The notes beneath the pieces are model-generated. The model did not search any database. It saw only the letters and a program-made list of their open reading frames with translations, and was not told the origin of the DNA. Of a stretch of DNA of 64,000 nt, positions 1 to 64,000 are shown in pieces. Location of the stretch: NCBI GenBank assembly GCA_963674705.1, contig OY771506.1:1248001-1312000 (forward strand). The letters are read 5' to 3'. The translations under genes and the position numbers were made by a program. This stretch comes from Phycisphaeraceae bacterium (lineage in GTDB: Bacteria; Planctomycetota; Phycisphaerae; Phycisphaerales; Phycisphaeraceae). Numbering within the stretch: the stretch's first letter is position 1; every line of letters starts with the position of its first letter.

Positions 1-413
1 CTGAATCCGTACTTTTCGTGCATCCGGATGCTGGCCGTATTCTGTGAATCGATCACCCCGATCAGCGTGTGAAACTGCTGCGCCTTCGCCCGGATCACGA
101 GTTCTTCCAGCAGTCGCTTGCCCAGCCCCTGCCTGCGAAAGCCTTCCGCGACATAGATCGAATGCTCGATCGTGTACTTGTATGCCGGGAACGGGCGGAA
201 TCGGCCGTAGCTGCCGAACCCCATCAGTTCCCCCTCATCCGTGATAAGCCCGATGACGGGAAAGCCGTCCCGCTGCTTGCCCGCGAACCACTCGCCGATC
301 ATCTCGGGCGTCCGGGGTTTGTAGTCATAGACAGCCGTGGATTTTACGATCGCGTCATTGAAAATAGCACGGATCGCTTCACAATATTCGGGGCCGCAAT
401 CGATCAACTTCAT
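1..413 (-). CDS. GNAT N-acetyltransferase, phosphinothricin/methionine-sulfoximine acetyltransferase (YncA/Pat)-like; 3' end runs off the window
   Basis: Not in the ORF track. Manual translation from ATG at 413 gives MKLIDCGPEYCEAIRAIFNDAIVKSTAVYDY...GFGSYGRFRPFPAYKYTIEHSIYVAEGFRRQGLGKRLL...NTASIRMHEKYGF, with the acetyl-CoA motif RxxGxG and typical Pat motifs. Confidence 0.88.
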   Translation of the reverse strand, partial: MKLIDCGPEYCEAIRAIFNDAIVKSTAVYDYKPRTPEMIGEWFAGKQRDGFPVIGLITDEGELMGFGSYGRFRPFPAYKYTIEHSIYVAEGFRRQGLGKRLLEELVIRAKAQQFHTLIGVIDSQNTASIRMHEKYGF

Positions 414-569
414 CGCCCGAGCATACCGCCGTCCACGCCCCGAGCCAAGCCCCCGAATTGAACGGGGAATGAAACGAACCTGCTGTAAATCAGGCGTTAC
501 ATCATTGAAAAATACTCAAGCTAGAATGTCCGGGTTATCCCCAGATGACTGTTCAGAGGATGGCTGAAT

Positions 570-2507
570 ATGATGAATGTTCGTACAGAGAGGCTCACGG
601 ATTCAGCGGGCCAGGATTACGCCTACCGACCCGTGCCGTTCACATCCGTCGATATCAACGACGCGTTCTGGCGGCCGCGCCTCGAAACCAACCGCAAGGC
701 CACCATCCCCTTTGCTTTCAAACACTGCGAAACCACCGGCCGGATCGATAACTTCCGCATCGCCGCCGGCGAAGTCAAAGGCGAGTGGAAAGGGATTTAC
801 GGCTTCGACGATACCGATGTCACCAAGATCATCGAAGGCGCTTCCTACAGCCTGCACGTTCAGCCCGACCCCAGGCTCGACGCCTACCTCGATAAGATCA
901 TCAGCTACATCGCCGCCGCGCAGGAACCCGACGGCTACCTCTACACGCTCTACACCGCACGCGATACGTCCGACCGCTTCGGCACAATTGTCTGCGGGCC
1001 CAAGCAAGATCGCTGGGATAATCTCGAATGGTCGCACGAGTTCTACAACGCGGGCCACATGTTCGAAGCAGGCGTCGCACACTACCTCGCCACCGGAAAA
1101 CGCAGCTTGCTTGATGTCTGCATCAAGAACGCCGATCTCATCTACGACACCTTTGCCGATGATGACAAGATCGACATACCCGGCCACCAGGAAATCGAAC
1201 TCGGGCTCATCAAGCTCTACCGCGTCACCGGTGATGCAAAGTATCTCGAGCTGACGAAGAAGCTGCTCGATCGCCGCGGCCGCAACGCCGACAAACGCAA
1301 ACTCTTCGGGGAATACGCACAAGACCATGTACCCGTCACCGAGCAATCCGAAGCCGTGGGCCATGCCGTGCGCGCCAACTATATGTACGCATCCATGGCC
1401 GACATCGCCGCGCTTACCGGCAACGCCGATTACTTAAGCGCTATCGACCGCATCTGGGAAAACGTCGCCGCGCACAAGCTCTACCTCACCGGAGGCACCG
1501 GCGCACTTCATCAGGGCGAGGCCTACGGCAAGAACGACGAGCTGCCCAACCTCACCGCCTACGCCGAAACCTGCGCCGCCATCGCCAACGTCTACTGGAA
1601 CCACCGCATGTTCTGCCTGCACGGCGACGCGAAGTACATCGACGTCATGGAACGCTCCTTGTACAACGGCGTCATCAGCGGCGTCGCGCTCGATGGCAAA
1701 TCCTTCTTCTACCCCAACCCGCTGGCAAGCAAAGGTGAAGAAGAACGCAGCCCGTGGTTCGGCTGCGCCTGCTGCCCGAGCAACATGACGCGCTTCATCG
1801 CTTCCGTCGGCGGGTACATGTACGCCGTGCGCGACAACACGATTTATGTAAACCTCTTCGCACAAGGCGATGCGGCTGTCAACGTTGCCGATCAAACCAT
1901 CAAAATCGAGCAGCAGACCAACTACCCGTGGGACGGCAAGGTCACGATCACTGTAACCCCCGAACGCGCAGGCGAAACTTTCACGATCCGCCTGCGCATC
2001 CCCGGCTGGGCTCGCAATGAAGTCGTCGCAAGCGATCTCTATCAGTTCGCCGATGAATGCAGCGAAACACCAACCGTCAAAGTCAACGATGAACCGATCA
2101 CGATCAATGGCAAACTAGAAAACGGTTACCTTGCTATCGAACGCAATTGGCAAGTCGGCGACACGATCACGCTCGACCTGCCGATGCCGGCCCGCCGCGT
2201 ACTGACGCACGAACGTGTCCAAGCCAACCGCGGCCGCGCCGCGCTGCAACGTGGCCCACTTGTCTATTGCGTTGAACACCCGGACGTCCCGGAAGGTAAA
2301 GTCCTCAACCTCGTCCTGCCCGACGATGCAAAACTCGGCACCCGTTTCCAAGACGACCTGCTCGGTGGCGTTCAGATAATCACCACGACTGCTGAAGACC
2401 AGCCCCCCATCACCGCCATCCCCTACTACGCCTGGGCCCACCGCGGCAAGGGCGAAATGACCGTCTGGATCCCCCGCTCAAAACAAGCCATCGAACCACT
2501 GCTCTGA
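570..2507 (+). CDS. Glycoside hydrolase family 127 (beta-L-arabinofuranosidase-like, DUF1680)
   Basis: 645 aa with HEFYNAGH, GHQEIE, GHAVRA, YAETCA and WFGCACCPSN (Zn/Cys catalytic site) motifs. Confidence 0.92.
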   Translation: MMNVRTERLTDSAGQDYAYRPVPFTSVDINDAFWRPRLETNRKATIPFAFKHCETTGRIDNFRIAAGEVKGEWKGIYGFDDTDVTKIIEGASYSLHVQPDPRLDAYLDKIISYIAAAQEPDGYLYTLYTARDTSDRFGTIVCGPKQDRWDNLEWSHEFYNAGHMFEAGVAHYLATGKRSLLDVCIKNADLIYDTFADDDKIDIPGHQEIELGLIKLYRVTGDAKYLELTKKLLDRRGRNADKRKLFGEYAQDHVPVTEQSEAVGHAVRANYMYASMADIAALTGNADYLSAIDRIWENVAAHKLYLTGGTGALHQGEAYGKNDELPNLTAYAETCAAIANVYWNHRMFCLHGDAKYIDVMERSLYNGVISGVALDGKSFFYPNPLASKGEEERSPWFGCACCPSNMTRFIASVGGYMYAVRDNTIYVNLFAQGDAAVNVADQTIKIEQQTNYPWDGKVTITVTPERAGETFTIRLRIPGWARNEVVASDLYQFADECSETPTVKVNDEPITINGKLENGYLAIERNWQVGDTITLDLPMPARRVLTHERVQANRGRAALQRGPLVYCVEHPDVPEGKVLNLVLPDDAKLGTRFQDDLLGGVQIITTTAEDQPPITAIPYYAWAHRGKGEMTVWIPRSKQAIEPLL

Positions 2508-2641
2508 CCCAAAACCGTACGAATAACTCTCTTCTTTCATAACTGCAGTGCGACGCACTGCAGGCAGTACACTCTGCACGTCCCCGATAAAGCCCCGCCC
2601 ATAAAAGTTGGTTTCTCCGCCCCCCTTGCTAAGCTAAAGAG

Positions 2642-4405
2642 ATGTCACAGACCAACGCCAAGCTCTCGCGCATCTTCCAGCAGATGGCGGACGTCCTCGA
2701 AGTCCTCGGGGCCAACCGTTTCAAGGTCATCGCTTTCCAGAAAGCCGCCCGCGTCTTAGGCGAACTCACCGACGACGTCGCGTCCATGGAAAGTAAAGAC
2801 CTGCGCGCTGTCGAAGGCATCGGCAAAGGCATGGCCGACCGCATCGAGGAATTCGTCGAGACCGGCGGCCTGCCCGAAGCCATCGAACTGTTCGATCAAG
2901 TCCCGCCCGGCGTTATCGAGATGCTAGACATCCCGGGCCTCGGCCCAAAGACCGTCTCCATCCTCTGGAAACAGGCGGGCCTCGAAGATATCCCTTCACT
3001 GACCAAAGCCCTCGACACCGGCGAACTCGAAGACCTCAAAGGTTTCGGCAAGAAGAAAATCGAGAACATCAAGAAGAACCTCGCCTTCGCCCAGCAGGCC
3101 GGCAAGCGCGCGAAGATCGGCCAGGCTATGCCGCTCGCCCTCTGGTTCGTCCAAGAGCTTGGCAAACTCAAACAAGTCAAACGCATCAACTACGCAGGCA
3201 GCCTCCGCCGCGGCAAGGAAACCATCGGCGACCTCGACCTGCTCGTCGAAGCCAAGCCCGCCGACGTCCCCGCCATCATGGACGCCTTCGTCAAACTTAA
3301 TGTCGTCGCGGATGTGATCGCCAAAGGCGAAACGAAAAGCTCGGTCCGCACTAATGAACAATCCGGCCAGATACAAGTCGATCTGCGTGTCGTCCCCGCC
3401 GAAAGCTACGGCGCTGCACTCATGTACTTCACCGGCAGCAAGGAACACAACGTCAAGATGCGCGAACGCGCCATCTCGATGGGCATGAAGCTAAACGAGT
3501 GGGGCCTGACCAAACAGGATGCCGACAAATCCCTTGCCGGCAAGGCCGAAGAAGACGTCTTCAAGAAACTCAAACTCGCATGGGTCCCCCCCGAGCTGCG
3601 CGAAGACCGCGGCGAAATAGCATTGGCTGAATCCTCCTACAAAGCCGGCGATGCCATCGCCGGTCCCCCGCTCGTCGAACTTGCCGACATCCGCGCCGAC
3701 CTGCACATGCACACCACCGCCAGCGACGGCACGTGGACGATTGAAGAACTCGCCCTCGCCGCCGCCGAGCGCGGCCACCACACCGTAGCCATCACCGACC
3801 ACTCAAAAGGACAGGTCCAGGCCAACGGCCTAAGCGACGCACGACTTGAAAAACACATCGTCAACATCCGCAAGGTCGCCGACAAACTCAAGGACAAGAT
3901 CACCATCCTCGCGGGCAGCGAAGTCGACATCCACGCCGACGGCACGCTCGACTACCCCGACAGCCTGCTCAAAGAACTCGACGTCGTCGTCGCCTCGCCC
4001 CACGCCGCGCTCAGCCAGGACCCCGCCAAGTGCACCAAGCGCTTCCTTAAGGCGATGGAAAATCCTTACATCACCATCATGGGCCACCCGACCGGCCGAC
4101 TCATCGGCAGACGCGAAGGCCTCAGCCCCGACATGAGCGAACTCTTCAAAGCCGCCGCCCAGCGCGACATCGCCATGGAAATCAACGCCAACCACTGGCG
4201 CCTCGACCTCCGTGACACCCACGCCCGCGCAGCCATCGCCGCCGGCGTCAAACTCTCCATCAACACCGACGCCCACGGCCCAGCCGACCTCAACCAACTC
4301 CAATACGGCATCCTCACCGCCCGCCGCGCCGGCGCAACAAAGAAAAACATCATCAACTGCATGACCAAAGCAGCGCTGGCGAAGTGGATCAAATCCCGCC
4401 GGTGA
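2642..4405 (+). CDS. polX: DNA polymerase X / PHP 3'-5' exonuclease
   Basis: HhH motifs (GIGKG, GLGPK), GSLRRGKETIGDLD, YFTGSKEHN, and a C-terminal PHP domain (DLHMHTTASDG, TDHS, NTDAH). Confidence 0.95.
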   Translation: MSQTNAKLSRIFQQMADVLEVLGANRFKVIAFQKAARVLGELTDDVASMESKDLRAVEGIGKGMADRIEEFVETGGLPEAIELFDQVPPGVIEMLDIPGLGPKTVSILWKQAGLEDIPSLTKALDTGELEDLKGFGKKKIENIKKNLAFAQQAGKRAKIGQAMPLALWFVQELGKLKQVKRINYAGSLRRGKETIGDLDLLVEAKPADVPAIMDAFVKLNVVADVIAKGETKSSVRTNEQSGQIQVDLRVVPAESYGAALMYFTGSKEHNVKMRERAISMGMKLNEWGLTKQDADKSLAGKAEEDVFKKLKLAWVPPELREDRGEIALAESSYKAGDAIAGPPLVELADIRADLHMHTTASDGTWTIEELALAAAERGHHTVAITDHSKGQVQANGLSDARLEKHIVNIRKVADKLKDKITILAGSEVDIHADGTLDYPDSLLKELDVVVASPHAALSQDPAKCTKRFLKAMENPYITIMGHPTGRLIGRREGLSPDMSELFKAAAQRDIAMEINANHWRLDLRDTHARAAIAAGVKLSINTDAHGPADLNQLQYGILTARRAGATKKNIINCMTKAALAKWIKSRR

Positions 4406-4420
4406 TGAACAAAGAAGTGG

Positions 4421-5278
4421 AACAGGGATGGACACGGATAAACACGGATGAAGAGGTGAAAACTAAAACTAGCTATTAAGTAGTTTGTCAATAAGTAGTG
4501 ATGCACCCCGTTTGTCAATGTTGTTCAGCCTACGTGGTGTAGCACCAAGATCTAGTAATAAATAAATTTGTCGATCTGTCGCTGTATATACAATATTCTT
4601 CGCAATTGCCTCCCATTTAAGTTTACGCTCAATTCTTTGGCGTTCAATATGTTCGGATCGCATTTTCTGCACGCGCAACGATTCTTCTGTTTCGCTGTAC
4701 CAATCTGTATTCCAGATTGTTGAGGCGTCAGCATGAGTATGGTGACGACATCTACCCGAAACGCTTTTGGTCATATTTGCACAACGCACTTGACCATTAT
4801 TGAAACCGATACACTGTATGGAATCTTTTAGCTTCCCGTATTTGTCTTGCGGGCCATTCAATCTCTGCCATACTACGAAGCAAATACCAACCGCCCCAAA
4901 GCGATTCGATTTCAATAGAATTTGAGCTGATCGTGTTTGGAGAAAAAAGTCCATGAAACTCTCAACCTCTTCGGGGCTGACAGATGGAGGCCGATCATAA
5001 AGATATGAAAATATATCGTCCGTACGATCTAGTCCAACAGCGGCTGACACAGTATCAAATGTAGATTGATAAACTACGACGGGGTAACCATGTACTGAAA
5101 ATTCTATAGGCACTACATCTAATAGTGCATGTGTGCCAGCATGCTTCTGCTTTCTCCATGGAAGGCGAGATAAAAACGCTTTGAACCCATGCATTTAGGA
5201 TTATCCCAAGAAACACGGATATGGATAAATTCTGTATTTCCTATGATTCATCCGTGTTCATCTGTGTTCATCCCTGTT
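4421..5278. repeat. 32-bp inverted repeat pair of the periodic (AACACRGATG)n family, enclosing a low-GC gene
   Basis: 4421-4452 AACAGGGATGGACACGGATAAACACGGATGAA matches the reverse complement of 5247-5278 at 29/32 positions. Confidence 0.85.
4469..5194 (-). CDS. Hypothetical low-GC protein with a putative CCCH-type Zn finger and a C-terminal ATxxQ...ASxLID motif
   Basis: 241-aa ORF in an AT-rich patch; contains QCIGFNNGQVRCANMTKSVSGRCRHH and ATDRQIYLLLDLG...RGASLLIDKLL. Confidence 0.6.
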   Translation of the reverse strand: MHGFKAFLSRLPWRKQKHAGTHALLDVVPIEFSVHGYPVVVYQSTFDTVSAAVGLDRTDDIFSYLYDRPPSVSPEEVESFMDFFLQTRSAQILLKSNRFGAVGICFVVWQRLNGPQDKYGKLKDSIQCIGFNNGQVRCANMTKSVSGRCRHHTHADASTIWNTDWYSETEESLRVQKMRSEHIERQRIERKLKWEAIAKNIVYTATDRQIYLLLDLGATPRRLNNIDKRGASLLIDKLLNS

Positions 5279-5287
5279 ACATACGAT

Positions 5288-6055
5288 TCACGCCCCCAAC
5301 TCAATCCGTTTCCGTATCGCCCGAAACAGCGCCGTCTGGTCGCGGGTCGGTTCCAGTTCCACGCCGTTGATCGTGATTTTCACCTGGATCGCGCGAGCGA
5401 GTCTGCGGAACAGGTCCGGGTCGAGGTCGAACGTCAGGCTTTCGTCGTCCTTGCGCATCGTGTGTTTATTTGCTACACGTGCCGTACGGGCGACAGCCTT
5501 GTACTCGGCGATCGGGACTTCGACTTTTTCACCATCGATATCGAAGGTGGCGGTTTTCGCGTTGCGGTAGACCCCGCCGGAGAAACGCGATTGGATGAAG
5601 AGCTTGATGACTTCGGGCTTTTCCTGCATCTGCTTGCCGTCAAACATATACGCCAGCGAGAACTGATGATCCGCCCCGCTGCCCTTGGCGACATGCAATA
5701 ACTCCGTGCCGCTCCGCACAACTGTTTTGCCTGTCGATTCATCGTACTTGCTGGTAAACCGCGACGCCGCAACCTCGACGCGATCGCCGCTTGGCGTCAG
5801 CCCCGCCAACTCCGTCAGCTCTTTCTTCTCAACCTCCAAATCTTCCTTGGTAACCTGCAGCTTCGCCAACTCCGCTTGCAGTTTCGCCATCTCCGCTTCG
5901 AGCTTTTCGTAATCCGACTTCACCCGCTCAAGCTCCGCGCGCAGCTCCGCGTTCTGTTTTTGTAACGCCGCCACATCGTCTGTTGTTTGTGCAAAGCTAG
6001 CCGATGCAAACAGCAGAACAATCAGGCAGCAGGAAAAAGTCAGTAGGTATCTCAT
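5288..6055 (-). CDS. Exported coiled-coil hypothetical protein
   Basis: Sec signal peptide (ASFA-Q), heptad coiled coil over about aa 28-85, then a globular domain. Confidence 0.75.
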   Translation of the reverse strand: MRYLLTFSCCLIVLLFASASFAQTTDDVAALQKQNAELRAELERVKSDYEKLEAEMAKLQAELAKLQVTKEDLEVEKKELTELAGLTPSGDRVEVAASRFTSKYDESTGKTVVRSGTELLHVAKGSGADHQFSLAYMFDGKQMQEKPEVIKLFIQSRFSGGVYRNAKTATFDIDGEKVEVPIAEYKAVARTARVANKHTMRKDDESLTFDLDPDLFRRLARAIQVKITINGVELEPTRDQTALFRAIRKRIELGA

Positions 6056-6130
6056 GGCAGGTCCGTGGTTGGTGGTTGATCTTAAGTGTTTGTTGTTTGA
6101 TGATTGGTCTTTGATGGTTAGTTGAAGAGG

Positions 6131-6165
6131 CCCGCCCCTTCGCTTCGCTCAGGACCGGCGTTGGG
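6131..6165. repeat. CTTCGCTTCGCTCAG-family dispersed repeat, copy 1 of 4
   Basis: CCCGCCCCTTCGCTTCGCTCAGGACCGGCGTTGGG; other copies at 18861-18895 (reverse), 38415-38450 and 39367-39405. Confidence 0.85.
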
Positions 6166-6256
6166 CTGCGCATCAGCGCTTCACCCTTTTTCACTTCAAC
6201 ATCCTATCCATCAACAATTCCAAATCATACATCCTCAATCATAAATCATAAATCCG

Positions 6257-6694
6257 TCACCCGTCCGGTTTCGCCTTGCCGATATCCGCTAATCCCAACG
6301 GGTCCTCCGGCACGGCAAACATACTCCGCTTCACCTTCGCCCCCTTCTGCATCACCACGTTCGGCGCGGTCAGGTCGCCGTGATAATCACACTTCGGCCC
6401 GAGCGTGACCGTCCCGCCGGAGAGCACGTGCTTAGCGTCGATGATCCCCTGGCAGTCGATCCCGCCGTGCGCCTCGATCGTTTCGACGATGAGTCGGCCA
6501 CGCTTTGCGACGGTGATCTTGCCGCAGGTCCTAAGCTCCTTGAGCGGGCCACGCAGCTTGGTGATGTGTTCGTCCCCGACCATCAGGGCCTTGTTGCAGC
6601 CCGGGCAGGATGTGGACTGGGCGCGACCGCTGACCTCGAAGCGATGTCCGCAGTGGTAACACTGAACCAGGCGTGGGCCTTGGTGTCGCGCCAT
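6257..6694 (-). CDS. Bactofilin-like (polymer-forming cytoskeletal) protein with an N-terminal Zn ribbon
   Basis: CYHC...CPGC followed by beta-helix repeats (TCGKITVAKRGRL, GTVTLGPKCDYHGDLTAPNVVMQKGAKV). Confidence 0.75.
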   Translation of the reverse strand: MARHQGPRLVQCYHCGHRFEVSGRAQSTSCPGCNKALMVGDEHITKLRGPLKELRTCGKITVAKRGRLIVETIEAHGGIDCQGIIDAKHVLSGGTVTLGPKCDYHGDLTAPNVVMQKGAKVKRSMFAVPEDPLGLADIGKAKPDG

Positions 6695-6802
6695 GAGTAA
6701 AACCGCGAGTGGATCTCGGGTGGTGAAGGTACGCAGTACCTAAGCGCGCAGCGGCGCGCCGTCGATCGACGGCCGATCGCACTTAGCCATTACGCATGAC
6801 GC

Positions 6803-7219
6803 TTACTTCTTGGGAGGCTGACCGCCCGGCTGCGGTTGTCCGCCTTGTGGCTGGCCGCCACCGCTCGGCGCCGCTGAACTGGGCCTGCCCGAATCCGGAC
6901 CGACGGCACACATGCCGTGGAAACTTGCCCCCTCGCTCATCACCATCTTCGCCGCGGTGATGTCGCCGCGCACGACGCCCGAGCCGTTGAGCTTGACGGT
7001 GTCCTTGGCGTTGAGGTTGCCCTCGACCAGCCCGTCGACCTGCACGCCCGCGGCGTCCACATCGGCTTTGCACTGCGCGTTCTGGCTGACCTGAAGCTCA
7101 CCCTTGCCCGTGATCTTCCCGTCGAACTTCCCGTTGATCCTGGCGGTCCGCTCGAATGTGAGCTCGCCCTTGAAGTGGCTGTCCGAGCCTACGATGGTGG
7201 TGTCGCCTGTTTCGGCCAT
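6803..7219 (-). CDS. Bactofilin (CcmA-like polymer-forming cytoskeletal protein)
   Basis: TTIVGSDSHFKGEL...VDGLVEGNL...VVRGDITAAKMVMSEGASFHGMC; AGGAG RBS upstream. Confidence 0.92.
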   Translation of the reverse strand: MAETGDTTIVGSDSHFKGELTFERTARINGKFDGKITGKGELQVSQNAQCKADVDAAGVQVDGLVEGNLNAKDTVKLNGSGVVRGDITAAKMVMSEGASFHGMCAVGPDSGRPSSAAPSGGGQPQGGQPQPGGQPPKK

Positions 7220-7512
7220 GTCTAACTCCTTGACTATAAGGGTGAAAAATACAACTAACGCAGCCGCCCACCGCGGCCACAGTGTTAACTAAGTGTAAGT
7301 CAGGTCAGGTCCTTTGGGTAGGTGCGCTAAACTGGCCCGATCAAACCCCGGCAGGGCTGTTTTCAGGCCGCCCCTCTTTCGCGGGCCCCGGGCAATCGAG
7401 ATTGAAATTAACTCGCAATACCAAAGCACTTACGGCGATTGCAGAATGCTTTTACATAAACTTCCCTCTAATATGTTGCTTCACAGGATGATTTGAACCC
7501 GAAAGGCGATCA

Positions 7513-9978
7513 ATGCCCCCCCAAGCCCTGCGTCTACCAATCACACTGCCCGAAGACCCTCGCCAACGCTCGCTCTACGCGGGCTGCCTGCAGGATCGGC
7601 TCGCCGGCCAGCGCGGCGTCCAGTCCGTCCGCCTCGTCGAAGATGAGGGCTCGGATGGCAAAACCCGCAGCGGATACATCGAACTCGACTACGACCCCCA
7701 CATCGTCAGCCTCACCCAGATCAACGGCTATCTCCGCACGGCCGACAGTTGCCTCAGCGAATCCGTCGGCCACGTCGTGATGCCCGTCGAACGCATCGTC
7801 TCGGCGCGGCACGAAAAAACCATCGAAGCCAAACTCAACCGCTTGCCCGGCGTCCGGTGCAGCGCTTCCTACACCTCGCAAACCCTGCGGATCGAATTCG
7901 ACCGCCAGCAGTGCGCCCTGCCGCAGATCGTGTTCGTGCTCGAACAGGAAGGCGTCCGCGTCCTGCCCACACGAACGCCCGGCAGCCTCAGCGTCGATCA
8001 GGATGTTAAGCAGACTGGCCCGACCGCTTCCGCTTTCCAGCCACAACAGCACGGCTGGTTCCGCTCGGCACTGCGAGAAAAAGACATCGTGCTCGCGGTG
8101 TTGGCCGGACTCTTCCTGCTGGGCGGTTTCCTCGTCCACATCACCGGCGGACCGCAGGAAATCCGCATCGCGCTGTTGCTCGTCAGTTATGTCTGTGGCG
8201 GCTTCTACCCCGCACAGGACATGATCGAAACCCTCGCCGACTTCAAACTCGATATCGACCTGCTTATGTTCGCCGCTGCTTTCGGTGCTGCGGCGCTCGG
8301 GCACTTTGAAGAAGGCGCGATGCTGTTGTTCCTGTTCAGTCTCGGTGGCGCGGGTGAAAGGCTTGCGATCAGCCGGGCGCGCGGCGCGATCAAAGCCTTG
8401 GCAGACCTCACACCACAGACCGCCATGCTCGTTCAACCTGACGGTAAGCCGCGCGAAGTCCCCGTCGAAGAATTGCGCATCGGTGACCGCGTTCTGGTTG
8501 CACCCGGTCAACGTCTGCCCGCCGACGGCAAAATCATCACGGGCGATTCCGCCATCGATCAATCTCCCATCACAGGTGAATCCGTCCCTGTCGATAAACT
8601 GCCCGGCGACAGCGTCTTTGCCGGCACGATCAACGGCGACGGCACACTCACCGTCGAAGTCGGCAAACTCGCATCCGACAACACGCTCGCCAAAGTCGTA
8701 CGCATGGTCGAAGAAGCGCAAACCACCAAGAGCCCGACACAGTTGTTTACCGACCGCGTCGAGAAGTGGTATGTCCCGCTGGTCGTGATCGCGACGGTGA
8801 TGCTGATTGTTATTCCGCCGTTAGCCGGCCTGCAACCGAGGCGCGAACACACCAGCGACTGGGCGGGCTGGTTCTACCAGGCGATGGCGTTCCTCACCGC
8901 CGCGTCTCCCTGTGCATTAGCGATCGGCACCCCGGCCGCGGTCCTCAGCGGGATCGCACGTGCGGCGCGCGAAGGCATGCTCGTTAAAGGCGGCGCACAC
9001 CTGGAAAACCTCGGCCGCGTTCGCGCGATCGCTTTCGACAAAACAGGCACACTCACCTTCGGCCGGCCCGAAGTGACGGATATCGTCCCGCTTGCAGATA
9101 ACGTTGATGAACAGCGACTGCTTTTCCTCGCCGCATCGGTCGAAGCCGGCAGCCGGCACCCGATCGCAGAAGCGATCGTGAACGCTGCTGACAACCGCTC
9201 GATCCCGCACACCATGGCGGACGACATCGACCAGACGCCCGGCATCGGCATCAGCGGCGTCGTCGATGCAGCGACCATCACCGTCGGCCGCCCCGCTTCG
9301 TTCGCCAATCCCCTGCAAGGCGTCGAACCCATGCAGCAGCGCGCGATCGATTTGGAAGATGCTGGCCGAACCGTCGTCGCGATCGCCGATGACAAACAAA
9401 TCCTCGGCATCATCGGGCTTGCAGATAAGGCCAGGCCCGAAGCGCGCGAAATGATCGCTAAACTCAAAGACTACGGCGTCAACCACACCATCATGCTCAC
9501 CGGCGACAACCAACGCACCGCCGCCGCCATCGCCAAAAACGTCGGCATCGATGAATACCTCGCAGACCTCATGCCCGAAGACAAGGTCGGGAAGGTCCGT
9601 GAACTGGACGCACGCTACACACGCGTCGCCATGGTCGGTGACGGCGTCAACGATGCACCCGCCATGGCAAATGCAACCGTCGGCATCGCGATCGGCGGCG
9701 CCGCCGGCTCCGCAAGTGATGTGGCGCTGGAAACCGCTGACATCGTCCTGCTCGCTGACAACCTCGGCAAACTCCCTGCCGCCATGAGTGTCTCGCGCTT
9801 CGCACGCAGGATCATCATCCAGAACCTGGTCATCGCGCTGGGCGTGATTATCGTCCTCGCACCGATCGCCGCGCTCGGCGGCACACCGATATCCCTGGCC
9901 GTCCTCTTCCACGAGGGATCCACCGTCCTGGTCGTCATCAACTCCCTGCGCATCCTCACACATAAAACCGATGGCTGA
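7513..9978 (+). CDS. Heavy-metal P1B-type ATPase, P1B-4 subtype (Co/Fe/Zn/Cd)
   Basis: TGES, SPC in the transmembrane metal site (AASPCAL), DKTGTLT, HP, GDGVNDAP and HEGST motifs. Confidence 0.93.
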   Translation: MPPQALRLPITLPEDPRQRSLYAGCLQDRLAGQRGVQSVRLVEDEGSDGKTRSGYIELDYDPHIVSLTQINGYLRTADSCLSESVGHVVMPVERIVSARHEKTIEAKLNRLPGVRCSASYTSQTLRIEFDRQQCALPQIVFVLEQEGVRVLPTRTPGSLSVDQDVKQTGPTASAFQPQQHGWFRSALREKDIVLAVLAGLFLLGGFLVHITGGPQEIRIALLLVSYVCGGFYPAQDMIETLADFKLDIDLLMFAAAFGAAALGHFEEGAMLLFLFSLGGAGERLAISRARGAIKALADLTPQTAMLVQPDGKPREVPVEELRIGDRVLVAPGQRLPADGKIITGDSAIDQSPITGESVPVDKLPGDSVFAGTINGDGTLTVEVGKLASDNTLAKVVRMVEEAQTTKSPTQLFTDRVEKWYVPLVVIATVMLIVIPPLAGLQPRREHTSDWAGWFYQAMAFLTAASPCALAIGTPAAVLSGIARAAREGMLVKGGAHLENLGRVRAIAFDKTGTLTFGRPEVTDIVPLADNVDEQRLLFLAASVEAGSRHPIAEAIVNAADNRSIPHTMADDIDQTPGIGISGVVDAATITVGRPASFANPLQGVEPMQQRAIDLEDAGRTVVAIADDKQILGIIGLADKARPEAREMIAKLKDYGVNHTIMLTGDNQRTAAAIAKNVGIDEYLADLMPEDKVGKVRELDARYTRVAMVGDGVNDAPAMANATVGIAIGGAAGSASDVALETADIVLLADNLGKLPAAMSVSRFARRIIIQNLVIALGVIIVLAPIAALGGTPISLAVLFHEGSTVLVVINSLRILTHKTDG

Positions 9979-10010
9979 ATAGAACGGATCAACGACATGC
10001 GTAACACGAT

Positions 10011-10046
10011 GGGTGTCACACTTTGACTCCGCAGGAGCAAAGTGTG
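10011..10046. repeat. REP-like hairpin, GGGTGCCACAYTTTG..CAAARTGTG family
   Basis: GGGTGTCACACTTTGACTCCGCAGGAGCAAAGTGTG; related copies at 35288, 36884, 36980 and 37119. Confidence 0.75.
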
Positions 10047-10092
10047 CAAGTAACAGCACACCGCGCCGAGAGCAACACGTTACGCGCAACAA

Positions 10093-10123
10093 ACAACCCG
10101 GCAGCCAACGCCGTCGGGTTGTT
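10093..10123. terminator. Putative hairpin terminator between convergent genes
   Basis: AACAACCCGGC-N9-GTCGGGTTGTT stem-loop between the ATPase and pepC stop codons. Confidence 0.55.
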
Positions 10124-10144
10124 CAATGTGTGATTCAGTTACGT

Positions 10145-11518
10145 TTACTTCGCCAGCGCGCCCATCGGGTCCCACGGCGGTAGCACGATCGGTTCCAGCT
10201 CGACCGCTTCCTTCAGTTCTTCCGGCAAATGTTCGCAGTGGATCGCCACCTCGAACATGTACTCGTCGAACCACGAGTCGTTCATGATGTAGAAACCCTT
10301 CTTGCCGTTCTCATCGCCCCAACTGTTCTCGACGCGCCAACGCCGAGGCGAATCATCGTCCTTCACATCCACGCCGGTGAACAGCATCGCGTGCGTCATC
10401 AGCGTCTGATGATAGATCAAACGCTCAGCCTTGGTGTGATTGAACGGTGTCTGGTAAACGCCTTCATAATCGAACAGCTTCGCGTCCCACAGCCCGAGGT
10501 TGCGCTGCATCATCTTCCCGACGTCGCAGCCCATCCACACCGGCTCGCCACCGATGAGCGTCTTCATCGTCAGCTTCTTCATCAGGTCCATCTCGATGTT
10601 CAGGTACTTCACCGGCTTACCGCCGATGACGTTGCCCAGATGCGCAACCGTGAACGTCTTACCCATCGGGCTCGTCGGCCGCGGGTCGTGAACAAGACAG
10701 ACATATTCATCCAGCGGCAGTGTGCAATACAAATCCGCAAACTCCAGCGGCGTCAGTTCACCATCACGATGGAAACGCTTGTCTTCATCCTGCCACTGCC
10801 AGACAAACTTCTCCGGCGGCGTGCCTAAATGAATGCACAACACGCGGTACACCGCTTCGACGATCTCAAGCTTCGCCGCCGCAACTTCATTGTCCGACTT
10901 CTTGTCCGCAATCATCTTGCGAAGTTTCGCCGCACCCTGTCGCAGCACCGTTAGAAGGATGCTGTTCATACGAGGTGTGTTACCCGAGCTTTCCGTCTCC
11001 GGCATAAACGCCTTGGGGACCAGCCCGTGCTTGCGCACGATACTCACGAACATGTTCCACTGACCGCCGTCATCCAAAGGCCGATCCAGCAGGTACGCCA
11101 CCACGCGATCGTCCGCGTCTTTGTCGGCCGTAGCAATAATCTGTTCGAGGAAGTAATTCGCCCGTTCGAGCTTGTCCCAGAACAGCGTATAGTTCTGGCT
11201 GAACTCGAAGTTCTTCAGCTTCATCTTCTTCATCGCCCCGACGCGCAGCAGGTTCAACCCCGCGAACATCCAGCAGCGCCCGGACTTCTTCTGGTTCGTC
11301 ACTTCCCAGTCGTCCAGGTGATGGCTGAACGTGTGGTCCATCGTCGTGACGACTTCGCGATTCAGCGCGACTTCATCGACCGCCGTCTGCGTGACCGCGT
11401 TCTGCATCAGCCTGTTACGCGGGTCGGCCGCAAACGAGGCACGCAATTCAGACAGAGTCTTTTCATCCAGCGCCGCCTCGGCCGCGCTCACGGAAGGATC
11501 AGATGACAGGGTAGACAC
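10145..11518 (-). CDS. pepC: Aminopeptidase C / bleomycin hydrolase (C1B cysteine peptidase)
   Basis: NQKKSGRCWMFA (catalytic Cys), MTHAM (His), WRVENSWG (Asn), C-terminal PWDPMGALAK. Confidence 0.95.
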   Translation of the reverse strand: MSTLSSDPSVSAAEAALDEKTLSELRASFAADPRNRLMQNAVTQTAVDEVALNREVVTTMDHTFSHHLDDWEVTNQKKSGRCWMFAGLNLLRVGAMKKMKLKNFEFSQNYTLFWDKLERANYFLEQIIATADKDADDRVVAYLLDRPLDDGGQWNMFVSIVRKHGLVPKAFMPETESSGNTPRMNSILLTVLRQGAAKLRKMIADKKSDNEVAAAKLEIVEAVYRVLCIHLGTPPEKFVWQWQDEDKRFHRDGELTPLEFADLYCTLPLDEYVCLVHDPRPTSPMGKTFTVAHLGNVIGGKPVKYLNIEMDLMKKLTMKTLIGGEPVWMGCDVGKMMQRNLGLWDAKLFDYEGVYQTPFNHTKAERLIYHQTLMTHAMLFTGVDVKDDDSPRRWRVENSWGDENGKKGFYIMNDSWFDEYMFEVAIHCEHLPEELKEAVELEPIVLPPWDPMGALAK

Positions 11519-11671
11519 GAGTTAACTCCCACTAATAGATAACAGTTTGGGCACAATATAGCCTGTTTATACAATAATTAATAGAGACGCCCCAGTTTCC
11601 GACCGAGCCCTTGTTTAATCCGACATTTTTCTCTTTCCCCCGCCCCCTGATCAAAATATAATCTCCTCACC

Positions 11672-12877
11672 ATGTCAAACGGGGAAACGCACACACCGAC
11701 GGACCTTCAGGCTTTGGAGCATTTTGTCGTGGAAAACGACGAGCTGCTGGAACTGGAAGAACGGATCGGGCGGTTCAACATCTTCGACGCCCTGCGGATC
11801 GTGGATGCCGAGATACGCCACTCCAACTTCCTGGCCTGGCTCCTGGACCCGAACGAATCGCACGGCCAGGGGCCGCTGTTCCTCAAAGCTATCTTGATGG
11901 ACCTGCTGCGGCAGAGCCCGCCCGACCTGCGCCCCTTGAGCCCCGTCCAGATCGACGGCGCTGAATTGCGGGGCGTAGACATCCGCCGCGAGTGGCGCAA
12001 CATCGACATCTTGATTACCTGCAAAGACCCGGCGTTTGTGATTGCGATCGAGAACAAGATCAAAGCGGGCAAGTACAACCCGTTCAAAGAATACGAAAAA
12101 CGCATTCAGGCCGAGTTCCGCGGCCAGCCCACCATGTTCGTCCTGCTGACCACAGACGGTTCGGAGCTTGAAGACTCGCAGTGGGTGCCCTACTCCTACG
12201 AAGACATCCACAGCGTTTTAACGCGCGTGCGCAAAACCCACGCCACCAGCATCGGCGACGACGTGCTCGCCTTCCTCGACCACTACATCCGCCTGATCGG
12301 GAGCCGCTTTATGGACGATCCGAAAATCGACGAACTGTGCCAGACGATTTATAAGAATCATCGGCGAGCAATCGAGATGATTGTTGAACGCACTAAAGCG
12401 GGTCGATCTGAATTGCTGTCCGCTATCGAGGACTTGATTCGTTCGGATGAGCAGCGTTGGGTATTCCTGAATTCGACGACTCGTAATATCGCGTTTCTAC
12501 CCAAGCGGTGGTATGAATGCGTGCCGCCCATTGGAGATAATCCCAGAAAAGACCCTCGGTCATGGTTGTATTGGGATTTGTGGTGCTATAACGGTTCATG
12601 TCGTTGGCGTCTGGTTTGTAACAAGGTTAACGACGAGTCGTTGCGCAAGAATATTGTGTCGGCTATCAGCGGTTCTCAAGCGGGATTTGGGTTGAAGGCG
12701 CGCAAACGAGATTTATCGCGTGGGTGGAACAGTCTTGGTTTACGTCTGATCGAAAAGTGGGCGGATGACGACCCAGAACCGCAAGTAATTATCCCAAAGA
12801 TAGAAAAGCTTATGGCCAAGTTGGAACAAGAGCTGGCGGGTATACCCGACGTTTTAAAGAAGATAAAGCTTGCATAA
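11672..12877 (+). CDS. PD-(D/E)XK nuclease family protein
   Basis: FNIF..EIRHSNFLAWLLDP..HG, then IRREW..IDIL..IAIENKI nuclease motif; variable C-terminal half. Confidence 0.85.
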   Translation: MSNGETHTPTDLQALEHFVVENDELLELEERIGRFNIFDALRIVDAEIRHSNFLAWLLDPNESHGQGPLFLKAILMDLLRQSPPDLRPLSPVQIDGAELRGVDIRREWRNIDILITCKDPAFVIAIENKIKAGKYNPFKEYEKRIQAEFRGQPTMFVLLTTDGSELEDSQWVPYSYEDIHSVLTRVRKTHATSIGDDVLAFLDHYIRLIGSRFMDDPKIDELCQTIYKNHRRAIEMIVERTKAGRSELLSAIEDLIRSDEQRWVFLNSTTRNIAFLPKRWYECVPPIGDNPRKDPRSWLYWDLWCYNGSCRWRLVCNKVNDESLRKNIVSAISGSQAGFGLKARKRDLSRGWNSLGLRLIEKWADDDPEPQVIIPKIEKLMAKLEQELAGIPDVLKKIKLA

Positions 12878-12885
12878 TGTTGTTC

Positions 12886-13580
12886 GCCCACGTTCGGCGA
12901 ACGTGGGCTTCGGGGTATTTCTTGGAGTCATTGATGCCCGGGTGGAACGGCTGGTATCACTGTATGGCCAACACCTACGGCACCTGGTTGCCGGGGGACC
13001 CGCGCGGGTTTCGCACGCGCAATCACCGGGAGCACGTTGATGGTGATTACAAGAATCCGCCACCCAAAGGTAAGTACGACCAGCGGCACGAGTCAGCGAA
13101 GTCCCGGATGGATCGGGAGGCTGTCTACCTGACGCCTGAGGCGAGGCGGGTAGTGTGCGAAGAGTTGCAGGATTCACTGGTAAGACATGGTGCTGAGCCC
13201 ATCGTCATCAGTGTCAGCGTCATGCACATGCATGTCTTAGCGCGGTTCCCGCTTGAAGGGAAGCCCGCGTTCGCCGAACGTGGGCTTCGGGGCAAACCTA
13301 CATCAGCAGTGGATGATCCCGTGCGTCACATCATGGGGCTTGCCAAACAGTGGTCCGCCAAGCGTTTGATTGCTGAAAACCTCACCGCTCCCGGCGGCAT
13401 CTGGGCGGGCAAGGGGAAAATCGTTCCGATCAAAGATCGATCGCATCAAGTCCGAGTCTATCACTACATCCTCAACCACGGCCCCAAAGAAAATGCAGCG
13501 GTGTGGTGCTTTCGGGATAGTAAACACGAGTGAGTAAACAACAAAGAAGCCCGCGTTCGTCGAACGTGGGCTTCCGGGGG
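12886..13580. repeat. Three palindromic REPs of RAYT-1: 12886-12915, 13260-13292 (inside the gene), 13546-13580
   Basis: Consensus GAAGCCCRCGTTCG-N-CGAACGTGGGCTTC(C)GGGG. Confidence 0.9.
12934..13533 (+). mobile_element. HUH/Y1 tyrosine transposase, REP-associated (RAYT-like) no. 1
   Basis: WYHCMANTYGTWLPGDPRG N-terminus, HUH motif HMH, candidate catalytic Tyr in YHYILNH; flanked by REPs. Start moved to ATG 12934 (GGAG upstream). Confidence 0.85.
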
Positions 13581-13604
13581 TTTATTTTGTATTCCGTCTT
13601 TCGC

Positions 13605-15215
<1,611 letters not shown>

Positions 15216-15335
15216 TCATTGACAGGATCACCACACACCCGTTCTGCCACGATCTGGGGAATTTGATTCGTACTTGCTGGATAACGTGTTATACTCACCC
15301 AGCCCTATTGTTATCAGACGCATGGAGGCGTCCGC

Positions 15336-16526
15336 TTGACCGCGACGAATTCCTCATCCATCCAGGAAACTTCCGCCCAAGGCCAGCCCGCCGATATCGC
15401 TGCGCCTCAGCAGCACCCGCCGCAGGCTGAATCCACCCCCACCCAGCCCACGCCACAGCAGTCCGCCCAGCAGCCCCAGCCCCAGCCCCAGCCCAAGCAA
15501 CAACATGACACGCCGGCTGCCGAACCCCAACCGGTCAGCGAGCCTGTCATCACCCCCGGCATCCAGCCGACCGTTTCGCATAAAGACCCCGAGCCCACAC
15601 CGCCACCCGCCGCGCCCAAGCCGGATAACAACCGCCCGACGCGCATCATCGCCCTGATGAACCAGAAAGGCGGCGTCGGCAAAACCACCACCTGCACCAA
15701 CCTCGGCGCAGCCCTCGCCCGCATGGGCCAGCGCGTCCTCATGATCGACCTTGATCCGCAGGCCCACCTCACGCTCTCGCTCGGCGTCGACCCCGACGCG
15801 ATCGAAAAGAGCATGTACGACCTGCTCACCGATCCCACCACCACCGCACAAGAGGTCGTTCAACCCATCGGTGAAGACGGCCAACTCCAGATCCTCCCCG
15901 CCGAAGTCAACCTCGCCGGCGTCGAAGCCGAACTGGCCGACAAAGTCGTCACCGGCATGGCGCAGACGGTTTTAAAGCAGAAAGTCGCTCCGTTTGTGTC
16001 GGGTACCGGGTATCGGGTATCGGGTCTCGGAAGAGGCCAGGAACAAGACCCGAAACCCGAAGCCCGAAGCCCGAAACCCGACTACATCCTCATCGACTGC
16101 CCACCTAGCCTCGGCCTGCTCACCGTCAACGCCCTCACGCTCGCCAGCGAAGTCATCGTCCCCATGCAGGCGCACTTCCTGGCGCTGCAAGGCCTCGGCA
16201 AGCTCTTCGAAACCATCATGATGATGAAGCAGGGCATCAACCCCTCGCTCAGCGTCGCCGGCGTCGTCCTCTGCATGCACGAGGGCAACACCATCCTCGC
16301 CAACGAAGTCATCAACGATGTCAACGGCTTCCTCGAAGCCGCCCGAGGCACCGATGCCCCCTGGGCCGACGCCGTCGTCTACCACCCGCCCATCCGCCGC
16401 AACATCAAACTCGCCGAAAGCCCCAGCTTCGGCCAAAGCATCTTCGACTACGCCCCCGACTGCCACGGTGCTCAGGACTACGCCAAGCTCGCCGAGTCCG
16501 TCATCGGCCAGCGCGTCAACCAATAA
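15336..16526 (+). CDS. ParA/Soj-family ATPase with a P/Q-rich N-terminal extension
   Basis: NQKGGVGKTT, IDLDPQ, DYILIDCPPSLG, IRRNIKLAESPSFG. Confidence 0.92.
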   Translation: MTATNSSSIQETSAQGQPADIAAPQQHPPQAESTPTQPTPQQSAQQPQPQPQPKQQHDTPAAEPQPVSEPVITPGIQPTVSHKDPEPTPPPAAPKPDNNRPTRIIALMNQKGGVGKTTTCTNLGAALARMGQRVLMIDLDPQAHLTLSLGVDPDAIEKSMYDLLTDPTTTAQEVVQPIGEDGQLQILPAEVNLAGVEAELADKVVTGMAQTVLKQKVAPFVSGTGYRVSGLGRGQEQDPKPEARSPKPDYILIDCPPSLGLLTVNALTLASEVIVPMQAHFLALQGLGKLFETIMMMKQGINPSLSVAGVVLCMHEGNTILANEVINDVNGFLEAARGTDAPWADAVVYHPPIRRNIKLAESPSFGQSIFDYAPDCHGAQDYAKLAESVIGQRVNQ

Positions 16527-16693
16527 ACCATCATCCGCAATCTTCACACCCCCAGGCGAGGCCGGTTCACCGGCCGTGTCTTCTAATGTTCTTCAGTCAC
16601 ACATCCTCACAAGACACACCCACGCCACTTATTCTGCCTCCCAAATCCGCACAATCTGCGAATAACCTCTGACTTGCCCAAATCACGCCCATC

Positions 16694-16724
16694 AAAAAAC
16701 CGCCCCATGGCGGGGGCGGTCTTT
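16694..16724 (-). terminator. Intrinsic terminator downstream of flgM, possibly bidirectional
   Basis: AAAAAACCGCCCC-N6-GGGGCGGTCTTT; gives a hairpin plus U6 on the minus strand. Confidence 0.8.
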
Positions 16725-16760
16725 ACGTAAATCAATATGTGTTTACTTCAAGGTCTTAAA

Positions 16761-17036
16761 TCACAGGATGTCTTCGATCAGGTTTTCGATCGCGGTATCG
16801 GTCTTTTCTTCGGTTTCATAGCTGCCGTCGGCGATCGAAGCCTTCACGCGGTCGATAAGTTCCTGGCGTACGTCGGGAAGCTCGGCGATCTTACTGAGAT
16901 ATTGAGCGCTGTCTGATAATTCGACCTGGTCTTCGCCCCGCTGGGCGGTCGTGGTCGAAGTCTCGGGCTTGCTCGGACGAACTCTGGGTTCGAGGGTTGT
17001 CGCGGCTGGTCGGTTGATCGGGGTTACGTCGCTCAT
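16761..17036 (-). CDS. flgM: Anti-sigma-28 factor FlgM
   Basis: DQVELSDSA...VRQELIDRVKASIADGSYE motif; AGGAG RBS. Confidence 0.88.
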   Translation of the reverse strand: MSDVTPINRPAATTLEPRVRPSKPETSTTTAQRGEDQVELSDSAQYLSKIAELPDVRQELIDRVKASIADGSYETEEKTDTAIENLIEDIL

Positions 17037-17138
17037 AACTGTCTCCTAACTGACAACGGCCTGACACCTGGTCAAGGTCTGGCCGTACGGGGAACACGAT
17101 CGCAACAAGCGATGACTGGTGTGCCCTTACGCATATAT

Positions 17139-17167
17139 TTATCGCCCAAGCCTTGAGCGCAGCTTGA
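17139..17167 (-). promoter_or_regulatory. Putative sigma-28 (FliA) promoter of flgM
   Basis: Minus strand TCAA-N17-GGCGATAA versus consensus TAAA-N15/16-GCCGATAA; spacing is slightly long. Confidence 0.5.
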
Positions 17168-17249
17168 AGTTATGAATCTGAGGGTGTGTTTTCGCTTAAA
17201 GACATTATAAGCAAGCGTTTAAATTAAATCACAACCCCTCAATGTCTGA

Positions 17250-17316
17250 TAATCCACACCCCGCCTGTACTGGTACAAATGCACCCAACCTCAATCTTAT
17301 ACACAACTTATCCACA
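17250..17316 (+). promoter_or_regulatory. DnaA-box cluster
   Basis: TTATACACA (17297-17305) and TTATCCACA (17308-17316) in tandem, plus TAATCCACA (17250-17258); AT-rich flanks. Confidence 0.65.
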
Positions 17317-17360
17317 CCCTGAACATTTACCTAACGACTAAAAAATACATCTAAAATAAT

Positions 17361-18227
17361 TCAAATTTCTTCGCTCAAGCCCCTTTTTATTGCCCCAATC
17401 AGCCTCGCAGCCTGCCGATTGGGCCCCACATCGTGCACACGGAACACCTGAACGCCAGCCATTGCACAATACCCCGTGACTGCGCACGTACCCCCCAATC
17501 GATCCTCTACATCCGCACCCGCATCCACCTCACCGATGAATCGCTTTCGACTCGCCCCCATCAGGATCGCATATCCCGTCGCCACAAACGCATCGATCGA
17601 CCGCAATAACGCCAGGTTGTGCTCCGTCGTCTTCCCGAAGCCGATCCCGGGGTCTAATACGATCCGCCTGCGATCCACACCCGCCCGCTGAGCCGCCTCC
17701 GCTCGAGCCAGCAGAAACTGCTTCACTTCCCCCACTACATCACCGTACTGCGGCGCATCCTGCATCGTCCCCGGCTCACCACGCATATGCATCAGCACGA
17801 TCGGCAAACCCCGCTCGGCTGCGAACGCCAGCATCTGCTCATCCTCTAGCCCCGCACTGACATCGTTCAATATCCCCGCACCCGCATCCACCGCCGCTTC
17901 CGCCACTGCAGCTCGCGTCGTATCGATACTGATCTGAACCGCTGGGTAGTCTTGATCCAGCTTCTGGCGCAACGCCCGCACGATCGGCACAACCCGCCTG
18001 ATCTGCTCATCCGCTTCAACCCGCTGCGAGCCCGGCCGAGTCGACTCACCGCCGATGTCGATGATGTCCGCTCCCTGCTTGGCCATGGCTAATCCGTGTT
18101 GCACCGCGCGCTCGGCGTCCAGATAACGGCCGCCATCAGAGAAGCTGTCCGGCGTCAGGTTCAGGATCCCCATCACCCTCGGCTCATCCAGCGACATCGT
18201 CTCATTGTTGCTCAGCAGCAGTTGCAT
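17361..18227 (-). CDS. folP: Dihydropteroate synthase
   Basis: MGILNLTPDSFSDGG, GGESTRPG, DPGIGFGK, GASRKRF, RVHDV. Confidence 0.97.
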   Translation of the reverse strand: MQLLLSNNETMSLDEPRVMGILNLTPDSFSDGGRYLDAERAVQHGLAMAKQGADIIDIGGESTRPGSQRVEADEQIRRVVPIVRALRQKLDQDYPAVQISIDTTRAAVAEAAVDAGAGILNDVSAGLEDEQMLAFAAERGLPIVLMHMRGEPGTMQDAPQYGDVVGEVKQFLLARAEAAQRAGVDRRRIVLDPGIGFGKTTEHNLALLRSIDAFVATGYAILMGASRKRFIGEVDAGADVEDRLGGTCAVTGYCAMAGVQVFRVHDVGPNRQAARLIGAIKRGLSEEI

Positions 18228-18419
18228 GTGATGAGTGTATCGACTGTGACTTTTAAGACGAATCGGTCGTTATCCGATTGCGTCAGATCATCGTGGAATT
18301 TACTTAAATCACAGGGGTAAACACGTAAGTCAAACCGTTGTTTTCAATAGCGTTAGCTCGATCGTTTTTTGATGGTCAGCAGGTGTAGTTTGTCGTTTGT
18401 TTTGCCGATATAGCAGGCT

Positions 18420-18821
18420 GTGGCTCAACAACTTAAACAACCCGATCCAAGCCTGCATACAGACTTGGCCGAGTTGCTGGATCAGCTCGATCACGAATCG
18501 AACATCGATCCCTGGCAACGCATCGGCAAGCGACGTGCTATCCATGCGCCGGTCACGCTCGGTGTGATGGCGGGCGGATACAAAGCACTGTACCGCGGAT
18601 GGGCCACCGACCTCTCACCCGACGGCATAGGACTGCTGACCGAACACGATGTCCCCATGGGCGCCGTGCTCTACGTCAACCTCGAATCCGTTGCAGGCAG
18701 GTCCCTGCTGTTGCCGATCCGCATCTGCTACGTCAGCAGGCTGCTCAGCAAAACCTTCCGCGTCGGCGGCGCCTTCAGCTTCATCGACGCCGACCCCGGC
18801 AACACACGCCTCTCCGCGTGA
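18420..18821 (+). CDS. PilZ-domain (c-di-GMP receptor-like) protein
   Basis: RIGKR (RxxxR) and DLSPDG (D/NxSxxG) motifs. Confidence 0.8.
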   Translation: MAQQLKQPDPSLHTDLAELLDQLDHESNIDPWQRIGKRRAIHAPVTLGVMAGGYKALYRGWATDLSPDGIGLLTEHDVPMGAVLYVNLESVAGRSLLLPIRICYVSRLLSKTFRVGGAFSFIDADPGNTRLSA

Positions 18822-18860
18822 AGTAGCTGTATCAACGTTCACAGCACACATACTTCCCCA

Positions 18861-19066
18861 CCCAACGCCGGTCCTGAGCGCAGCGAAGGTCCGGGCGGTT
18901 TGTATAAATAACCACAGAGACACAGAGAAAATACATTTTCAAAAGAGATAAACACGGATTAACACAGATAAGAAGTGTTAGTTGTTGATTGCATCACACC
19001 AGATCCTATCCGTGTTCATCTGTGTTCATCCCTGTTCCCCGTCTTCTTCTCTGTGTCTCTGTGATT
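18861..19066. repeat. Composite repeat block: a CTGAGCG..GCGAAG copy plus nested empty inverted periodic elements
   Basis: 18861-18895 repeat; ACCACAGAGACACAGAG (18911) pairs with CTCTGTGTCTCTGTGAT (19049); the AAACACGGATTAACACAGAT arm pairs with ATCCGTGTTCATCTGTGTTCATCCCTGTT (19008-19036). Confidence 0.85.
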
Positions 19067-19076
19067 CAAACCCAAA

Positions 19077-20504
19077 CTAAACCTTCGTCTTCAACCACCC
19101 GCCATGGAAGAAACGGCCGGCAAACAATATCCCGCGCACCGCCATCTCGCCGCAGAGCCCGTACCAGATCCCGACCAGCCCAAGACCGAAGTACATCCCG
19201 AACAGGTACGCCGCCGGCAAGCGGAACACGAACAGGCTGATGTACCCGAGGATCATCGTCGACCGCGTGTCGCCTGCGCCCTTGATCGCCTGGCTGAACA
19301 CGATGTACATCGCGAAGAAAGGCTGAACCCAGCCGCAAACCCAAAGCAGTTGCGGCGTCACTTCACGATGCACCGCCACCGGCGAAACCAACGCGATCAG
19401 CTTGTCTCCCATCGTGATAAACACCACACCGCTGACCGTCATCACCGTCACCGCGATCCCGCAGCACATTAACGCCGATCGCCTCGCCATCGTCGGGTCT
19501 TCCGCGCCAAGGTACTGCCCGACCAGGATCGCCGCCGCGCCCGCCAGCGCGAAGCCCGGCAAAAAGCTCGCCGACTCGATACGCACCGCCCACATGTGCG
19601 AGCCCATCAAACCCTCGGACGATGCAAGATGGCCGATCATCAGGATCACCAGGAAGTTGCCGCCCCAGATGACGATTCCCTCTGCAAGCTGCGGTATCGC
19701 AACACGGATGATGCGCTTCGCGGTATGCCAATGCGGCTTCAGACGCGCCGGACGCAGGCGAATCAATCGCTTACCACGGAACAGAACAAACATCGTCAGC
19801 ACCGCACCGACACCCCACGCGACCGCTGTGCCCGCCGCGATCCCCGCGACGCCATGCCCGCCGATCGGTTCAGGCCCGTAAACAAACAGCAGACTCGTGC
19901 AGACGTTCACCGCGTTCACAACAACGATGACGAAGAAAGGCGTTCGCGTATCACCCGCTGCACGCAGACACGCACCGCCGACAAACAACACCGAACTCAT
20001 CGGCCCCGCCAGCGAAACGATGCGCAGATACATCGTGCCCAAATCCAGCGCCATCGCTTCCAGACCCGCCAACAACACGATCAATCTTGCCAGCGCATAG
20101 ATGATCACCGACATCCCCAGACCCATGAGGATCGCCAGTAAAATCGCCTGACCCAGTGCCGCGTTGGCTAACCGTTTGTGGCGTCCGCCGATCGCACGCG
20201 ACACCAGCGCCGACGCCCCGACGCCGACCGATCCCATCAGTAAACCCATCAGCCAGTTCACGTATCCCGCAACGCCCAACGCATCGTTCGCCGCGACCGC
20301 CAGATCCTCCGGCTTAAGCTGCGACGCCAGGTACATGTCCACCGTCCCGACCAGGAACGCCATCACCTGTTCAAGCAAAGGCCAGATCGCCAGCACCAGA
20401 ATCTGCTTGCGCAGCGACAGCCCCGCCAGCTTCCCACCCAACGCTCTGGGCACCGGCGCAGCCACCGCCACCGCTTCACTTTCAGATCCTTCATCACGGC
20501 GCAT
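19077..20504 (-). CDS. MATE family efflux transporter
   Basis: About 12 TM segments, RAAGDTRTP and KGAGDTR repeats, GVAGIAAGT. The likely start is ATG 20504, 7 nt after TACAAT; the ORF track start at 20522 is also possible. Confidence 0.92.
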   Translation of the reverse strand: MRRDEGSESEAVAVAAPVPRALGGKLAGLSLRKQILVLAIWPLLEQVMAFLVGTVDMYLASQLKPEDLAVAANDALGVAGYVNWLMGLLMGSVGVGASALVSRAIGGRHKRLANAALGQAILLAILMGLGMSVIIYALARLIVLLAGLEAMALDLGTMYLRIVSLAGPMSSVLFVGGACLRAAGDTRTPFFVIVVVNAVNVCTSLLFVYGPEPIGGHGVAGIAAGTAVAWGVGAVLTMFVLFRGKRLIRLRPARLKPHWHTAKRIIRVAIPQLAEGIVIWGGNFLVILMIGHLASSEGLMGSHMWAVRIESASFLPGFALAGAAAILVGQYLGAEDPTMARRSALMCCGIAVTVMTVSGVVFITMGDKLIALVSPVAVHREVTPQLLWVCGWVQPFFAMYIVFSQAIKGAGDTRSTMILGYISLFVFRLPAAYLFGMYFGLGLVGIWYGLCGEMAVRGILFAGRFFHGGWLKTKV

Positions 20505-20575
20505 GGCGGGCATTGTAGCCATGTAGAAAAATCACGCGCGTGAGCTTTCGATAAACAAACCACGCACACAAGACA

Positions 20576-21406
20576 CGCGCACGCTGGCAGCGTGCGGCTA
20601 TAAGCTCTTAGTAAACAGTACGCGTTCAGAAGCAACCAGCCGCGAGCAGCCCTGCTCGCGCGCTGAACGCCCAACAATCATTACCCGTCCCGAAGCAACC
20701 AGCCGCAGGCAGCCCCGCCTGCGCGCCAACCCTTCAGCAATCATTGCCCTTCCCTTCAAACCAACACACCCCCCGATGGTCGGGCAGATACACCCCCAGC
20801 AGATAATCAAAGTGCTCCTGATCCGCGACATGTTTCTGACTGCCACCACGGCCGAACCAGTGTGCTTTACGTGAATGTTCATTTAACCTGCGCGTCAGCG
20901 ATTGCTTCAGGTTCTGCCGAACATCTTTCGCGTCTTTTTCAGTCGACAAACTCACAAGTATGTGAACATGCGATGCATCGGTTGCAATCCCGTGCAGCCG
21001 CAATGATTGGTTCTCGCATGCTTCTTTAGTAATGGCGATCAGTTGTGTTTGAATCTGCGCATCAAACTTAACAACCACCTGCTGTTGTCTTTCACGATAA
21101 CGATCCGCCATCTTGATGCTTTGTGGTTGAATCCCTTTGCCCCGCTGAACGTATCCGCGCTTGCGATCGGGCATCCACGAACCATAAGCATGAAACGTGA
21201 AGAGATAAACCGGCATATGGGGATTGTACAAAGAACGCTGCGTAGAAGGTATTTGTAATAGAAAATCCGCGCACGCTGGCAGCGTGCGGCTATTGGCTAT
21301 TGGTAATCAAAGTGTGTTCAGAAGCAACCAGCCGCAGGCAGCCCTGCCTGCGCGCCGACCGACCAGTAACCATTACCCGTCATGAACAACCAGCCGCGGG
21401 CAGCCC
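20576..21406. repeat. Six REPs of RAYT-2: 20576-20599, 20638-20662, 20701-20725, 21268-21291, 21330-21354, and partial 21392-21406
   Basis: AGCCGC-[hairpin]-GCGCG, e.g. AGCCGCAGGCAGCCCTGCCTGCGCG; reverse copies read CGCGCACGCTGGCAGCGTGCGGCT. Confidence 0.9.
20734..21216 (-). mobile_element. HUH/Y1 tyrosine transposase, REP-associated (RAYT-like) no. 2
   Basis: MPVYLFTFHAYGSWMPD, HUH motif HVH, WFGRGGS, candidate catalytic Tyr in YLPDH; REP arrays on both sides. Confidence 0.85.
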
Positions 21407-21591
21407 GGCCAGCTTCCCGCCCAACGCTTTGGGCACGGGCGCAGCCACCGCCACCGCTTCACTTTCCGATCCTTCTTCACGGCGCATGGCGGGCATTGTA
21501 GCCATGTAGAAAAAGCACGCGCATCTGTGAGGATTGGGTAAGTAAACCACCCACTATCGGACACCGGCTATTAATGCCCGCCCTTCTGCTG

Positions 21592-21619
21592 TAAACGTTC
21601 GCGGAAAACAGGTCGATAT
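21592..21619 (+). promoter_or_regulatory. Putative sigma-28 promoter
   Basis: TAAA-N16-GTCGATAT, about 50 bp upstream of ATG 21669. Confidence 0.55.
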
Positions 21620-21668
21620 CAGTCAGACGGTTCTGTTCAAACATATTAACTCTGACCAGGGGAATTCG

Positions 21669-22613
21669 ATGAGCATTTTAAAAGCGCGAACCATTCTTGC
21701 GGCCGCCATCTTTGTCATGTCCGCCGCAACTGTTCTTGCTTCCGACAACGCATCCGAGCCGGTCAATCTCGTCGGCAAACGAACTTTTACGCAGGGCGAG
21801 CTGTTCAAGATCAACGGCTCGAGAACGATTAAGAAACACATCGTCGTCACTTCGTTCGGCCGAAAGGTCGACGACAAGGTCTTGAAGATGACCTTGGAAG
21901 CCGAACTCGAAGTCTATATCGCAAAAGTCGACGAGGAAGGCGCGGTTCGGCAAGCGAAGTTTCGTATTGTGTCATGCGATGTCAAAGACGAGTACGGTCT
22001 AATGACGGCTCTGCCGCAAGGCACCGTGCTCACCGTTTCGTTGAATGACATCGGTGAATCAACCATCACAAAAGATGGCGAGTTGCTTGATGATTCGGCA
22101 GCTCAATGGGTCGATGGTTTTACCCTGTTGCTGGATAATGACCACGGTGAATACTTGAACCCTGGCCACGAAGTCAGTCCGGGTGAGTCTTGGCCGGTAG
22201 ATGCAAAACAGATCGCCGCGAAACAAAACGCATCTGAATCCAGTTTCGTGATTCATGAAAAACAGATTAAGGGTAACGTCGTGTTTGATGGCGTTCGCAA
22301 GTACCCCAACTCGCCATTGTACGAGATATCCTACCACATGGACTTGGGCGAAATCCCCTTCCCCGACTCGGCTGTGTTTGGTGGGCTGAAGGTTCAAACC
22401 AACTCTCTGAAAGTCGACAGCAAAATGTTTATACCCGCTGATAATCATTCGCCAATCGTTGGACACAAGGAATCGGCCATCAACTATCACCGGCTGGTTG
22501 ATAAGCAAGACCCCAATCGTATGGTGATTCAACAGACCTTGATACTCTCACAGCAGTATCAGCGGATGCCCGTGAACACACAGCTTGGCGCTGTTGATGA
22601 ATCACACCATTAA
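21669..22613 (+). CDS. Exported hypothetical protein
   Basis: Signal peptide (TVLA-S); beta-rich mature region with a VSPGESW motif. Confidence 0.75.
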   Translation: MSILKARTILAAAIFVMSAATVLASDNASEPVNLVGKRTFTQGELFKINGSRTIKKHIVVTSFGRKVDDKVLKMTLEAELEVYIAKVDEEGAVRQAKFRIVSCDVKDEYGLMTALPQGTVLTVSLNDIGESTITKDGELLDDSAAQWVDGFTLLLDNDHGEYLNPGHEVSPGESWPVDAKQIAAKQNASESSFVIHEKQIKGNVVFDGVRKYPNSPLYEISYHMDLGEIPFPDSAVFGGLKVQTNSLKVDSKMFIPADNHSPIVGHKESAINYHRLVDKQDPNRMVIQQTLILSQQYQRMPVNTQLGAVDESHH

Positions 22614-22687
22614 ACGCATGTCATCAGGCAACAGTAGCGGGGTGCTCTATCGGCTCGTTAAGTAATCGCCCGTCAGGAAGTGTTGTG

Positions 22688-23677
22688 TTAAGCCATGGGC
22701 GGTGTTGCGCGCGACACGGTCCTGGCCACCACAGGCGGATCGATCGCCGTGGTTTCGCTTGCTTTCGGCTTCGGCGCTTTCGTGCCGACCGCCTTGGGCA
22801 TCTGATCTTCGCGCGGCATCACGATCTGTTTGGCCAGGCCCACCAGCGACAGCGCGCGGATCGTCCAGTACGTCAGGTCGAACTCATACCAGCGCAGCCC
22901 GTGTGCGGCGGAGCGAGGCAACGCGTGATGGTTGTTATGCCAGCCTTCGCCGAAGCTAAGCAGTGCAACCCACCAGAGGTTGGTCGACTTTTCGCCGGTT
23001 TCTTCGTAGTTCTGATAGCCCCACGTGTGTGCGGCGGAGTTCACGAACCACGTGATGTGGAACACCGCAACGGTGCGGAACGCAATCGCCCAGACGATCC
23101 ACGATAAACCCAGTTGCCAACCACCGATTGCAAAACCGATCGCAAACAGCAATACGGTCAACACCAACTGCGGCACGAAGAAGTAGCGGTTAAGAACGCG
23201 CTGACCTTTATCACGCAGCAGGTCTTTTGCAGCATCTTCACCGCAGATGCCTTCGAGTTTGTCGTGCAATGTCCAAAGAATGTGTGCCCACGTGAAGCCG
23301 TGCTCCGGGCTGTGCGGATCGTGATCGGTGTCAGAGTGTTTGTGATGTAAACGATGCACGCCCACCCACGTGACCGGGCCGCCTTGCCAGGCAAGACAAC
23401 CGCAAACAGTCAAGACGTACTCGAACCACTTGGGCGTCTTGAACGAACGATGTGTTAACAGGCGGTGGTAACAGAGCGTGATACCGATGCCGCCGGTGAT
23501 CCAACCGAGCAGTAGCGCCAGGATCAATCCCGACCAACTGAACAGGCTCGGAACGAACACAAACAACGCGATCAGATGCATCATGCCGATGCCGAGGATC
23601 ACCGTCCAATTCAGGTTCGCCCATTCAATCCCGCCACGACGTGGCGCGGCAGGTACATCACTATTTTGTTTGGGCAT
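22688..23677 (-). CDS. Delta-9 acyl-lipid/acyl-CoA fatty acid desaturase
   Basis: His boxes HRLLTH, HRLHH and HNNHH; GEGWHNNHH. Start at MPKQNSD. Confidence 0.95.
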   Translation of the reverse strand: MPKQNSDVPAAPRRGGIEWANLNWTVILGIGMMHLIALFVFVPSLFSWSGLILALLLGWITGGIGITLCYHRLLTHRSFKTPKWFEYVLTVCGCLAWQGGPVTWVGVHRLHHKHSDTDHDPHSPEHGFTWAHILWTLHDKLEGICGEDAAKDLLRDKGQRVLNRYFFVPQLVLTVLLFAIGFAIGGWQLGLSWIVWAIAFRTVAVFHITWFVNSAAHTWGYQNYEETGEKSTNLWWVALLSFGEGWHNNHHALPRSAAHGLRWYEFDLTYWTIRALSLVGLAKQIVMPREDQMPKAVGTKAPKPKASETTAIDPPVVARTVSRATPPMA

Positions 23678-23810
23678 TCGGTTACTCTCGTCGTGGAATG
23701 GGTAGTCAATAGAGGTGGCACATGGTAGGTGCATCGGTCCGGCAATGCCAACGCCATGAACAAACATTTGCCCCTTGCGAGCTAAACCGCATGTGAGCCC
23801 GTGTCAATTG

Positions 23811-23832
23811 AGTACTTATGTATATAAGGACT
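23811..23832. promoter_or_regulatory. 22-bp imperfect palindrome (operator or recombination-site-like)
   Basis: AGTACTTATGTATATAAGGACT, adjacent to a minus-strand TTGACA (23802-23807) upstream of the desaturase. Confidence 0.5.
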
Positions 23833-23942
23833 TATCCACCGTTATATGAGCGCACATGTTCGGCGCAACCGGTGCGCATGCGCACGTAGACGGCAAGGAA
23901 TGTGTCAGATATGCGACTTTTAATCTTCAGCCGTGTGAAAAC

Positions 23943-24686
23943 CTATTTTACGACGACGTTGCGCGTCACGACCTGCGCATTTTCGCGCGACAGGCTCGGG
24001 ATCAGGGGCAGCACCGCATCGACCATCTTCTGTTCGGAGATAGCGGCACTGTTGAAGGTGACGGTGAACAAACTGGCGGACAACGGCGTGCTGGGCCAGT
24101 AGCGCTTGTAGAACGAAGCGCGGTTCTGATCGATCCGACGCACTTCCGACGCGGCGTGTTTGTGATCGCAATCAAGCGCCTTCGCCATCTGATCAATGCG
24201 ATACTCAAGCGGCGCGACGATCTGGATGTGTACGCCGCGCGGCATGTTCTGCGTGATCAGCGCGCCGCCCCGTCCGACGATGACGGCCCGGCCGCCCTGC
24301 GCCAAGCCGCGGATCGTCTCGGCGACGCGGCGGTAGACCTGCGACTCGGTTGTCTGTGCGGACAAGCCGGCGAAGACGTCATACAGCCAGGAGTGGCATT
24401 GTTCACCGAGCAGGTTGACCAGTGTCTTGTGCAGGTTGTGGTCTTGCGAGACCTTTTCGACAAGTTCCTTGTCGAATCCTGTCCAAGGCGTCTGGCCCGG
24501 TTCCGGCGGGTCCAGCACGTTGAGCCGTGTGACCAGGCCGCGCATCAGCGACCGTCCTCCGGCGCCGGCTTCCCGGCTGATAGTGATGAAGGGGGGCGAG
24601 GTTTTGGCCGTGCTGTCCACGCGTTCACCGATGTTATGGACATGAGACCGGACCGCCGCCACGATAGGGTTGAGCCTGTTCATCAC
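23943..24686 (-). CDS. Cytidylate kinase-like family protein
   Basis: FITISREAGAGG P-loop, AVIVGRGG, APLEYRI, DQNRASFYKRY. Confidence 0.88.
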   Translation of the reverse strand: MMNRLNPIVAAVRSHVHNIGERVDSTAKTSPPFITISREAGAGGRSLMRGLVTRLNVLDPPEPGQTPWTGFDKELVEKVSQDHNLHKTLVNLLGEQCHSWLYDVFAGLSAQTTESQVYRRVAETIRGLAQGGRAVIVGRGGALITQNMPRGVHIQIVAPLEYRIDQMAKALDCDHKHAASEVRRIDQNRASFYKRYWPSTPLSASLFTVTFNSAAISEQKMVDAVLPLIPSLSRENAQVVTRNVVVK

Positions 24687-24831
24687 ACGCTCCTTTCAGC
24701 GCTAAAGCGCCAGATATGTCGCCCAATACTCTATCGTAATTATAGATCAGGATTTTGCGTATCCAAGTGCGGGATGGAAAGTGCAGGCAGAAACTTTTGA
24801 TTAACCACCACTGTTTTGAAGAGAGGAATTA

Positions 24832-24922
24832 GCCACGAAAAGTCACAAAATGCTCAAAAGGTTGGTGGCGTTAACACGCATTAAGTGCACTGATTTTTGT
24901 GGATTTTGTGCCTTTTTGTGGC
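24832..24922. repeat. Periodic inverted-repeat element
   Basis: GCCACGAAAAGTCACAAAATGCTCAAAA ... TTTTGTGGATTTTGTGCCTTTTTGTGGC. Confidence 0.75.
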
Positions 24923-24970
24923 GGTAATCCGGGTTGGCGCCCGCGTGCTGAAGCACGCTTGCCTGGGGGG

Positions 24971-25861
24971 TTAGGCGGTATGGGCGTTGAGGAGGTTTTC
25001 GTAGGCGGTGAATGGGACTTTCTGGCTGCCCAGGGCGATGGTTTTGCGGGAGCCGTGGTAGTCGCTGCCGCCGGTGGTCAGGAGTTTGAAGCGTTGGGCG
25101 AGCTTGTTGAATTGCTCGACGTCGCTGGGGTTGTGGTCTGAGTGGCGTGACTCGATGCCATCAAGCCCGAGGCTTCTGAGTTTGGCGACGGCGTGTTCGA
25201 GCTTTTCGTGCGAGGTAAACCCGAGCTGAACGGGATGGGCGAGCACCGCCAGGCCGCCCGCCTCGTGGATGGCGTTGATCGCTTCTTCCGCTGAAAGCCG
25301 GTCTTTACGGACATAAGCCAACCCGCCCTGGCCGATGTAGCGTGAGAACGCTTCGTGAATGGACTTTACATAGCCCTTCTGCATCAGGACCTGCCCGATG
25401 TGCGGTCGGCCGACGATCAAGCCCGCTTCATTGGTTGAACCTTTAGCGCCGCCGGCGGCTTCGATGACTTCTTCGTAATCGATCTGTAAACCGAGTTCCT
25501 TGAGTTTCACGACCATGGCGGGGTTGCGCTGGGCGCGGGCTTCGCGCAGGCGCACCTCGATGGCGGCAAGATGCGATGCATCGGGTTCGATGTAATAGCC
25601 GAGGATGTGCAGCGTACCGAGGCGGTCGACCTTGTCGGGGTTGTCATAGAACAGCGACGGGTCGGCGGACAGTTCGATGCCGGGGACAGCCTTGATCTTC
25701 GCCTTTTTTGCGGCGGCGAGGAAGGCGTCGAGGCCGGCGGTGGTGTCGTGATCGGTCAGCGCGACGGCGCTGAGGCCCGCCTGCTTGGCGAGCCGTGGCA
25801 GGTCTGCGGGCGCATCGGTCCCGTCGCTGGCGGTGGAATGGGTGTGCAGGTCGCAATACAT
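24971..25861 (-). CDS. PHP-domain phosphoesterase (TrpH/YciV-like)
   Basis: DLHTHSTASDG, LTDHDT, GRPHI, AHP, TGGSDYHG. Confidence 0.92.
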   Translation of the reverse strand: MYCDLHTHSTASDGTDAPADLPRLAKQAGLSAVALTDHDTTAGLDAFLAAAKKAKIKAVPGIELSADPSLFYDNPDKVDRLGTLHILGYYIEPDASHLAAIEVRLREARAQRNPAMVVKLKELGLQIDYEEVIEAAGGAKGSTNEAGLIVGRPHIGQVLMQKGYVKSIHEAFSRYIGQGGLAYVRKDRLSAEEAINAIHEAGGLAVLAHPVQLGFTSHEKLEHAVAKLRSLGLDGIESRHSDHNPSDVEQFNKLAQRFKLLTTGGSDYHGSRKTIALGSQKVPFTAYENLLNAHTA

Positions 25862-25989
25862 ATGTCAGATAGTAGCGGGTTTTACGAGGAAGATGTAGCC
25901 GCGGATGAACAGGGATCAACGCAGAGAAAAGCGCGCCAAGCCTCAAACGGCTTAAGGTTGCAGTTACTGGGACGTGGTCGGATTGGTGA

Positions 25990-26649
25990 TTATTCTTCGG
26001 CGGGTTTGACCGGCCGTTGCACTTCACCGTAGCGCAAGAAGCTCGGGACAAACGGGCTGTTGTAACCGAGGTATCGCGGTGGGCCGTCGGCTAGCCACTT
26101 GTCGTTGTGTTGATCAAGCCATGCGTCGAGTGTGGCGAGGGTGTTGTAAAAGCGTTTGTCGTTGTAGTTGCCGCGCACGCCGATCGAGGCGTAGGTCCGG
26201 GCGGGCATGTTTTCAACCGTGACATTACCATCATCGCCGGTCTTGCCCATGTCGGGTTGGCGGTAGAGAAAAGCCATAGAAGACATCGTGTTTGTCTGCT
26301 CGTTCTGGTAGCCCATTTCCACGGGTGAGGTCATGGCGATGTCGTTGGTCTTGATATGGTTGAACAGCTGCCCGAACATCTGGTTCATCCGGCCACCTGA
26401 TTGTGACGTGTCGTCGGCGTGAACGATCGCGGCGCGCACTTGCGGGTAGTCCTTGATCTCGACCTGTCCGACGGGTGTCAGGCTGGGCCAGCCTTCTGCG
26501 AGCGGTGCTTCGTGGATCAGCCATGGCGGCTTTTGCGTGGTCTTTTCGTTGTCGGTAGCACAACCGCTAACAGCAACCACACCAAGCGTGCACCATGTCA
26601 GTATTGTTCGCAGCAGCTTGTTCTTAATATGTAGAACGGAATCGTTCAT
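25990..26649 (-). CDS. SOUL heme-binding family lipoprotein
   Basis: Lipobox VSGC; FGQLFNHI, IAMTSPV, MAFLY, GYNSPF. Confidence 0.85.
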   Translation of the reverse strand: MNDSVLHIKNKLLRTILTWCTLGVVAVSGCATDNEKTTQKPPWLIHEAPLAEGWPSLTPVGQVEIKDYPQVRAAIVHADDTSQSGGRMNQMFGQLFNHIKTNDIAMTSPVEMGYQNEQTNTMSSMAFLYRQPDMGKTGDDGNVTVENMPARTYASIGVRGNYNDKRFYNTLATLDAWLDQHNDKWLADGPPRYLGYNSPFVPSFLRYGEVQRPVKPAEE

Positions 26650-26737
26650 GACCGCGCGTCTCCTGATACTTACCCATAATTATACGTTGGGTGTGTGCGA
26701 TCGGTTTCACATCCCCGGCATAAGTTGACTGTTAAAA

Positions 26738-27643
26738 TCAGTCGACCACAAGCGTGGAACGTGTGCCTGACCGGACAAGTTCTGTAAACAGATCAGAGAG
26801 TCTGTTGGTCATCGGGCCGGCTTGTTGGGGGAAGCTGTGATTGTCGAGCTTCACGACGGGAACGAGTTCGCCCATGGTGCCGGTGACGAACACTTCGTCG
26901 GCTTTAAAGAGGTCGGCGTGCGGGATGTCGGTGACGTTGTGCGGGATGTTGTTCTGCTTACACAGTTCGAGGACGGTAGCGCGGGTGATGCCTGTGGGGC
27001 AGGCGTCGCAGGTGGAGGTCAACACGGTGCCATCCTTAACGATGAAGACGTGTGTCGCGTTGGTTTCGGCGAGGTTGCCGTTGAGATCGAGCATCAGCGC
27101 ATCGTCGACGCCGGCGGCGTTGGCTTCCAGTTTTGCGAGGATGGAGGTTAGCTGGTTGCAGGAGTGGATGACCTGGTTGAGCACGTTCGCGGGCGGTCGG
27201 CGGTGGTTGGCGGTCATCAAGGTGATGCCGGAGCGGTCATAGACCGGGGGTTTGTGCTCGGCGAGTATGAAGTAGGAACAGCCTTGGTTGTTGATGCGCG
27301 GGTCGAGGCCTGATGTATATTTAAGGCCGCGCGAGACGGTCAGGCGGATGTGGACGTTGTCGCGCATGTTGTTAGCGGCGAGCGTGGCTTTGAGTTGATC
27401 GATCAGAAGCTCATCGTCGGGAAAGCCCTGGTATTGCAGCATATTTGCGCTTTTGCGCAGGCGTGCGAGGTGTTCGGGGAGTTTGAAGATGGCGCGATCG
27501 TAGAGGCGCAGACCTTCCCAGACCGCGTCGCCGTTCTGCACAGATGAATCGAACGGGGAGACGCCCGCTTGATCGCGGTGGACGAGTTGGCCGTTGATGT
27601 TGACGATGAGGTCGCGGTTTTTTTCGTTGAAGGTTTGGAGCAT
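26738..27643 (-). CDS. Aminotransferase class IV-like (fold-type IV PLP) protein
   Basis: GDAVWEGLR, HLARL, ETNATHVF, GITR, ADEVFVTGT; the canonical catalytic Lys position reads His (IHSCNQL). Confidence 0.9.
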   Translation of the reverse strand: MLQTFNEKNRDLIVNINGQLVHRDQAGVSPFDSSVQNGDAVWEGLRLYDRAIFKLPEHLARLRKSANMLQYQGFPDDELLIDQLKATLAANNMRDNVHIRLTVSRGLKYTSGLDPRINNQGCSYFILAEHKPPVYDRSGITLMTANHRRPPANVLNQVIHSCNQLTSILAKLEANAAGVDDALMLDLNGNLAETNATHVFIVKDGTVLTSTCDACPTGITRATVLELCKQNNIPHNVTDIPHADLFKADEVFVTGTMGELVPVVKLDNHSFPQQAGPMTNRLSDLFTELVRSGTRSTLVVD

Positions 27644-27692
27644 TGTTGGTGGCTGGTGTCTGGTGGCTCGTGGCTGGTAAGAAAGACAGTGA

Positions 27693-28451
27693 TTAGTTGA
27701 TGCGGTGGTTGGCGAGTATTTGGTAGAGGGATTCGGCTTGTTCGATCAGGGGTTCGTATTGTGGGTTAACGGGCTCGGATTTTTCGGTGCGTCGGGCGAA
27801 GCCGGTAGAGGCGTTGACGTTGTCGTACCAGTGTTTGGCCCAGATGCCGTCGTAAGGTTTGGAGCCGGGCTCCCAATTGAGCATGCGCTCTGTGAACGGC
27901 AGGCCGATGTAGTCGCATAGTTTGCTCAGCACGTTGCGCGGGTTGTCGAGCACATCGTCGGTGTCGATGACGGCAGGAATCCGGCCGGTCTGCTCTTGCA
28001 CCATGCGGAAGAGTTCGACTTGTTTGGGCAGTCCGGTTTCTTCGAGCGTGAGGTCGGGGACGACCTTGACCCACGAGCGGACGACATCGCGCGGGTCGCG
28101 GATGAGAAAGACGTGTGTCGCTTTGTCGAGCCAGTCCAGGGGGACGTTTTCGATCATGTGCTGGCACATGTGTTTCTGGTAGTAGAGTTCGATACCGTCG
28201 GGCAAGGGTGCGACAAGTTCATCGGCGACCTTGCGCGGATCGTTCTCGTAATGATTGATAATTTCCTCCCGGCCGGGGTGTGTGATGTGCGGGCGCTTTA
28301 ACAGGTAGTGTGCGTAGAACGGTTCGTCGACGACCTTGGTCGCCGGGCGGTTACCGAAGGATCGCATCATGGCGGTGGAGATATTGCGCGGGCCGGACCA
28401 CATGGCCAGGTGCGAGACGTTGCTGTTTTGGGGGGTGTTCTGGTACTGCAC
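27693..28451 (-). CDS. Sulfotransferase-like P-loop protein (homolog of the N-terminal domain of plant BCAT-like proteins)
   Basis: MWSGPRNISTAMMRSF, DEPFY, YQKHM, FLIRDP, WAKHWY. Confidence 0.85.
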   Translation of the reverse strand: MQYQNTPQNSNVSHLAMWSGPRNISTAMMRSFGNRPATKVVDEPFYAHYLLKRPHITHPGREEIINHYENDPRKVADELVAPLPDGIELYYQKHMCQHMIENVPLDWLDKATHVFLIRDPRDVVRSWVKVVPDLTLEETGLPKQVELFRMVQEQTGRIPAVIDTDDVLDNPRNVLSKLCDYIGLPFTERMLNWEPGSKPYDGIWAKHWYDNVNASTGFARRTEKSEPVNPQYEPLIEQAESLYQILANHRIN

Positions 28452-28583
28452 GCAAGGCAGTATATGCGGTTGTTTGGCGGGAGGTCACGTGGGAAACGGT
28501 CCAAAGATGTAATGTGAAGTTACATGGGGGGTAACACAATGCGGCGGATATGTGGCAGTAAACTGCGGCGCTAAACGGGTGGA

Positions 28584-29165
28584 TTATGCGGCGTGTTCTT
28601 TTCGGTCGGCCTGTTCGCCTAGGCGCATGGTGGACGTGCCGATTTTTCTTCGGATGGGTTTTTGGAAGAAGGTATTGTTGGGGACCTGGACGAGGTAGTC
28701 GTCGCCGTCGCGCAGGGTGGTGAAGATGAGGTTGAAGTTGATGACCTTGCCGCCGACCTCTTCGCCGGGGAATTCGATTTCGTCGCCGATGTTGAACGGC
28801 CGGGCGATCATGAGGATGACGGAGCAGAGCGTGTTGCTGAGCACACTCCAGACGGCGACGAAGCCGATCGCGATCATGGCGAGGATGGCGGTGACGGCGG
28901 CCCAGAGGTTTTCCAGCAGGCCGAACTGCTGCGCGATCAGCAGGACGGCGATGGGGAAGATGGTCCATCGGCAGAGCTTGCGGAGGATGGTGTATGTGTT
29001 TTCCGAGAGCCTGTGTTTACTGAGCAGGCCGGCGAGGCTGCGCGTCAGCGACCAGTAGACGATCAATGCGACGACGAGCACGACCACGGCCGCGAAGAAG
29101 CGTGAAATCATGTCGGGCTTCACATCGGGGAGGGCTTCCATGAGTTGTCTGATGTATTCGGTCAT
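28584..29165 (-). CDS. Small-conductance mechanosensitive channel family protein (short form)
   Basis: 3 TM segments, RPFNIGDEI, VQVPNN. Confidence 0.88.
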   Translation of the reverse strand: MTEYIRQLMEALPDVKPDMISRFFAAVVVLVVALIVYWSLTRSLAGLLSKHRLSENTYTILRKLCRWTIFPIAVLLIAQQFGLLENLWAAVTAILAMIAIGFVAVWSVLSNTLCSVILMIARPFNIGDEIEFPGEEVGGKVINFNLIFTTLRDGDDYLVQVPNNTFFQKPIRRKIGTSTMRLGEQADRKEHAA

Positions 29166-29239
29166 AAGTTCAACTATAGGCGCAGGCGAATTGATTGCCA
29201 GCGTTGATTTTGAGTTTGGGGTTGACGGATAGGAAGTTT

Positions 29240-29312
29240 AGCCGCGAAAGGACGCTAATAGACGCGAATAATCAGAGATTTTATTTGCGTCTATTAGCAT
29301 TGATTTGCGGCT
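29240..29312. repeat. Periodic inverted-repeat element
   Basis: AGCCGCGAA..GCTAATAGACGCGAAT ... ATTTGCGTCTATTAGC..TTTGCGGCT. Confidence 0.75.
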
Positions 29313-29483
29313 GATTCTGGTTTGGATGGTTGTTTGTTTTGTGGAAAAAACCATCGAAAAAATCGATTTATGGTTGACTTATTCATTCATTTGATTGACA
29401 CTATTGTGTAATCGGATGACCCATCCGCTTTTCCGGGCGTTTGGGTGGATCCTGCGAGACAAATTTACTTCCGGAGAGACGCC

Positions 29484-31085
29484 ATGATCCTGCTTGATGG
29501 TTCGGTATCTGGTCTGTTCGCGTTTGTGGTTGTGTTCGCGATCGGAGCGTTGTTTTATGTGATCTGGTTTCGTGAGCGAGTGCGTTGGTCGGATCCGTTT
29601 TGCATCAAGTGTCGGTATGACTTGCGTGGCCGAGGGCCGGAGAGTATGCCGAGTTGTCCGGAATGCGGTGCGGACCTGACGCGGCCGCGTGCGGTGGGAT
29701 ACATGCAGCGCGGTCGCCGGCCGTGGCTGATCTGGGTGAGTGTGGTGATGATGATCGGGCCGACATTGCCGGTGGTTCTTGCGCCTTTGGTGCAGGTTGT
29801 GATTGAGCATGTCGTTGCCCAGCCATCGTCGCCGGGAACTCGCAGGGCCGTGGTTCAGCAGAAGCATCAAGCCGATCAGAATGATTGGGATGAACTGATT
29901 GAACGGATCGATGCCGGCACGTTGAAGGCGGACGAGGCGGAGCGTGTGGCTCTATCGTACATCGAGCAGATCCAAACGAATTCGAAAAAAGAGCGGGAAT
30001 TCAGGTTCAGGCCCGTCACGCCCAGCCAACAGAAGCCGTTTTTCCAACGCGCGTACCAGGCGGGACTGCTTAGCCGGGCCGTGCAGATCGATCTGGCTAA
30101 AGCGTTCTATGACCAGCAGGCGGTGTTGCGGCAGGTGTCGGATACACACATCCGCGAGAAGGTATTTCCACTAAGCTTTGATGTGCGTGCCGATCAAAGG
30201 CTCGAAGAGGTGCTCGGTTTACCGATCGAACGGAAGTGGGTTGTGAAGCAGGTTTCTATCGATGGCCAACCCGCGACGTTTACAGCTAATCAAAACAATC
30301 CCGCGATGTACGGGGCGATGGTTGATCTGCCGGAGTTGATTGAAGGCGAGCATGTTGTCACGACCGAGCTTGAAGGTACGTTTGTGTATGTGGACGGGGC
30401 AACAGTCAAGAATGGCGAAGCGGATGCGGCCGGCGACAATCAACCGCCTGAGGTGTTGCACCGCTGGCACACCACGGCACAGACCACACTGAAGCTTGTG
30501 GGCAAGAACCACGGCACTGTTGCGCTGTCGACGGACCCGGCACTTGATCCGGGGGAGGACGGCGTAGCGCCGGTGTATGTCGCGGTTCAACAGTTCGGGA
30601 AGATGAAACAGCTATCGGTGAAGCTGACACCAATGGGGATTTACCAGGGCGCGCTCAGTTACGATGTTTCTGTTGTGATCGAGGGCAAGCCTTACAGCGC
30701 GGGGCACTACCATTACTACCAGGTGGGGTCCAAGTCGTCGATTGGTTATGGCCCATTGATGGTTTTTCTGCCGGCGTTGGATGAATCGATCAACTCGGCC
30801 GACATCGTGCTGACGCCCAGCCCGGAGCATGCAGCCAGGTTCATGAAGGTCGATGCGATCTGGGGTAAGACAAGCACGTTTGAAAGTGTTCCCATCAAGC
30901 GTTACGACCTTCTGGAAACCGCGAACGAGCAGGAGCCGGCGGTATCTGCCGAGCAGCAGATCAGTATCGGTATGTTCCCGAATCCTGCGATGTTTAACGG
31001 GATCGTGCCGGAGGAGTTGTCACGGGCGATTGAAGCCCAGGCGGCCAAGGCCGAGGCGGCGGTGGAATCTGAAGAAGCGGAGTAG
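29484..31085 (+). CDS. Hypothetical membrane protein with a CxxCxYDLRG-x-CPECG zinc finger
   Basis: TM segment, FCIKCRYDLRG...CPECGADL, second TM segment, large C-terminal domain; GGAGA RBS before ATG 29484. Confidence 0.8.
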   Translation: MILLDGSVSGLFAFVVVFAIGALFYVIWFRERVRWSDPFCIKCRYDLRGRGPESMPSCPECGADLTRPRAVGYMQRGRRPWLIWVSVVMMIGPTLPVVLAPLVQVVIEHVVAQPSSPGTRRAVVQQKHQADQNDWDELIERIDAGTLKADEAERVALSYIEQIQTNSKKEREFRFRPVTPSQQKPFFQRAYQAGLLSRAVQIDLAKAFYDQQAVLRQVSDTHIREKVFPLSFDVRADQRLEEVLGLPIERKWVVKQVSIDGQPATFTANQNNPAMYGAMVDLPELIEGEHVVTTELEGTFVYVDGATVKNGEADAAGDNQPPEVLHRWHTTAQTTLKLVGKNHGTVALSTDPALDPGEDGVAPVYVAVQQFGKMKQLSVKLTPMGIYQGALSYDVSVVIEGKPYSAGHYHYYQVGSKSSIGYGPLMVFLPALDESINSADIVLTPSPEHAARFMKVDAIWGKTSTFESVPIKRYDLLETANEQEPAVSAEQQISIGMFPNPAMFNGIVPEELSRAIEAQAAKAEAAVESEEAE

Positions 31086-31105
31086 GTAAGCCTGGCGTGG
31101 TGTAT

Positions 31106-31504
31106 TTAGTCAGCGCGACGCCAGCGTCCCCATTTGGTATGTGTCATGTAGGTGCGGCGGTCGCCTTGTTCATCGATCAGGGACAGGTTGTTATCGCTCA
31201 TGACATACACGGCCCCGCAATGACGACAACAGTAATGATATTCTTTGGTATTTTGTGCTTCTGGTATTGCTTTGTCAGTTGGAACGAAGTCATAGTCGCA
31301 CCGGCCACAGGCGCACTTCGGCAAGTCGGGACGCCAGAGCGTGAAGAGTTTTACGGTTATCCCAAGTAGAACAAGAGGCGCAAAAACAGCAGCCAACCCA
31401 ATGGAAGCGCCCAGGTACCAGGTTCCGCCCAGCCACCATGAAACGGCTGCCCCGATCAGGGCAAAGAGGATCATGATGAGGGGCAGTATGCTGCTGAGGT
31501 TCAT
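31106..31504 (-). CDS. Small membrane protein with a Cys-rich Zn ribbon
   Basis: Two TM helices, then PKCACG...YCCRHCG. Confidence 0.7.
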   Translation of the reverse strand: MNLSSILPLIMILFALIGAAVSWWLGGTWYLGASIGLAAVFAPLVLLGITVKLFTLWRPDLPKCACGRCDYDFVPTDKAIPEAQNTKEYHYCCRHCGAVYVMSDNNLSLIDEQGDRRTYMTHTKWGRWRRAD

Positions 31505-31880
31505 GCTTTATGCTTTGTGTTATTCAGGGGCCGCTAAAGGCTGACCGTCAAAATCATACCACCCCATGCTTTGATTTGAGTTGGTGATGGAAACGATGTC
31601 TGCTCAGGCGACACGTTAGGCTGATGTTGTCTGTCTGGTTGTCGTTGTAAGACGTGGCACGCAATACCATGTTTGCTGATTGGCTTGATAGGTTTGGGAA
31701 TCCTCTTGGTATTCGTGAGTGCGGTTGGTAGGATGGAGTGACATCTGCAAGGGTCACCGCCGTGCGTTGTACATCGCGTTATCAACTTTCGCGAACGCCG
31801 AGCGGTGATCGGGGAGGCCGCCGACCTGTCTCGGTAACCAGTCGGACTTCCGTCTCACACCACAACGAGGAGAGAAAGCC

Positions 31881-32588
31881 ATGCGTCAGAATTTGGGCGG
31901 GATTGTTGCTGTGTTTGTTGCCGGGTTGTTTTGTATCACATTGATGCTGCCAAATGGTGCTGCCAATGCTTCGGTCATTATTTATCAACAGGGGCTCAAC
32001 GGTTACAGCAATGCAACCGACCTGACTGTTTATAAACAGGTGCCCACAAGCAATTATGCCTTCAGCGCCACCATGCAGGTCGGTAACTATGGAGAATCCG
32101 ACGAAATGCATTCGCTGTTTGGTTTTGACAATATCTTCGGCAACCTGCCCGGACAGATACCGCTTGGATCGACGATCAATAGCGCAACACTCAGCCTGTC
32201 CAACACGGGAATCGCAATCCCCGCGGCGGGCGCGCTTTATCGTATGACCTCGCCCTGGATCGACCTGCTCGATACGTGGGATACGCTTGTCGATGGTGTG
32301 AACAATAACCCACTTGGCGAGTATGATCCGACGCCTTCCTACAGCGGGCCCATCGGCAGCGGGCCGCTTGATGTCGCCAGCATTGTGCAGGACTGGTCTA
32401 ACGGTGCGCCAAACTACGGCATCGCTTTCCTGCCTACCGCCACGGGCGTGCTTGCATTCGGCTCCAGCGACAACGCAAGCGTTGCCCACAGGCCTTACCT
32501 CACAATCGATTACACCGTTCCCGAACCGACAGCCTTATCTATGATGGTACTAGGCGCAACACTGTGCGTGCGCCGGCGGCGGCGTTGA
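31881..32588 (+). CDS. PEP-CTERM (exosortase-target) surface protein with a DNRLRE-like domain
   Basis: Signal peptide; YQQGLNGY, INSATLSL, VQDW..G..NYG, RPYLTIDY; C-terminal VPEP-TM-RRRRR. Confidence 0.9.
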   Translation: MRQNLGGIVAVFVAGLFCITLMLPNGAANASVIIYQQGLNGYSNATDLTVYKQVPTSNYAFSATMQVGNYGESDEMHSLFGFDNIFGNLPGQIPLGSTINSATLSLSNTGIAIPAAGALYRMTSPWIDLLDTWDTLVDGVNNNPLGEYDPTPSYSGPIGSGPLDVASIVQDWSNGAPNYGIAFLPTATGVLAFGSSDNASVAHRPYLTIDYTVPEPTALSMMVLGATLCVRRRRR

Positions 32589-32617
32589 CGATATCAATTG
32601 CTCTGGAAGTAATTGTA

Positions 32618-33877
32618 TTACTCGCCACCCTCAAGTTGAGCGTCGTACTGGATTATCTGTCCCGGGACGAGGCGGTCGCATGCGATGGTAAGCATGCCGG
32701 TGTTAGCGTCGGCGTTGATGAGGACGGTGCGCTCTTCGTTTGGGGCGAGACCGCGCAGGGAGGTGTCGGAGCGGATGGCGGCGATGGCGGGGTAGGCGTC
32801 ATGGTAGATCGGGGCGACGCCGGCGTTGGTGATGGTGATGCGTGACTGGCGGCCGTTGGTTTGATAGTCGGTGATGACGAAGTGGTAGCCGGTCGCTAAG
32901 GCTGCTTCGCGAATGCGCTCGACTGTTTGATATTTGAATTGATCGTTGGCGAGCATGTAGGTGATGTGGAAGCGTTTGGCGGCGCTTTCAAAAGGCTCAT
33001 CGTGCGGCCCGTTTGGCGCTAAAGCATTTTTCTGATCGTGGTGGTTGTAGTAGCTGAACTCCCCGCCGGCGGGCGCGGTGCGGTAGCGGTTGCGGTCGAA
33101 GAAGTTCCAGCAGGTTTCGTTGTGTTCGTTGTGCGAGCCGTGCATGAACGAATCGTCGAACAGGCCGAAGGAGAGTTTGAGCAGGTCGGGTTGATCCGCG
33201 AAAGGTGTGCGCTGCGTTTCGGCGGCGTCGATCGAGATGCTCCAAGGCGTGTTGCGGAAAACCGCGTGCAGGTGCCGCAGGAACATCGCCTGGTATTCCT
33301 TGGACGGGAAGGTCTTGCCGAGTTGCATCGGCCCGTCGTAGATGTGGTACTCCGCCCACAGCCCGAAGCCGACCTGCACGAACGCGAGACGCGGGTCGTT
33401 GTCGTAGCGCTTGGCGAACTGCGTGTAGAAGTCGAGCGCGAAAGCTTGTAAGGCCGGGTGCGACCAGTCGCAGAACGCGGTGTCGTTGCCTTCGCTCTTG
33501 GCGATCACTTCGTGATAGTCCGGCAACTTCTTGATCGAATCCGGCACAGCGGTCTGTTTGTAGCCGGGATAGATAAAACGGAATCGCAGGATCGCCTGGT
33601 GCTGTCGCGATGCTACTTCGTCGAGAAGATCATCGACCGCCGACCAGTCGTACTTGCCATCGGCATCGACAACCTGGTTATACAGCATGTAAGAAAACTC
33701 AAGCTGGATCGCATCGGAATCCGCGTGTTCGTTGTCATGCCAGACGACCATGCCGGTCATGGGCTGAACATGGTCGACTGTCGATTGCAACGCGACGGGT
33801 TGCCAGTCGTCGGCGTGTGCGAGGCTCGTTAAGAGGATGGCAAGGCAGGCGGTGATAAGGGGGTGTTTGATAGACAT
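32618..33877 (-). CDS. Exported DUF4832-type / GH42-like TIM-barrel protein
   Basis: Signal peptide (AHA-D); YDWS..D, RYDNDPRLAFVQVGFGLWAEYH, GGEFSYY, GYHF, NAGVAPIY. Confidence 0.75.
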   Translation of the reverse strand: MSIKHPLITACLAILLTSLAHADDWQPVALQSTVDHVQPMTGMVVWHDNEHADSDAIQLEFSYMLYNQVVDADGKYDWSAVDDLLDEVASRQHQAILRFRFIYPGYKQTAVPDSIKKLPDYHEVIAKSEGNDTAFCDWSHPALQAFALDFYTQFAKRYDNDPRLAFVQVGFGLWAEYHIYDGPMQLGKTFPSKEYQAMFLRHLHAVFRNTPWSISIDAAETQRTPFADQPDLLKLSFGLFDDSFMHGSHNEHNETCWNFFDRNRYRTAPAGGEFSYYNHHDQKNALAPNGPHDEPFESAAKRFHITYMLANDQFKYQTVERIREAALATGYHFVITDYQTNGRQSRITITNAGVAPIYHDAYPAIAAIRSDTSLRGLAPNEERTVLINADANTGMLTIACDRLVPGQIIQYDAQLEGGE

Positions 33878-34154
33878 GCTCACTATGACAACAGAATTCG
33901 GCGATGGGTACAAAAGCGACGCACGGATTTCGGCCTTTTTTGATCGGTAGCGGGTCCGAAAGCTTCATGCACACCCCCCGCCTCAGCCGACATTACCCCT
34001 ATGAACTCCGCCCGATAACCCCCGCCGGACCTTCCGGCGCCGGTAGGACGCTCGGCTTGTCGGTGGGCGGCTCCGGTTCGCCCCGCACGCATGACAACTT
34101 TGATCGCGGTCGCATCAGGCGCGCAGCCGGGACCCAGATGGGAAGTGTCAGATA

Positions 34155-34958
34155 ATGATCGAACCAAGTGCAGAACCGCCCGCCGACACTCGCCACGACG
34201 CCCCCAAGCAGGTCACGCTTGGGCGGAGGGTCAAGACGATGGCCGAGGGTGTCCTGCGCCACTGCCCCTTTGCGTTCCGGCTGGCCTCAAAGCTCTACCA
34301 CAAGGTGAACGGCTCCTACCGGACCCTGAGCCCGGGTGCGCCCGAAGCGATCCGAAAATCATTTCAGTACCTGATGCAGCAGAACGGCGGCGTTACCGGC
34401 GACTACTACGAGTTCGGCCTCTTCCGCGGATACACGTTGGAGCAGGCTTGGCAACATTGCAGGGAGCTCGGGCTTGGCGACCTGCACTTCCACGGCTTCG
34501 ATTCTTTCGTCGGCCTCCCCCCCGCTACTGGGATCGATCAGGCCGAGGGTCGCTTCTTCAAAGGGCAGTTCGCCTGCTCGCTGAAAGCAGTCAAAGCGAA
34601 TCTGAAGTCCAAAGGGGTCGATCTTGGCCAGGTCAACCTGATTAAAGGGTATTACGAAGACAGCCTGACGCCGGCGCTGCGGGAGCAGTACACGTTCAAG
34701 CCCGCGGCGGTTGTCATGCTGGATTGCGATTATTATTCGTCCACCACGACCGCGTTGAACTGGATGGAGCCATACCTCCGGCCGGGGACGATCCTGTTGT
34801 TTGATGACTGGTACGCTTTTGGCGGTTCGGAAGAACTCGGCCAGCAGAAGGCTTATCGCGAGTTCCTTGAGCGTCACCCGGAGTACCAGTCCGAGGCCTT
34901 GTGGGAGTTCAAGGACAACGGCAAAGCGTTCGTGTTACGGGACGCCGGCCGGGCCTGA
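34155..34958 (+). CDS. TylF/MycF/NovP-family O-methyltransferase
   Basis: GDYYEFGLFRG, FDSFVGLP, KGYYEDSL, LDCDYYSS, FDDW. Confidence 0.9.
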   Translation: MIEPSAEPPADTRHDAPKQVTLGRRVKTMAEGVLRHCPFAFRLASKLYHKVNGSYRTLSPGAPEAIRKSFQYLMQQNGGVTGDYYEFGLFRGYTLEQAWQHCRELGLGDLHFHGFDSFVGLPPATGIDQAEGRFFKGQFACSLKAVKANLKSKGVDLGQVNLIKGYYEDSLTPALREQYTFKPAAVVMLDCDYYSSTTTALNWMEPYLRPGTILLFDDWYAFGGSEELGQQKAYREFLERHPEYQSEALWEFKDNGKAFVLRDAGRA

Positions 34959-35409
34959 GCAAGCCGACGCGCCCGCAGCTTGCGCGGATTTTGGGGATTG
35001 GGAGAGGGGATGGCGATGAAGTGTGGCTCTGGGTATAGACCGATCGGCTTTATGTTTATATCTTGGTTGTATGGATAATCCGGGAAAACAAGCGGCGCGA
35101 CCTGTCAAAAGCCCGATCAAAGAATCACCACTGCCTCAGCCCGGTGATCAGGCCGGAATATGTCGCGCTGTATCAATCCCGATTGGCGATGCACATCAGA
35201 AACAATCAGCACGTTAATGTAGTTGAGAATGTATTTGAGATGGGTACTCGAACACAACCGCTCGTTGCACGTTAAACCAACAACCAGCACATTTTGCCCT
35301 GCGGGTCAAAATGTGGCACCCGGCGATGATGAGGGGATGTTTGATGGGCATGCCTACTATCACAACATATTTATGCCTTCAGGACAAAACGTAGTACTCT
35401 GCTTGAATC

Positions 35410-35835
35410 TTATTCATCTTCGTTGAACTCGCCGACGTCCCACTCTTCATCATCGCTGAGGTCTACGTAATATTTACAATGGCGACACTCCTGCACGGTC
35501 CCTTTCAGGCTGGCTGGGAACGTCATTGTCTTACCGCACGACTCGCAGACGACTTCGAGCGTATCGCCTTGTTTTGATTTTTCCGCTTTTCGTTGATCGC
35601 GGCCTTTGGCGACGTACTCTTCGATCAAGGCTTTGGCCTGCTCCCCGTGGACACGGTCTACCCAGACCTCCGAGTTGTGGATGCCGGCCAGACCGCCCAG
35701 GAACCAGTTGCCTGTTACGGAGTTGTCTTCATGAGCCACCGCGGGGATGCCCTGTGATTCGAGGTAGAGCTGGGCCATGCGTGCGTCTTGATTGCTCTCG
35801 GCCTTGTAAATCGAAACTGGATCGGAAAGCTCCAT
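35410..35835 (-). CDS. DUF2007-like (PII-fold signal) protein with a C-terminal Zn ribbon
   Basis: IYKA...A..LESQGIPA...EVWV...AKALI, then CESC...CRHC. Confidence 0.8.
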   Translation of the reverse strand: MELSDPVSIYKAESNQDARMAQLYLESQGIPAVAHEDNSVTGNWFLGGLAGIHNSEVWVDRVHGEQAKALIEEYVAKGRDQRKAEKSKQGDTLEVVCESCGKTMTFPASLKGTVQECRHCKYYVDLSDDEEWDVGEFNEDE

Positions 35836-36135
35836 GCGTACCACCTGTTACAACTGATATAAACCATACGAACCTCGGTTGACTCCTTAGCCGAACCGGT
35901 TGGCATTAGTGTAACGCAATCAACTGAGAATCTGTAGAAGCGTGTTGCAGATTTCAGTTTTCGGTATGGGTGATATGACAACATATTTGGGGGCACGCCA
36001 CAATATGGGAATTAGCCACGGATGAAGAAGAAGCGGGGTATGCGCAGATTTTGGGGATTGGAAAATGGAGCGGTGAGGAAGGTAGTGCGTGCGTTTTGCG
36101 CTATAAGGCGAAATACAGCGCCTCTGCTCATTGTC

Positions 36136-36705
36136 TCAAGTAATCTTCAGGTCTTTTTCAGGGTAGCGCTTGAAGTGTGATTCATACATGTTCGCATAGT
36201 TCGAGAACAACTGGCATCGTGTGATGTAGTTGTATCCTATTTTGCCGGTGTCGGATTCCCATTCGGCTGTCACGTTGAAGTAATGCAGATGGACTTCATA
36301 ATCATTGAGCCTGGCGATTCGGCCGAGGAAGAATAAATCATCTTCGGGATGTTCATCTTCAAGGATGATTAGTTTGTTTTGAGCCTGTATATGAGTCAGA
36401 AGTGCTTGCCAGTTGGATAATGGATATTGGGGGACGGCTTGCAGGTTACTAAGGCATCCTTCTTCCTCCAACATCTGCAGATGAAGCTCGTTGGTCTCGC
36501 CTGAGTCAATGGATGTGATGTCTTTGATGCTCAGGACCTGTAGACCATCCCATACAAAGTCGCTTAGGTGGCGGATGATCAGCAGTTCGTTTGAATAGTC
36601 CAGGACTATTCCGTGAACAGAAGCATCAGTGATATCGTCGCGTTCGATGGAAACTAAATCGCCATCACGCCGATAGCTTTCCAGTATGGAGGATAACTCG
36701 GACAT
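36136..36705 (-). CDS. Hypothetical protein (lower GC)
   Basis: 189-aa acidic ORF with GAGG RBS; two similar beta-rich halves. Confidence 0.7.
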   Translation of the reverse strand: MSELSSILESYRRDGDLVSIERDDITDASVHGIVLDYSNELLIIRHLSDFVWDGLQVLSIKDITSIDSGETNELHLQMLEEEGCLSNLQAVPQYPLSNWQALLTHIQAQNKLIILEDEHPEDDLFFLGRIARLNDYEVHLHYFNVTAEWESDTGKIGYNYITRCQLFSNYANMYESHFKRYPEKDLKIT

Positions 36706-37153
36706 ACAACCTCACAACGATATCTTATCAAGGCTTCTGGAAGCATAATACCATCCCCGCGACGGTCAGGGAAAATGTACTTATCCCTTATTGTCAACAG
36801 CACAAGATGTCACGGCGTGCTTAGAAGAAAGGTTCTTCGTGGTCGTATGTCTTGACTGTAAAGTACGACGTCTCCGGCTCCTTGTAGCCGGGTGCCACAC
36901 TTTGACGGCCCCGCCGCAAAGTGTGTGGTTGTTCACGTGGTTGGGGTGTGCAGTATTCAGTTCAATTTTCTATGTTACGCACATTTTGCCCTTCGGATCA
37001 AAATGTGGCACCCGGCCACGGATGAACACGGATAAACACGGATGGGGAAGAAGAGGGGTATCCGCAGATGGCGCAGATTTTGGGGATTGGGGTGGAGGTA
37101 GTGTGGGTTACAAATGGGATATTTTCCCTGCGGATCAAAATGTGGCGATCCGG

Positions 37154-37591
37154 TTACTCATATGAATGAACGACAATATATTTATTTTGTAACAATGCAT
37201 CACGGCACATACGCAGTAATACGTCTAGAGCTTTTTCGGGAGGATTCTCTTCGTGCCAAGTGAGTTCTTCCTCATATCCCGCCCACGCAGTAGCTACGCT
37301 CGCTATCTGGTCCGTGTGTATGGATGCGATTTCTCTAACAACAGTGGGGCTTAATACAGAGGCAAATTCTAGGCCGTCGGTCGACTCCGCATGACTTATT
37401 TCTGTTTCGTCAAGCAACGATTCAAAGTTGGCATCGAAGTCTACGCCACGTATAACAGCTAATAAAGACGCAACCTGATCTGACATAAAACCGATGTCTA
37501 CGGCGTATCCATTTGCACTATCTACTCTAGAACCGAGTACAACCGATGCGTTTTTGTCGTCCAAGATTTTTAAGTTATGTATATAAGCCAT
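37154..37591 (-). CDS. Hypothetical acidic low-GC protein
   Basis: ATG 7 nt after the murC stop codon; AT-rich codon usage. Confidence 0.6.
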   Translation of the reverse strand: MAYIHNLKILDDKNASVVLGSRVDSANGYAVDIGFMSDQVASLLAVIRGVDFDANFESLLDETEISHAESTDGLEFASVLSPTVVREIASIHTDQIASVATAWAGYEEELTWHEENPPEKALDVLLRMCRDALLQNKYIVVHSYE

Positions 37592-37598
37592 ATAGCGT

Positions 37599-39167
37599 TT
37601 AACGATTGTTGGGCCGTAAATAATCCCTCGCCACCTGCCACACATCCCCAGCGCCCATGGTGACGACCAGGTCGCCGGGGCGGGTGATCAACTCTAGTTG
37701 TTCGACGATGGCGGCGAAGGGGTAGAGGTGCATGGCGGCGACGCCTTTTTCTCTCAGGCGGTCGACGAGGTCGCCGGCGGTGACGGCGTGGCGTTCCTTC
37801 TCCGAGTCGCGGACGAAGTAGATGTGCGGGACGATGACGGTGTCGGCGCTACTGAAACTGACGGCGAACTCGTCCATGAAGAAGCGGGTTCGGCTGTGCT
37901 GGTGGGGCTGGAAGACGCAGATGAGGCGGTTGGGTTCGTAGTGGTGGCGCAGGGCGCGGAGGGTGGTGTCGACTTCGGTGGGGTGGTGGCCGTAGTCGTC
38001 GACGACGGTGACGACCTTGTCGCGCGGGGTGTTGCGGTCGACGGGTTTGCCATCGGGGGATTTGGCGCCCATCCATTGCATGCGTCGGTCGAGGCCGGTG
38101 AAGGACTCGATGGCTTTGGCGATGTCGGGCCAGTCGGCGCCGAGGCGATGCGCGGTGATGGCGGCGACGGCGGCGTTGTAGGCCATGTGTTCGCCGGGCA
38201 TGGGGGAGGTCCAGTCCATGACGCCGGCGGAATCATCATCACCGTGATGCAGGCGGACTTGGTCGCCCTTGATGCCGACGCGCCAGTCGGCCTGGTAGGA
38301 GAAGCCGATGGTCTCGACGTGGCAGTTGAGTTCGGCGGTGATGGGCAGGCGGTGAGGCATTTCGTGGTTGATGAGGAGTGTGCCGCCTGATTCGGGTGAA
38401 GTGCCGGAAGAGGTCCGGACCTTCGCTTCGCTCAGAGCCGGCGTTGGGGGAGAGTCAGGTGTATCAGATGGAGAAGTCTTCCGGGGGGGGATGCGTTCGG
38501 CGAAGACTTTGAAAGACTCGACGATCTCGTCGAGGGAGCTGTATAAGTCCAGGTGGTCGGCTTCGACGTTGAGGATGGTGGCGTGAGTCGGGTGGAAGTT
38601 GTGGAAGGAGCGGTCGTACTCGCATGCCTCGGCGACGAGGATGTCGGATTCGCCGACGCGCACACCCCCGCCGATCTGCCGGCAGTTGGCGCCGACGATG
38701 AAGGACGGGTCGAGGCCGGTCTGGATGAGGATGTGGCTGAGCATGGACGTGGTGGTGGATTTGCCGTGCGTCCCGGCGATGGCGACGCCTGTCCGGCCGA
38801 TCATCAGCTCGCCCAGCATGGCGGCATACTTCTTGACAGCGATACCCCGCCGCACGGCCTCGGCAAGCTCGGGATGATCGGGCTTGATCGCGGCCGAGAT
38901 GACGACCAGCTCGACATCGTCGGGCAAACTCTCGGCGGATTGTTCGAGGACGACGGGGATGTCATCCGACTGAAGCGAGTTCACCGTCGCGGAGGTCTTG
39001 AGATCGGAGCCGGAGCAGTGTGCGCCGAGGTGCTTGGCCAGGCGTGCCAGCCCGGACATCCCGCAGCCGCCGATCCCGATGAAGTGGACACGTTTACCCG
39101 CTAATAGAGGCGCGGCGGCGCTGGGGCTGTCGGCGGACGGGGCTTGATCGCGAATAGGAGTAGACAT
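37599..39167 (-). CDS. murC: UDP-N-acetylmuramate--L-alanine ligase
   Basis: HFIGIGGCGMSGLA, AGTHGKSTT, EACEYD, DHLD, DDYGHHPTE, FQPHQHSRT, MGAGD. Confidence 0.97.
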   Translation of the reverse strand: MSTPIRDQAPSADSPSAAAPLLAGKRVHFIGIGGCGMSGLARLAKHLGAHCSGSDLKTSATVNSLQSDDIPVVLEQSAESLPDDVELVVISAAIKPDHPELAEAVRRGIAVKKYAAMLGELMIGRTGVAIAGTHGKSTTTSMLSHILIQTGLDPSFIVGANCRQIGGGVRVGESDILVAEACEYDRSFHNFHPTHATILNVEADHLDLYSSLDEIVESFKVFAERIPPRKTSPSDTPDSPPTPALSEAKVRTSSGTSPESGGTLLINHEMPHRLPITAELNCHVETIGFSYQADWRVGIKGDQVRLHHGDDDSAGVMDWTSPMPGEHMAYNAAVAAITAHRLGADWPDIAKAIESFTGLDRRMQWMGAKSPDGKPVDRNTPRDKVVTVVDDYGHHPTEVDTTLRALRHHYEPNRLICVFQPHQHSRTRFFMDEFAVSFSSADTVIVPHIYFVRDSEKERHAVTAGDLVDRLREKGVAAMHLYPFAAIVEQLELITRPGDLVVTMGAGDVWQVARDYLRPNNR

Positions 39168-39247
39168 CATGAGGATTGTATCGGTGGTGTTGGGGTTTGG
39201 GGGTTAGGGATTGGGGAAGGTCACAGGAAAGCAGGAAATATGATCCT

Positions 39248-39327
39248 CCGATACCCGATACCCGATACCCGATACCCGATACCCGATACCCGATACCCGA
39301 TACCCGATACCCGATACCCGATACCCG
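39248..39327. repeat. Perfect heptamer tandem repeat (CCGATAC)11
   Basis: 11 exact units plus CCG in the divergent murC/GH57 intergenic region. Confidence 0.97.
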
Positions 39328-39500
39328 TCTCCTGCTCTCCTGATCTACAATCTCCTTCTCATCCGGCCCGGCCCTTCGCTTCGCTCAGAACCGGCGTTGG
39401 GGGGGAAGCCATTAGCCTTTAGAGATCAGCCATTAGCAATACCATTCCCACACCCCACACCCAATCCACCCCCGATCCCTAATGCCGCTATGATAAACAC

Positions 39501-41210
39501 ATGAGCGACTTCCTTGGCGACTTCTGTCTGGTACTGCACGGCCACCTTCCTTATGTGCTGCGGCATGGCACCTGGCCTCACGGCGAGGACTGGCTATATG
39601 AAGCGGCGGCAGAGACTTACCTGCCTTTGCTGGCGATGGTGGATGAGTGCGTGTTCTTCAATGCCCTGCCCAAGGTCACGATGGGTCTGACGCCTGTCCT
39701 GCTTGAGCAGCTTAGCCATGAGCACTTCAAGAAGGGCTTCGAGCATTACCTTGAGGATCGCGTGCAGCAGGCGACGTACGATCTGGGTGACTTCAAGCGC
39801 ATCGACAACGGGCACATGGCTTTCCTGGCGGAGCAGTGGATCAAGACATTCACCGGCTTGCAGGAACAGTTCAAGAAGATGGATCGGGATATCCCCGGTG
39901 CGTTCGCCAAGCAGGCGAAGGCCGGGTACCTGGAAATCCTAACCAGCAACGCGACGCACGGCTATATGCCGCTTTTGTATCACGATGACTCGATCCGCGC
40001 GCAGATCCGTGCGGGTGTGGCGTCGAGCGAGCGGATCCTTGGGTTCAAGCCGACGGGCATGTGGCTGCCGGAGTGCGCGTATCGACCGAGCGGCGACTGG
40101 GACCCGCCGATCCACTGGGGCCGGGTGCATGGGCGCGTGGGCATCGAGCACCTGGTTGCCGACGAAGGGATCACGCACTTCTTCGTGGAGAACCACCTGA
40201 TCCAGAACAGCCGAAGCGAACAGGTCTACAACAACGACCAGTGGTGGAAGGTCGGCTGGGACGAGGCGGTGAAGTATCCGAGCCGGGGTTGGCGCAGCGT
40301 GAACGAGCCGCATGGTGTGAATTCGGACGGCACGGGTCTGGCGCGCGTCGCGGCGTTTGCGCGCGATCCGGATGTGTGCGAAAGCGTCTGGTCGGGCGAC
40401 ATCGGTTATCCGGCCGACGGTGTGTATCTTGAATTCCACAAAACGTGGAGCCCGAAGCGCGGCCTGCGCTACTGGAAGGTCACGGGTAAGAAGACGGACC
40501 TCGGCGACAAGCACCTGTACTATCCGGACAACGTCCCCGGCAAGCTGCACGAGCATGCGCAGGACTTTGTGAACAAGATCAAGGGTCGTCTGTACGAATA
40601 CCGCGAGATGACGGGGCGCTGCGGCATGGTGACGGCGACGTTCGATGCGGAGCTGTTCGGGCACTGGTGGTATGAAGGGCCGAAGTTCCTGCGCGACGTG
40701 ATGCTGACGCTGAACGCGGACCCGCAGATCGGCGTGTGCACGACGAACGAATATCTTGAAAAGACGTTCGTGGATAAGGTTGTCGCGCTGCCCGAGGGTT
40801 CGTGGGGCGATAAGGGCGATCACCGCGTGTGGGCGAACGAGCAGGTCAACTGGATGTGGGACATCGAGTACCGCTGCGAGACGAACTTCTTAAGGTTTGT
40901 GCGTGAGCTTCCCTGGAAAGAGAATAAGGAAGTGCACGAGCTACTGAAGAAAGCCGGGCGCGAGTTGCTATTGCTCCAGGCAAGCGACTGGCCGTTCGTG
41001 ATCCGTCGCGGGCAGGCGGTGGACTACGGCATCAAACGCTACATGCAGCACGTCGCACGCTTCGAGAGCCTGACCGATATTGCTGAAAAGGTTGCGGCCG
41101 ACAACGAATACCTGGGCAAGCTGACCGAGGTCGAGAAGTTCGAGATCCAGGAAGCGGAAATCCACGATGTGATCTTCCCCGAGATCGATCTGAACTGGTG
41201 GAAGTCATAG
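39501..41210 (+). CDS. GH57 family 1,4-alpha-glucan branching enzyme-like (DUF1957)
   Basis: VLHGHLPYV, ETYLPL, WLPECAY (nucleophile Glu), FDAELFGHWWYEG (acid/base Asp), QASDWPF. Confidence 0.93.
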   Translation: MSDFLGDFCLVLHGHLPYVLRHGTWPHGEDWLYEAAAETYLPLLAMVDECVFFNALPKVTMGLTPVLLEQLSHEHFKKGFEHYLEDRVQQATYDLGDFKRIDNGHMAFLAEQWIKTFTGLQEQFKKMDRDIPGAFAKQAKAGYLEILTSNATHGYMPLLYHDDSIRAQIRAGVASSERILGFKPTGMWLPECAYRPSGDWDPPIHWGRVHGRVGIEHLVADEGITHFFVENHLIQNSRSEQVYNNDQWWKVGWDEAVKYPSRGWRSVNEPHGVNSDGTGLARVAAFARDPDVCESVWSGDIGYPADGVYLEFHKTWSPKRGLRYWKVTGKKTDLGDKHLYYPDNVPGKLHEHAQDFVNKIKGRLYEYREMTGRCGMVTATFDAELFGHWWYEGPKFLRDVMLTLNADPQIGVCTTNEYLEKTFVDKVVALPEGSWGDKGDHRVWANEQVNWMWDIEYRCETNFLRFVRELPWKENKEVHELLKKAGRELLLLQASDWPFVIRRGQAVDYGIKRYMQHVARFESLTDIAEKVAADNEYLGKLTEVEKFEIQEAEIHDVIFPEIDLNWWKS

Positions 41211-41219
41211 AAGAGATTC

Positions 41220-41385
41220 ACCGCGGAGTACGCAGAGACGCAGAGGAGGGGAACAGGGATAAACACAGATGAACACAGATGGGATTGAGTGTGCAACCTC
41301 TTAACCCATAAAATTCTTATCCGTGTTTATCTGTGTTCATCCCTGTTAATCATGTTTTTCTCTGTGCCTCTGTGTCTCCGTGGTT
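41220..41385. repeat. Nested empty inverted periodic elements
   Basis: AACAGGGATAAACACAGATGAACACAGAT (41252-41280) pairs with 41319-41347; outer arms ACCGCGGAG..GCAGAG / CTCTGTG..CTCCGTGGT. Confidence 0.88.
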
Positions 41386-41392
41386 CAAAATC

Positions 41393-42040
41393 ATGAAGTT
41401 ATTAGTAGCTACCTCCAACCCGCATAAGCTTGAAGAGATCCGGGCGATTGTGACGGATGAATCGATTGAGTTGCTCTCGCTGGCGGATTTGCCGGAGGTA
41501 ATTGACGAGCCGGTCGAGGATGGGGATACGTTTGAAGCGAACGCGGAGCTGAAGGCCCGTTATTACGCGAAGGCGGCGGGGATGTTGTGTCTTGCGGACG
41601 ACAGCGGGCTTGAGGTCGATGCGCTTGATGGCGAACCGGGCGTGCGCAGCGCGCGCTACAGCAATACCGACGGCCCACGCGCCGAACGCGACCGCGCGAA
41701 CGGGCGGTTCCTGTTGAAAAACCTTGAAGGCGTGCCTGTTGAGAAACGTGATGCACGTTTTGTCTGCGCGATGGCGTTAGTCGATGGGCGAGATGGGAAA
41801 GATGAAACAATCGCGGTGGTGCGAGGCACGCTGGAAGGTCGCATCCTTATGCCCGAAGAAGCCGACGATCCATCGCAACCCGAGCGCGGGCGCGGCAGCA
41901 ATGGGTTTGGATATGATCCGATTGTTTACTTGCCGGATAGAAACTTGACTGTCGCTCAACTCAGCAGCGAAGAGAAGAACGCGATCAGCCATCGGGGGAA
42001 CGCGGTGGAGCAGATTTGGCCGATGATCCAGACGTTGTGA
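41393..42040 (+). CDS. rdgB: Non-canonical purine NTP pyrophosphatase (RdgB/HAM1)
   Basis: ATSNPHKLEE, ADDSGL, PGVRSARY, GFGYDP, KNAISHRG. Confidence 0.96.
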   Translation: MKLLVATSNPHKLEEIRAIVTDESIELLSLADLPEVIDEPVEDGDTFEANAELKARYYAKAAGMLCLADDSGLEVDALDGEPGVRSARYSNTDGPRAERDRANGRFLLKNLEGVPVEKRDARFVCAMALVDGRDGKDETIAVVRGTLEGRILMPEEADDPSQPERGRGSNGFGYDPIVYLPDRNLTVAQLSSEEKNAISHRGNAVEQIWPMIQTL

Positions 42041-42068
42041 TGTATTTATATAGAAGGGGTGCCGGGGT

Positions 42069-42599
42069 ATGTCTGTAAATAAAGATCTCATCAGGACGTT
42101 CATGCAGGCCGCGGTCAATGATCACGGCAAGGCTCGAGGTTTACTTAAGAAGCACCCGCAATTGCGAGAGTGCGAGGTTGTCGCGGGGGAGAATCTGTTG
42201 CACTACCTGGCAATCGAATCCTATGCTGAGGCGGTCGATTTTCTCGCTGAAGAGGGATTTGCCTTCGATAAACCGGATGAGTTTGGTAACACCCCCCTGC
42301 TTCATGCGGCTGTTGTTGGCTCGTACGAGGTTGCAGATGTGTTGTTGCGGCGAGGGGCCGATCCCAATACCGAGTCCCTGACAATGGGTACTGTCTTGTT
42401 CTGTGCGATCAGGTCCGCCAATCCCAAGCTGGTCAAACTGCTTCTTGATCACGGTGCAAAACCTGATTTCGTCGACGACATGGGCGACTCTGCCCTTGAT
42501 GTCGTACAGCAGGAAGTCACGCTCAAGCGTAAGCCGCACGTGGGCGCTGAGATCGGGCGAATGTTGAAAGAAGCGATGGCAAAGCAGTCAGGCGATTGA
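42069..42599 (+). CDS. Ankyrin repeat protein
   Basis: GENLLHY, GNTPLLHAA, LLRRGADPN, LLDHGAKPD. Confidence 0.9.
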   Translation: MSVNKDLIRTFMQAAVNDHGKARGLLKKHPQLRECEVVAGENLLHYLAIESYAEAVDFLAEEGFAFDKPDEFGNTPLLHAAVVGSYEVADVLLRRGADPNTESLTMGTVLFCAIRSANPKLVKLLLDHGAKPDFVDDMGDSALDVVQQEVTLKRKPHVGAEIGRMLKEAMAKQSGD

Positions 42600-42611
42600 T
42601 GTGCTATTAGG

Positions 42612-42698
42612 CAACTCGGCAGTGACCAGAAGAACGCGATCAGCCATCGGGGGAATGCTGTGAAGAAGGTGTGGCCTGCTATTCAAGTCTTGGGATAA
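42612..42698 (+). pseudogene. Orphan duplicate of the rdgB 3' end
   Basis: Encodes QLGSDQKNAISHRGNAVKKVWPAIQVLG*, versus rdgB QLSSEEKNAISHRGNAVEQIWPMIQTL*; 28-bp identical core (41973-42000 = 42628-42655). Confidence 0.9.
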
Positions 42699-42719
42699 GC
42701 CTTATTCAAAGGCATCGCT

Positions 42720-43094
42720 ATGCGAAACTACCGGAAAGTCGGCAATTACCTGATCGCTTTATCAGCGGGCATCTGGTTCTGCTTGCTGGGTTGTTATCTG
42801 GTGATTCTGTTTATCAAGAAGACCGATATGGGGCGACAAGCATCAGAAACTGGAGAAGGTACGGGCTGGGCCCTGATATACGGTGCGAGTTATGGCTGCT
42901 TAGTGGCGGGTTTTATCAACACATTCGCGATCTTGCACGCTTTATATCGTTACCGAACCGTGCTCCGACAACGGCGGTATTCATCGGTCTGTGGGATATT
43001 TGCATTGGTGACCGCAGGCGTCTGGCTGGTGATTCTGTTGCCGATCTTGTGGAGAGTTTTTGCAGGTATGGTTATGTCCGAGGGAACGCCGTAA
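42720..43094 (+). CDS. Small hypothetical membrane protein (3 TM)
   Basis: Hydrophobic 124-aa ORF. Confidence 0.6.
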   Translation: MRNYRKVGNYLIALSAGIWFCLLGCYLVILFIKKTDMGRQASETGEGTGWALIYGASYGCLVAGFINTFAILHALYRYRTVLRQRRYSSVCGIFALVTAGVWLVILLPILWRVFAGMVMSEGTP

Positions 43095-43213
43095 CGGATC
43101 TGAATGATAAAAGTAATTAAGCGCCAAATCCTTTTTTTCTCTCGACTTTTAACTGCTCTCATGAGAGAATCAATTCAGACTTACATCGTGTTTAGTTGAC
43201 GGGGCATAACATC

Positions 43214-43579
43214 ATGATTGAACTATCCAGCCAAAGTACTGTGGCCAGGTTTTTTGTTGTCTTGAGTGGTGTGGCAATAGCTGCAACCGCATTGCTTGCA
43301 GGAGGTTTGCTGTTGTTTGCCGAGCATGTAATGGCGGACTTTGATATTGATACCCCCCGTGCATTTCAGGCGGTTGCTTCGTGGGGATTAACGCCGCTTG
43401 TAAGCCTGTGGCTTGTCTATATGTTTTCCGTTGCGTTGTTTTTCGGCTATCGCGCGACAGAGAATCGTGCGTGGGCACTCATTATTATTTTTATGCTTGC
43501 TTTGCTCTATAACCTGTTCGTGGTTGTGATTGCATTGGATATGATTATGCCGCTGTGTTGTGGTGGTTCGATTATGTGA
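43214..43579 (+). CDS. Small hypothetical membrane protein (3 TM)
   Basis: Hydrophobic low-GC ORF. Confidence 0.55.
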   Translation: MIELSSQSTVARFFVVLSGVAIAATALLAGGLLLFAEHVMADFDIDTPRAFQAVASWGLTPLVSLWLVYMFSVALFFGYRATENRAWALIIIFMLALLYNLFVVVIALDMIMPLCCGGSIM

Positions 43580-44524
43580 TCAAGCCAATAACTTACCAAG
43601 CTCGCTGCGATTTCTTGATACCTCTTGATAGATCTTCGCGACGGCTTCGCCCGTGAGGTGGTCGAAGTCTTCGCGTCTTGGGGTAATGAGCATGCCGAGC
43701 ATGTCGACGAGGCCGGGGCTGACTAACACGTTTGCGGGGGCGGGATCGTGCCCGAAGTTACTGGGGCGGTGGGAGACGCGTGGGAAGAAGACGACGCGCA
43801 TCAGGCCGTTGGCGTGTGTTGCCAAGGCGTTGAGCATCGGTTCGGGCTGGGCGGGGAAGTGTTCGTCGAGGTTGGCCAGCGTTTTGATCGCCTGGTTCAA
43901 TACGTCGCCGCGGTCTTTGCCGCCGATGACAATGGCGGGCGGCTGGGGCTGCGCGGTCAGGCCCAGCGCGATGTTCTCGATCTGGAGCGTACGGTCATAA
44001 AGCGCGGGGTCGCCGGAGAGCAGCGCTTCCTCGAACGGGGTTGCGCCGAGCGGGCTTGCTTGTAAGTGCAAATGGTCGGGGGCGCTTGCGCCGCACTTCG
44101 GGCCGTTATAAAAAATAGTGAACTCGCCGCTTAATGTTTCGGCCAGTTCGAGCATCTTCGGCAGGCAAGCATGGATCGATTGCGGCTGATGTTCGAGCGT
44201 GGGCACGGTGAAGTGCGGATCGAAGATCGGCATGGGGTTGCAGAGGAAGACGTAGCCGTCGCCCGCATCGATGCCGCGCTGTTCAGCAGGTCGATTCTTT
44301 TCACATAGGAAGCACGGGCGGGCCGCGATGGATTTGGCATCGACTTTCGCCGAGGCACTTGCGACACGGCCGGGATTGAACTGCAGCCGACAATGCAGCC
44401 CATCGTATGCAACCTCACGCACTTCGGATTCGGCGAGGAATCCGAGGCCGCGCTGCATCATCGGCCATTCGTTTTTCTGCTCGTCCCAGAGCGTGCGCAA
44501 CTGATCCGCGAGATTACTTGCCAC
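43580..44524 (-). CDS. DUF4922-type HIT-like nucleotidyltransferase/phosphorylase
   Basis: QFNPGR..S, RPCFLC, NPMPI..HFT, YNGPKCGASAPDHLHLQ (HxHxQ). Confidence 0.85.
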   Translation of the reverse strand: MASNLADQLRTLWDEQKNEWPMMQRGLGFLAESEVREVAYDGLHCRLQFNPGRVASASAKVDAKSIAARPCFLCEKNRPAEQRGIDAGDGYVFLCNPMPIFDPHFTVPTLEHQPQSIHACLPKMLELAETLSGEFTIFYNGPKCGASAPDHLHLQASPLGATPFEEALLSGDPALYDRTLQIENIALGLTAQPQPPAIVIGGKDRGDVLNQAIKTLANLDEHFPAQPEPMLNALATHANGLMRVVFFPRVSHRPSNFGHDPAPANVLVSPGLVDMLGMLITPRREDFDHLTGEAVAKIYQEVSRNRSELGKLLA

Positions 44525-45992
44525 AGCTACAACTCGCTTTCGCGTTCATCTTGATGCGGGCCATCAGTTCGAGCGTACGCAGCCGATCTTTGTAAAGATC
44601 GTGGTTGTTCTTCACTTCCAGCGGCAGGTCGGCATCGGTGTTGTCGTCCCAGCGTCGGCATAAGTAGAGCGGGTCGTAGATGCGGCCGATCTCGTGGCGG
44701 CGGGAGATGGTCATCGCGATGCCGTAGTCTTCGCCGTAGGACGTATTGGGCAGCGGGTTTTCACGCATGACGGCGGTGCTGAACGCACGCGGCGCGCCGA
44801 TGCCGTTGACGCGCATCAGGTTGTTACGGCCGTTGTCGCGGGTCCATTCCTTGTGATCAATCAGGCCGGGCGGGATTTCATCAAGATCGAAGTTCACCAT
44901 TTTGTACGCGCCGACGACCATCGCATACGGGCCGGCTTCCAACTGCCCTACCATCTTCGCGACGGTGTTTTCGTCGATGTAGATGTCATCTGAGTCGAGT
45001 TGCACGGCCCATTTGCCGCAGTGTTCGCTCTGAAGCGCGTAGTTCCAGCAGCCGCCGATGCCGAGGTCCTTCGGCTCGGGGATCAGGTGGACGAGGTTGT
45101 CGTATTCCTTGGTCGCCTTGGCGAGCATGTCGGTCGTGCCGTCGGTCGAGTGGTTGTCGACAACGATGACGTTGAACTTGAAGTCGGCCTTCTGCGTGCA
45201 GGCGCTCTTGACGGCGTCGGCGACGGTCTTGATGCGGTTGCGCACGGGGATGATAACGCTGGCGGTCAGGGGGAAGTCGCCATCGACCTTCGGCAATTCA
45301 AACTGCGGAGCGAGGTAAGCGCCGATGCGCTTAAGGTGTTCGGTTTCGATCGCTTCGCTTTCGAGCTGCGCGGCGCGGTTTTTCGGATCGACATAGTCGA
45401 ACATCTTCTTGCCGGTCGGTCGCAGGTCGGGGTTCGGCCGGGTGTAGAGGTTTTCCTGTAAGCGGATGGGCATGCCGACTTGCGTGATGCGAAGGCGCAG
45501 GTCGTAGAACGCGCCGGCTTCTGAATCCATCAGCTCGCCGGATAGCTCCGTAGCTTTCTTGATCGCACCGACGTTCCATGCGGTCACCGGGCCGAACTCG
45601 AACTCGTCGCGCATGCTGCCGAGTTGGTAGTCGATGGTCGCGCAGGCCTTGGGGCCGTCGGCAGTGTCCTGAAGGTAGTGGCAGTACATCATTGCTGCGC
45701 CGCTGGAGCAGGTCGCCTTGGCGAGGCGTTCGAGCGATGCGCCGGACATGGTGACTTCATCGCGCACGCAGACCATGACGCCGGGCTCGAGTGAGGCGAG
45801 CACACCGCGCCAGGCAGCGCCTGAGAGCGACTTATCGGTGACGACTTGTTCGACGGGTTTGGCTGTTTGACCGAGCTTCTGTTCCGGGCCGACGAGCACG
45901 ACCCGCCCCACCGGCGTGTTGACCCAGCCATCGAGTAACTTCGTCAGCCATCCGTCGGTCAGGCCGGTGTGCGGGATAAGAACGGTGATCAC
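44514..45992 (-). CDS. Glycosyltransferase family 2 with a degenerate N-terminal GT-like domain
   Basis: SVIIPVRNR, VVDNHSTDGT, QLDSDD, SYGEDY; IDYQLGSMRDEFEFG. Confidence 0.9.
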   Translation of the reverse strand: MITVLIPHTGLTDGWLTKLLDGWVNTPVGRVVLVGPEQKLGQTAKPVEQVVTDKSLSGAAWRGVLASLEPGVMVCVRDEVTMSGASLERLAKATCSSGAAMMYCHYLQDTADGPKACATIDYQLGSMRDEFEFGPVTAWNVGAIKKATELSGELMDSEAGAFYDLRLRITQVGMPIRLQENLYTRPNPDLRPTGKKMFDYVDPKNRAAQLESEAIETEHLKRIGAYLAPQFELPKVDGDFPLTASVIIPVRNRIKTVADAVKSACTQKADFKFNVIVVDNHSTDGTTDMLAKATKEYDNLVHLIPEPKDLGIGGCWNYALQSEHCGKWAVQLDSDDIYIDENTVAKMVGQLEAGPYAMVVGAYKMVNFDLDEIPPGLIDHKEWTRDNGRNNLMRVNGIGAPRAFSTAVMRENPLPNTSYGEDYGIAMTISRRHEIGRIYDPLYLCRRWDDNTDADLPLEVKNNHDLYKDRLRTLELMARIKMNAKASCSCGK

Positions 45993-46155
45993 AAGTCGGC
46001 TCCAGTTAATGGTTTGTGGGCTCTTGCCGTGATTGTCGGCGCATGCTGATTCACGGCACAGACCAATATTATAGAATTATCCGCCACATCCGTATACCGC
46101 AAGCATACGCCCGTTAAGCTGCGCAAATAGCGCCTCCCCCACTGCTGGATCTTAC

Positions 46156-47913
46156 CTATTCGGCGTCGGTCTTGAAGTCGATGTTGTTGCGCTGAAGCAG
46201 GGTGCCCGTGGACTGGTACAACGTTGCGATCGCGTTGTGATAGTCGGCCAGGGCTTGTGCTTCCTGCACTTCAGCGTCGGCCAAGCGCTCCTGCGTCGAC
46301 AGCTTCTGGTTGATCAGGAACTGCGGCGTCAGCGCGACGCCGGACGCTTCCTGCACCTCGATCGCACGCAGGCTGTCGGCGGCGGCACGACGGGCGGCGC
46401 GGGTCGCGCCGATCAGCTCGTACGATGTCTGCACGTTCCGCAGCGCGTTCTTCACTTCCTGCACGACCTGCTGCGCCTGACGTTGATACGCCAGTGCCAG
46501 CGATTTACTTTCCAGTTGACGCCTGCGGTAGAGCGCTTCGGCGGCGCGGTTGCCGATCGGCATCTCGAACTGCGCGCCCAGCAGGTAATCGATGTAGTCA
46601 AGATCATCCACGACGCTATAGGCGCCTGAAGCGTCGTCGGTCGACATGCCGTTGAACTGCGCGGCGGCAGCGACGTTCAAAAGCGGCAGGCGGGCATTGT
46701 CGGCTACGCGCTGACGCACGGACGCGTCTTTGATGTCTAACAGTGCGATCTTCATCTCCGGCCGTTCCCGTAACGCCTGGGTGACCAGGTCCAGCAGGCT
46801 GAAGGTGATTGGCGCATCGGCCGGGGCGTCTGACGGGATGATGAGCGTTTCTTCTGCGACCGGCAGATCGGGTGAATTCAGCAGTTGTTTAAGCTGATCG
46901 GAAGCGGTACGTACCGCCGAGCGGGCCCGGATCACGTCCGCACGATGCAGCTCAACGAAGCTGTTTGCTTCGGTGATTTCGACGGGGCTGGCATCGTATG
47001 CGCGGCGTTCGATCAGCCGGTCACGGTCGTTGGTCGAGCGCTCCAGCAGGCGAACACGCACACGCAACTGCTGCATCGCGAAGAAGACGTTCCAATAGCC
47101 TGATTCCACATCGGCTACAACCTGAAGCAGTTGGCGCTTAAGCTGCTGGGTTTCTGCCAGACGCTCGTTTTGTGCCAGCACGATGTTCGAGCGGTTGATG
47201 TCGGACCCGAAGTTGCGCAGCAACGGCTGTTCGAGCCTGACAAGCACATCCGCGTCGTAGTACTTCTTGACGTTATAGACGGTGGGGTCGGAGTAGTTAC
47301 GGTTCAGGTCGGTTTGCACTGTGATCTGGCCGCCGGAGATCATCGGCTTGCGGATGCCGGTGCTCAGTTCGATCGTTTCGCTTTGCGTGTCGCCGGACAA
47401 TGAAGAGAAGCTGCCGAGCGGCTGGGGCGTGTCGAGGTTGCTGTAATTAAGGTTGGTGAAGAACGTCGCATCGAAGACGGCCTCGGCCTGCTGGATTCGT
47501 GCCTGGCTGATCGCGGGGCTCATCTGCGCGATCTGGATGTCGAGGTTGTTCTTCACGGCGATCGCGACCGCTTCCTGAAGCGAGAGGCGGACCACGGATA
47601 CCCGGTCGTTGCCGAGCAGGTCCTGCCCGGGTTTCAGTTCCAGACCCTGGTACGCGCGCAAGCCGCTCATCTGATCCAGCTCTTCGCGGCGCTCGTTGCT
47701 GAGTTCGGACTCCACATCGCTGGGTTCACGGCTCAGTTCGATCGACTGGGCTTCGGAGATCGACGCCAAATGGGCCCGGTGGGCGTTGATCATCGACTCG
47801 CGCAGCGCCTGCTCGGGCGTACGCTCCATCGGCCCCGCGCAGCCCGCCACCACGGCCGCCAACAACGCGCCCAAACTGGCGCAACCGGTCAATAAAGGCA
47901 TTTTTCGCTTCAT
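46156..47913 (-). CDS. TolC-family outer membrane efflux lipoprotein
   Basis: Lipobox VAGC; LSLQEAVAIAVKNNLDI, QPLLRNFG, PIGNRAA. Start at MKRKMPLL. Confidence 0.9.
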   Translation of the reverse strand: MKRKMPLLTGCASLGALLAAVVAGCAGPMERTPEQALRESMINAHRAHLASISEAQSIELSREPSDVESELSNERREELDQMSGLRAYQGLELKPGQDLLGNDRVSVVRLSLQEAVAIAVKNNLDIQIAQMSPAISQARIQQAEAVFDATFFTNLNYSNLDTPQPLGSFSSLSGDTQSETIELSTGIRKPMISGGQITVQTDLNRNYSDPTVYNVKKYYDADVLVRLEQPLLRNFGSDINRSNIVLAQNERLAETQQLKRQLLQVVADVESGYWNVFFAMQQLRVRVRLLERSTNDRDRLIERRAYDASPVEITEANSFVELHRADVIRARSAVRTASDQLKQLLNSPDLPVAEETLIIPSDAPADAPITFSLLDLVTQALRERPEMKIALLDIKDASVRQRVADNARLPLLNVAAAAQFNGMSTDDASGAYSVVDDLDYIDYLLGAQFEMPIGNRAAEALYRRRQLESKSLALAYQRQAQQVVQEVKNALRNVQTSYELIGATRAARRAAADSLRAIEVQEASGVALTPQFLINQKLSTQERLADAEVQEAQALADYHNAIATLYQSTGTLLQRNNIDFKTDAE

Positions 47914-48243
47914 AAGAGTCGGATCATACGCCCCAGAGGGTGAAGATGCCAATTCGGGCGTACATTGTACGAAGTCCCTGTGCATTGTCTTGTCATGATT
48001 GGGAGGGGTTGGGTCAGGGGTGGTGGCATAATGAAGGGACGGGACCGCGTGTAAAGGCCTCTGGTGCTGGGTGTTATTTGGTGGTTTTGAGCGTACTGAA
48101 CCAAGATGTATCAAGCGCTGCTTTGCCACCCCGACTGATGTCATCCCCGCATCCGTCTGGCTCGCTGCCACGCCATCCAACAACGTCGTGCATGCTGCCC
48201 CCTGCGCGGGAATGACGGCCATCAATAATGAATGCAAATAGTT

Positions 48244-49302
48244 CTATTTCTCGGATGGCTTTTCGGCATCGATCTGGGCCTGGCGTCGGTCCAGCAGTTT
48301 GCGGGCCAACAGTTGCATGTCTTCGACGGTGTCGGTTTCGTCCATGATCTCAACGCCCAGCAGGGTTTCCAGCACATCCTCGAGGCTGACCAGGCCCGCC
48401 GAGCCGCCGAACTCATCCACGACCAGGAACAACTGTTCACGTCGTTGGATAAACGTTTTGAGCACGTTGGATAGCCGGGCCGTCTCGGGCACGGCATGCA
48501 GCGGTTTGGCGAGCTGCTTCAGAGTCGTCTTGCCCCGCCCTTCGCCCAACGCTTTGTAAAGCGCGTGGCGGTGGATCTGACCCTTGACCTCATCCAGTGA
48601 GTCGCCGACCACGGGGATCCGCGCGAACGGCGGCGGCGCGCCTTGCGTGACATCGGCGACGGTTTGATCGGCGGGCAGGGTGTAGACCACCGTGCGCGGC
48701 GTCATCACCTGCTCGACCGTGGTATCGCGCAGCGCCAGCAGGTTGCGGATCACCCTCGCCTCATCTTTGTCGAGCGTTCCGTCCGACTGCGCGAGCGTCG
48801 CCAGGCCGCTGATCTCAAGCCGGCTGATCCTCGGCTGGTCCTTGCCGCGCCGAGACAGCATGCGAGAAATCAGTTCACAGCCCGCGACGGCCGGGCGCAA
48901 CACGATGATCATCACGTGAATGATCCACGCCGCTGTCGGGGCCAACGACTTGGCGTGTACCGCGCCCAGTGTCTTGGGGATGATTTCGGAGATCACGAGG
49001 ATCAACAGCGTGACCACGAAGCCGACCACGCCCACCCACGCATCGCCCCAGAGCAGCGCCGCTTCCGCGCCGACGCCCGCGGCGCCAAGTGTGTGCGCGA
49101 ACGTATTCAATGTCAGGATCGCCGCGAGGGGACGATCCACATCGTCTTTCATCCGTCGCAGCCGTTCGCCCGCCGGCCTGCCCTGCTCGATCAGCGACGC
49201 GATGTGCGATTGCGGTACGCTCAGCAGTACCGCTTCCAGCATCGAACACAGGAATGATATTGCCAGCGCCATAAACAGGTACGCCAGCAGCAGGATCATC
49301 AT
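48244..49302 (-). CDS. CNNM/CorC (DUF21 + CBS) hemolysin-like Mg/Co transport protein
   Basis: SFLCSMLEAVLLS, AILTLNT, SEIIPKT, VMTPR, VVDEFGG...LEDVLE. Confidence 0.92.
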   Translation of the reverse strand: MMILLLAYLFMALAISFLCSMLEAVLLSVPQSHIASLIEQGRPAGERLRRMKDDVDRPLAAILTLNTFAHTLGAAGVGAEAALLWGDAWVGVVGFVVTLLILVISEIIPKTLGAVHAKSLAPTAAWIIHVMIIVLRPAVAGCELISRMLSRRGKDQPRISRLEISGLATLAQSDGTLDKDEARVIRNLLALRDTTVEQVMTPRTVVYTLPADQTVADVTQGAPPPFARIPVVGDSLDEVKGQIHRHALYKALGEGRGKTTLKQLAKPLHAVPETARLSNVLKTFIQRREQLFLVVDEFGGSAGLVSLEDVLETLLGVEIMDETDTVEDMQLLARKLLDRRQAQIDAEKPSEK

Positions 49303-49456
49303 CGGTATCAACTCCCTGTGAAGTTATCCGCCCCTATTGTAGCGAGCATACACGTCGGATCGCGGGTGTTTGAGTTACGGGGTGCGTTGGAAGCGATGTG
49401 TTTCCATCTCTCAACAGTTTAGGAGTGTGCATGATTACCGCCCAGAGGGCGGCGAA

Positions 49457-49626
49457 ATGTAGCCACGGGTGTAGCGCAGCGCAACCCGTGGTCATCAAGT
49501 AAGTTTAGTTCCCTTCACCCCGCCCCGGCAGGGGCGGTGGTAACAATGCCTTCACCCCTCCCGGGGCGAATTAAAACAGACCGCAAGTTTCCCACGGGTT
49601 GCGCTGCGCAACACCCGTGGCTACAT
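49457..49626. repeat. GTAG-type REPIN (inverted REP pair)
   Basis: ATGTAGCCACGGGTGTAGCGCAGCGCAACCCGTGG (49457-49491) matches the reverse complement of 49592-49626 at 34/35; small GCCCC..GGGGC hairpins in and around it. Confidence 0.9.
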
Positions 49627-49728
49627 GCCCTAACCCCTTCGGGGTATGCGCTTTGCCCACTGGCCGTGATCAATGCAAGAATATCACTCTCATCTGATAT
49701 TCAATTGGCCAATGCGTTACGCGTTGAT

Positions 49729-50652
49729 TCAACCTTTGCCTGTCAGTGTAAACCGCACCGACTCCAGGGCGCTGCCGTGCAGGGCGGCGTAGGGGCTTTG
49801 CATGTGGGCGGGCCTGTTTTTCCTATCTGCGGCGATGATACGGGTGGGCATGTAAACCGGGAGCGGATCGATCGCGAAGGGGTAGGGATCGAGTTGAACG
49901 GTCCGGGCGTCGATGCGCTTCCAGTGGATCGTTTCGCGGTCTTGCCAGCTTTTGCCCGGCACGTCCGGCAGGTCGTGGGTTTCCAGGTTGTTCATGCACA
50001 AGTGCAGCGACATCGTGTCCAGCAGTTGCAGCAATCGCAGGTTTGCCAGCGCGTGCTTTGGCGCGGTTGATCCGGTCCACTGCTTGTCTGCTTCGATCTG
50101 TTGCGTCAGTTTACGTTGAACTTCTAGTTGTTCATCCAGGAATGCACGCGTTTTGGCGCGGTCGCCGATGATGTCGGGTGAATCTTCCAGGCCGGTGAAT
50201 ACGAAGTGGCGCATCACGTGGTCCATCTGTTCGCGCAGATCATCAAAGCCTACAGCGTAAAGCCAGTACGCATGCAGGCTGACTAATAGTGCCGCGTAAG
50301 GGTAAGGCCCGGCCAGGCGGTCGATGCCGACGGTCCAGCGTTCGAAGCCGCCGGTCCGCCATTCATCCAGACCGTTGTCGGGGACGGCCTGGGTCTGTTC
50401 GCCAAGCCCGACCGGCAGGCCGTCGGCAGCGCTGATCTTGGGGATCATCTCGGTTTCCCACCAGCCGCTGTCGTGCTCGGCGATCGCGAGGATGACGGTT
50501 TCGCGCCACAACGCAGGATTCGTCGCACCTGGGTACGTGCCGGGCTGCGCGAACCGGTCGTTACCCCAGTGGGCGGCGAGGTGCCCGCTAACCTGGGCGT
50601 GGTGGTGCTGCTGGACCATCCAGATATGGTCGTCGACGTGTGTTTTAAGCAT
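49729..50652 (-). CDS. DUF3891-family protein
   Basis: QHHHAQVSGHLAAHWG, AIAEHDSGW, AALLVSLH, LQLLDTMSL, LDPYPF; AGGAG RBS. Confidence 0.8.
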   Translation of the reverse strand: MLKTHVDDHIWMVQQHHHAQVSGHLAAHWGNDRFAQPGTYPGATNPALWRETVILAIAEHDSGWWETEMIPKISAADGLPVGLGEQTQAVPDNGLDEWRTGGFERWTVGIDRLAGPYPYAALLVSLHAYWLYAVGFDDLREQMDHVMRHFVFTGLEDSPDIIGDRAKTRAFLDEQLEVQRKLTQQIEADKQWTGSTAPKHALANLRLLQLLDTMSLHLCMNNLETHDLPDVPGKSWQDRETIHWKRIDARTVQLDPYPFAIDPLPVYMPTRIIAADRKNRPAHMQSPYAALHGSALESVRFTLTGKG

Positions 50653-50722
50653 GGCGGTGTCTCCTTGCTGTTTTTTGTTGTGTCGGGTCCCGTCCCAGTG
50701 CTTGAAAAGCCTACCCGTCAAT

Positions 50723-50753
50723 TATCTTTATGTCAAGATACTTGATGTAAAGA
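50723..50753. promoter_or_regulatory. MarR operator (two adjacent palindromes) overlapping the marR -35 element
   Basis: TATCTTTATGTCAAGATA followed by CTTGATGTAAAG; TTGATG-N16-TATACT promoter. Confidence 0.75.
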
Positions 50754-50776
50754 AAATCGGGGCTATACTATTTTGT

Positions 50777-51284
50777 ATGCAAGACGCGATCGACCGTTTG
50801 ATTTGTCAATGGAAGCAGGAGACGCCCGATCTTGATCCCCGGCCGATGGGGCTTATCGGGCGGGTGCTGCGTTTATCGCTGTTACTGCAGGCGCGTGTCG
50901 AAGAAGTGCTCAAGCCGCTGGGCCTGAGCCTGTGGCAGTTTGATGTGCTGGTGACGCTGCGGCGCAACGGCAAGCCCTACCGCATGTCGCCGACGCAACT
51001 GATGCACGATGTCATGCTCTCTTCGGGAGCGATGACCAACCGCATCGATCGGCTGGAGAAGATGGGGCTGGTCAGGCGCCTGCCCGATCCGGACGACCGC
51101 CGGGGCGTGTTGATCGAGTTAACGAAGCAAGGCAAGTCGCTGGCCGAGAAGGCGGTGGCGGCGCGTTTTGATGAGGCAAAAAGAGGTAACCGATCTTTTT
51201 ACAGCCAAGGAGCGTAAGGCTGTTGAGGGTTCGCTACGAAAATTAATCCTCGAACTGGAACAAAACATCGAGCCTAAACATTAA
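50777..51284 (+). pseudogene. MarR-family regulator (PecS/TamR-like) with an apparent +1 frameshift near the C-terminus
   Basis: DAIDRL..QW..ETPDLD, FDVLVTLRR, SSGAMTNRIDRLE, DRRG. Removing one A from the run at 51178-51182 restores the terminal helix EVTDLFTAKERKAVEGSLRKLI. Confidence 0.8.
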
Positions 51285-51297
51285 TCTTGTATCAATC

Positions 51298-51330
51298 CCC
51301 TCTCCCCATGGGAGAGGGTTAGGGTGAGGG
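51298..51330. repeat. CCCTCTCCC..GGGAGAGGG-type REP-like hairpin
   Basis: CCCTCTCCCCATGGGAGAGGGTTAGGGTGAGGG. Confidence 0.6.
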
Positions 51331-51389
51331 CCGGATTGATTGTGCTTCAATCACACAATCAATCTTTAAAATTGAAAAGGAGCACGTAT

Positions 51390-51995
51390 ATGGACACACT
51401 CGACGCGATCTACAAACGGCGGGCCGTCAAGCAGTATGATCCCGAGCACCGTTTGACTAAAGAAGAAGAAACGAAACTGCTTGAAGCCGCGATCCAGGCG
51501 CCGACGAGTTTCAACATCCAGCACTGGCGTTTCGTGATCCTGCGCGACCCGGAGCTGCGCGCAACAATCCGCAAGGAGTTGGGCAACGACCAGGCGCAGA
51601 TCACCGATGCGTCGCTGCTGGTTTTGTTCACCGCTGATGTGAACGCATGGAACAAATCGCCCGAGCGCTATTGGGTCAACGCGCCGCAGGAAGTGGCGGA
51701 TTTACTGGTGAACTGGATCGCCCCGTTCCACGAAGGCCGTGAATGGCTTCAGCGTGATGAGGCGCAACGTTCGATCGGCATGGCGATGCAGACACTGATG
51801 CTTGCCGCAACATCGATGGGCTACCAGAGTTGCCCGATGATCGGCTACGACATCGATGGGCTCGCCAAGCTCGTCAACCTGCCCGACGACCACGTGATGG
51901 GCCCGCTCGTTGCGATCGGCAAAGGCACGAAAGACCCGTGGCCGAAGCCGGGGCAGTTGCCGTTGAGCGAGTTGGTGGTGGAGGATTCGTTTTAA
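51390..51995 (+). CDS. Nitroreductase family protein
   Basis: RRAVKQY, APTSFNIQHWRF, LMLAA..GYQSCPMIG; AGGAG RBS. Confidence 0.93.
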   Translation: MDTLDAIYKRRAVKQYDPEHRLTKEEETKLLEAAIQAPTSFNIQHWRFVILRDPELRATIRKELGNDQAQITDASLLVLFTADVNAWNKSPERYWVNAPQEVADLLVNWIAPFHEGREWLQRDEAQRSIGMAMQTLMLAATSMGYQSCPMIGYDIDGLAKLVNLPDDHVMGPLVAIGKGTKDPWPKPGQLPLSELVVEDSF

Positions 51996-52050
51996 AGCGG
52001 ATCCGGCTATCTGATATGCCCGCCGATGGCGATGAATTGTGTCGCGATTG

Positions 52051-52845
52051 TCAGTCGCTTGCTGTCGGTGCAAGGATATCCTGAACCATGGCCGCATCGA
52101 CCTCGACCATATCGTCGCGGTCGCCGCGGTGCATCCCCACGTTCACTACATCGTTCGGCTTGATGTTTGCGTACGCGAAATCCAGGGCCATCCTCGCATC
52201 GATCCGGCCTGCGCCCATGACTTTGTAGGCGATGCATGGCTTGCTGAGTTCGCGTATGACTTCTACTGCCCGCCAGATGTCCGAAAGGTCAAATCGCTCG
52301 CCTTTGCCGGCATGAATGCTACCGCAGTTGAAGAAGCAGACGGTGTGGAAGTCGACCAGGCCGAGGCGATCGACCCAGCGATGCACGTCAGGCGCATGGC
52401 CCGCGACGCCGACCGGGATGTTGTGCTTGCGTGCGGCTTCGATCCAGCGAGCCAACGTTTTCTCATCGCGCTTCAGCCAGAAGTCATCGACCTGCCCGCC
52501 GTGGAAGTACATCGCTTTGCAGCCGATATCGACAGCTTCCCATACCGCATCGGCGATATCCGGCTTCACCCGGCCGTTCATCTGGGCGATCCATTGCAGG
52601 CGACCGCCCGCTGAGAGGTATTCGCGTACCGCCTGAATCACGTGGGGTGTTTCGTTGTTGGTGACCATGCAGTTGATACCGGCCGCCTCGGCCCGCGCCC
52701 ACGTTTGCTTGATCCGGTCGACCGTGTAGTACTCCCGCATCTGCACATCACGGGCCGGCGTCTGATGGCTGTAGCCACCAAACGGGTTGGCCCCGATCAG
52801 CAGGCGGGTCATTGTTAAACCACAGAATGAAACGGTCGGCAACAT
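52051..52845 (-). CDS. Aldo/keto-reductase-like TIM-barrel protein (divergent)
   Basis: TRLLIGANPFGGYSH, GVAGH, KPCIAYKVMGAGR. Confidence 0.7.
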   Translation of the reverse strand: MLPTVSFCGLTMTRLLIGANPFGGYSHQTPARDVQMREYYTVDRIKQTWARAEAAGINCMVTNNETPHVIQAVREYLSAGGRLQWIAQMNGRVKPDIADAVWEAVDIGCKAMYFHGGQVDDFWLKRDEKTLARWIEAARKHNIPVGVAGHAPDVHRWVDRLGLVDFHTVCFFNCGSIHAGKGERFDLSDIWRAVEVIRELSKPCIAYKVMGAGRIDARMALDFAYANIKPNDVVNVGMHRGDRDDMVEVDAAMVQDILAPTASD

Positions 52846-53023
52846 GGGATCTACTCGCTCGGTGAATTATGTTATTTGAGTTGGACGACAGCCTCGTGTC
52901 AACGACAAATCGGTCTGACATCAGACAGATTTGTTTCTCGTGAATCGGCTTTACTCCCAAACATGACCTCGCATACCATTGTCCATTAAACCATCAACGA
53001 CCCAAACCGGGAGGAATATCCCC

Positions 53024-54010
53024 ATGCAAAAGATCACACTCGGACTCAATGGCCCCCCTATCTCGCGGATCGGACTTGGTTGTATGGGGATGAGCGACTT
53101 CTACGGCGATTCAAATGAGGCCGACTCGATCGGTGTGATCCATCAGGCGCTCGATCTGGGCGTTAACTTTCTTGATACGGCCGACATGTACGGCGTCGGC
53201 GCGAACGAAGTACTCGTCGGCAAGGCGATTGCCGACCGGCGCGACAAGGCGGTGCTCGCAACGAAGTTTGCCATCATGCGCGATACCGAGGGGCAGTTCA
53301 TCGGGATCAACGGTAAACCTGAATACGTCAAGCAGGCATGTGAAGCGAGTCTGAAGCGGTTGGGTGTCGACTGTATCGACTTGTACTACCAGCACCGTGT
53401 TGACCCGAACGTGCCGATCGAAGAAACCGTCGGCGCGATGGCGGAGCTTGTGCATGAGGGGAAGGTGAAACATCTTGGATTGTCAGAAGCTGCGCCGGCG
53501 ACGATCCGTCGGGCTCATGCGGTGCACCCGATTTCCGCGCTACAGACGGAATACTCACTGTGGACGCGCGACCCGGAGGGTGAACTACTGAACACCTGCC
53601 GAGAGTTGAGCATCACGTTCGTAGCGTACAGCCCGCTTGGCAGAGGATTTCTGACCGGGCATATCCGCAGCGTCGATGATCTTGCTGAAGACGATTGGCG
53701 AAGACACAACCCGCGCTTCCAGGGTGAGAACTTTGAGAAGAATCTCGAACTGGTCGACCACGTGCGCGAACTGGCGGAGTCTAAACACTGCACGCCCGCA
53801 CAACTCGCGCTCGCCTGGCTGCTCGCGCAAGGCAATGACCTCGTCCCCATCCCCGGCACACGCAGCATCGGACGACTCAAGGAAAACGCGGACAGCGCGA
53901 CCATCGAGTTGAGCATGGATGAATTGCAGGCGATCGACCGCATCATGCCACCCAACGCTGCGCTAGGCATGCGCTACCCTGAGCAAGCCATGGTCGCGCT
54001 GAACGGGTGA
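53024..54010 (+). CDS. Aldo/keto reductase
   Basis: [46 protein letters not shown]. Confidence 0.95.
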
Positions 54011-54027
54011 TGACTTACACCGCACTT

Positions 54028-54573
54028 TCAATCATCGTCTATCTCACCCGTTTCGCCCGGGAGCGTCGGCAGGGGTTCTTTAGGCAATAGTGCTTGCACG
54101 CCGAAGTCGTGGACAAGTCGGCCGCCGTTGTGTGCGGTGTTGACGACGGCCAGCACGCCGACAACCTGGCAGCCGAGCATTACCGCGCATGCTGCGACCC
54201 AGACAAGCCGATGGTGTTTGTACTTCCGGATACATAGTATCACCACCTGCAACAGCACAAAACCGATTACCAGCCCGGTCAGCCACTTCGCGGTGAACTC
54301 GGCCAGCGATTCATGCACTTCCATCACCTGATTAATGGCCGGCGTACGCATCGCCAACTCACCCGCGGCCTCACCGGTCGATACCGCGACCCAAGCCGCG
54401 GCCGCACCGCCGATCAACAATCCTGTTGCCGTCAGCGACATCGGCCAGCGCATGCGCTTGCCGAAGATCGACAGAAACACGAATATCGGAGCCAGTAGCG
54501 TTAGAACGATCGGGAAGTGAATGACCAGCGGGTGCAGTCCGTCCCATGGGGGGATTGGAGGCAGTTGCCACAT
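54028..54573 (-). CDS. DUF2231-type membrane protein
   Basis: HPLVIHFPI, STG, HESLA, TAHNGGRLVH; 4 TM segments; AAGGA RBS. Confidence 0.82.
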   Translation of the reverse strand: MWQLPPIPPWDGLHPLVIHFPIVLTLLAPIFVFLSIFGKRMRWPMSLTATGLLIGGAAAAWVAVSTGEAAGELAMRTPAINQVMEVHESLAEFTAKWLTGLVIGFVLLQVVILCIRKYKHHRLVWVAACAVMLGCQVVGVLAVVNTAHNGGRLVHDFGVQALLPKEPLPTLPGETGEIDDD

Positions 54574-54664
54574 AACTGTTTCCTTTTCATCTGCGTGAAG
54601 TGTCGGAGCCAAAGAATACCCGCAGCCGCCGGTAGACGGCCACGGGTCGTCGTTTGTCAATGTG

Positions 54665-55282
54665 TTAATTCACCAGGCGGAACACTTCTTTCGGCGAGAA
54701 GCAGGACGGGCACTTGCTGGCCGGCAACGCGGTCAGTGTTTCGCCGCAGACCTGGCAGACGTAGAAGTCCTTCTTGCCGTCGCGCCATTGTTCGAGGTTG
54801 TCCAGGGCTTCCTTGTAGAACTTCGCGTGGCTTGCCTCTGCCGTGGCGGCAAAGTTGAAGCTGCGGATCGCGTCGCGGTTGCGGTCCTCTTTCGCTTGCG
54901 CGATGAAGTTCGGATACATGGTGTCACGCTCGTAGGATTCACCTTTGATCGAGTCTTTCAGGTTTTCCGCGGTGGTCTTGACCACGGGCGATACGACCTC
55001 GGCTTTTGCCTCACCGCCCAGCGAGCGGATCACTTCAGCGTGATTCTCGGCGTGGACAAACTCCGCTTCGGCCGCGGCGCGGAACAGGCTTGCGACCTGG
55101 TGATACCCCTCCGCCTCGGCCTTCTTGGAAAACGCAAGGTAGCGCGTGTGAGCGTTCATCTCCCCGGCGTAGGCTTCCATCAGGTTATCCATCGTGCTCG
55201 CGGCGTTCGCTGTCGAAACACCCAGGCACATTGCAATCAAAGCAAATAATGCGAAAACAGAAAAACTCTTTTGCGACTTCAT
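54665..55282 (-). CDS. Rubrerythrin with an N-terminal signal peptide
   Basis: AYAGE..A..RY, EFVHA, GESYE..MY, EASHA diiron motifs; C-terminal CQVCG..CPSC; leader MKSQKSFSVFALFALIAMCLGVSTANA. Confidence 0.92.
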   Translation of the reverse strand: MKSQKSFSVFALFALIAMCLGVSTANAASTMDNLMEAYAGEMNAHTRYLAFSKKAEAEGYHQVASLFRAAAEAEFVHAENHAEVIRSLGGEAKAEVVSPVVKTTAENLKDSIKGESYERDTMYPNFIAQAKEDRNRDAIRSFNFAATAEASHAKFYKEALDNLEQWRDGKKDFYVCQVCGETLTALPASKCPSCFSPKEVFRLVN

Positions 55283-55524
55283 CTCACGTTCCTTTTCTAA
55301 GGTATCTAAGTTGTAAACCCGCCATGCGCGACATGCGCTTGATAGCTTGGAGGATGACAAGCATCTATCGATGATACGCAGCCCGAAGCGGAAGTCTTCG
55401 CGGTGATGTGAAAAATATGTGAGAAAAAGTAATTGAGTAATACTTGGTTGATAAAGCGCAGCCGTCGTCGAGATTGAAAATAAGAACCAGTCTCGTTTGC
55501 GCGCCGCGCCTAACACATGTCAAT

Positions 55525-57039
55525 CTACCAACGACCATCCGTCACGCCGGGCCAGTCATCCGTGCGGAACGGTTCGGCCGGCAGACCAGTCGCGTTGTAG
55601 AGATATGTGAACGGGTAGTCCGCCCAGTTGTGGCGCACGGCGACTGGTTCATCGACCATCGGGCTTGTTATGGTGATTTGATTACCTTCGATCGTTGCGG
55701 TTGCCCACCAGAATCTTTTGTCTTTGCCCGCGATCGCAAAGGCTTTGAGCGGATCGCCGAGTAGTAAGAGCTCGCTGTTTTCGCAACCATCGAACGTCAG
55801 GATGGCTTTGCCGTTTTCAAATTGCGCATCGCGCAGGTGAGGTCCGCGTGCGGTGACGTTTTCTTTGTAGGCAAGTTTGCGGGCTGCAAGCGCCAGGCGT
55901 TTGCCGAGTGTTTGCTTGTTCGCAGGATGGATGTATCGGCGGTCGCCGATGTCGATCGTCAGCACCATCGCGGTGTTCGGCTCATTCAGTCCAAGCGACT
56001 GCGCTTCACGCAGCTCCGCCCAGGCACTTTCCTGCGGCTCTTCATCTGTAAACTTGAAGCCTGCAAGCTGCACGAAGATGAACGGCGTATGGCCTTGTCC
56101 GAACGTGTCGCGCCAGTTGCGGATCATCGCGGGGGAAAGCTCGCGATACTGGGCGGCGCGCACGGCATTGGTTTCGCCTTGATAGAGCGCGACGCCGCGG
56201 AACCGTGCATGACGTAGCGGGTAGATGATGCTGTTGTATAAGCCGCATGGCCAATGGTGTTGATAGGTCCGGTAGTCCCCGTTGGGTGAGAACGCGATTG
56301 GTGTGTCGTATGCTTTTGCAACTTCGAGGTTCTTTTCGTACTCGGCTCGGATTGCTTCGTAAAGCGCCAGGTTCTTTTCATAATCGGCAGCGATCCGGTT
56401 CGCGTAGGCCAAGCGCTTCTTGAAGTTCGGCATATTTTCCAAGGTGTCGCGCGACATCCACGCCTCAACGCTCGAACCGCCCCACGATACATCCACCACC
56501 GCCACCGCGCAGACACGGTCTTTCAACTCACGCCCGAAGTAGTACGCCGTTGCTCCGAAGTTCGCGACCGTTTCTGGCGAGCAGACCCACCAGCTTACTT
56601 GCACATCTTCCTGCGGCTTGTCTGCGTACGCATGATCCGCACGCGCCAGGCGTAGCCAGGGATGGTCCGCACTTGATTTCCGAACGCGCGTTGTCACACA
56701 GATAAACCGGCAACATCATGTTCGACTGCCCGCCGCAGAACCACACCTCGCGATCATTACATCCTTGAAGCCAACGTCGCCCGATGCGTCGCTGATGGTC
56801 AGTTCGTAAGGCCCGCCCGCATCCATGGCCGAAAGTTCCGGCTTCCATTGCCCGGACGCGCCGGCCTCGCACGAACCGGTTTGATCCGCCAGCGTCACGC
56901 GGACGGTTTCATTCGGCGCGGCTGTGCCCCAGATGACGATCGGCTGCTCACGCTGAAGCACCATGTGGTCTGCAAAGTAACCCGCCGGCTCAGCCGCGAC
57001 CGACCACGAGGCGAACAACAGCACCGGCAACAAACGCAT
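55525..57039 (-). pseudogene. Sialate O-acetylesterase (SASA/SGNH) gene broken by at least two frameshifts
   Basis: Pieces in three frames: FADHMVLQREQP (56716-57039), EVWFCGGQSNM (56528-56872 frame), and WGGS..EAW, YQGETN, IHPANKQ, PFRTD (55525-56697). Confidence 0.88.
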
Positions 57040-57376
57040 ACCGGCTCTCCCTATCTATAAGGATGTTTATCTAAAAACCCCACCGACATGACGGACGACC
57101 GCTGGGCCCGACCCGCGTGTGTGGCGCCGCAGTGTATCACGGCAGACGGATTGGGGTTGTGACGATAGACGGGCCGATTGGTGGCGGTCACCCGTAAATA
57201 TCTGTCAAATAAGAATATGGATGGTGCTGCCGGTCCCGTCTCTTCGGCCCGGCCCGCTTTGGCCCCACCCTAACTGCGTGTGCTACAATACCCGGCTCGG
57301 CCGAATTGCCCCTCATCAGGCGGCTCGGCTGGTTTCGAGATGTCACCCCTGAATTACGTTTTGAAGGACCAACGCC

Positions 57377-58792
57377 ATGCCACGTGCCATGACCATGACC
57401 GAGAAGATCTTCGCCGCCCACGCCGGGAAAGCTGAAGTAGCACCGGGCGAAAACATCTGGGTGGGCGTTGACCTGCTGATGACACACGATGTCTGCGGGC
57501 CGGGCACGATCGGCATCTTCAAGAAGCAGTTCGGCAAGGACGCCAAGGTCTGGGACAAGGACCGTGTCGTCATTATCCCCGACCACTATATCTTCACCGC
57601 TGATGAAAAGTGTCACCGCAACGTCCAGACGCTGCGCGACTTCGTCAAGGAACAAGGGCTGAAGTATTACTACGACCCGGACTTCCTCAACACGGCTGAG
57701 GGCTCGGGCTTCCCTAATCCTTACCGCGATCCGAATCAGACCAACTATAAAGGCGTCTGCCACAAGGCGCTGCCTGAGGAAGGCCACTGCCGGCCGGGCG
57801 AGATCATGCTCGGCACGGATAGCCACACCTGCACCGCCGGTGCGTTCGGCCAGTTTGCATCAGGCGTCGGCAACACCGATGCCGCGTTCACGCTCGGCAC
57901 GGGCAAGACCTGGCTGAAGGTTCCGCCGACCATGAAGTTCACCTTCCATGGCCAGATCCCCCCCTACCTGACCGCCAAGGACCTGATCCTCGCGGTCATC
58001 GGCCAGATCGGCGTCGCCGGTGCGACTTACAAAGCCATGTACTTTGCGGGCGATGGCATCCAGAGCCTGAGCCTTGAAGACCGCATGACGTTGACCAACA
58101 TGGCCATCGAAGCCGGCGGGAAGAACGGCATCTGCGATGTCGATGAAAAGACACTCGCTTACGTCCGCGCCCGTTCCACACGTCCGGACTGGACCGTCTA
58201 TAAGGATGATCCGAACGCTGAGTATTGCTTCGAGCACGAATGGGACCTGGGCGCGATGGAGCCGATGGTCGCCAAGCCGCACAGCCCGGACAACAAGGAC
58301 ACCGCCCGCAACTGCTCGGACGTCAAACTCGACCGCGCGTACATCGGCTCGTGCACCGGCGGGAAGATCACCGACATGATCTTCGCCGCGAACATCCTGG
58401 CCGGTAAGAGCGTGAAGATCCCGACCTTCGTCGTGCCCGGCTCGACCGAGGTCCACTCCGACATGCTCACGCTCAACCTGCGTGGCGAGAAGGCTGCCGA
58501 TGGTGAGTTGACTGTTTATAAAGCGCTGGAAGAAGCCGGCTGCCTGATCGGCGCCGCCAGCTGTGCCGCGTGCTTAGGTGGCCCCGCCGACACATTCGGC
58601 CGCCTGAACGAGCCGATCAACTGCATCAGCACCACCAACCGAAACTTCCCCGGCCGCATGGGCCACAAGGAAGCCGGCGTCTACCTGGCCAGCCCCCTGA
58701 CCGCCGCCGCCAGTGCGCTGACGGGTAAGGTGACCGATCCCCGCGAGTTTGTCAGCGAACCGATCGTGACGGGCGGGGCCGGGTTAGTGTAA
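57377..58792 (+). CDS. leuC: 3-isopropylmalate dehydratase / homoaconitase large subunit
   Basis: TMTEKI, HD, DH, GTDSHTC, IGSCTGG, SCAACLG, STTNRNFPGRMG; no small-subunit gene adjacent. Confidence 0.88.
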   Translation: MPRAMTMTEKIFAAHAGKAEVAPGENIWVGVDLLMTHDVCGPGTIGIFKKQFGKDAKVWDKDRVVIIPDHYIFTADEKCHRNVQTLRDFVKEQGLKYYYDPDFLNTAEGSGFPNPYRDPNQTNYKGVCHKALPEEGHCRPGEIMLGTDSHTCTAGAFGQFASGVGNTDAAFTLGTGKTWLKVPPTMKFTFHGQIPPYLTAKDLILAVIGQIGVAGATYKAMYFAGDGIQSLSLEDRMTLTNMAIEAGGKNGICDVDEKTLAYVRARSTRPDWTVYKDDPNAEYCFEHEWDLGAMEPMVAKPHSPDNKDTARNCSDVKLDRAYIGSCTGGKITDMIFAANILAGKSVKIPTFVVPGSTEVHSDMLTLNLRGEKAADGELTVYKALEEAGCLIGAASCAACLGGPADTFGRLNEPINCISTTNRNFPGRMGHKEAGVYLASPLTAAASALTGKVTDPREFVSEPIVTGGAGLV

Positions 58793-58969
58793 GTCACTTT
58801 TGATAAACAAATAACAGTGATAGGCAGTAGGCATTGGTCTACTGCCTGTTTTAATGTAGGCATATGATGGCTAGCAACAACAGCCAAAGTCATATTATTG
58901 TGGCACGATAATAAGTGGGGTATGGTCACCTGTATACCCACAGAAGGGATTTTATAGGACCAGGCTGGT

Positions 58970-59055
58970 TCATCCTAATTTTGTGTCAATTAGGTTGATT
59001 TTGGGATCAACCGGTTATATCCTAATTTGTGATGAATTAGGATATAATTAGGATG
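58970..59055. promoter_or_regulatory. Tandem palindromic operators upstream of the Fic gene
   Basis: TCATCCTAATT-N7-AATTAGGTTGA (58970-58998), perfect TTATATCCTAATT-N7-AATTAGGATATAA (59015-59047), and a further half-site at 59046-59055. Confidence 0.85.
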
Positions 59056-60405
59056 ACTGACTACGCTCTCAAAATGCCTGCCAAGCCTCCATCGCTTTCC
59101 GAGGAAGTTCTGTTTCCCAAAGAAGGTGACACAGAAATATACGCTAAGGCATTTCGCGCTGGGATGGAGGAATTCCGTCAGCAACGGTACGACCATTGGG
59201 ACAAGTTTCGACGACGCAAAGCCCCAGAAGGCCTGACTGCAGAACAGTGGTGGTACGGCGCAAAGCTGGCGCGATCTTTGAATCGCAAGTACATAGATCT
59301 GGAAGATGTAAATGGAAAGCACTTCAGCTATGTAATTGTAGACACGATCTCAGAGATGCAGCACAGGGTTGATTTATCAACAGGGGGTCAGATTGGTATA
59401 GCCGAGCCTGTGACAAATTCGGAAGAGAAAGACCGTTATCTGATCTCTTCTCTTGTGCAGGAGGCGATTACATCCAGCCAGATTGAGGGAGCATTGACCA
59501 CACGTGAGGTGGCCAAAGAAATGTTACGGACTAATCGTCGGCCACAAAACCGTGACGAGCAGATGATACTCAACAATTATCTGACGATGCGACATATTGG
59601 TAAGATCAAAGAACAACCGCTCTCGCCAGAAGTTGTTTTTGAACTACACCGACAAATGACAAAAGAAACTCTGGATAATCCCGACGATGCCGGTTGTTTC
59701 AGGGGTAGTGATCGCAAAATTGAGGTTGGGGATGACTATGGGCAGATTGCTCATGTACCTCCGCCTGCAGATCAACTACCTGCGCGATTAAAGAAGATGT
59801 GTGATTTTGCAAACGGGAAGTCGCCGGATCGCTTTGTGCATCCAGTCGTGAGATCCATCATATTACACTTCTGGTTAGCTTATGATCATCCTTTTGTGGA
59901 TGGCAACGGCCGAGCCGCCCGTGCATTGTTCTACTGGTCTATGCTTAGGAGTGGTTATTGGTTATTTGAGTACGTCTCAATTTCACAAGTGATATTAGAT
60001 TCAAACCGCCAGTATTATCGTGCATTTTTACATACGGAAACGGACGAAAACGACCTAACATACTTTATCCTTTACCATTTGAAGGTAATCAATCAGGCTA
60101 TCAATAGACTGCACCAATATATTGAACGGAAAGCAGAGCAGGCAAGAGCTTTAGATTCATTACTCAGATCCACGGTTGAACTCAATCACCGTCAACGTGC
60201 TTTGCTTAGTCACGCGCTGCGACATCCCGGACAGAGGTATACGACCGAATCACACCGGACCAGTCATGGTGTGGTGTATCAAACGGCTCGCAATGATCTG
60301 TTAGACCTCACTCGCCGCAAGCTACTGACGGCCAGCAAGCGGGGGAAAACAGACTACTTTGCGCCGGTGAAGGACCTTGAACAGCGATTACAGAAGATAC
60401 GATAA
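59053..60405 (+). CDS. Fic family protein (class II-like) with a C-terminal HTH-like domain
   Basis: Catalytic HPFVDGNGRAAR; inhibitory SSQIEG motif upstream; C-terminal HGVVYQTARNDLLDL. Confidence 0.93.
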   Translation: MTDYALKMPAKPPSLSEEVLFPKEGDTEIYAKAFRAGMEEFRQQRYDHWDKFRRRKAPEGLTAEQWWYGAKLARSLNRKYIDLEDVNGKHFSYVIVDTISEMQHRVDLSTGGQIGIAEPVTNSEEKDRYLISSLVQEAITSSQIEGALTTREVAKEMLRTNRRPQNRDEQMILNNYLTMRHIGKIKEQPLSPEVVFELHRQMTKETLDNPDDAGCFRGSDRKIEVGDDYGQIAHVPPPADQLPARLKKMCDFANGKSPDRFVHPVVRSIILHFWLAYDHPFVDGNGRAARALFYWSMLRSGYWLFEYVSISQVILDSNRQYYRAFLHTETDENDLTYFILYHLKVINQAINRLHQYIERKAEQARALDSLLRSTVELNHRQRALLSHALRHPGQRYTTESHRTSHGVVYQTARNDLLDLTRRKLLTASKRGKTDYFAPVKDLEQRLQKIR

Positions 60406-60432
60406 ATGCCCGTACGATTGTGAACCACATAG

Positions 60433-60663
60433 ATTCCATCCCACCCCACCTGGACCCACGGCGGCTGGCACGTCTACCTCGACCACCCGGATGCCATCCG
60501 CCGAACTATTTCGTACATCGAAAACAACCCCCTCAAAATCCACCTGCCCGCCCAACACTGGGACTTCATCCAATCCTACGACGACTGGCCGCTGCACCAA
60601 GGCCACTCTCCAAATTCGCCGTATGTGAAGGCGTTGAAAAAAGCAGGGAAATGCCCTCACTAA
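60433..60663 (+). pseudogene. 3' remnant of a Y1/RAYT-like transposase
   Basis: Not in the ORF track (no start codon). Translates HPTWTHGGWHVYLDHPDAIRRTISYIENNPLK...YDDWPLHQGHSPNSPY; YIxxNP is the catalytic-Tyr motif of Y1 transposases. Confidence 0.75.
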
Positions 60664-60811
60664 GCTGCTTGCGGCTTTGCGTTAGAGCCGTTTTTGTATG
60701 CTTAATTGTTTGCGAGTTAAATTTGATTGCTCTGTGTACTTTATACAGAGATTTGGTATCGTGTGTGACGTATCAAGTCATTCACTATTCTGTGGGAATG
60801 GATTGCTTATC

Positions 60812-62626
60812 ATGTCAAAGATTGGATCACGAGTTTCATTAACTTCCATTCGCTTCAAAAATTTTAAGGCCCTGAGTGATTTTTCACTTTCCCTACAGGA
60901 CATGAATATTCTTGTCGGCACCAACAATTGTGGGAAATCAACAATTATCAGCTCTTTGCGCGTGCTTGAGTACGGTATCAAGACTGCGTCCAGGCTTAAA
61001 GCAACATATGTAGAGAGCCCAAGTGGTTCTGTATTAGGCTATAGACTGTCTACTGAAGCACTTCCAATATCAACAGAAAATGTGCACACAGAATATGCTG
61101 ACACCGATACCACTGTAAAATACACCTTTAGTAATCGTAACCACCTTCTTCTTTATTTTCCCCGTGATGGTGGTTGTATCCTAATCCCGCAATCTGAAGT
61201 CTCCGGCACTTGGATTCCTAGGACGTTTAAGGCAGCTTTTCCGATCAATATAAATGTTGTACCAGTGCTTGGGCCAGTAGAACACAATGAGCAGATAGTC
61301 CAAGATGAAACAATTAAAAGAGGTTTGACTACACATCGCGCTTCTCGCCATTTTCGTAATTATTGGTATTACAATCCAGAAGGGTTCGACTCGTTTGCTG
61401 AGATGATTATGGATACCTGGCCAGGAATGACGATTCGTAAGCCCGAAAAGCCCGATGTACTCGCCAAGTATCTCGTCATGTTTTGTGAGGAAAATAGAAT
61501 ACCACGCGAATTATTTTGGGCGGGTTTTGGATTCCAGGTTTGGTGTCAGTTATTGACACACATAGTACGGTCTAAGGACGCTACGGTCGTGGCAATTGAT
61601 GAGCCTGAAATATACCTTCATCCTGATGTTCAGCGCCAACTCCTTGGCATTCTTCGCGATCTAAGATCCGACGTCATAATTGCTACTCATTCCACTGAAT
61701 TAATCGGTGAAGCCGACCCCTCTGACATACTCTTGGTTGATAAGCACAAAAAGAGCGCGTCACGATTGAAGAAGATAGAGAATGTGCAAGACACGTTGGA
61801 TGCCATTGGCTCAATACATAATATGGTCCTCACTCAGTTAGCGAGGACACGTCGTGTTGTTTTTGTCGAGGGCATATATGATTTCAGTTTGCTTCGTAGA
61901 TTTGCCCGGCAAGCTGAATACCCAAAGATTGCTACCGGAGAAGGGTTATCTGTAGTGGAATCAGGGGGATTTTCTTCTTGGGAAAAACTGGCCGGTCTGG
62001 GTTGGGGTATTCAGCAAACGCTTGGAACTCAAGTTGATATGGCCGCTGTTTATGACCGAGATTATTGGTGTGACGAAGAATTAGACGAAATCGAATCAAG
62101 ATTGCTTAAGCATCTAAAGATGGTGTTTTTCTTGGGGCGAAAGGAGGTAGAAAACTATTTGCTTGAACCTGAAGTCCTTAGGCGTGCAACAGAACGTGCA
62201 ATTTCAGAGCGTGCTAGACGCAAGGGTGAATTCCATGACTCCACTTTTTCGACTATTAATGTGCTTAAGGAACTCACGGATGGAATGAAAGATGAAATTC
62301 AGGCCCAGTTTATTGCCAAACGCGCGAATTACCTTCGTTCGGTTGGATCAAGCAAAGATTTATCAACAATTACTCAGGAGGCCATTCGCATATTTGATGC
62401 CAAGTGGCTAACGATTGAAGGACGCATTAAAATTGCGCCTGGTAAAAGATTGCTTCGCGCCTTTCGACAAAGATTACAAGATGAAGAAGGTGTAACAATC
62501 AAGGACTGGCAAATTGTATCTTCTTATCGAAAAACAGAGATACCTAGGGAACTTGTAGATTTTTTTACAAAACTTGAGATATTCCGCGAGCATAGGAAAG
62601 AGTCGCCGCCCACCGGCACGTGGTAA
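60812..62626 (+). CDS. OLD-like ATP-dependent nuclease (ABC ATPase + TOPRIM)
   Basis: IRFKNFKA, GTNNCGKS Walker A, AIDEPEIYLHP Walker B, ATHS, then FVEG..D, YDRD and EVENYL; low GC. Confidence 0.88.
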   Translation: MSKIGSRVSLTSIRFKNFKALSDFSLSLQDMNILVGTNNCGKSTIISSLRVLEYGIKTASRLKATYVESPSGSVLGYRLSTEALPISTENVHTEYADTDTTVKYTFSNRNHLLLYFPRDGGCILIPQSEVSGTWIPRTFKAAFPININVVPVLGPVEHNEQIVQDETIKRGLTTHRASRHFRNYWYYNPEGFDSFAEMIMDTWPGMTIRKPEKPDVLAKYLVMFCEENRIPRELFWAGFGFQVWCQLLTHIVRSKDATVVAIDEPEIYLHPDVQRQLLGILRDLRSDVIIATHSTELIGEADPSDILLVDKHKKSASRLKKIENVQDTLDAIGSIHNMVLTQLARTRRVVFVEGIYDFSLLRRFARQAEYPKIATGEGLSVVESGGFSSWEKLAGLGWGIQQTLGTQVDMAAVYDRDYWCDEELDEIESRLLKHLKMVFFLGRKEVENYLLEPEVLRRATERAISERARRKGEFHDSTFSTINVLKELTDGMKDEIQAQFIAKRANYLRSVGSSKDLSTITQEAIRIFDAKWLTIEGRIKIAPGKRLLRAFRQRLQDEEGVTIKDWQIVSSYRKTEIPRELVDFFTKLEIFREHRKESPPTGTW

Positions 62627-62698
62627 AAAGTAAACAGATATGAATCTAAATACGTCATGTTGTTGTGTTAATTGTCCAGGTATTGGAGGCATTAATCC

Positions 62699-63001
62699 AT
62701 GCCCCTAACCCCCCAACAAAAACGTGCGCTCAAACAGCAAGGCCAGACCATGCCGGACGATTGTCGGTTGGGTAAGGGGCTGTTCAGTGATGCGTTTGCG
62801 GCGAATCTGAATCGGTTGCTGGATCGGAAGGGTCTTGTGAAGATGCGGTTTACGGAGCTTGAAGGCAAGGAACGCAAGGAATTGGCCAACGCGGTGTGTC
62901 AGGCGGTCGGGGCGGAGTTGGTGCAGGTCGTCGGGCGGACGGTGTTGCTGTATCGGGAGCCGAAGGAGGAGCCTCGCCCGGAGGGTGAGAGCGGGGTGTA
63001 G
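62699..63001 (+). CDS. yhbY: YhbY/CRM-domain RNA-binding protein
   Basis: LTPQQKRALK, LGKG, LVKM, ELVQVVGRTVLLYR; GGAGG RBS. Confidence 0.88.
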   Translation: MPLTPQQKRALKQQGQTMPDDCRLGKGLFSDAFAANLNRLLDRKGLVKMRFTELEGKERKELANAVCQAVGAELVQVVGRTVLLYREPKEEPRPEGESGV

Positions 63002-63252
63002 GGTTTGGGGTGTCGGGTGTAGGGTAGAAAACCGAGGGGTTGGGGGAAGTGTTTGGTTGAATGATGTGGACCCCGGCCAAGCGGCTTTGCCGCATGACCG
63101 GGCTTTGTTGCATGGCTGGGGTTTATTTTTGTGGGGGGCGTGTTGTGCATTGGGGGCCGCCGCGTGTGACGCGGCGGCTGGGGGGCGGGGTTGTTTCCGG
63201 GTTGTGCGCATGAGGGGGGCGGGGTGCACCTCTATAGAGGAGGTGTTTTGTG

Positions 63253-64000
63253 ATGGATGAATTGGATCGGAACCTGATGGAGGCGTGGGGTGAGGTGACG
63301 GCGAAGTTGCGGGGGGACCGGGGGCTTGCGCGGAAGCGTTGGCGGCGGAGTAAGGGGAGGACGTTGCAGCGGCCGCCTCGGGCGTGGTGTATGGCGGTGC
63401 GCGCGTCGGATACGCGGCTGCAGGGGTGGAACACGCTGATGGATGATCGGCGGGCGTTTGAGACGTGGCAGGGGCATCGGCTGGAGCTGGATGGTAAGCG
63501 GTTGCGTGAGTTGTGCGGGCCGGTGTGGTTGGGTTGGCCGGGGATGAGGCTGGTGGATGCGGCGCGGGAGCTTGGGAGACATCCGGAGGCGCTACGGTAT
63601 TGGTTGCCGAAGGCGGGTCGGCCGGGGCGGTCGCGACGGGTGCGTGCGCATAAAGCACCGCGTCGTTACGAGGAGGTGAATGAGCAGGGCGCGGTTTTTT
63701 GTGTGCGGTATGAGAAGGCGCAGTGTCATGGGCACTTCGGGATGGATGTGCCTGTGGTTTGGACGGATGTGCCTTTGAATCCGGGTGCGTCGTTCGGGCG
63801 ATCGCCGCACGCGGTTTGGGGGTCGATGTGGCAATACCTTGGGCAGGGTGTTCAGGATGAGTATGTACTTCAGGTGGAACGTGTGCCGAGGTATCGGCCA
63901 TACGGTGACGGGACGGAGCGGTTCAGGGGATGGAACTTTGTGTGCCCGGGGCGGTACGACCCGGCGACGGGCGAGCATCGGTCGTGTGGGCGGCTGGTGC
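63253..64000 (+). CDS. Hypothetical basic protein with an HTH-like segment and a Cys cluster; runs off the window
   Basis: Not in the ORF track. Open frame from ATG 63253 (AGGAGG upstream): MDELDRNLMEAW...RPPRAWCMAVRASDTR...LVDAARELGRHPEALRYW...GWNFVCPG...SCGRLV. Confidence 0.72.
   Translation, partial: MDELDRNLMEAWGEVTAKLRGDRGLARKRWRRSKGRTLQRPPRAWCMAVRASDTRLQGWNTLMDDRRAFETWQGHRLELDGKRLRELCGPVWLGWPGMRLVDAARELGRHPEALRYWLPKAGRPGRSRRVRAHKAPRRYEEVNEQGAVFCVRYEKAQCHGHFGMDVPVVWTDVPLNPGASFGRSPHAVWGSMWQYLGQGVQDEYVLQVERVPRYRPYGDGTERFRGWNFVCPGRYDPATGEHRSCGRLV

Follow-up and report, generated by a model that had tools for sequence, protein, structure and literature searches.

A candidate regained REP-transposase cassette between two diverged MATE gene starts in a Phycisphaeraceae genome

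The window analysed here is a 64,000-nucleotide stretch of a Phycisphaeraceae genome (contig OY771506.1, positions 1,248,001 to 1,312,000 of the forward strand). In it, two 5' ends of a MATE efflux transporter gene enclose, in this order, REP-A, REP-B, REP-B, a Y1 transposase gene, REP-A, REP-B and half a REP-B. The features of the locus are as follows, with positions counted in the window.

19077..20522, minus strand: intact gene for a MATE efflux transporter, 481 aa (matches to PF01554 and, with a score over its cut-off, to TIGR00797)
20418..20539: copy 1 of the MATE 5' end, codons 1-35 and 17 bases upstream, within the working gene
20540..20575: MATE upstream region, a diverged homologue that aligns with 21523-21564 and ends at REP-A
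20576..20601, minus strand: REP-A hairpin with an ATAG foot
20636..20662, plus strand: REP-B hairpin with a CCAG foot, 63-bp unit
20699..20725, plus strand: second REP-B hairpin
20734..21216, minus strand: gene for a Y1 HUH transposase, 160 aa from its ATG
21268..21293, minus strand: REP-A hairpin of the right block
21328..21354, plus strand: REP-B hairpin of the right block
21390..21406, plus strand: half REP-B, comprising foot, left arm and loop
21401..21522: copy 2, a truncated MATE 5' end that would encode a 41-aa peptide running into the half REP
21523..21564: MATE upstream region of the transposase-free type, like that of the sister genome G004
21565..21604: in the transposase-free allele, a probable remnant of REP-A (foot and spacer) whose hairpin core is absent
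21669..22613, plus strand: Y314, a 314-aa gene
22688..23767, minus strand: fatty acid desaturase gene, which adjoins MATE directly in five congeners

This is the layout that a sequence-only reading had described, and all of its parts are present: five full REP-like hairpins, a half hairpin, an HUH gene and two MATE 5' ends. Compared with shuffled sequence the five full copies fold with z scores of -2.4 to -3.6, and the half copy has no fold (z -0.7). Position 4270706 of this genome (G000) has an intact REP whose left arm equals that of the half REP-B. Over 147 bp the right and left REP blocks share 82% identity, and a contig of sequencing run X4 has one 63-bp REP-B unit fewer than the window. 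REP-A is a dispersed family with 46 genome-wide matches in G000 at two or fewer mismatches, against 0 for a reversed-pattern control. No sigma-70-like promoter was found within 20400-21700.

The transposase ORF extends from its ATG to a TTG at 21231, from which the residues are numbered. The catalytic residues are H88-x-H90 and Y148, the latter in a YL[P/S]xH motif, and all three are invariant in 33/33 aligned proteins. The protein passes the Pfam model Y1_Tnp (PF01797; 33 bits, cut-off 23). Its predicted structure (pLDDT 95) places Y148 on a helix of residues 138-151. TnpA structures top the Foldseek list, with ISDra2, IS608 and 4ER8 matching at similar strength (E about 1e-5, TM about 0.5), and the best hit of a sequence search against solved structures has an E of 0.13. 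The transposase is a member of the Y1 HUH (TnpA-Y1) superfamily.

Placement within the superfamily is another matter, and the initial label of RAYT-2 had to be abandoned. The protein has SHVH, WF and YLPDH instead of DHLH, WE and YIHYNP, and scores 18.9 bits with the RAYT model NF047646, which has a cut-off of 80. The hairpins are short with ATAG or CCAG feet, as opposed to the long GT[AG]G-footed REPs, some of them bulged, that are expected for Group 2/subclass 2.2. The IS200 model NF033573 was likewise not reached (28 bits, cut-off 55). Membership of IS200/IS605 was rejected for lack of YxxxQ and of near-identical copies. With the TnpA of that group (IS608, ISDra2) the transposase shares the top Foldseek matches and the Y1_Tnp domain; it differs in being single copy with no adjoining tnpB and in having a dispersed REP family. 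Class 3 TnpA-Y1 was also set aside. The two have in common a planctomycete-rich distribution, a REPtron-like organisation, atypical hairpins and a fold near IS200 TnpA (Quentin et al. 2018, PMC6006769), but the YxxxxQ motif and the CnGA foot of Class 3 are both missing from the present family. The Y motifs given in Table 1 of PMC6006769 are YxxxQ, YxxxNP and YxxxxQ. The YxxxNP signature of Class 2 TnpA-REP was absent from the alignment of 33 proteins, and YL[PS]xH occurs in 54 of the 62 distinct full-length matches.

The nearest functional parallel is the REPtron or RAYT-REPIN system (E. coli TnpA-REP 4ER8; subclasses 2.2 and 2.5, PMC6006769; Groups 2 and 3, PMC5581495), which likewise has a lone Y1 HUH gene between inverted hairpin doublets. 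As in those systems the cognate hairpins are dispersed through the genome, the gene has no near-identical second copy and no plasmid match, and it is syntenic among congeners. The transposase departs from them in its Y motif (YL[P/S]xH, where they have YxxxNP) and in a foot that is mainly ATAG, or CCAG in REP-B, where theirs is GT[AG]G; in addition, 3/4 family loci of G000 and G004 occur in just one of the two genomes. Among the 29 family loci that have 2-kb flanks, 26 have an NTAG-footed hairpin within 250 bp of the gene, compared with 1/29 in a control interval at 1.75-2 kb. At 46 family loci the foot is ATAG in 38 and GTAG in 7. The closest paralogues in G000 are 54% and 47% identical, and no match was found at E 1e-10 among 72,556 plasmid records. 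By these sequence traits (footed hairpins recurring genome-wide, low copy number and absence from plasmids) the family appears to work like a REPtron. Relatives are present in 46/301 genomes of the order, and the named matches are nearly all from Planctomycetota, Phycisphaeraceae among them. The picture that emerges is of a Planctomycetota family with YL[P/S]xH and ATAG-footed hairpins that falls outside the published subclasses as judged by their described motifs. No earlier description of the YL[P/S]xH family was met in the published accounts compared here.

The observed feature is real and its layout is confirmed. A 1005-bp contig of run X1 spans 20502-21506 with zero differences to the window, and one of run X2 covers 21268-21506 and bridges the half-REP joint; both runs come from one sample, possibly the source of the assembly. 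The depth in X1 is 8.9 on the left, 8.7 in the insert and 8.8 on the right, and reaches 18 over the 38 bp that the MATE copies share. No contig of X1-X4 joins the flanks without the insert. A contig of X3 (21390-21514) extends no more than 11 letters past the joint on its left side and was not counted as bridging. All breaks fall at the 38-bp shared core, so no single record among the contigs covers the whole layout. Spanning sequence therefore bears out the half-REP joint, in X1 and X2, and stops short of the whole layout within one contig. An assembly artefact, made either of merged haplotypes or of an empty chromosome and a free 983-bp circle, would be in keeping with contigs that stop at the identical core. 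However, the joint lies inside error-free contigs, depth is equal with a doubled core and no joint that skips the insert, and the genome assembly is one contig with no N, all of which makes an artefact hardly credible.

The two MATE 5' copies (20418-20539 and 21401-21522) lie 983 bp apart with 94% identity and differ at 7 of 122 sites. The differences are as listed earlier: four are synonymous (20424, 20436, 20454 and 20484), one exchanges R and K (20446), one D and E (20493), and one is non-coding (20532). Homology continues for about 36 bp upstream and stops at REP-A. Of the 37 bases aligned there 10 are mismatched, in addition to gaps, and 0/1000 shuffles reach the score of this alignment. 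At the half-REP joint the microhomology is CAGCCC (21401-21406), common to the REP-B loop and MATE codons 34-35. It is 6 bp if exact, or 9/10 with one mismatch, within the 3-10 bp range for a product of homology-facilitated illegitimate recombination (HFIR). Site 21407 falls within the joint and its base fits neither the intact REP-B nor copy 1, and therefore the safely allelic differences number 6 in 112 bp.

The claim that the copies are separate alleles holds, although on a different and stronger basis than the one first offered. The synonymous excess is marginal (4/6 coding changes, P = 0.047; 3/5 and P = 0.12 without the joint site), whereas divergence in the promoter is 27% (10/37) against 5% (6/112) in the coding part. 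Such a difference is hard to obtain from duplication in place, so the copies would be two working alleles that were brought together. An old local duplication within one genome, the spare copy drifting since, draws some credit from the weakness of the synonymous excess by itself. It is nonetheless very improbable: a dead copy should match the promoter divergence but shows 5% against 27% plus indels, and gene conversion confined to the coding part would be needed. The alignments are best read as a chimera of two long-separated versions of the desaturase-MATE gap. Allele R is REPs-transposase-REPs-MATE and allele Y is Y314-MATE; their promoters have diverged and both are in this genome. Their union probably took a single homologous crossover together with a joint at a 6-bp microhomology in the REP loop; the original proposal of homology at one end and microhomology at the other fits the locus.

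Transposase-free alleles do exist among the relatives. In the sister species (G004, about 95% identity over 49.8 kb aligned) Y314 is next to MATE, with a single MATE start and no transposase, and contigs of X7 and X9 have Y314-MATE with 20541 joined straight to 21523. No strain lacking the transposase turned up within G000's own species, and an exact 26-base MATE-start pattern gave 0 matches in metagenome contigs. Y314 itself has no Pfam or NCBIfam family; the Atlas offers just clusters without names and, for 14% of members, DUF6263, a recognition under the reliable range. The gene is clearly present only in G000 and G004 among 41 genomes searched. Between these two its fourfold-site difference is 0.156, compared with a median of 0.098 and a range of 0-0.27 for 38 ORFs. 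This lies within the range of its neighbours and therefore matches the prediction of vertical descent.

The locus had been presented as a snapshot of a RAYT newly acquired by the lineage. That part of the proposal is not supported, as both the site and the REP population predate the split from G004. A distant congener (G009) has a transposase of 62% identity in the same interval and orientation, with flanking proteins 54-80% identical. G009 has an additional gene between the transposase and MATE, which we take to be TrpF-like, and in the tree its transposase and that of the window have no supported pairing. G004 has 38 REP-A matches to the 46 of G000, and at 30 of 31 tested G004 REP copies G000 has a REP at the orthologous flank. 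G004 has no close relative of this transposase; its best matches to the family are 49% and 47% identical and have other hairpin types. In allele Y the end of promoter homology is directly followed by a stretch like a REP-A foot and spacer without the hairpin core. The score of this putative relic is equalled by 6/5000 random genome segments; it was spotted post hoc and is weaker in G004. From the G009 relative at the same site, the 30/31 shared REP sites and the relic in Y we infer that R is ancestral here and Y derived. The decay of REPs was tried as a clock for enzyme loss and dropped, as private and decayed copies occur in both genomes and make it directionless.

The scar itself is found elsewhere in this genome. 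At hisF a 225-bp duplication with six synonymous changes and one A/V surrounds an insert that is absent in G004, and at a DUF1015 gene an 81-bp duplication with three synonymous changes surrounds another insert absent in G004. Neither insert has a REP-A match or a match to the transposase. Five candidate scars were checked in G004, of which three are single-copy there and two are without a clean empty site. An automated genome-wide scan missed hisF and also listed tandem paralogues, and no rate was drawn from it. At the scars away from MATE, the incoming part seems to be the inner piece. Duplication of a host-gene end is found at 1 of 36 family loci, the one being this locus, in a set that includes several loci with short flanks. 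It is found at 0/46 in a second, overlapping set, formed from the 62 distinct full-length matches minus those with under 400 bp on a side. These counts rule it out as a signature of the family. The suggestion that the scar reports RAYT chemistry is therefore not supported, given the same scar at hisF and DUF1015 without the enzyme. Scars of this type are a general footprint of recombination in this genome and are not RAYT-specific.

A role for the enzyme can still be drawn. The transposase would cut the REP, and the nick would prime copying or a 983-nt single-stranded circle would be excised. The microhomology ends at C|T of the intact REP-B, where copy 2 reads C|G. For TnpA-Mb, C|T cleavage is guided by A3G4 and C|A cleavage by T2G4, and a change of foot retargets the cut (PMC8266576); by analogy, the two guide schemes would yield both cuts from the CCAG foot of REP-B. 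However, this is an extrapolation from a distant enzyme, strand transfer requires just a 3' C and not 6-10 bp of homology, and RAYT circles were not observed in E. coli (bioRxiv 2024.07.17.603846). Hairpin loops are also the points of collapse by which REP clusters elsewhere differ between G000 and G004. Together with the family counts and the enzyme-free scars above, these points make RAYT-driven insertion distinctly improbable.

The explanation that we prefer, at a probability of roughly 40%, is re-entry of the cassette by host recombination from a close relative, rather than a transposase jump. Allele Y would have derived from R through loss of the cassette, and a Y chromosome still with about 40 REPs would then have acquired R DNA. 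At one end, homologous recombination would have taken place in MATE, as a linear anchor or as the single crossover of a circularised fragment. At the other, the REP loop would have annealed with MATE codons 34-35 so that the 5' end already present was left behind as copy 2. A breakage-prone end would be provided by the hairpin, and the chemistry of the transposase would be dispensable. Re-entry is favoured because Y314 diverges from G004 like an inherited gene and because the inner piece is apparently incoming in the other scars. The 983-bp cassette would then likely have been regained from a close relative, at a site likely already in use among their ancestors.

Low-depth contigs of X4 and X5, with 1-3 differences to the transposase per 138-168 bases, represent a donor-like population, a point for re-entry. 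They are near G000 on both flanks (MATE 0/183 and 4/213 differences, desaturase 3/373). However, their agreement with the window ceases at 21347, with 47 letters unaligned, and at 22728, with 68. These are the edges of the Y segment, which counts against re-entry and fits its mirror image. In the mirror image the transposase would have stayed, and the incoming 1.3-kb piece would have run from the end of the desaturase through Y314 to the 5' end of MATE. The homology anchor would lie in the desaturase and the joint at the REP loop, with the half REP and beyond deleted, a textbook HFIR geometry; insertion with deletion at a microhomology is the typical HFIR outcome (PMC3240628). That R looks ancestral and that Y314 is clear in just 2 of 41 genomes also suit this course of events. 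Yet Y314 is no nearer to G004, X7 and X9 than background, so an unsampled third donor would be required, and a donor with MATE homology at its far end should mostly recombine there. The X4 and X5 contigs are moreover short, unlinked, of depth 2-4 and from a single study. We regard the mirror image as unlikely, with enough in its favour to be kept in view. Zero cover of 21413-22725 in X4 and X5 was discarded as a sign that Y314 is absent, the depth being merely 2-4.

The empty allele gives partial guidance. G004 confirms that such an allele exists; four of its sites fit copy 1 and three fit copy 2, which favours neither direction. MATE differs from G004 at 8 positions in its 3' part and 31 in its 5' part. 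This step was rejected as a crossover marker, given that 52 of 394 windows of 800 bp have eight or fewer differences. The mixed pattern could also mean that the chimera is as old as the split of G000 and G004, and that G004, X7 and X9 lost the cassette by crossover between the copies, the empty site being derived. Within the 122 bp no change is private to G004, and 5/7 sites agree with copy 1 in the left part and with copy 2 in the right part. Its REPs seem intact (23/38 mismatch-free, compared with 20/46 in G000), and neutral change in copy 2 is not rejected (2/3 synonymous, P = 0.18). Against this, two sites conflict with a single crossover, the X4 and X5 contigs suggest an unjoined R allele near G000, and a 122-bp direct repeat would have had to persist for long. 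A chimera of that age is quite unlikely.

Re-entry resembles the routes described for HFIR and for circles, with homology at one end and a short microhomology at the other (PMC3240628). In HFIR the microhomology is 3-10 bp and insertion coupled to deletion is the usual product; a circle with a single crossover gives duplications of 109-950 bp (PMC3240628). The present case differs in being a natural two-allele scar, known here from sequence alone, with the joint in a REP loop and RAYT-like cargo. An HFIR product would form in a RecA-dependent way in the course of DNA uptake. ComEC and DprA families are present above cut-off in G000. Competence genes occur also in 10/14 control genomes, and their presence is no proof of natural transformation. 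A literature search returned no matching description of a phage-type gene-end replacement.

RAYTs are described as vertically inherited and their self-transposition as without evidence, and rescue of REPINs by a regained RAYT as only theoretical (bioRxiv 2021.07.10.451892). In Pseudomonas, rare RAYT transfer between relatives has been proposed from trees and new loci (PMC3686654, PMC3390384, PMC5581495). The accounts of these gains compared here give no junction sequence, whereas at the present locus there are an ancestral site and a base-level joint. The locus is thus a candidate natural RAYT regain with a base-level joint, through ordinary allele exchange among close relatives. It also defines a pair of enzyme and DNA, the YL[P/S]xH transposase and the ATAG/CCAG feet, outside the published subclasses compared. 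What is new is a REPtron-like system of this kind within a two-allele recombination scar. Its value is moderate, as the scar is general in this genome and either direction of transfer would fit.

A bolder conjecture, which we consider doubtful, is that the family is mobile as a REPIN-bounded cassette. The transposase would cleave the loop of its REP at C|T and a flanking host site at C|G, with CCAG as the guide, exit as a single-stranded circle with a piece of the neighbouring gene, and home into relatives that lost it and kept their REPs; the same doublets would be landing sites for unrelated single genes. If true, this would make the locus a base-resolved natural record of the rescue of a REP population by a regained RAYT.

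Genes of the family are frequently found between direct copies of a REP doublet. In G004 a family gene lies inside REP doublets where G000 has a single doublet, and a DUF5063 gene is arranged likewise. Loss through recombination between repeats accounts for these arrangements equally well as gain. The sister transposases in G004 and G009 are at non-syntenic sites.

Family transposases, relatives of the Y1 HUH transposase in the window, are also present elsewhere in the source genome (G000) and in its sister species (G004). In G004 one lies between direct REP doublets (G004:C1:931897-932379, locus L111), and its counterpart site in G000 (G000:C1:3774319-3774420) has only one REP doublet, which is partly decayed. 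The sister protein of the L111 transposase in the distant congener G009 is found at a non-syntenic site. A second family transposase, 54% identical, was identified in G000 (G000:C1:2626525-2626995); the syntenic G004 site is without the transposase and holds other sequence instead. An ORF with an HxH motif between direct hairpin-doublet copies (G000:C1:1025175-1025516) is probably another Y1 HUH gene.

Gene content between copies of REP-A, one of the hairpin repeats flanking the window's transposase, also differs between the two genomes. At G004 locus L035 a DUF5063 gene is flanked by two direct REP-A doublet copies (G004:C1:4073248-4074030) and looks like a REPIN-bounded gene cassette. The G000 counterpart (G000:C1:1244561-1244633) consists of a single REP-A doublet without the gene. 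At locus L086 (G004:C1:4257753-4259053) an HSDR_N-domain gene lies between the REP-A copies, whereas the REP-A copies at the corresponding G000 site (G000:C1:1425501-1426800) enclose other ORFs.

The REP clusters at G000:C1:2241190-2241335, 2365242-2365320 and 488909-488933 are unlike those of G004, the differences being either clean loss or gain, or collapse through the hairpin loops. A contig from metagenome run X4 lacks one 63-bp unit of REP-B, the other flanking repeat (window 20619-20681), and the number of REP-B units therefore varies between strains. Immediately downstream of the MATE efflux transporter gene is a distinct and far more abundant repeat (window 19007-19042).

Duplicated gene ends were found elsewhere in G000. 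The 3' ends of hisF and DUF1015 are duplicated around inserts that are missing in G004 (G000:C1:260781-263954 and 859111-859559), and the duplicate copies differ almost only at synonymous sites. The first insert holds genes for a GH17-like protein and a sugar-binding protein. At G000:C1:291432-293877, two copies of the 5' end of a Y1-type gene enclose a 1.56-kb insert of 41% GC containing a WG-repeat gene; G004 has a single copy. This Y1-type gene has short, inverted-repeat-like ends, and its motifs resemble those of subclass 2.1 / TIRYT, to which it may be akin.

Approximately 2.7 kb of the window (10145-12877) is nearly identical to G004, with one difference across two genes, compared to an overall identity of about 95%. 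This near-identity suggests a recent exchange between the two species.
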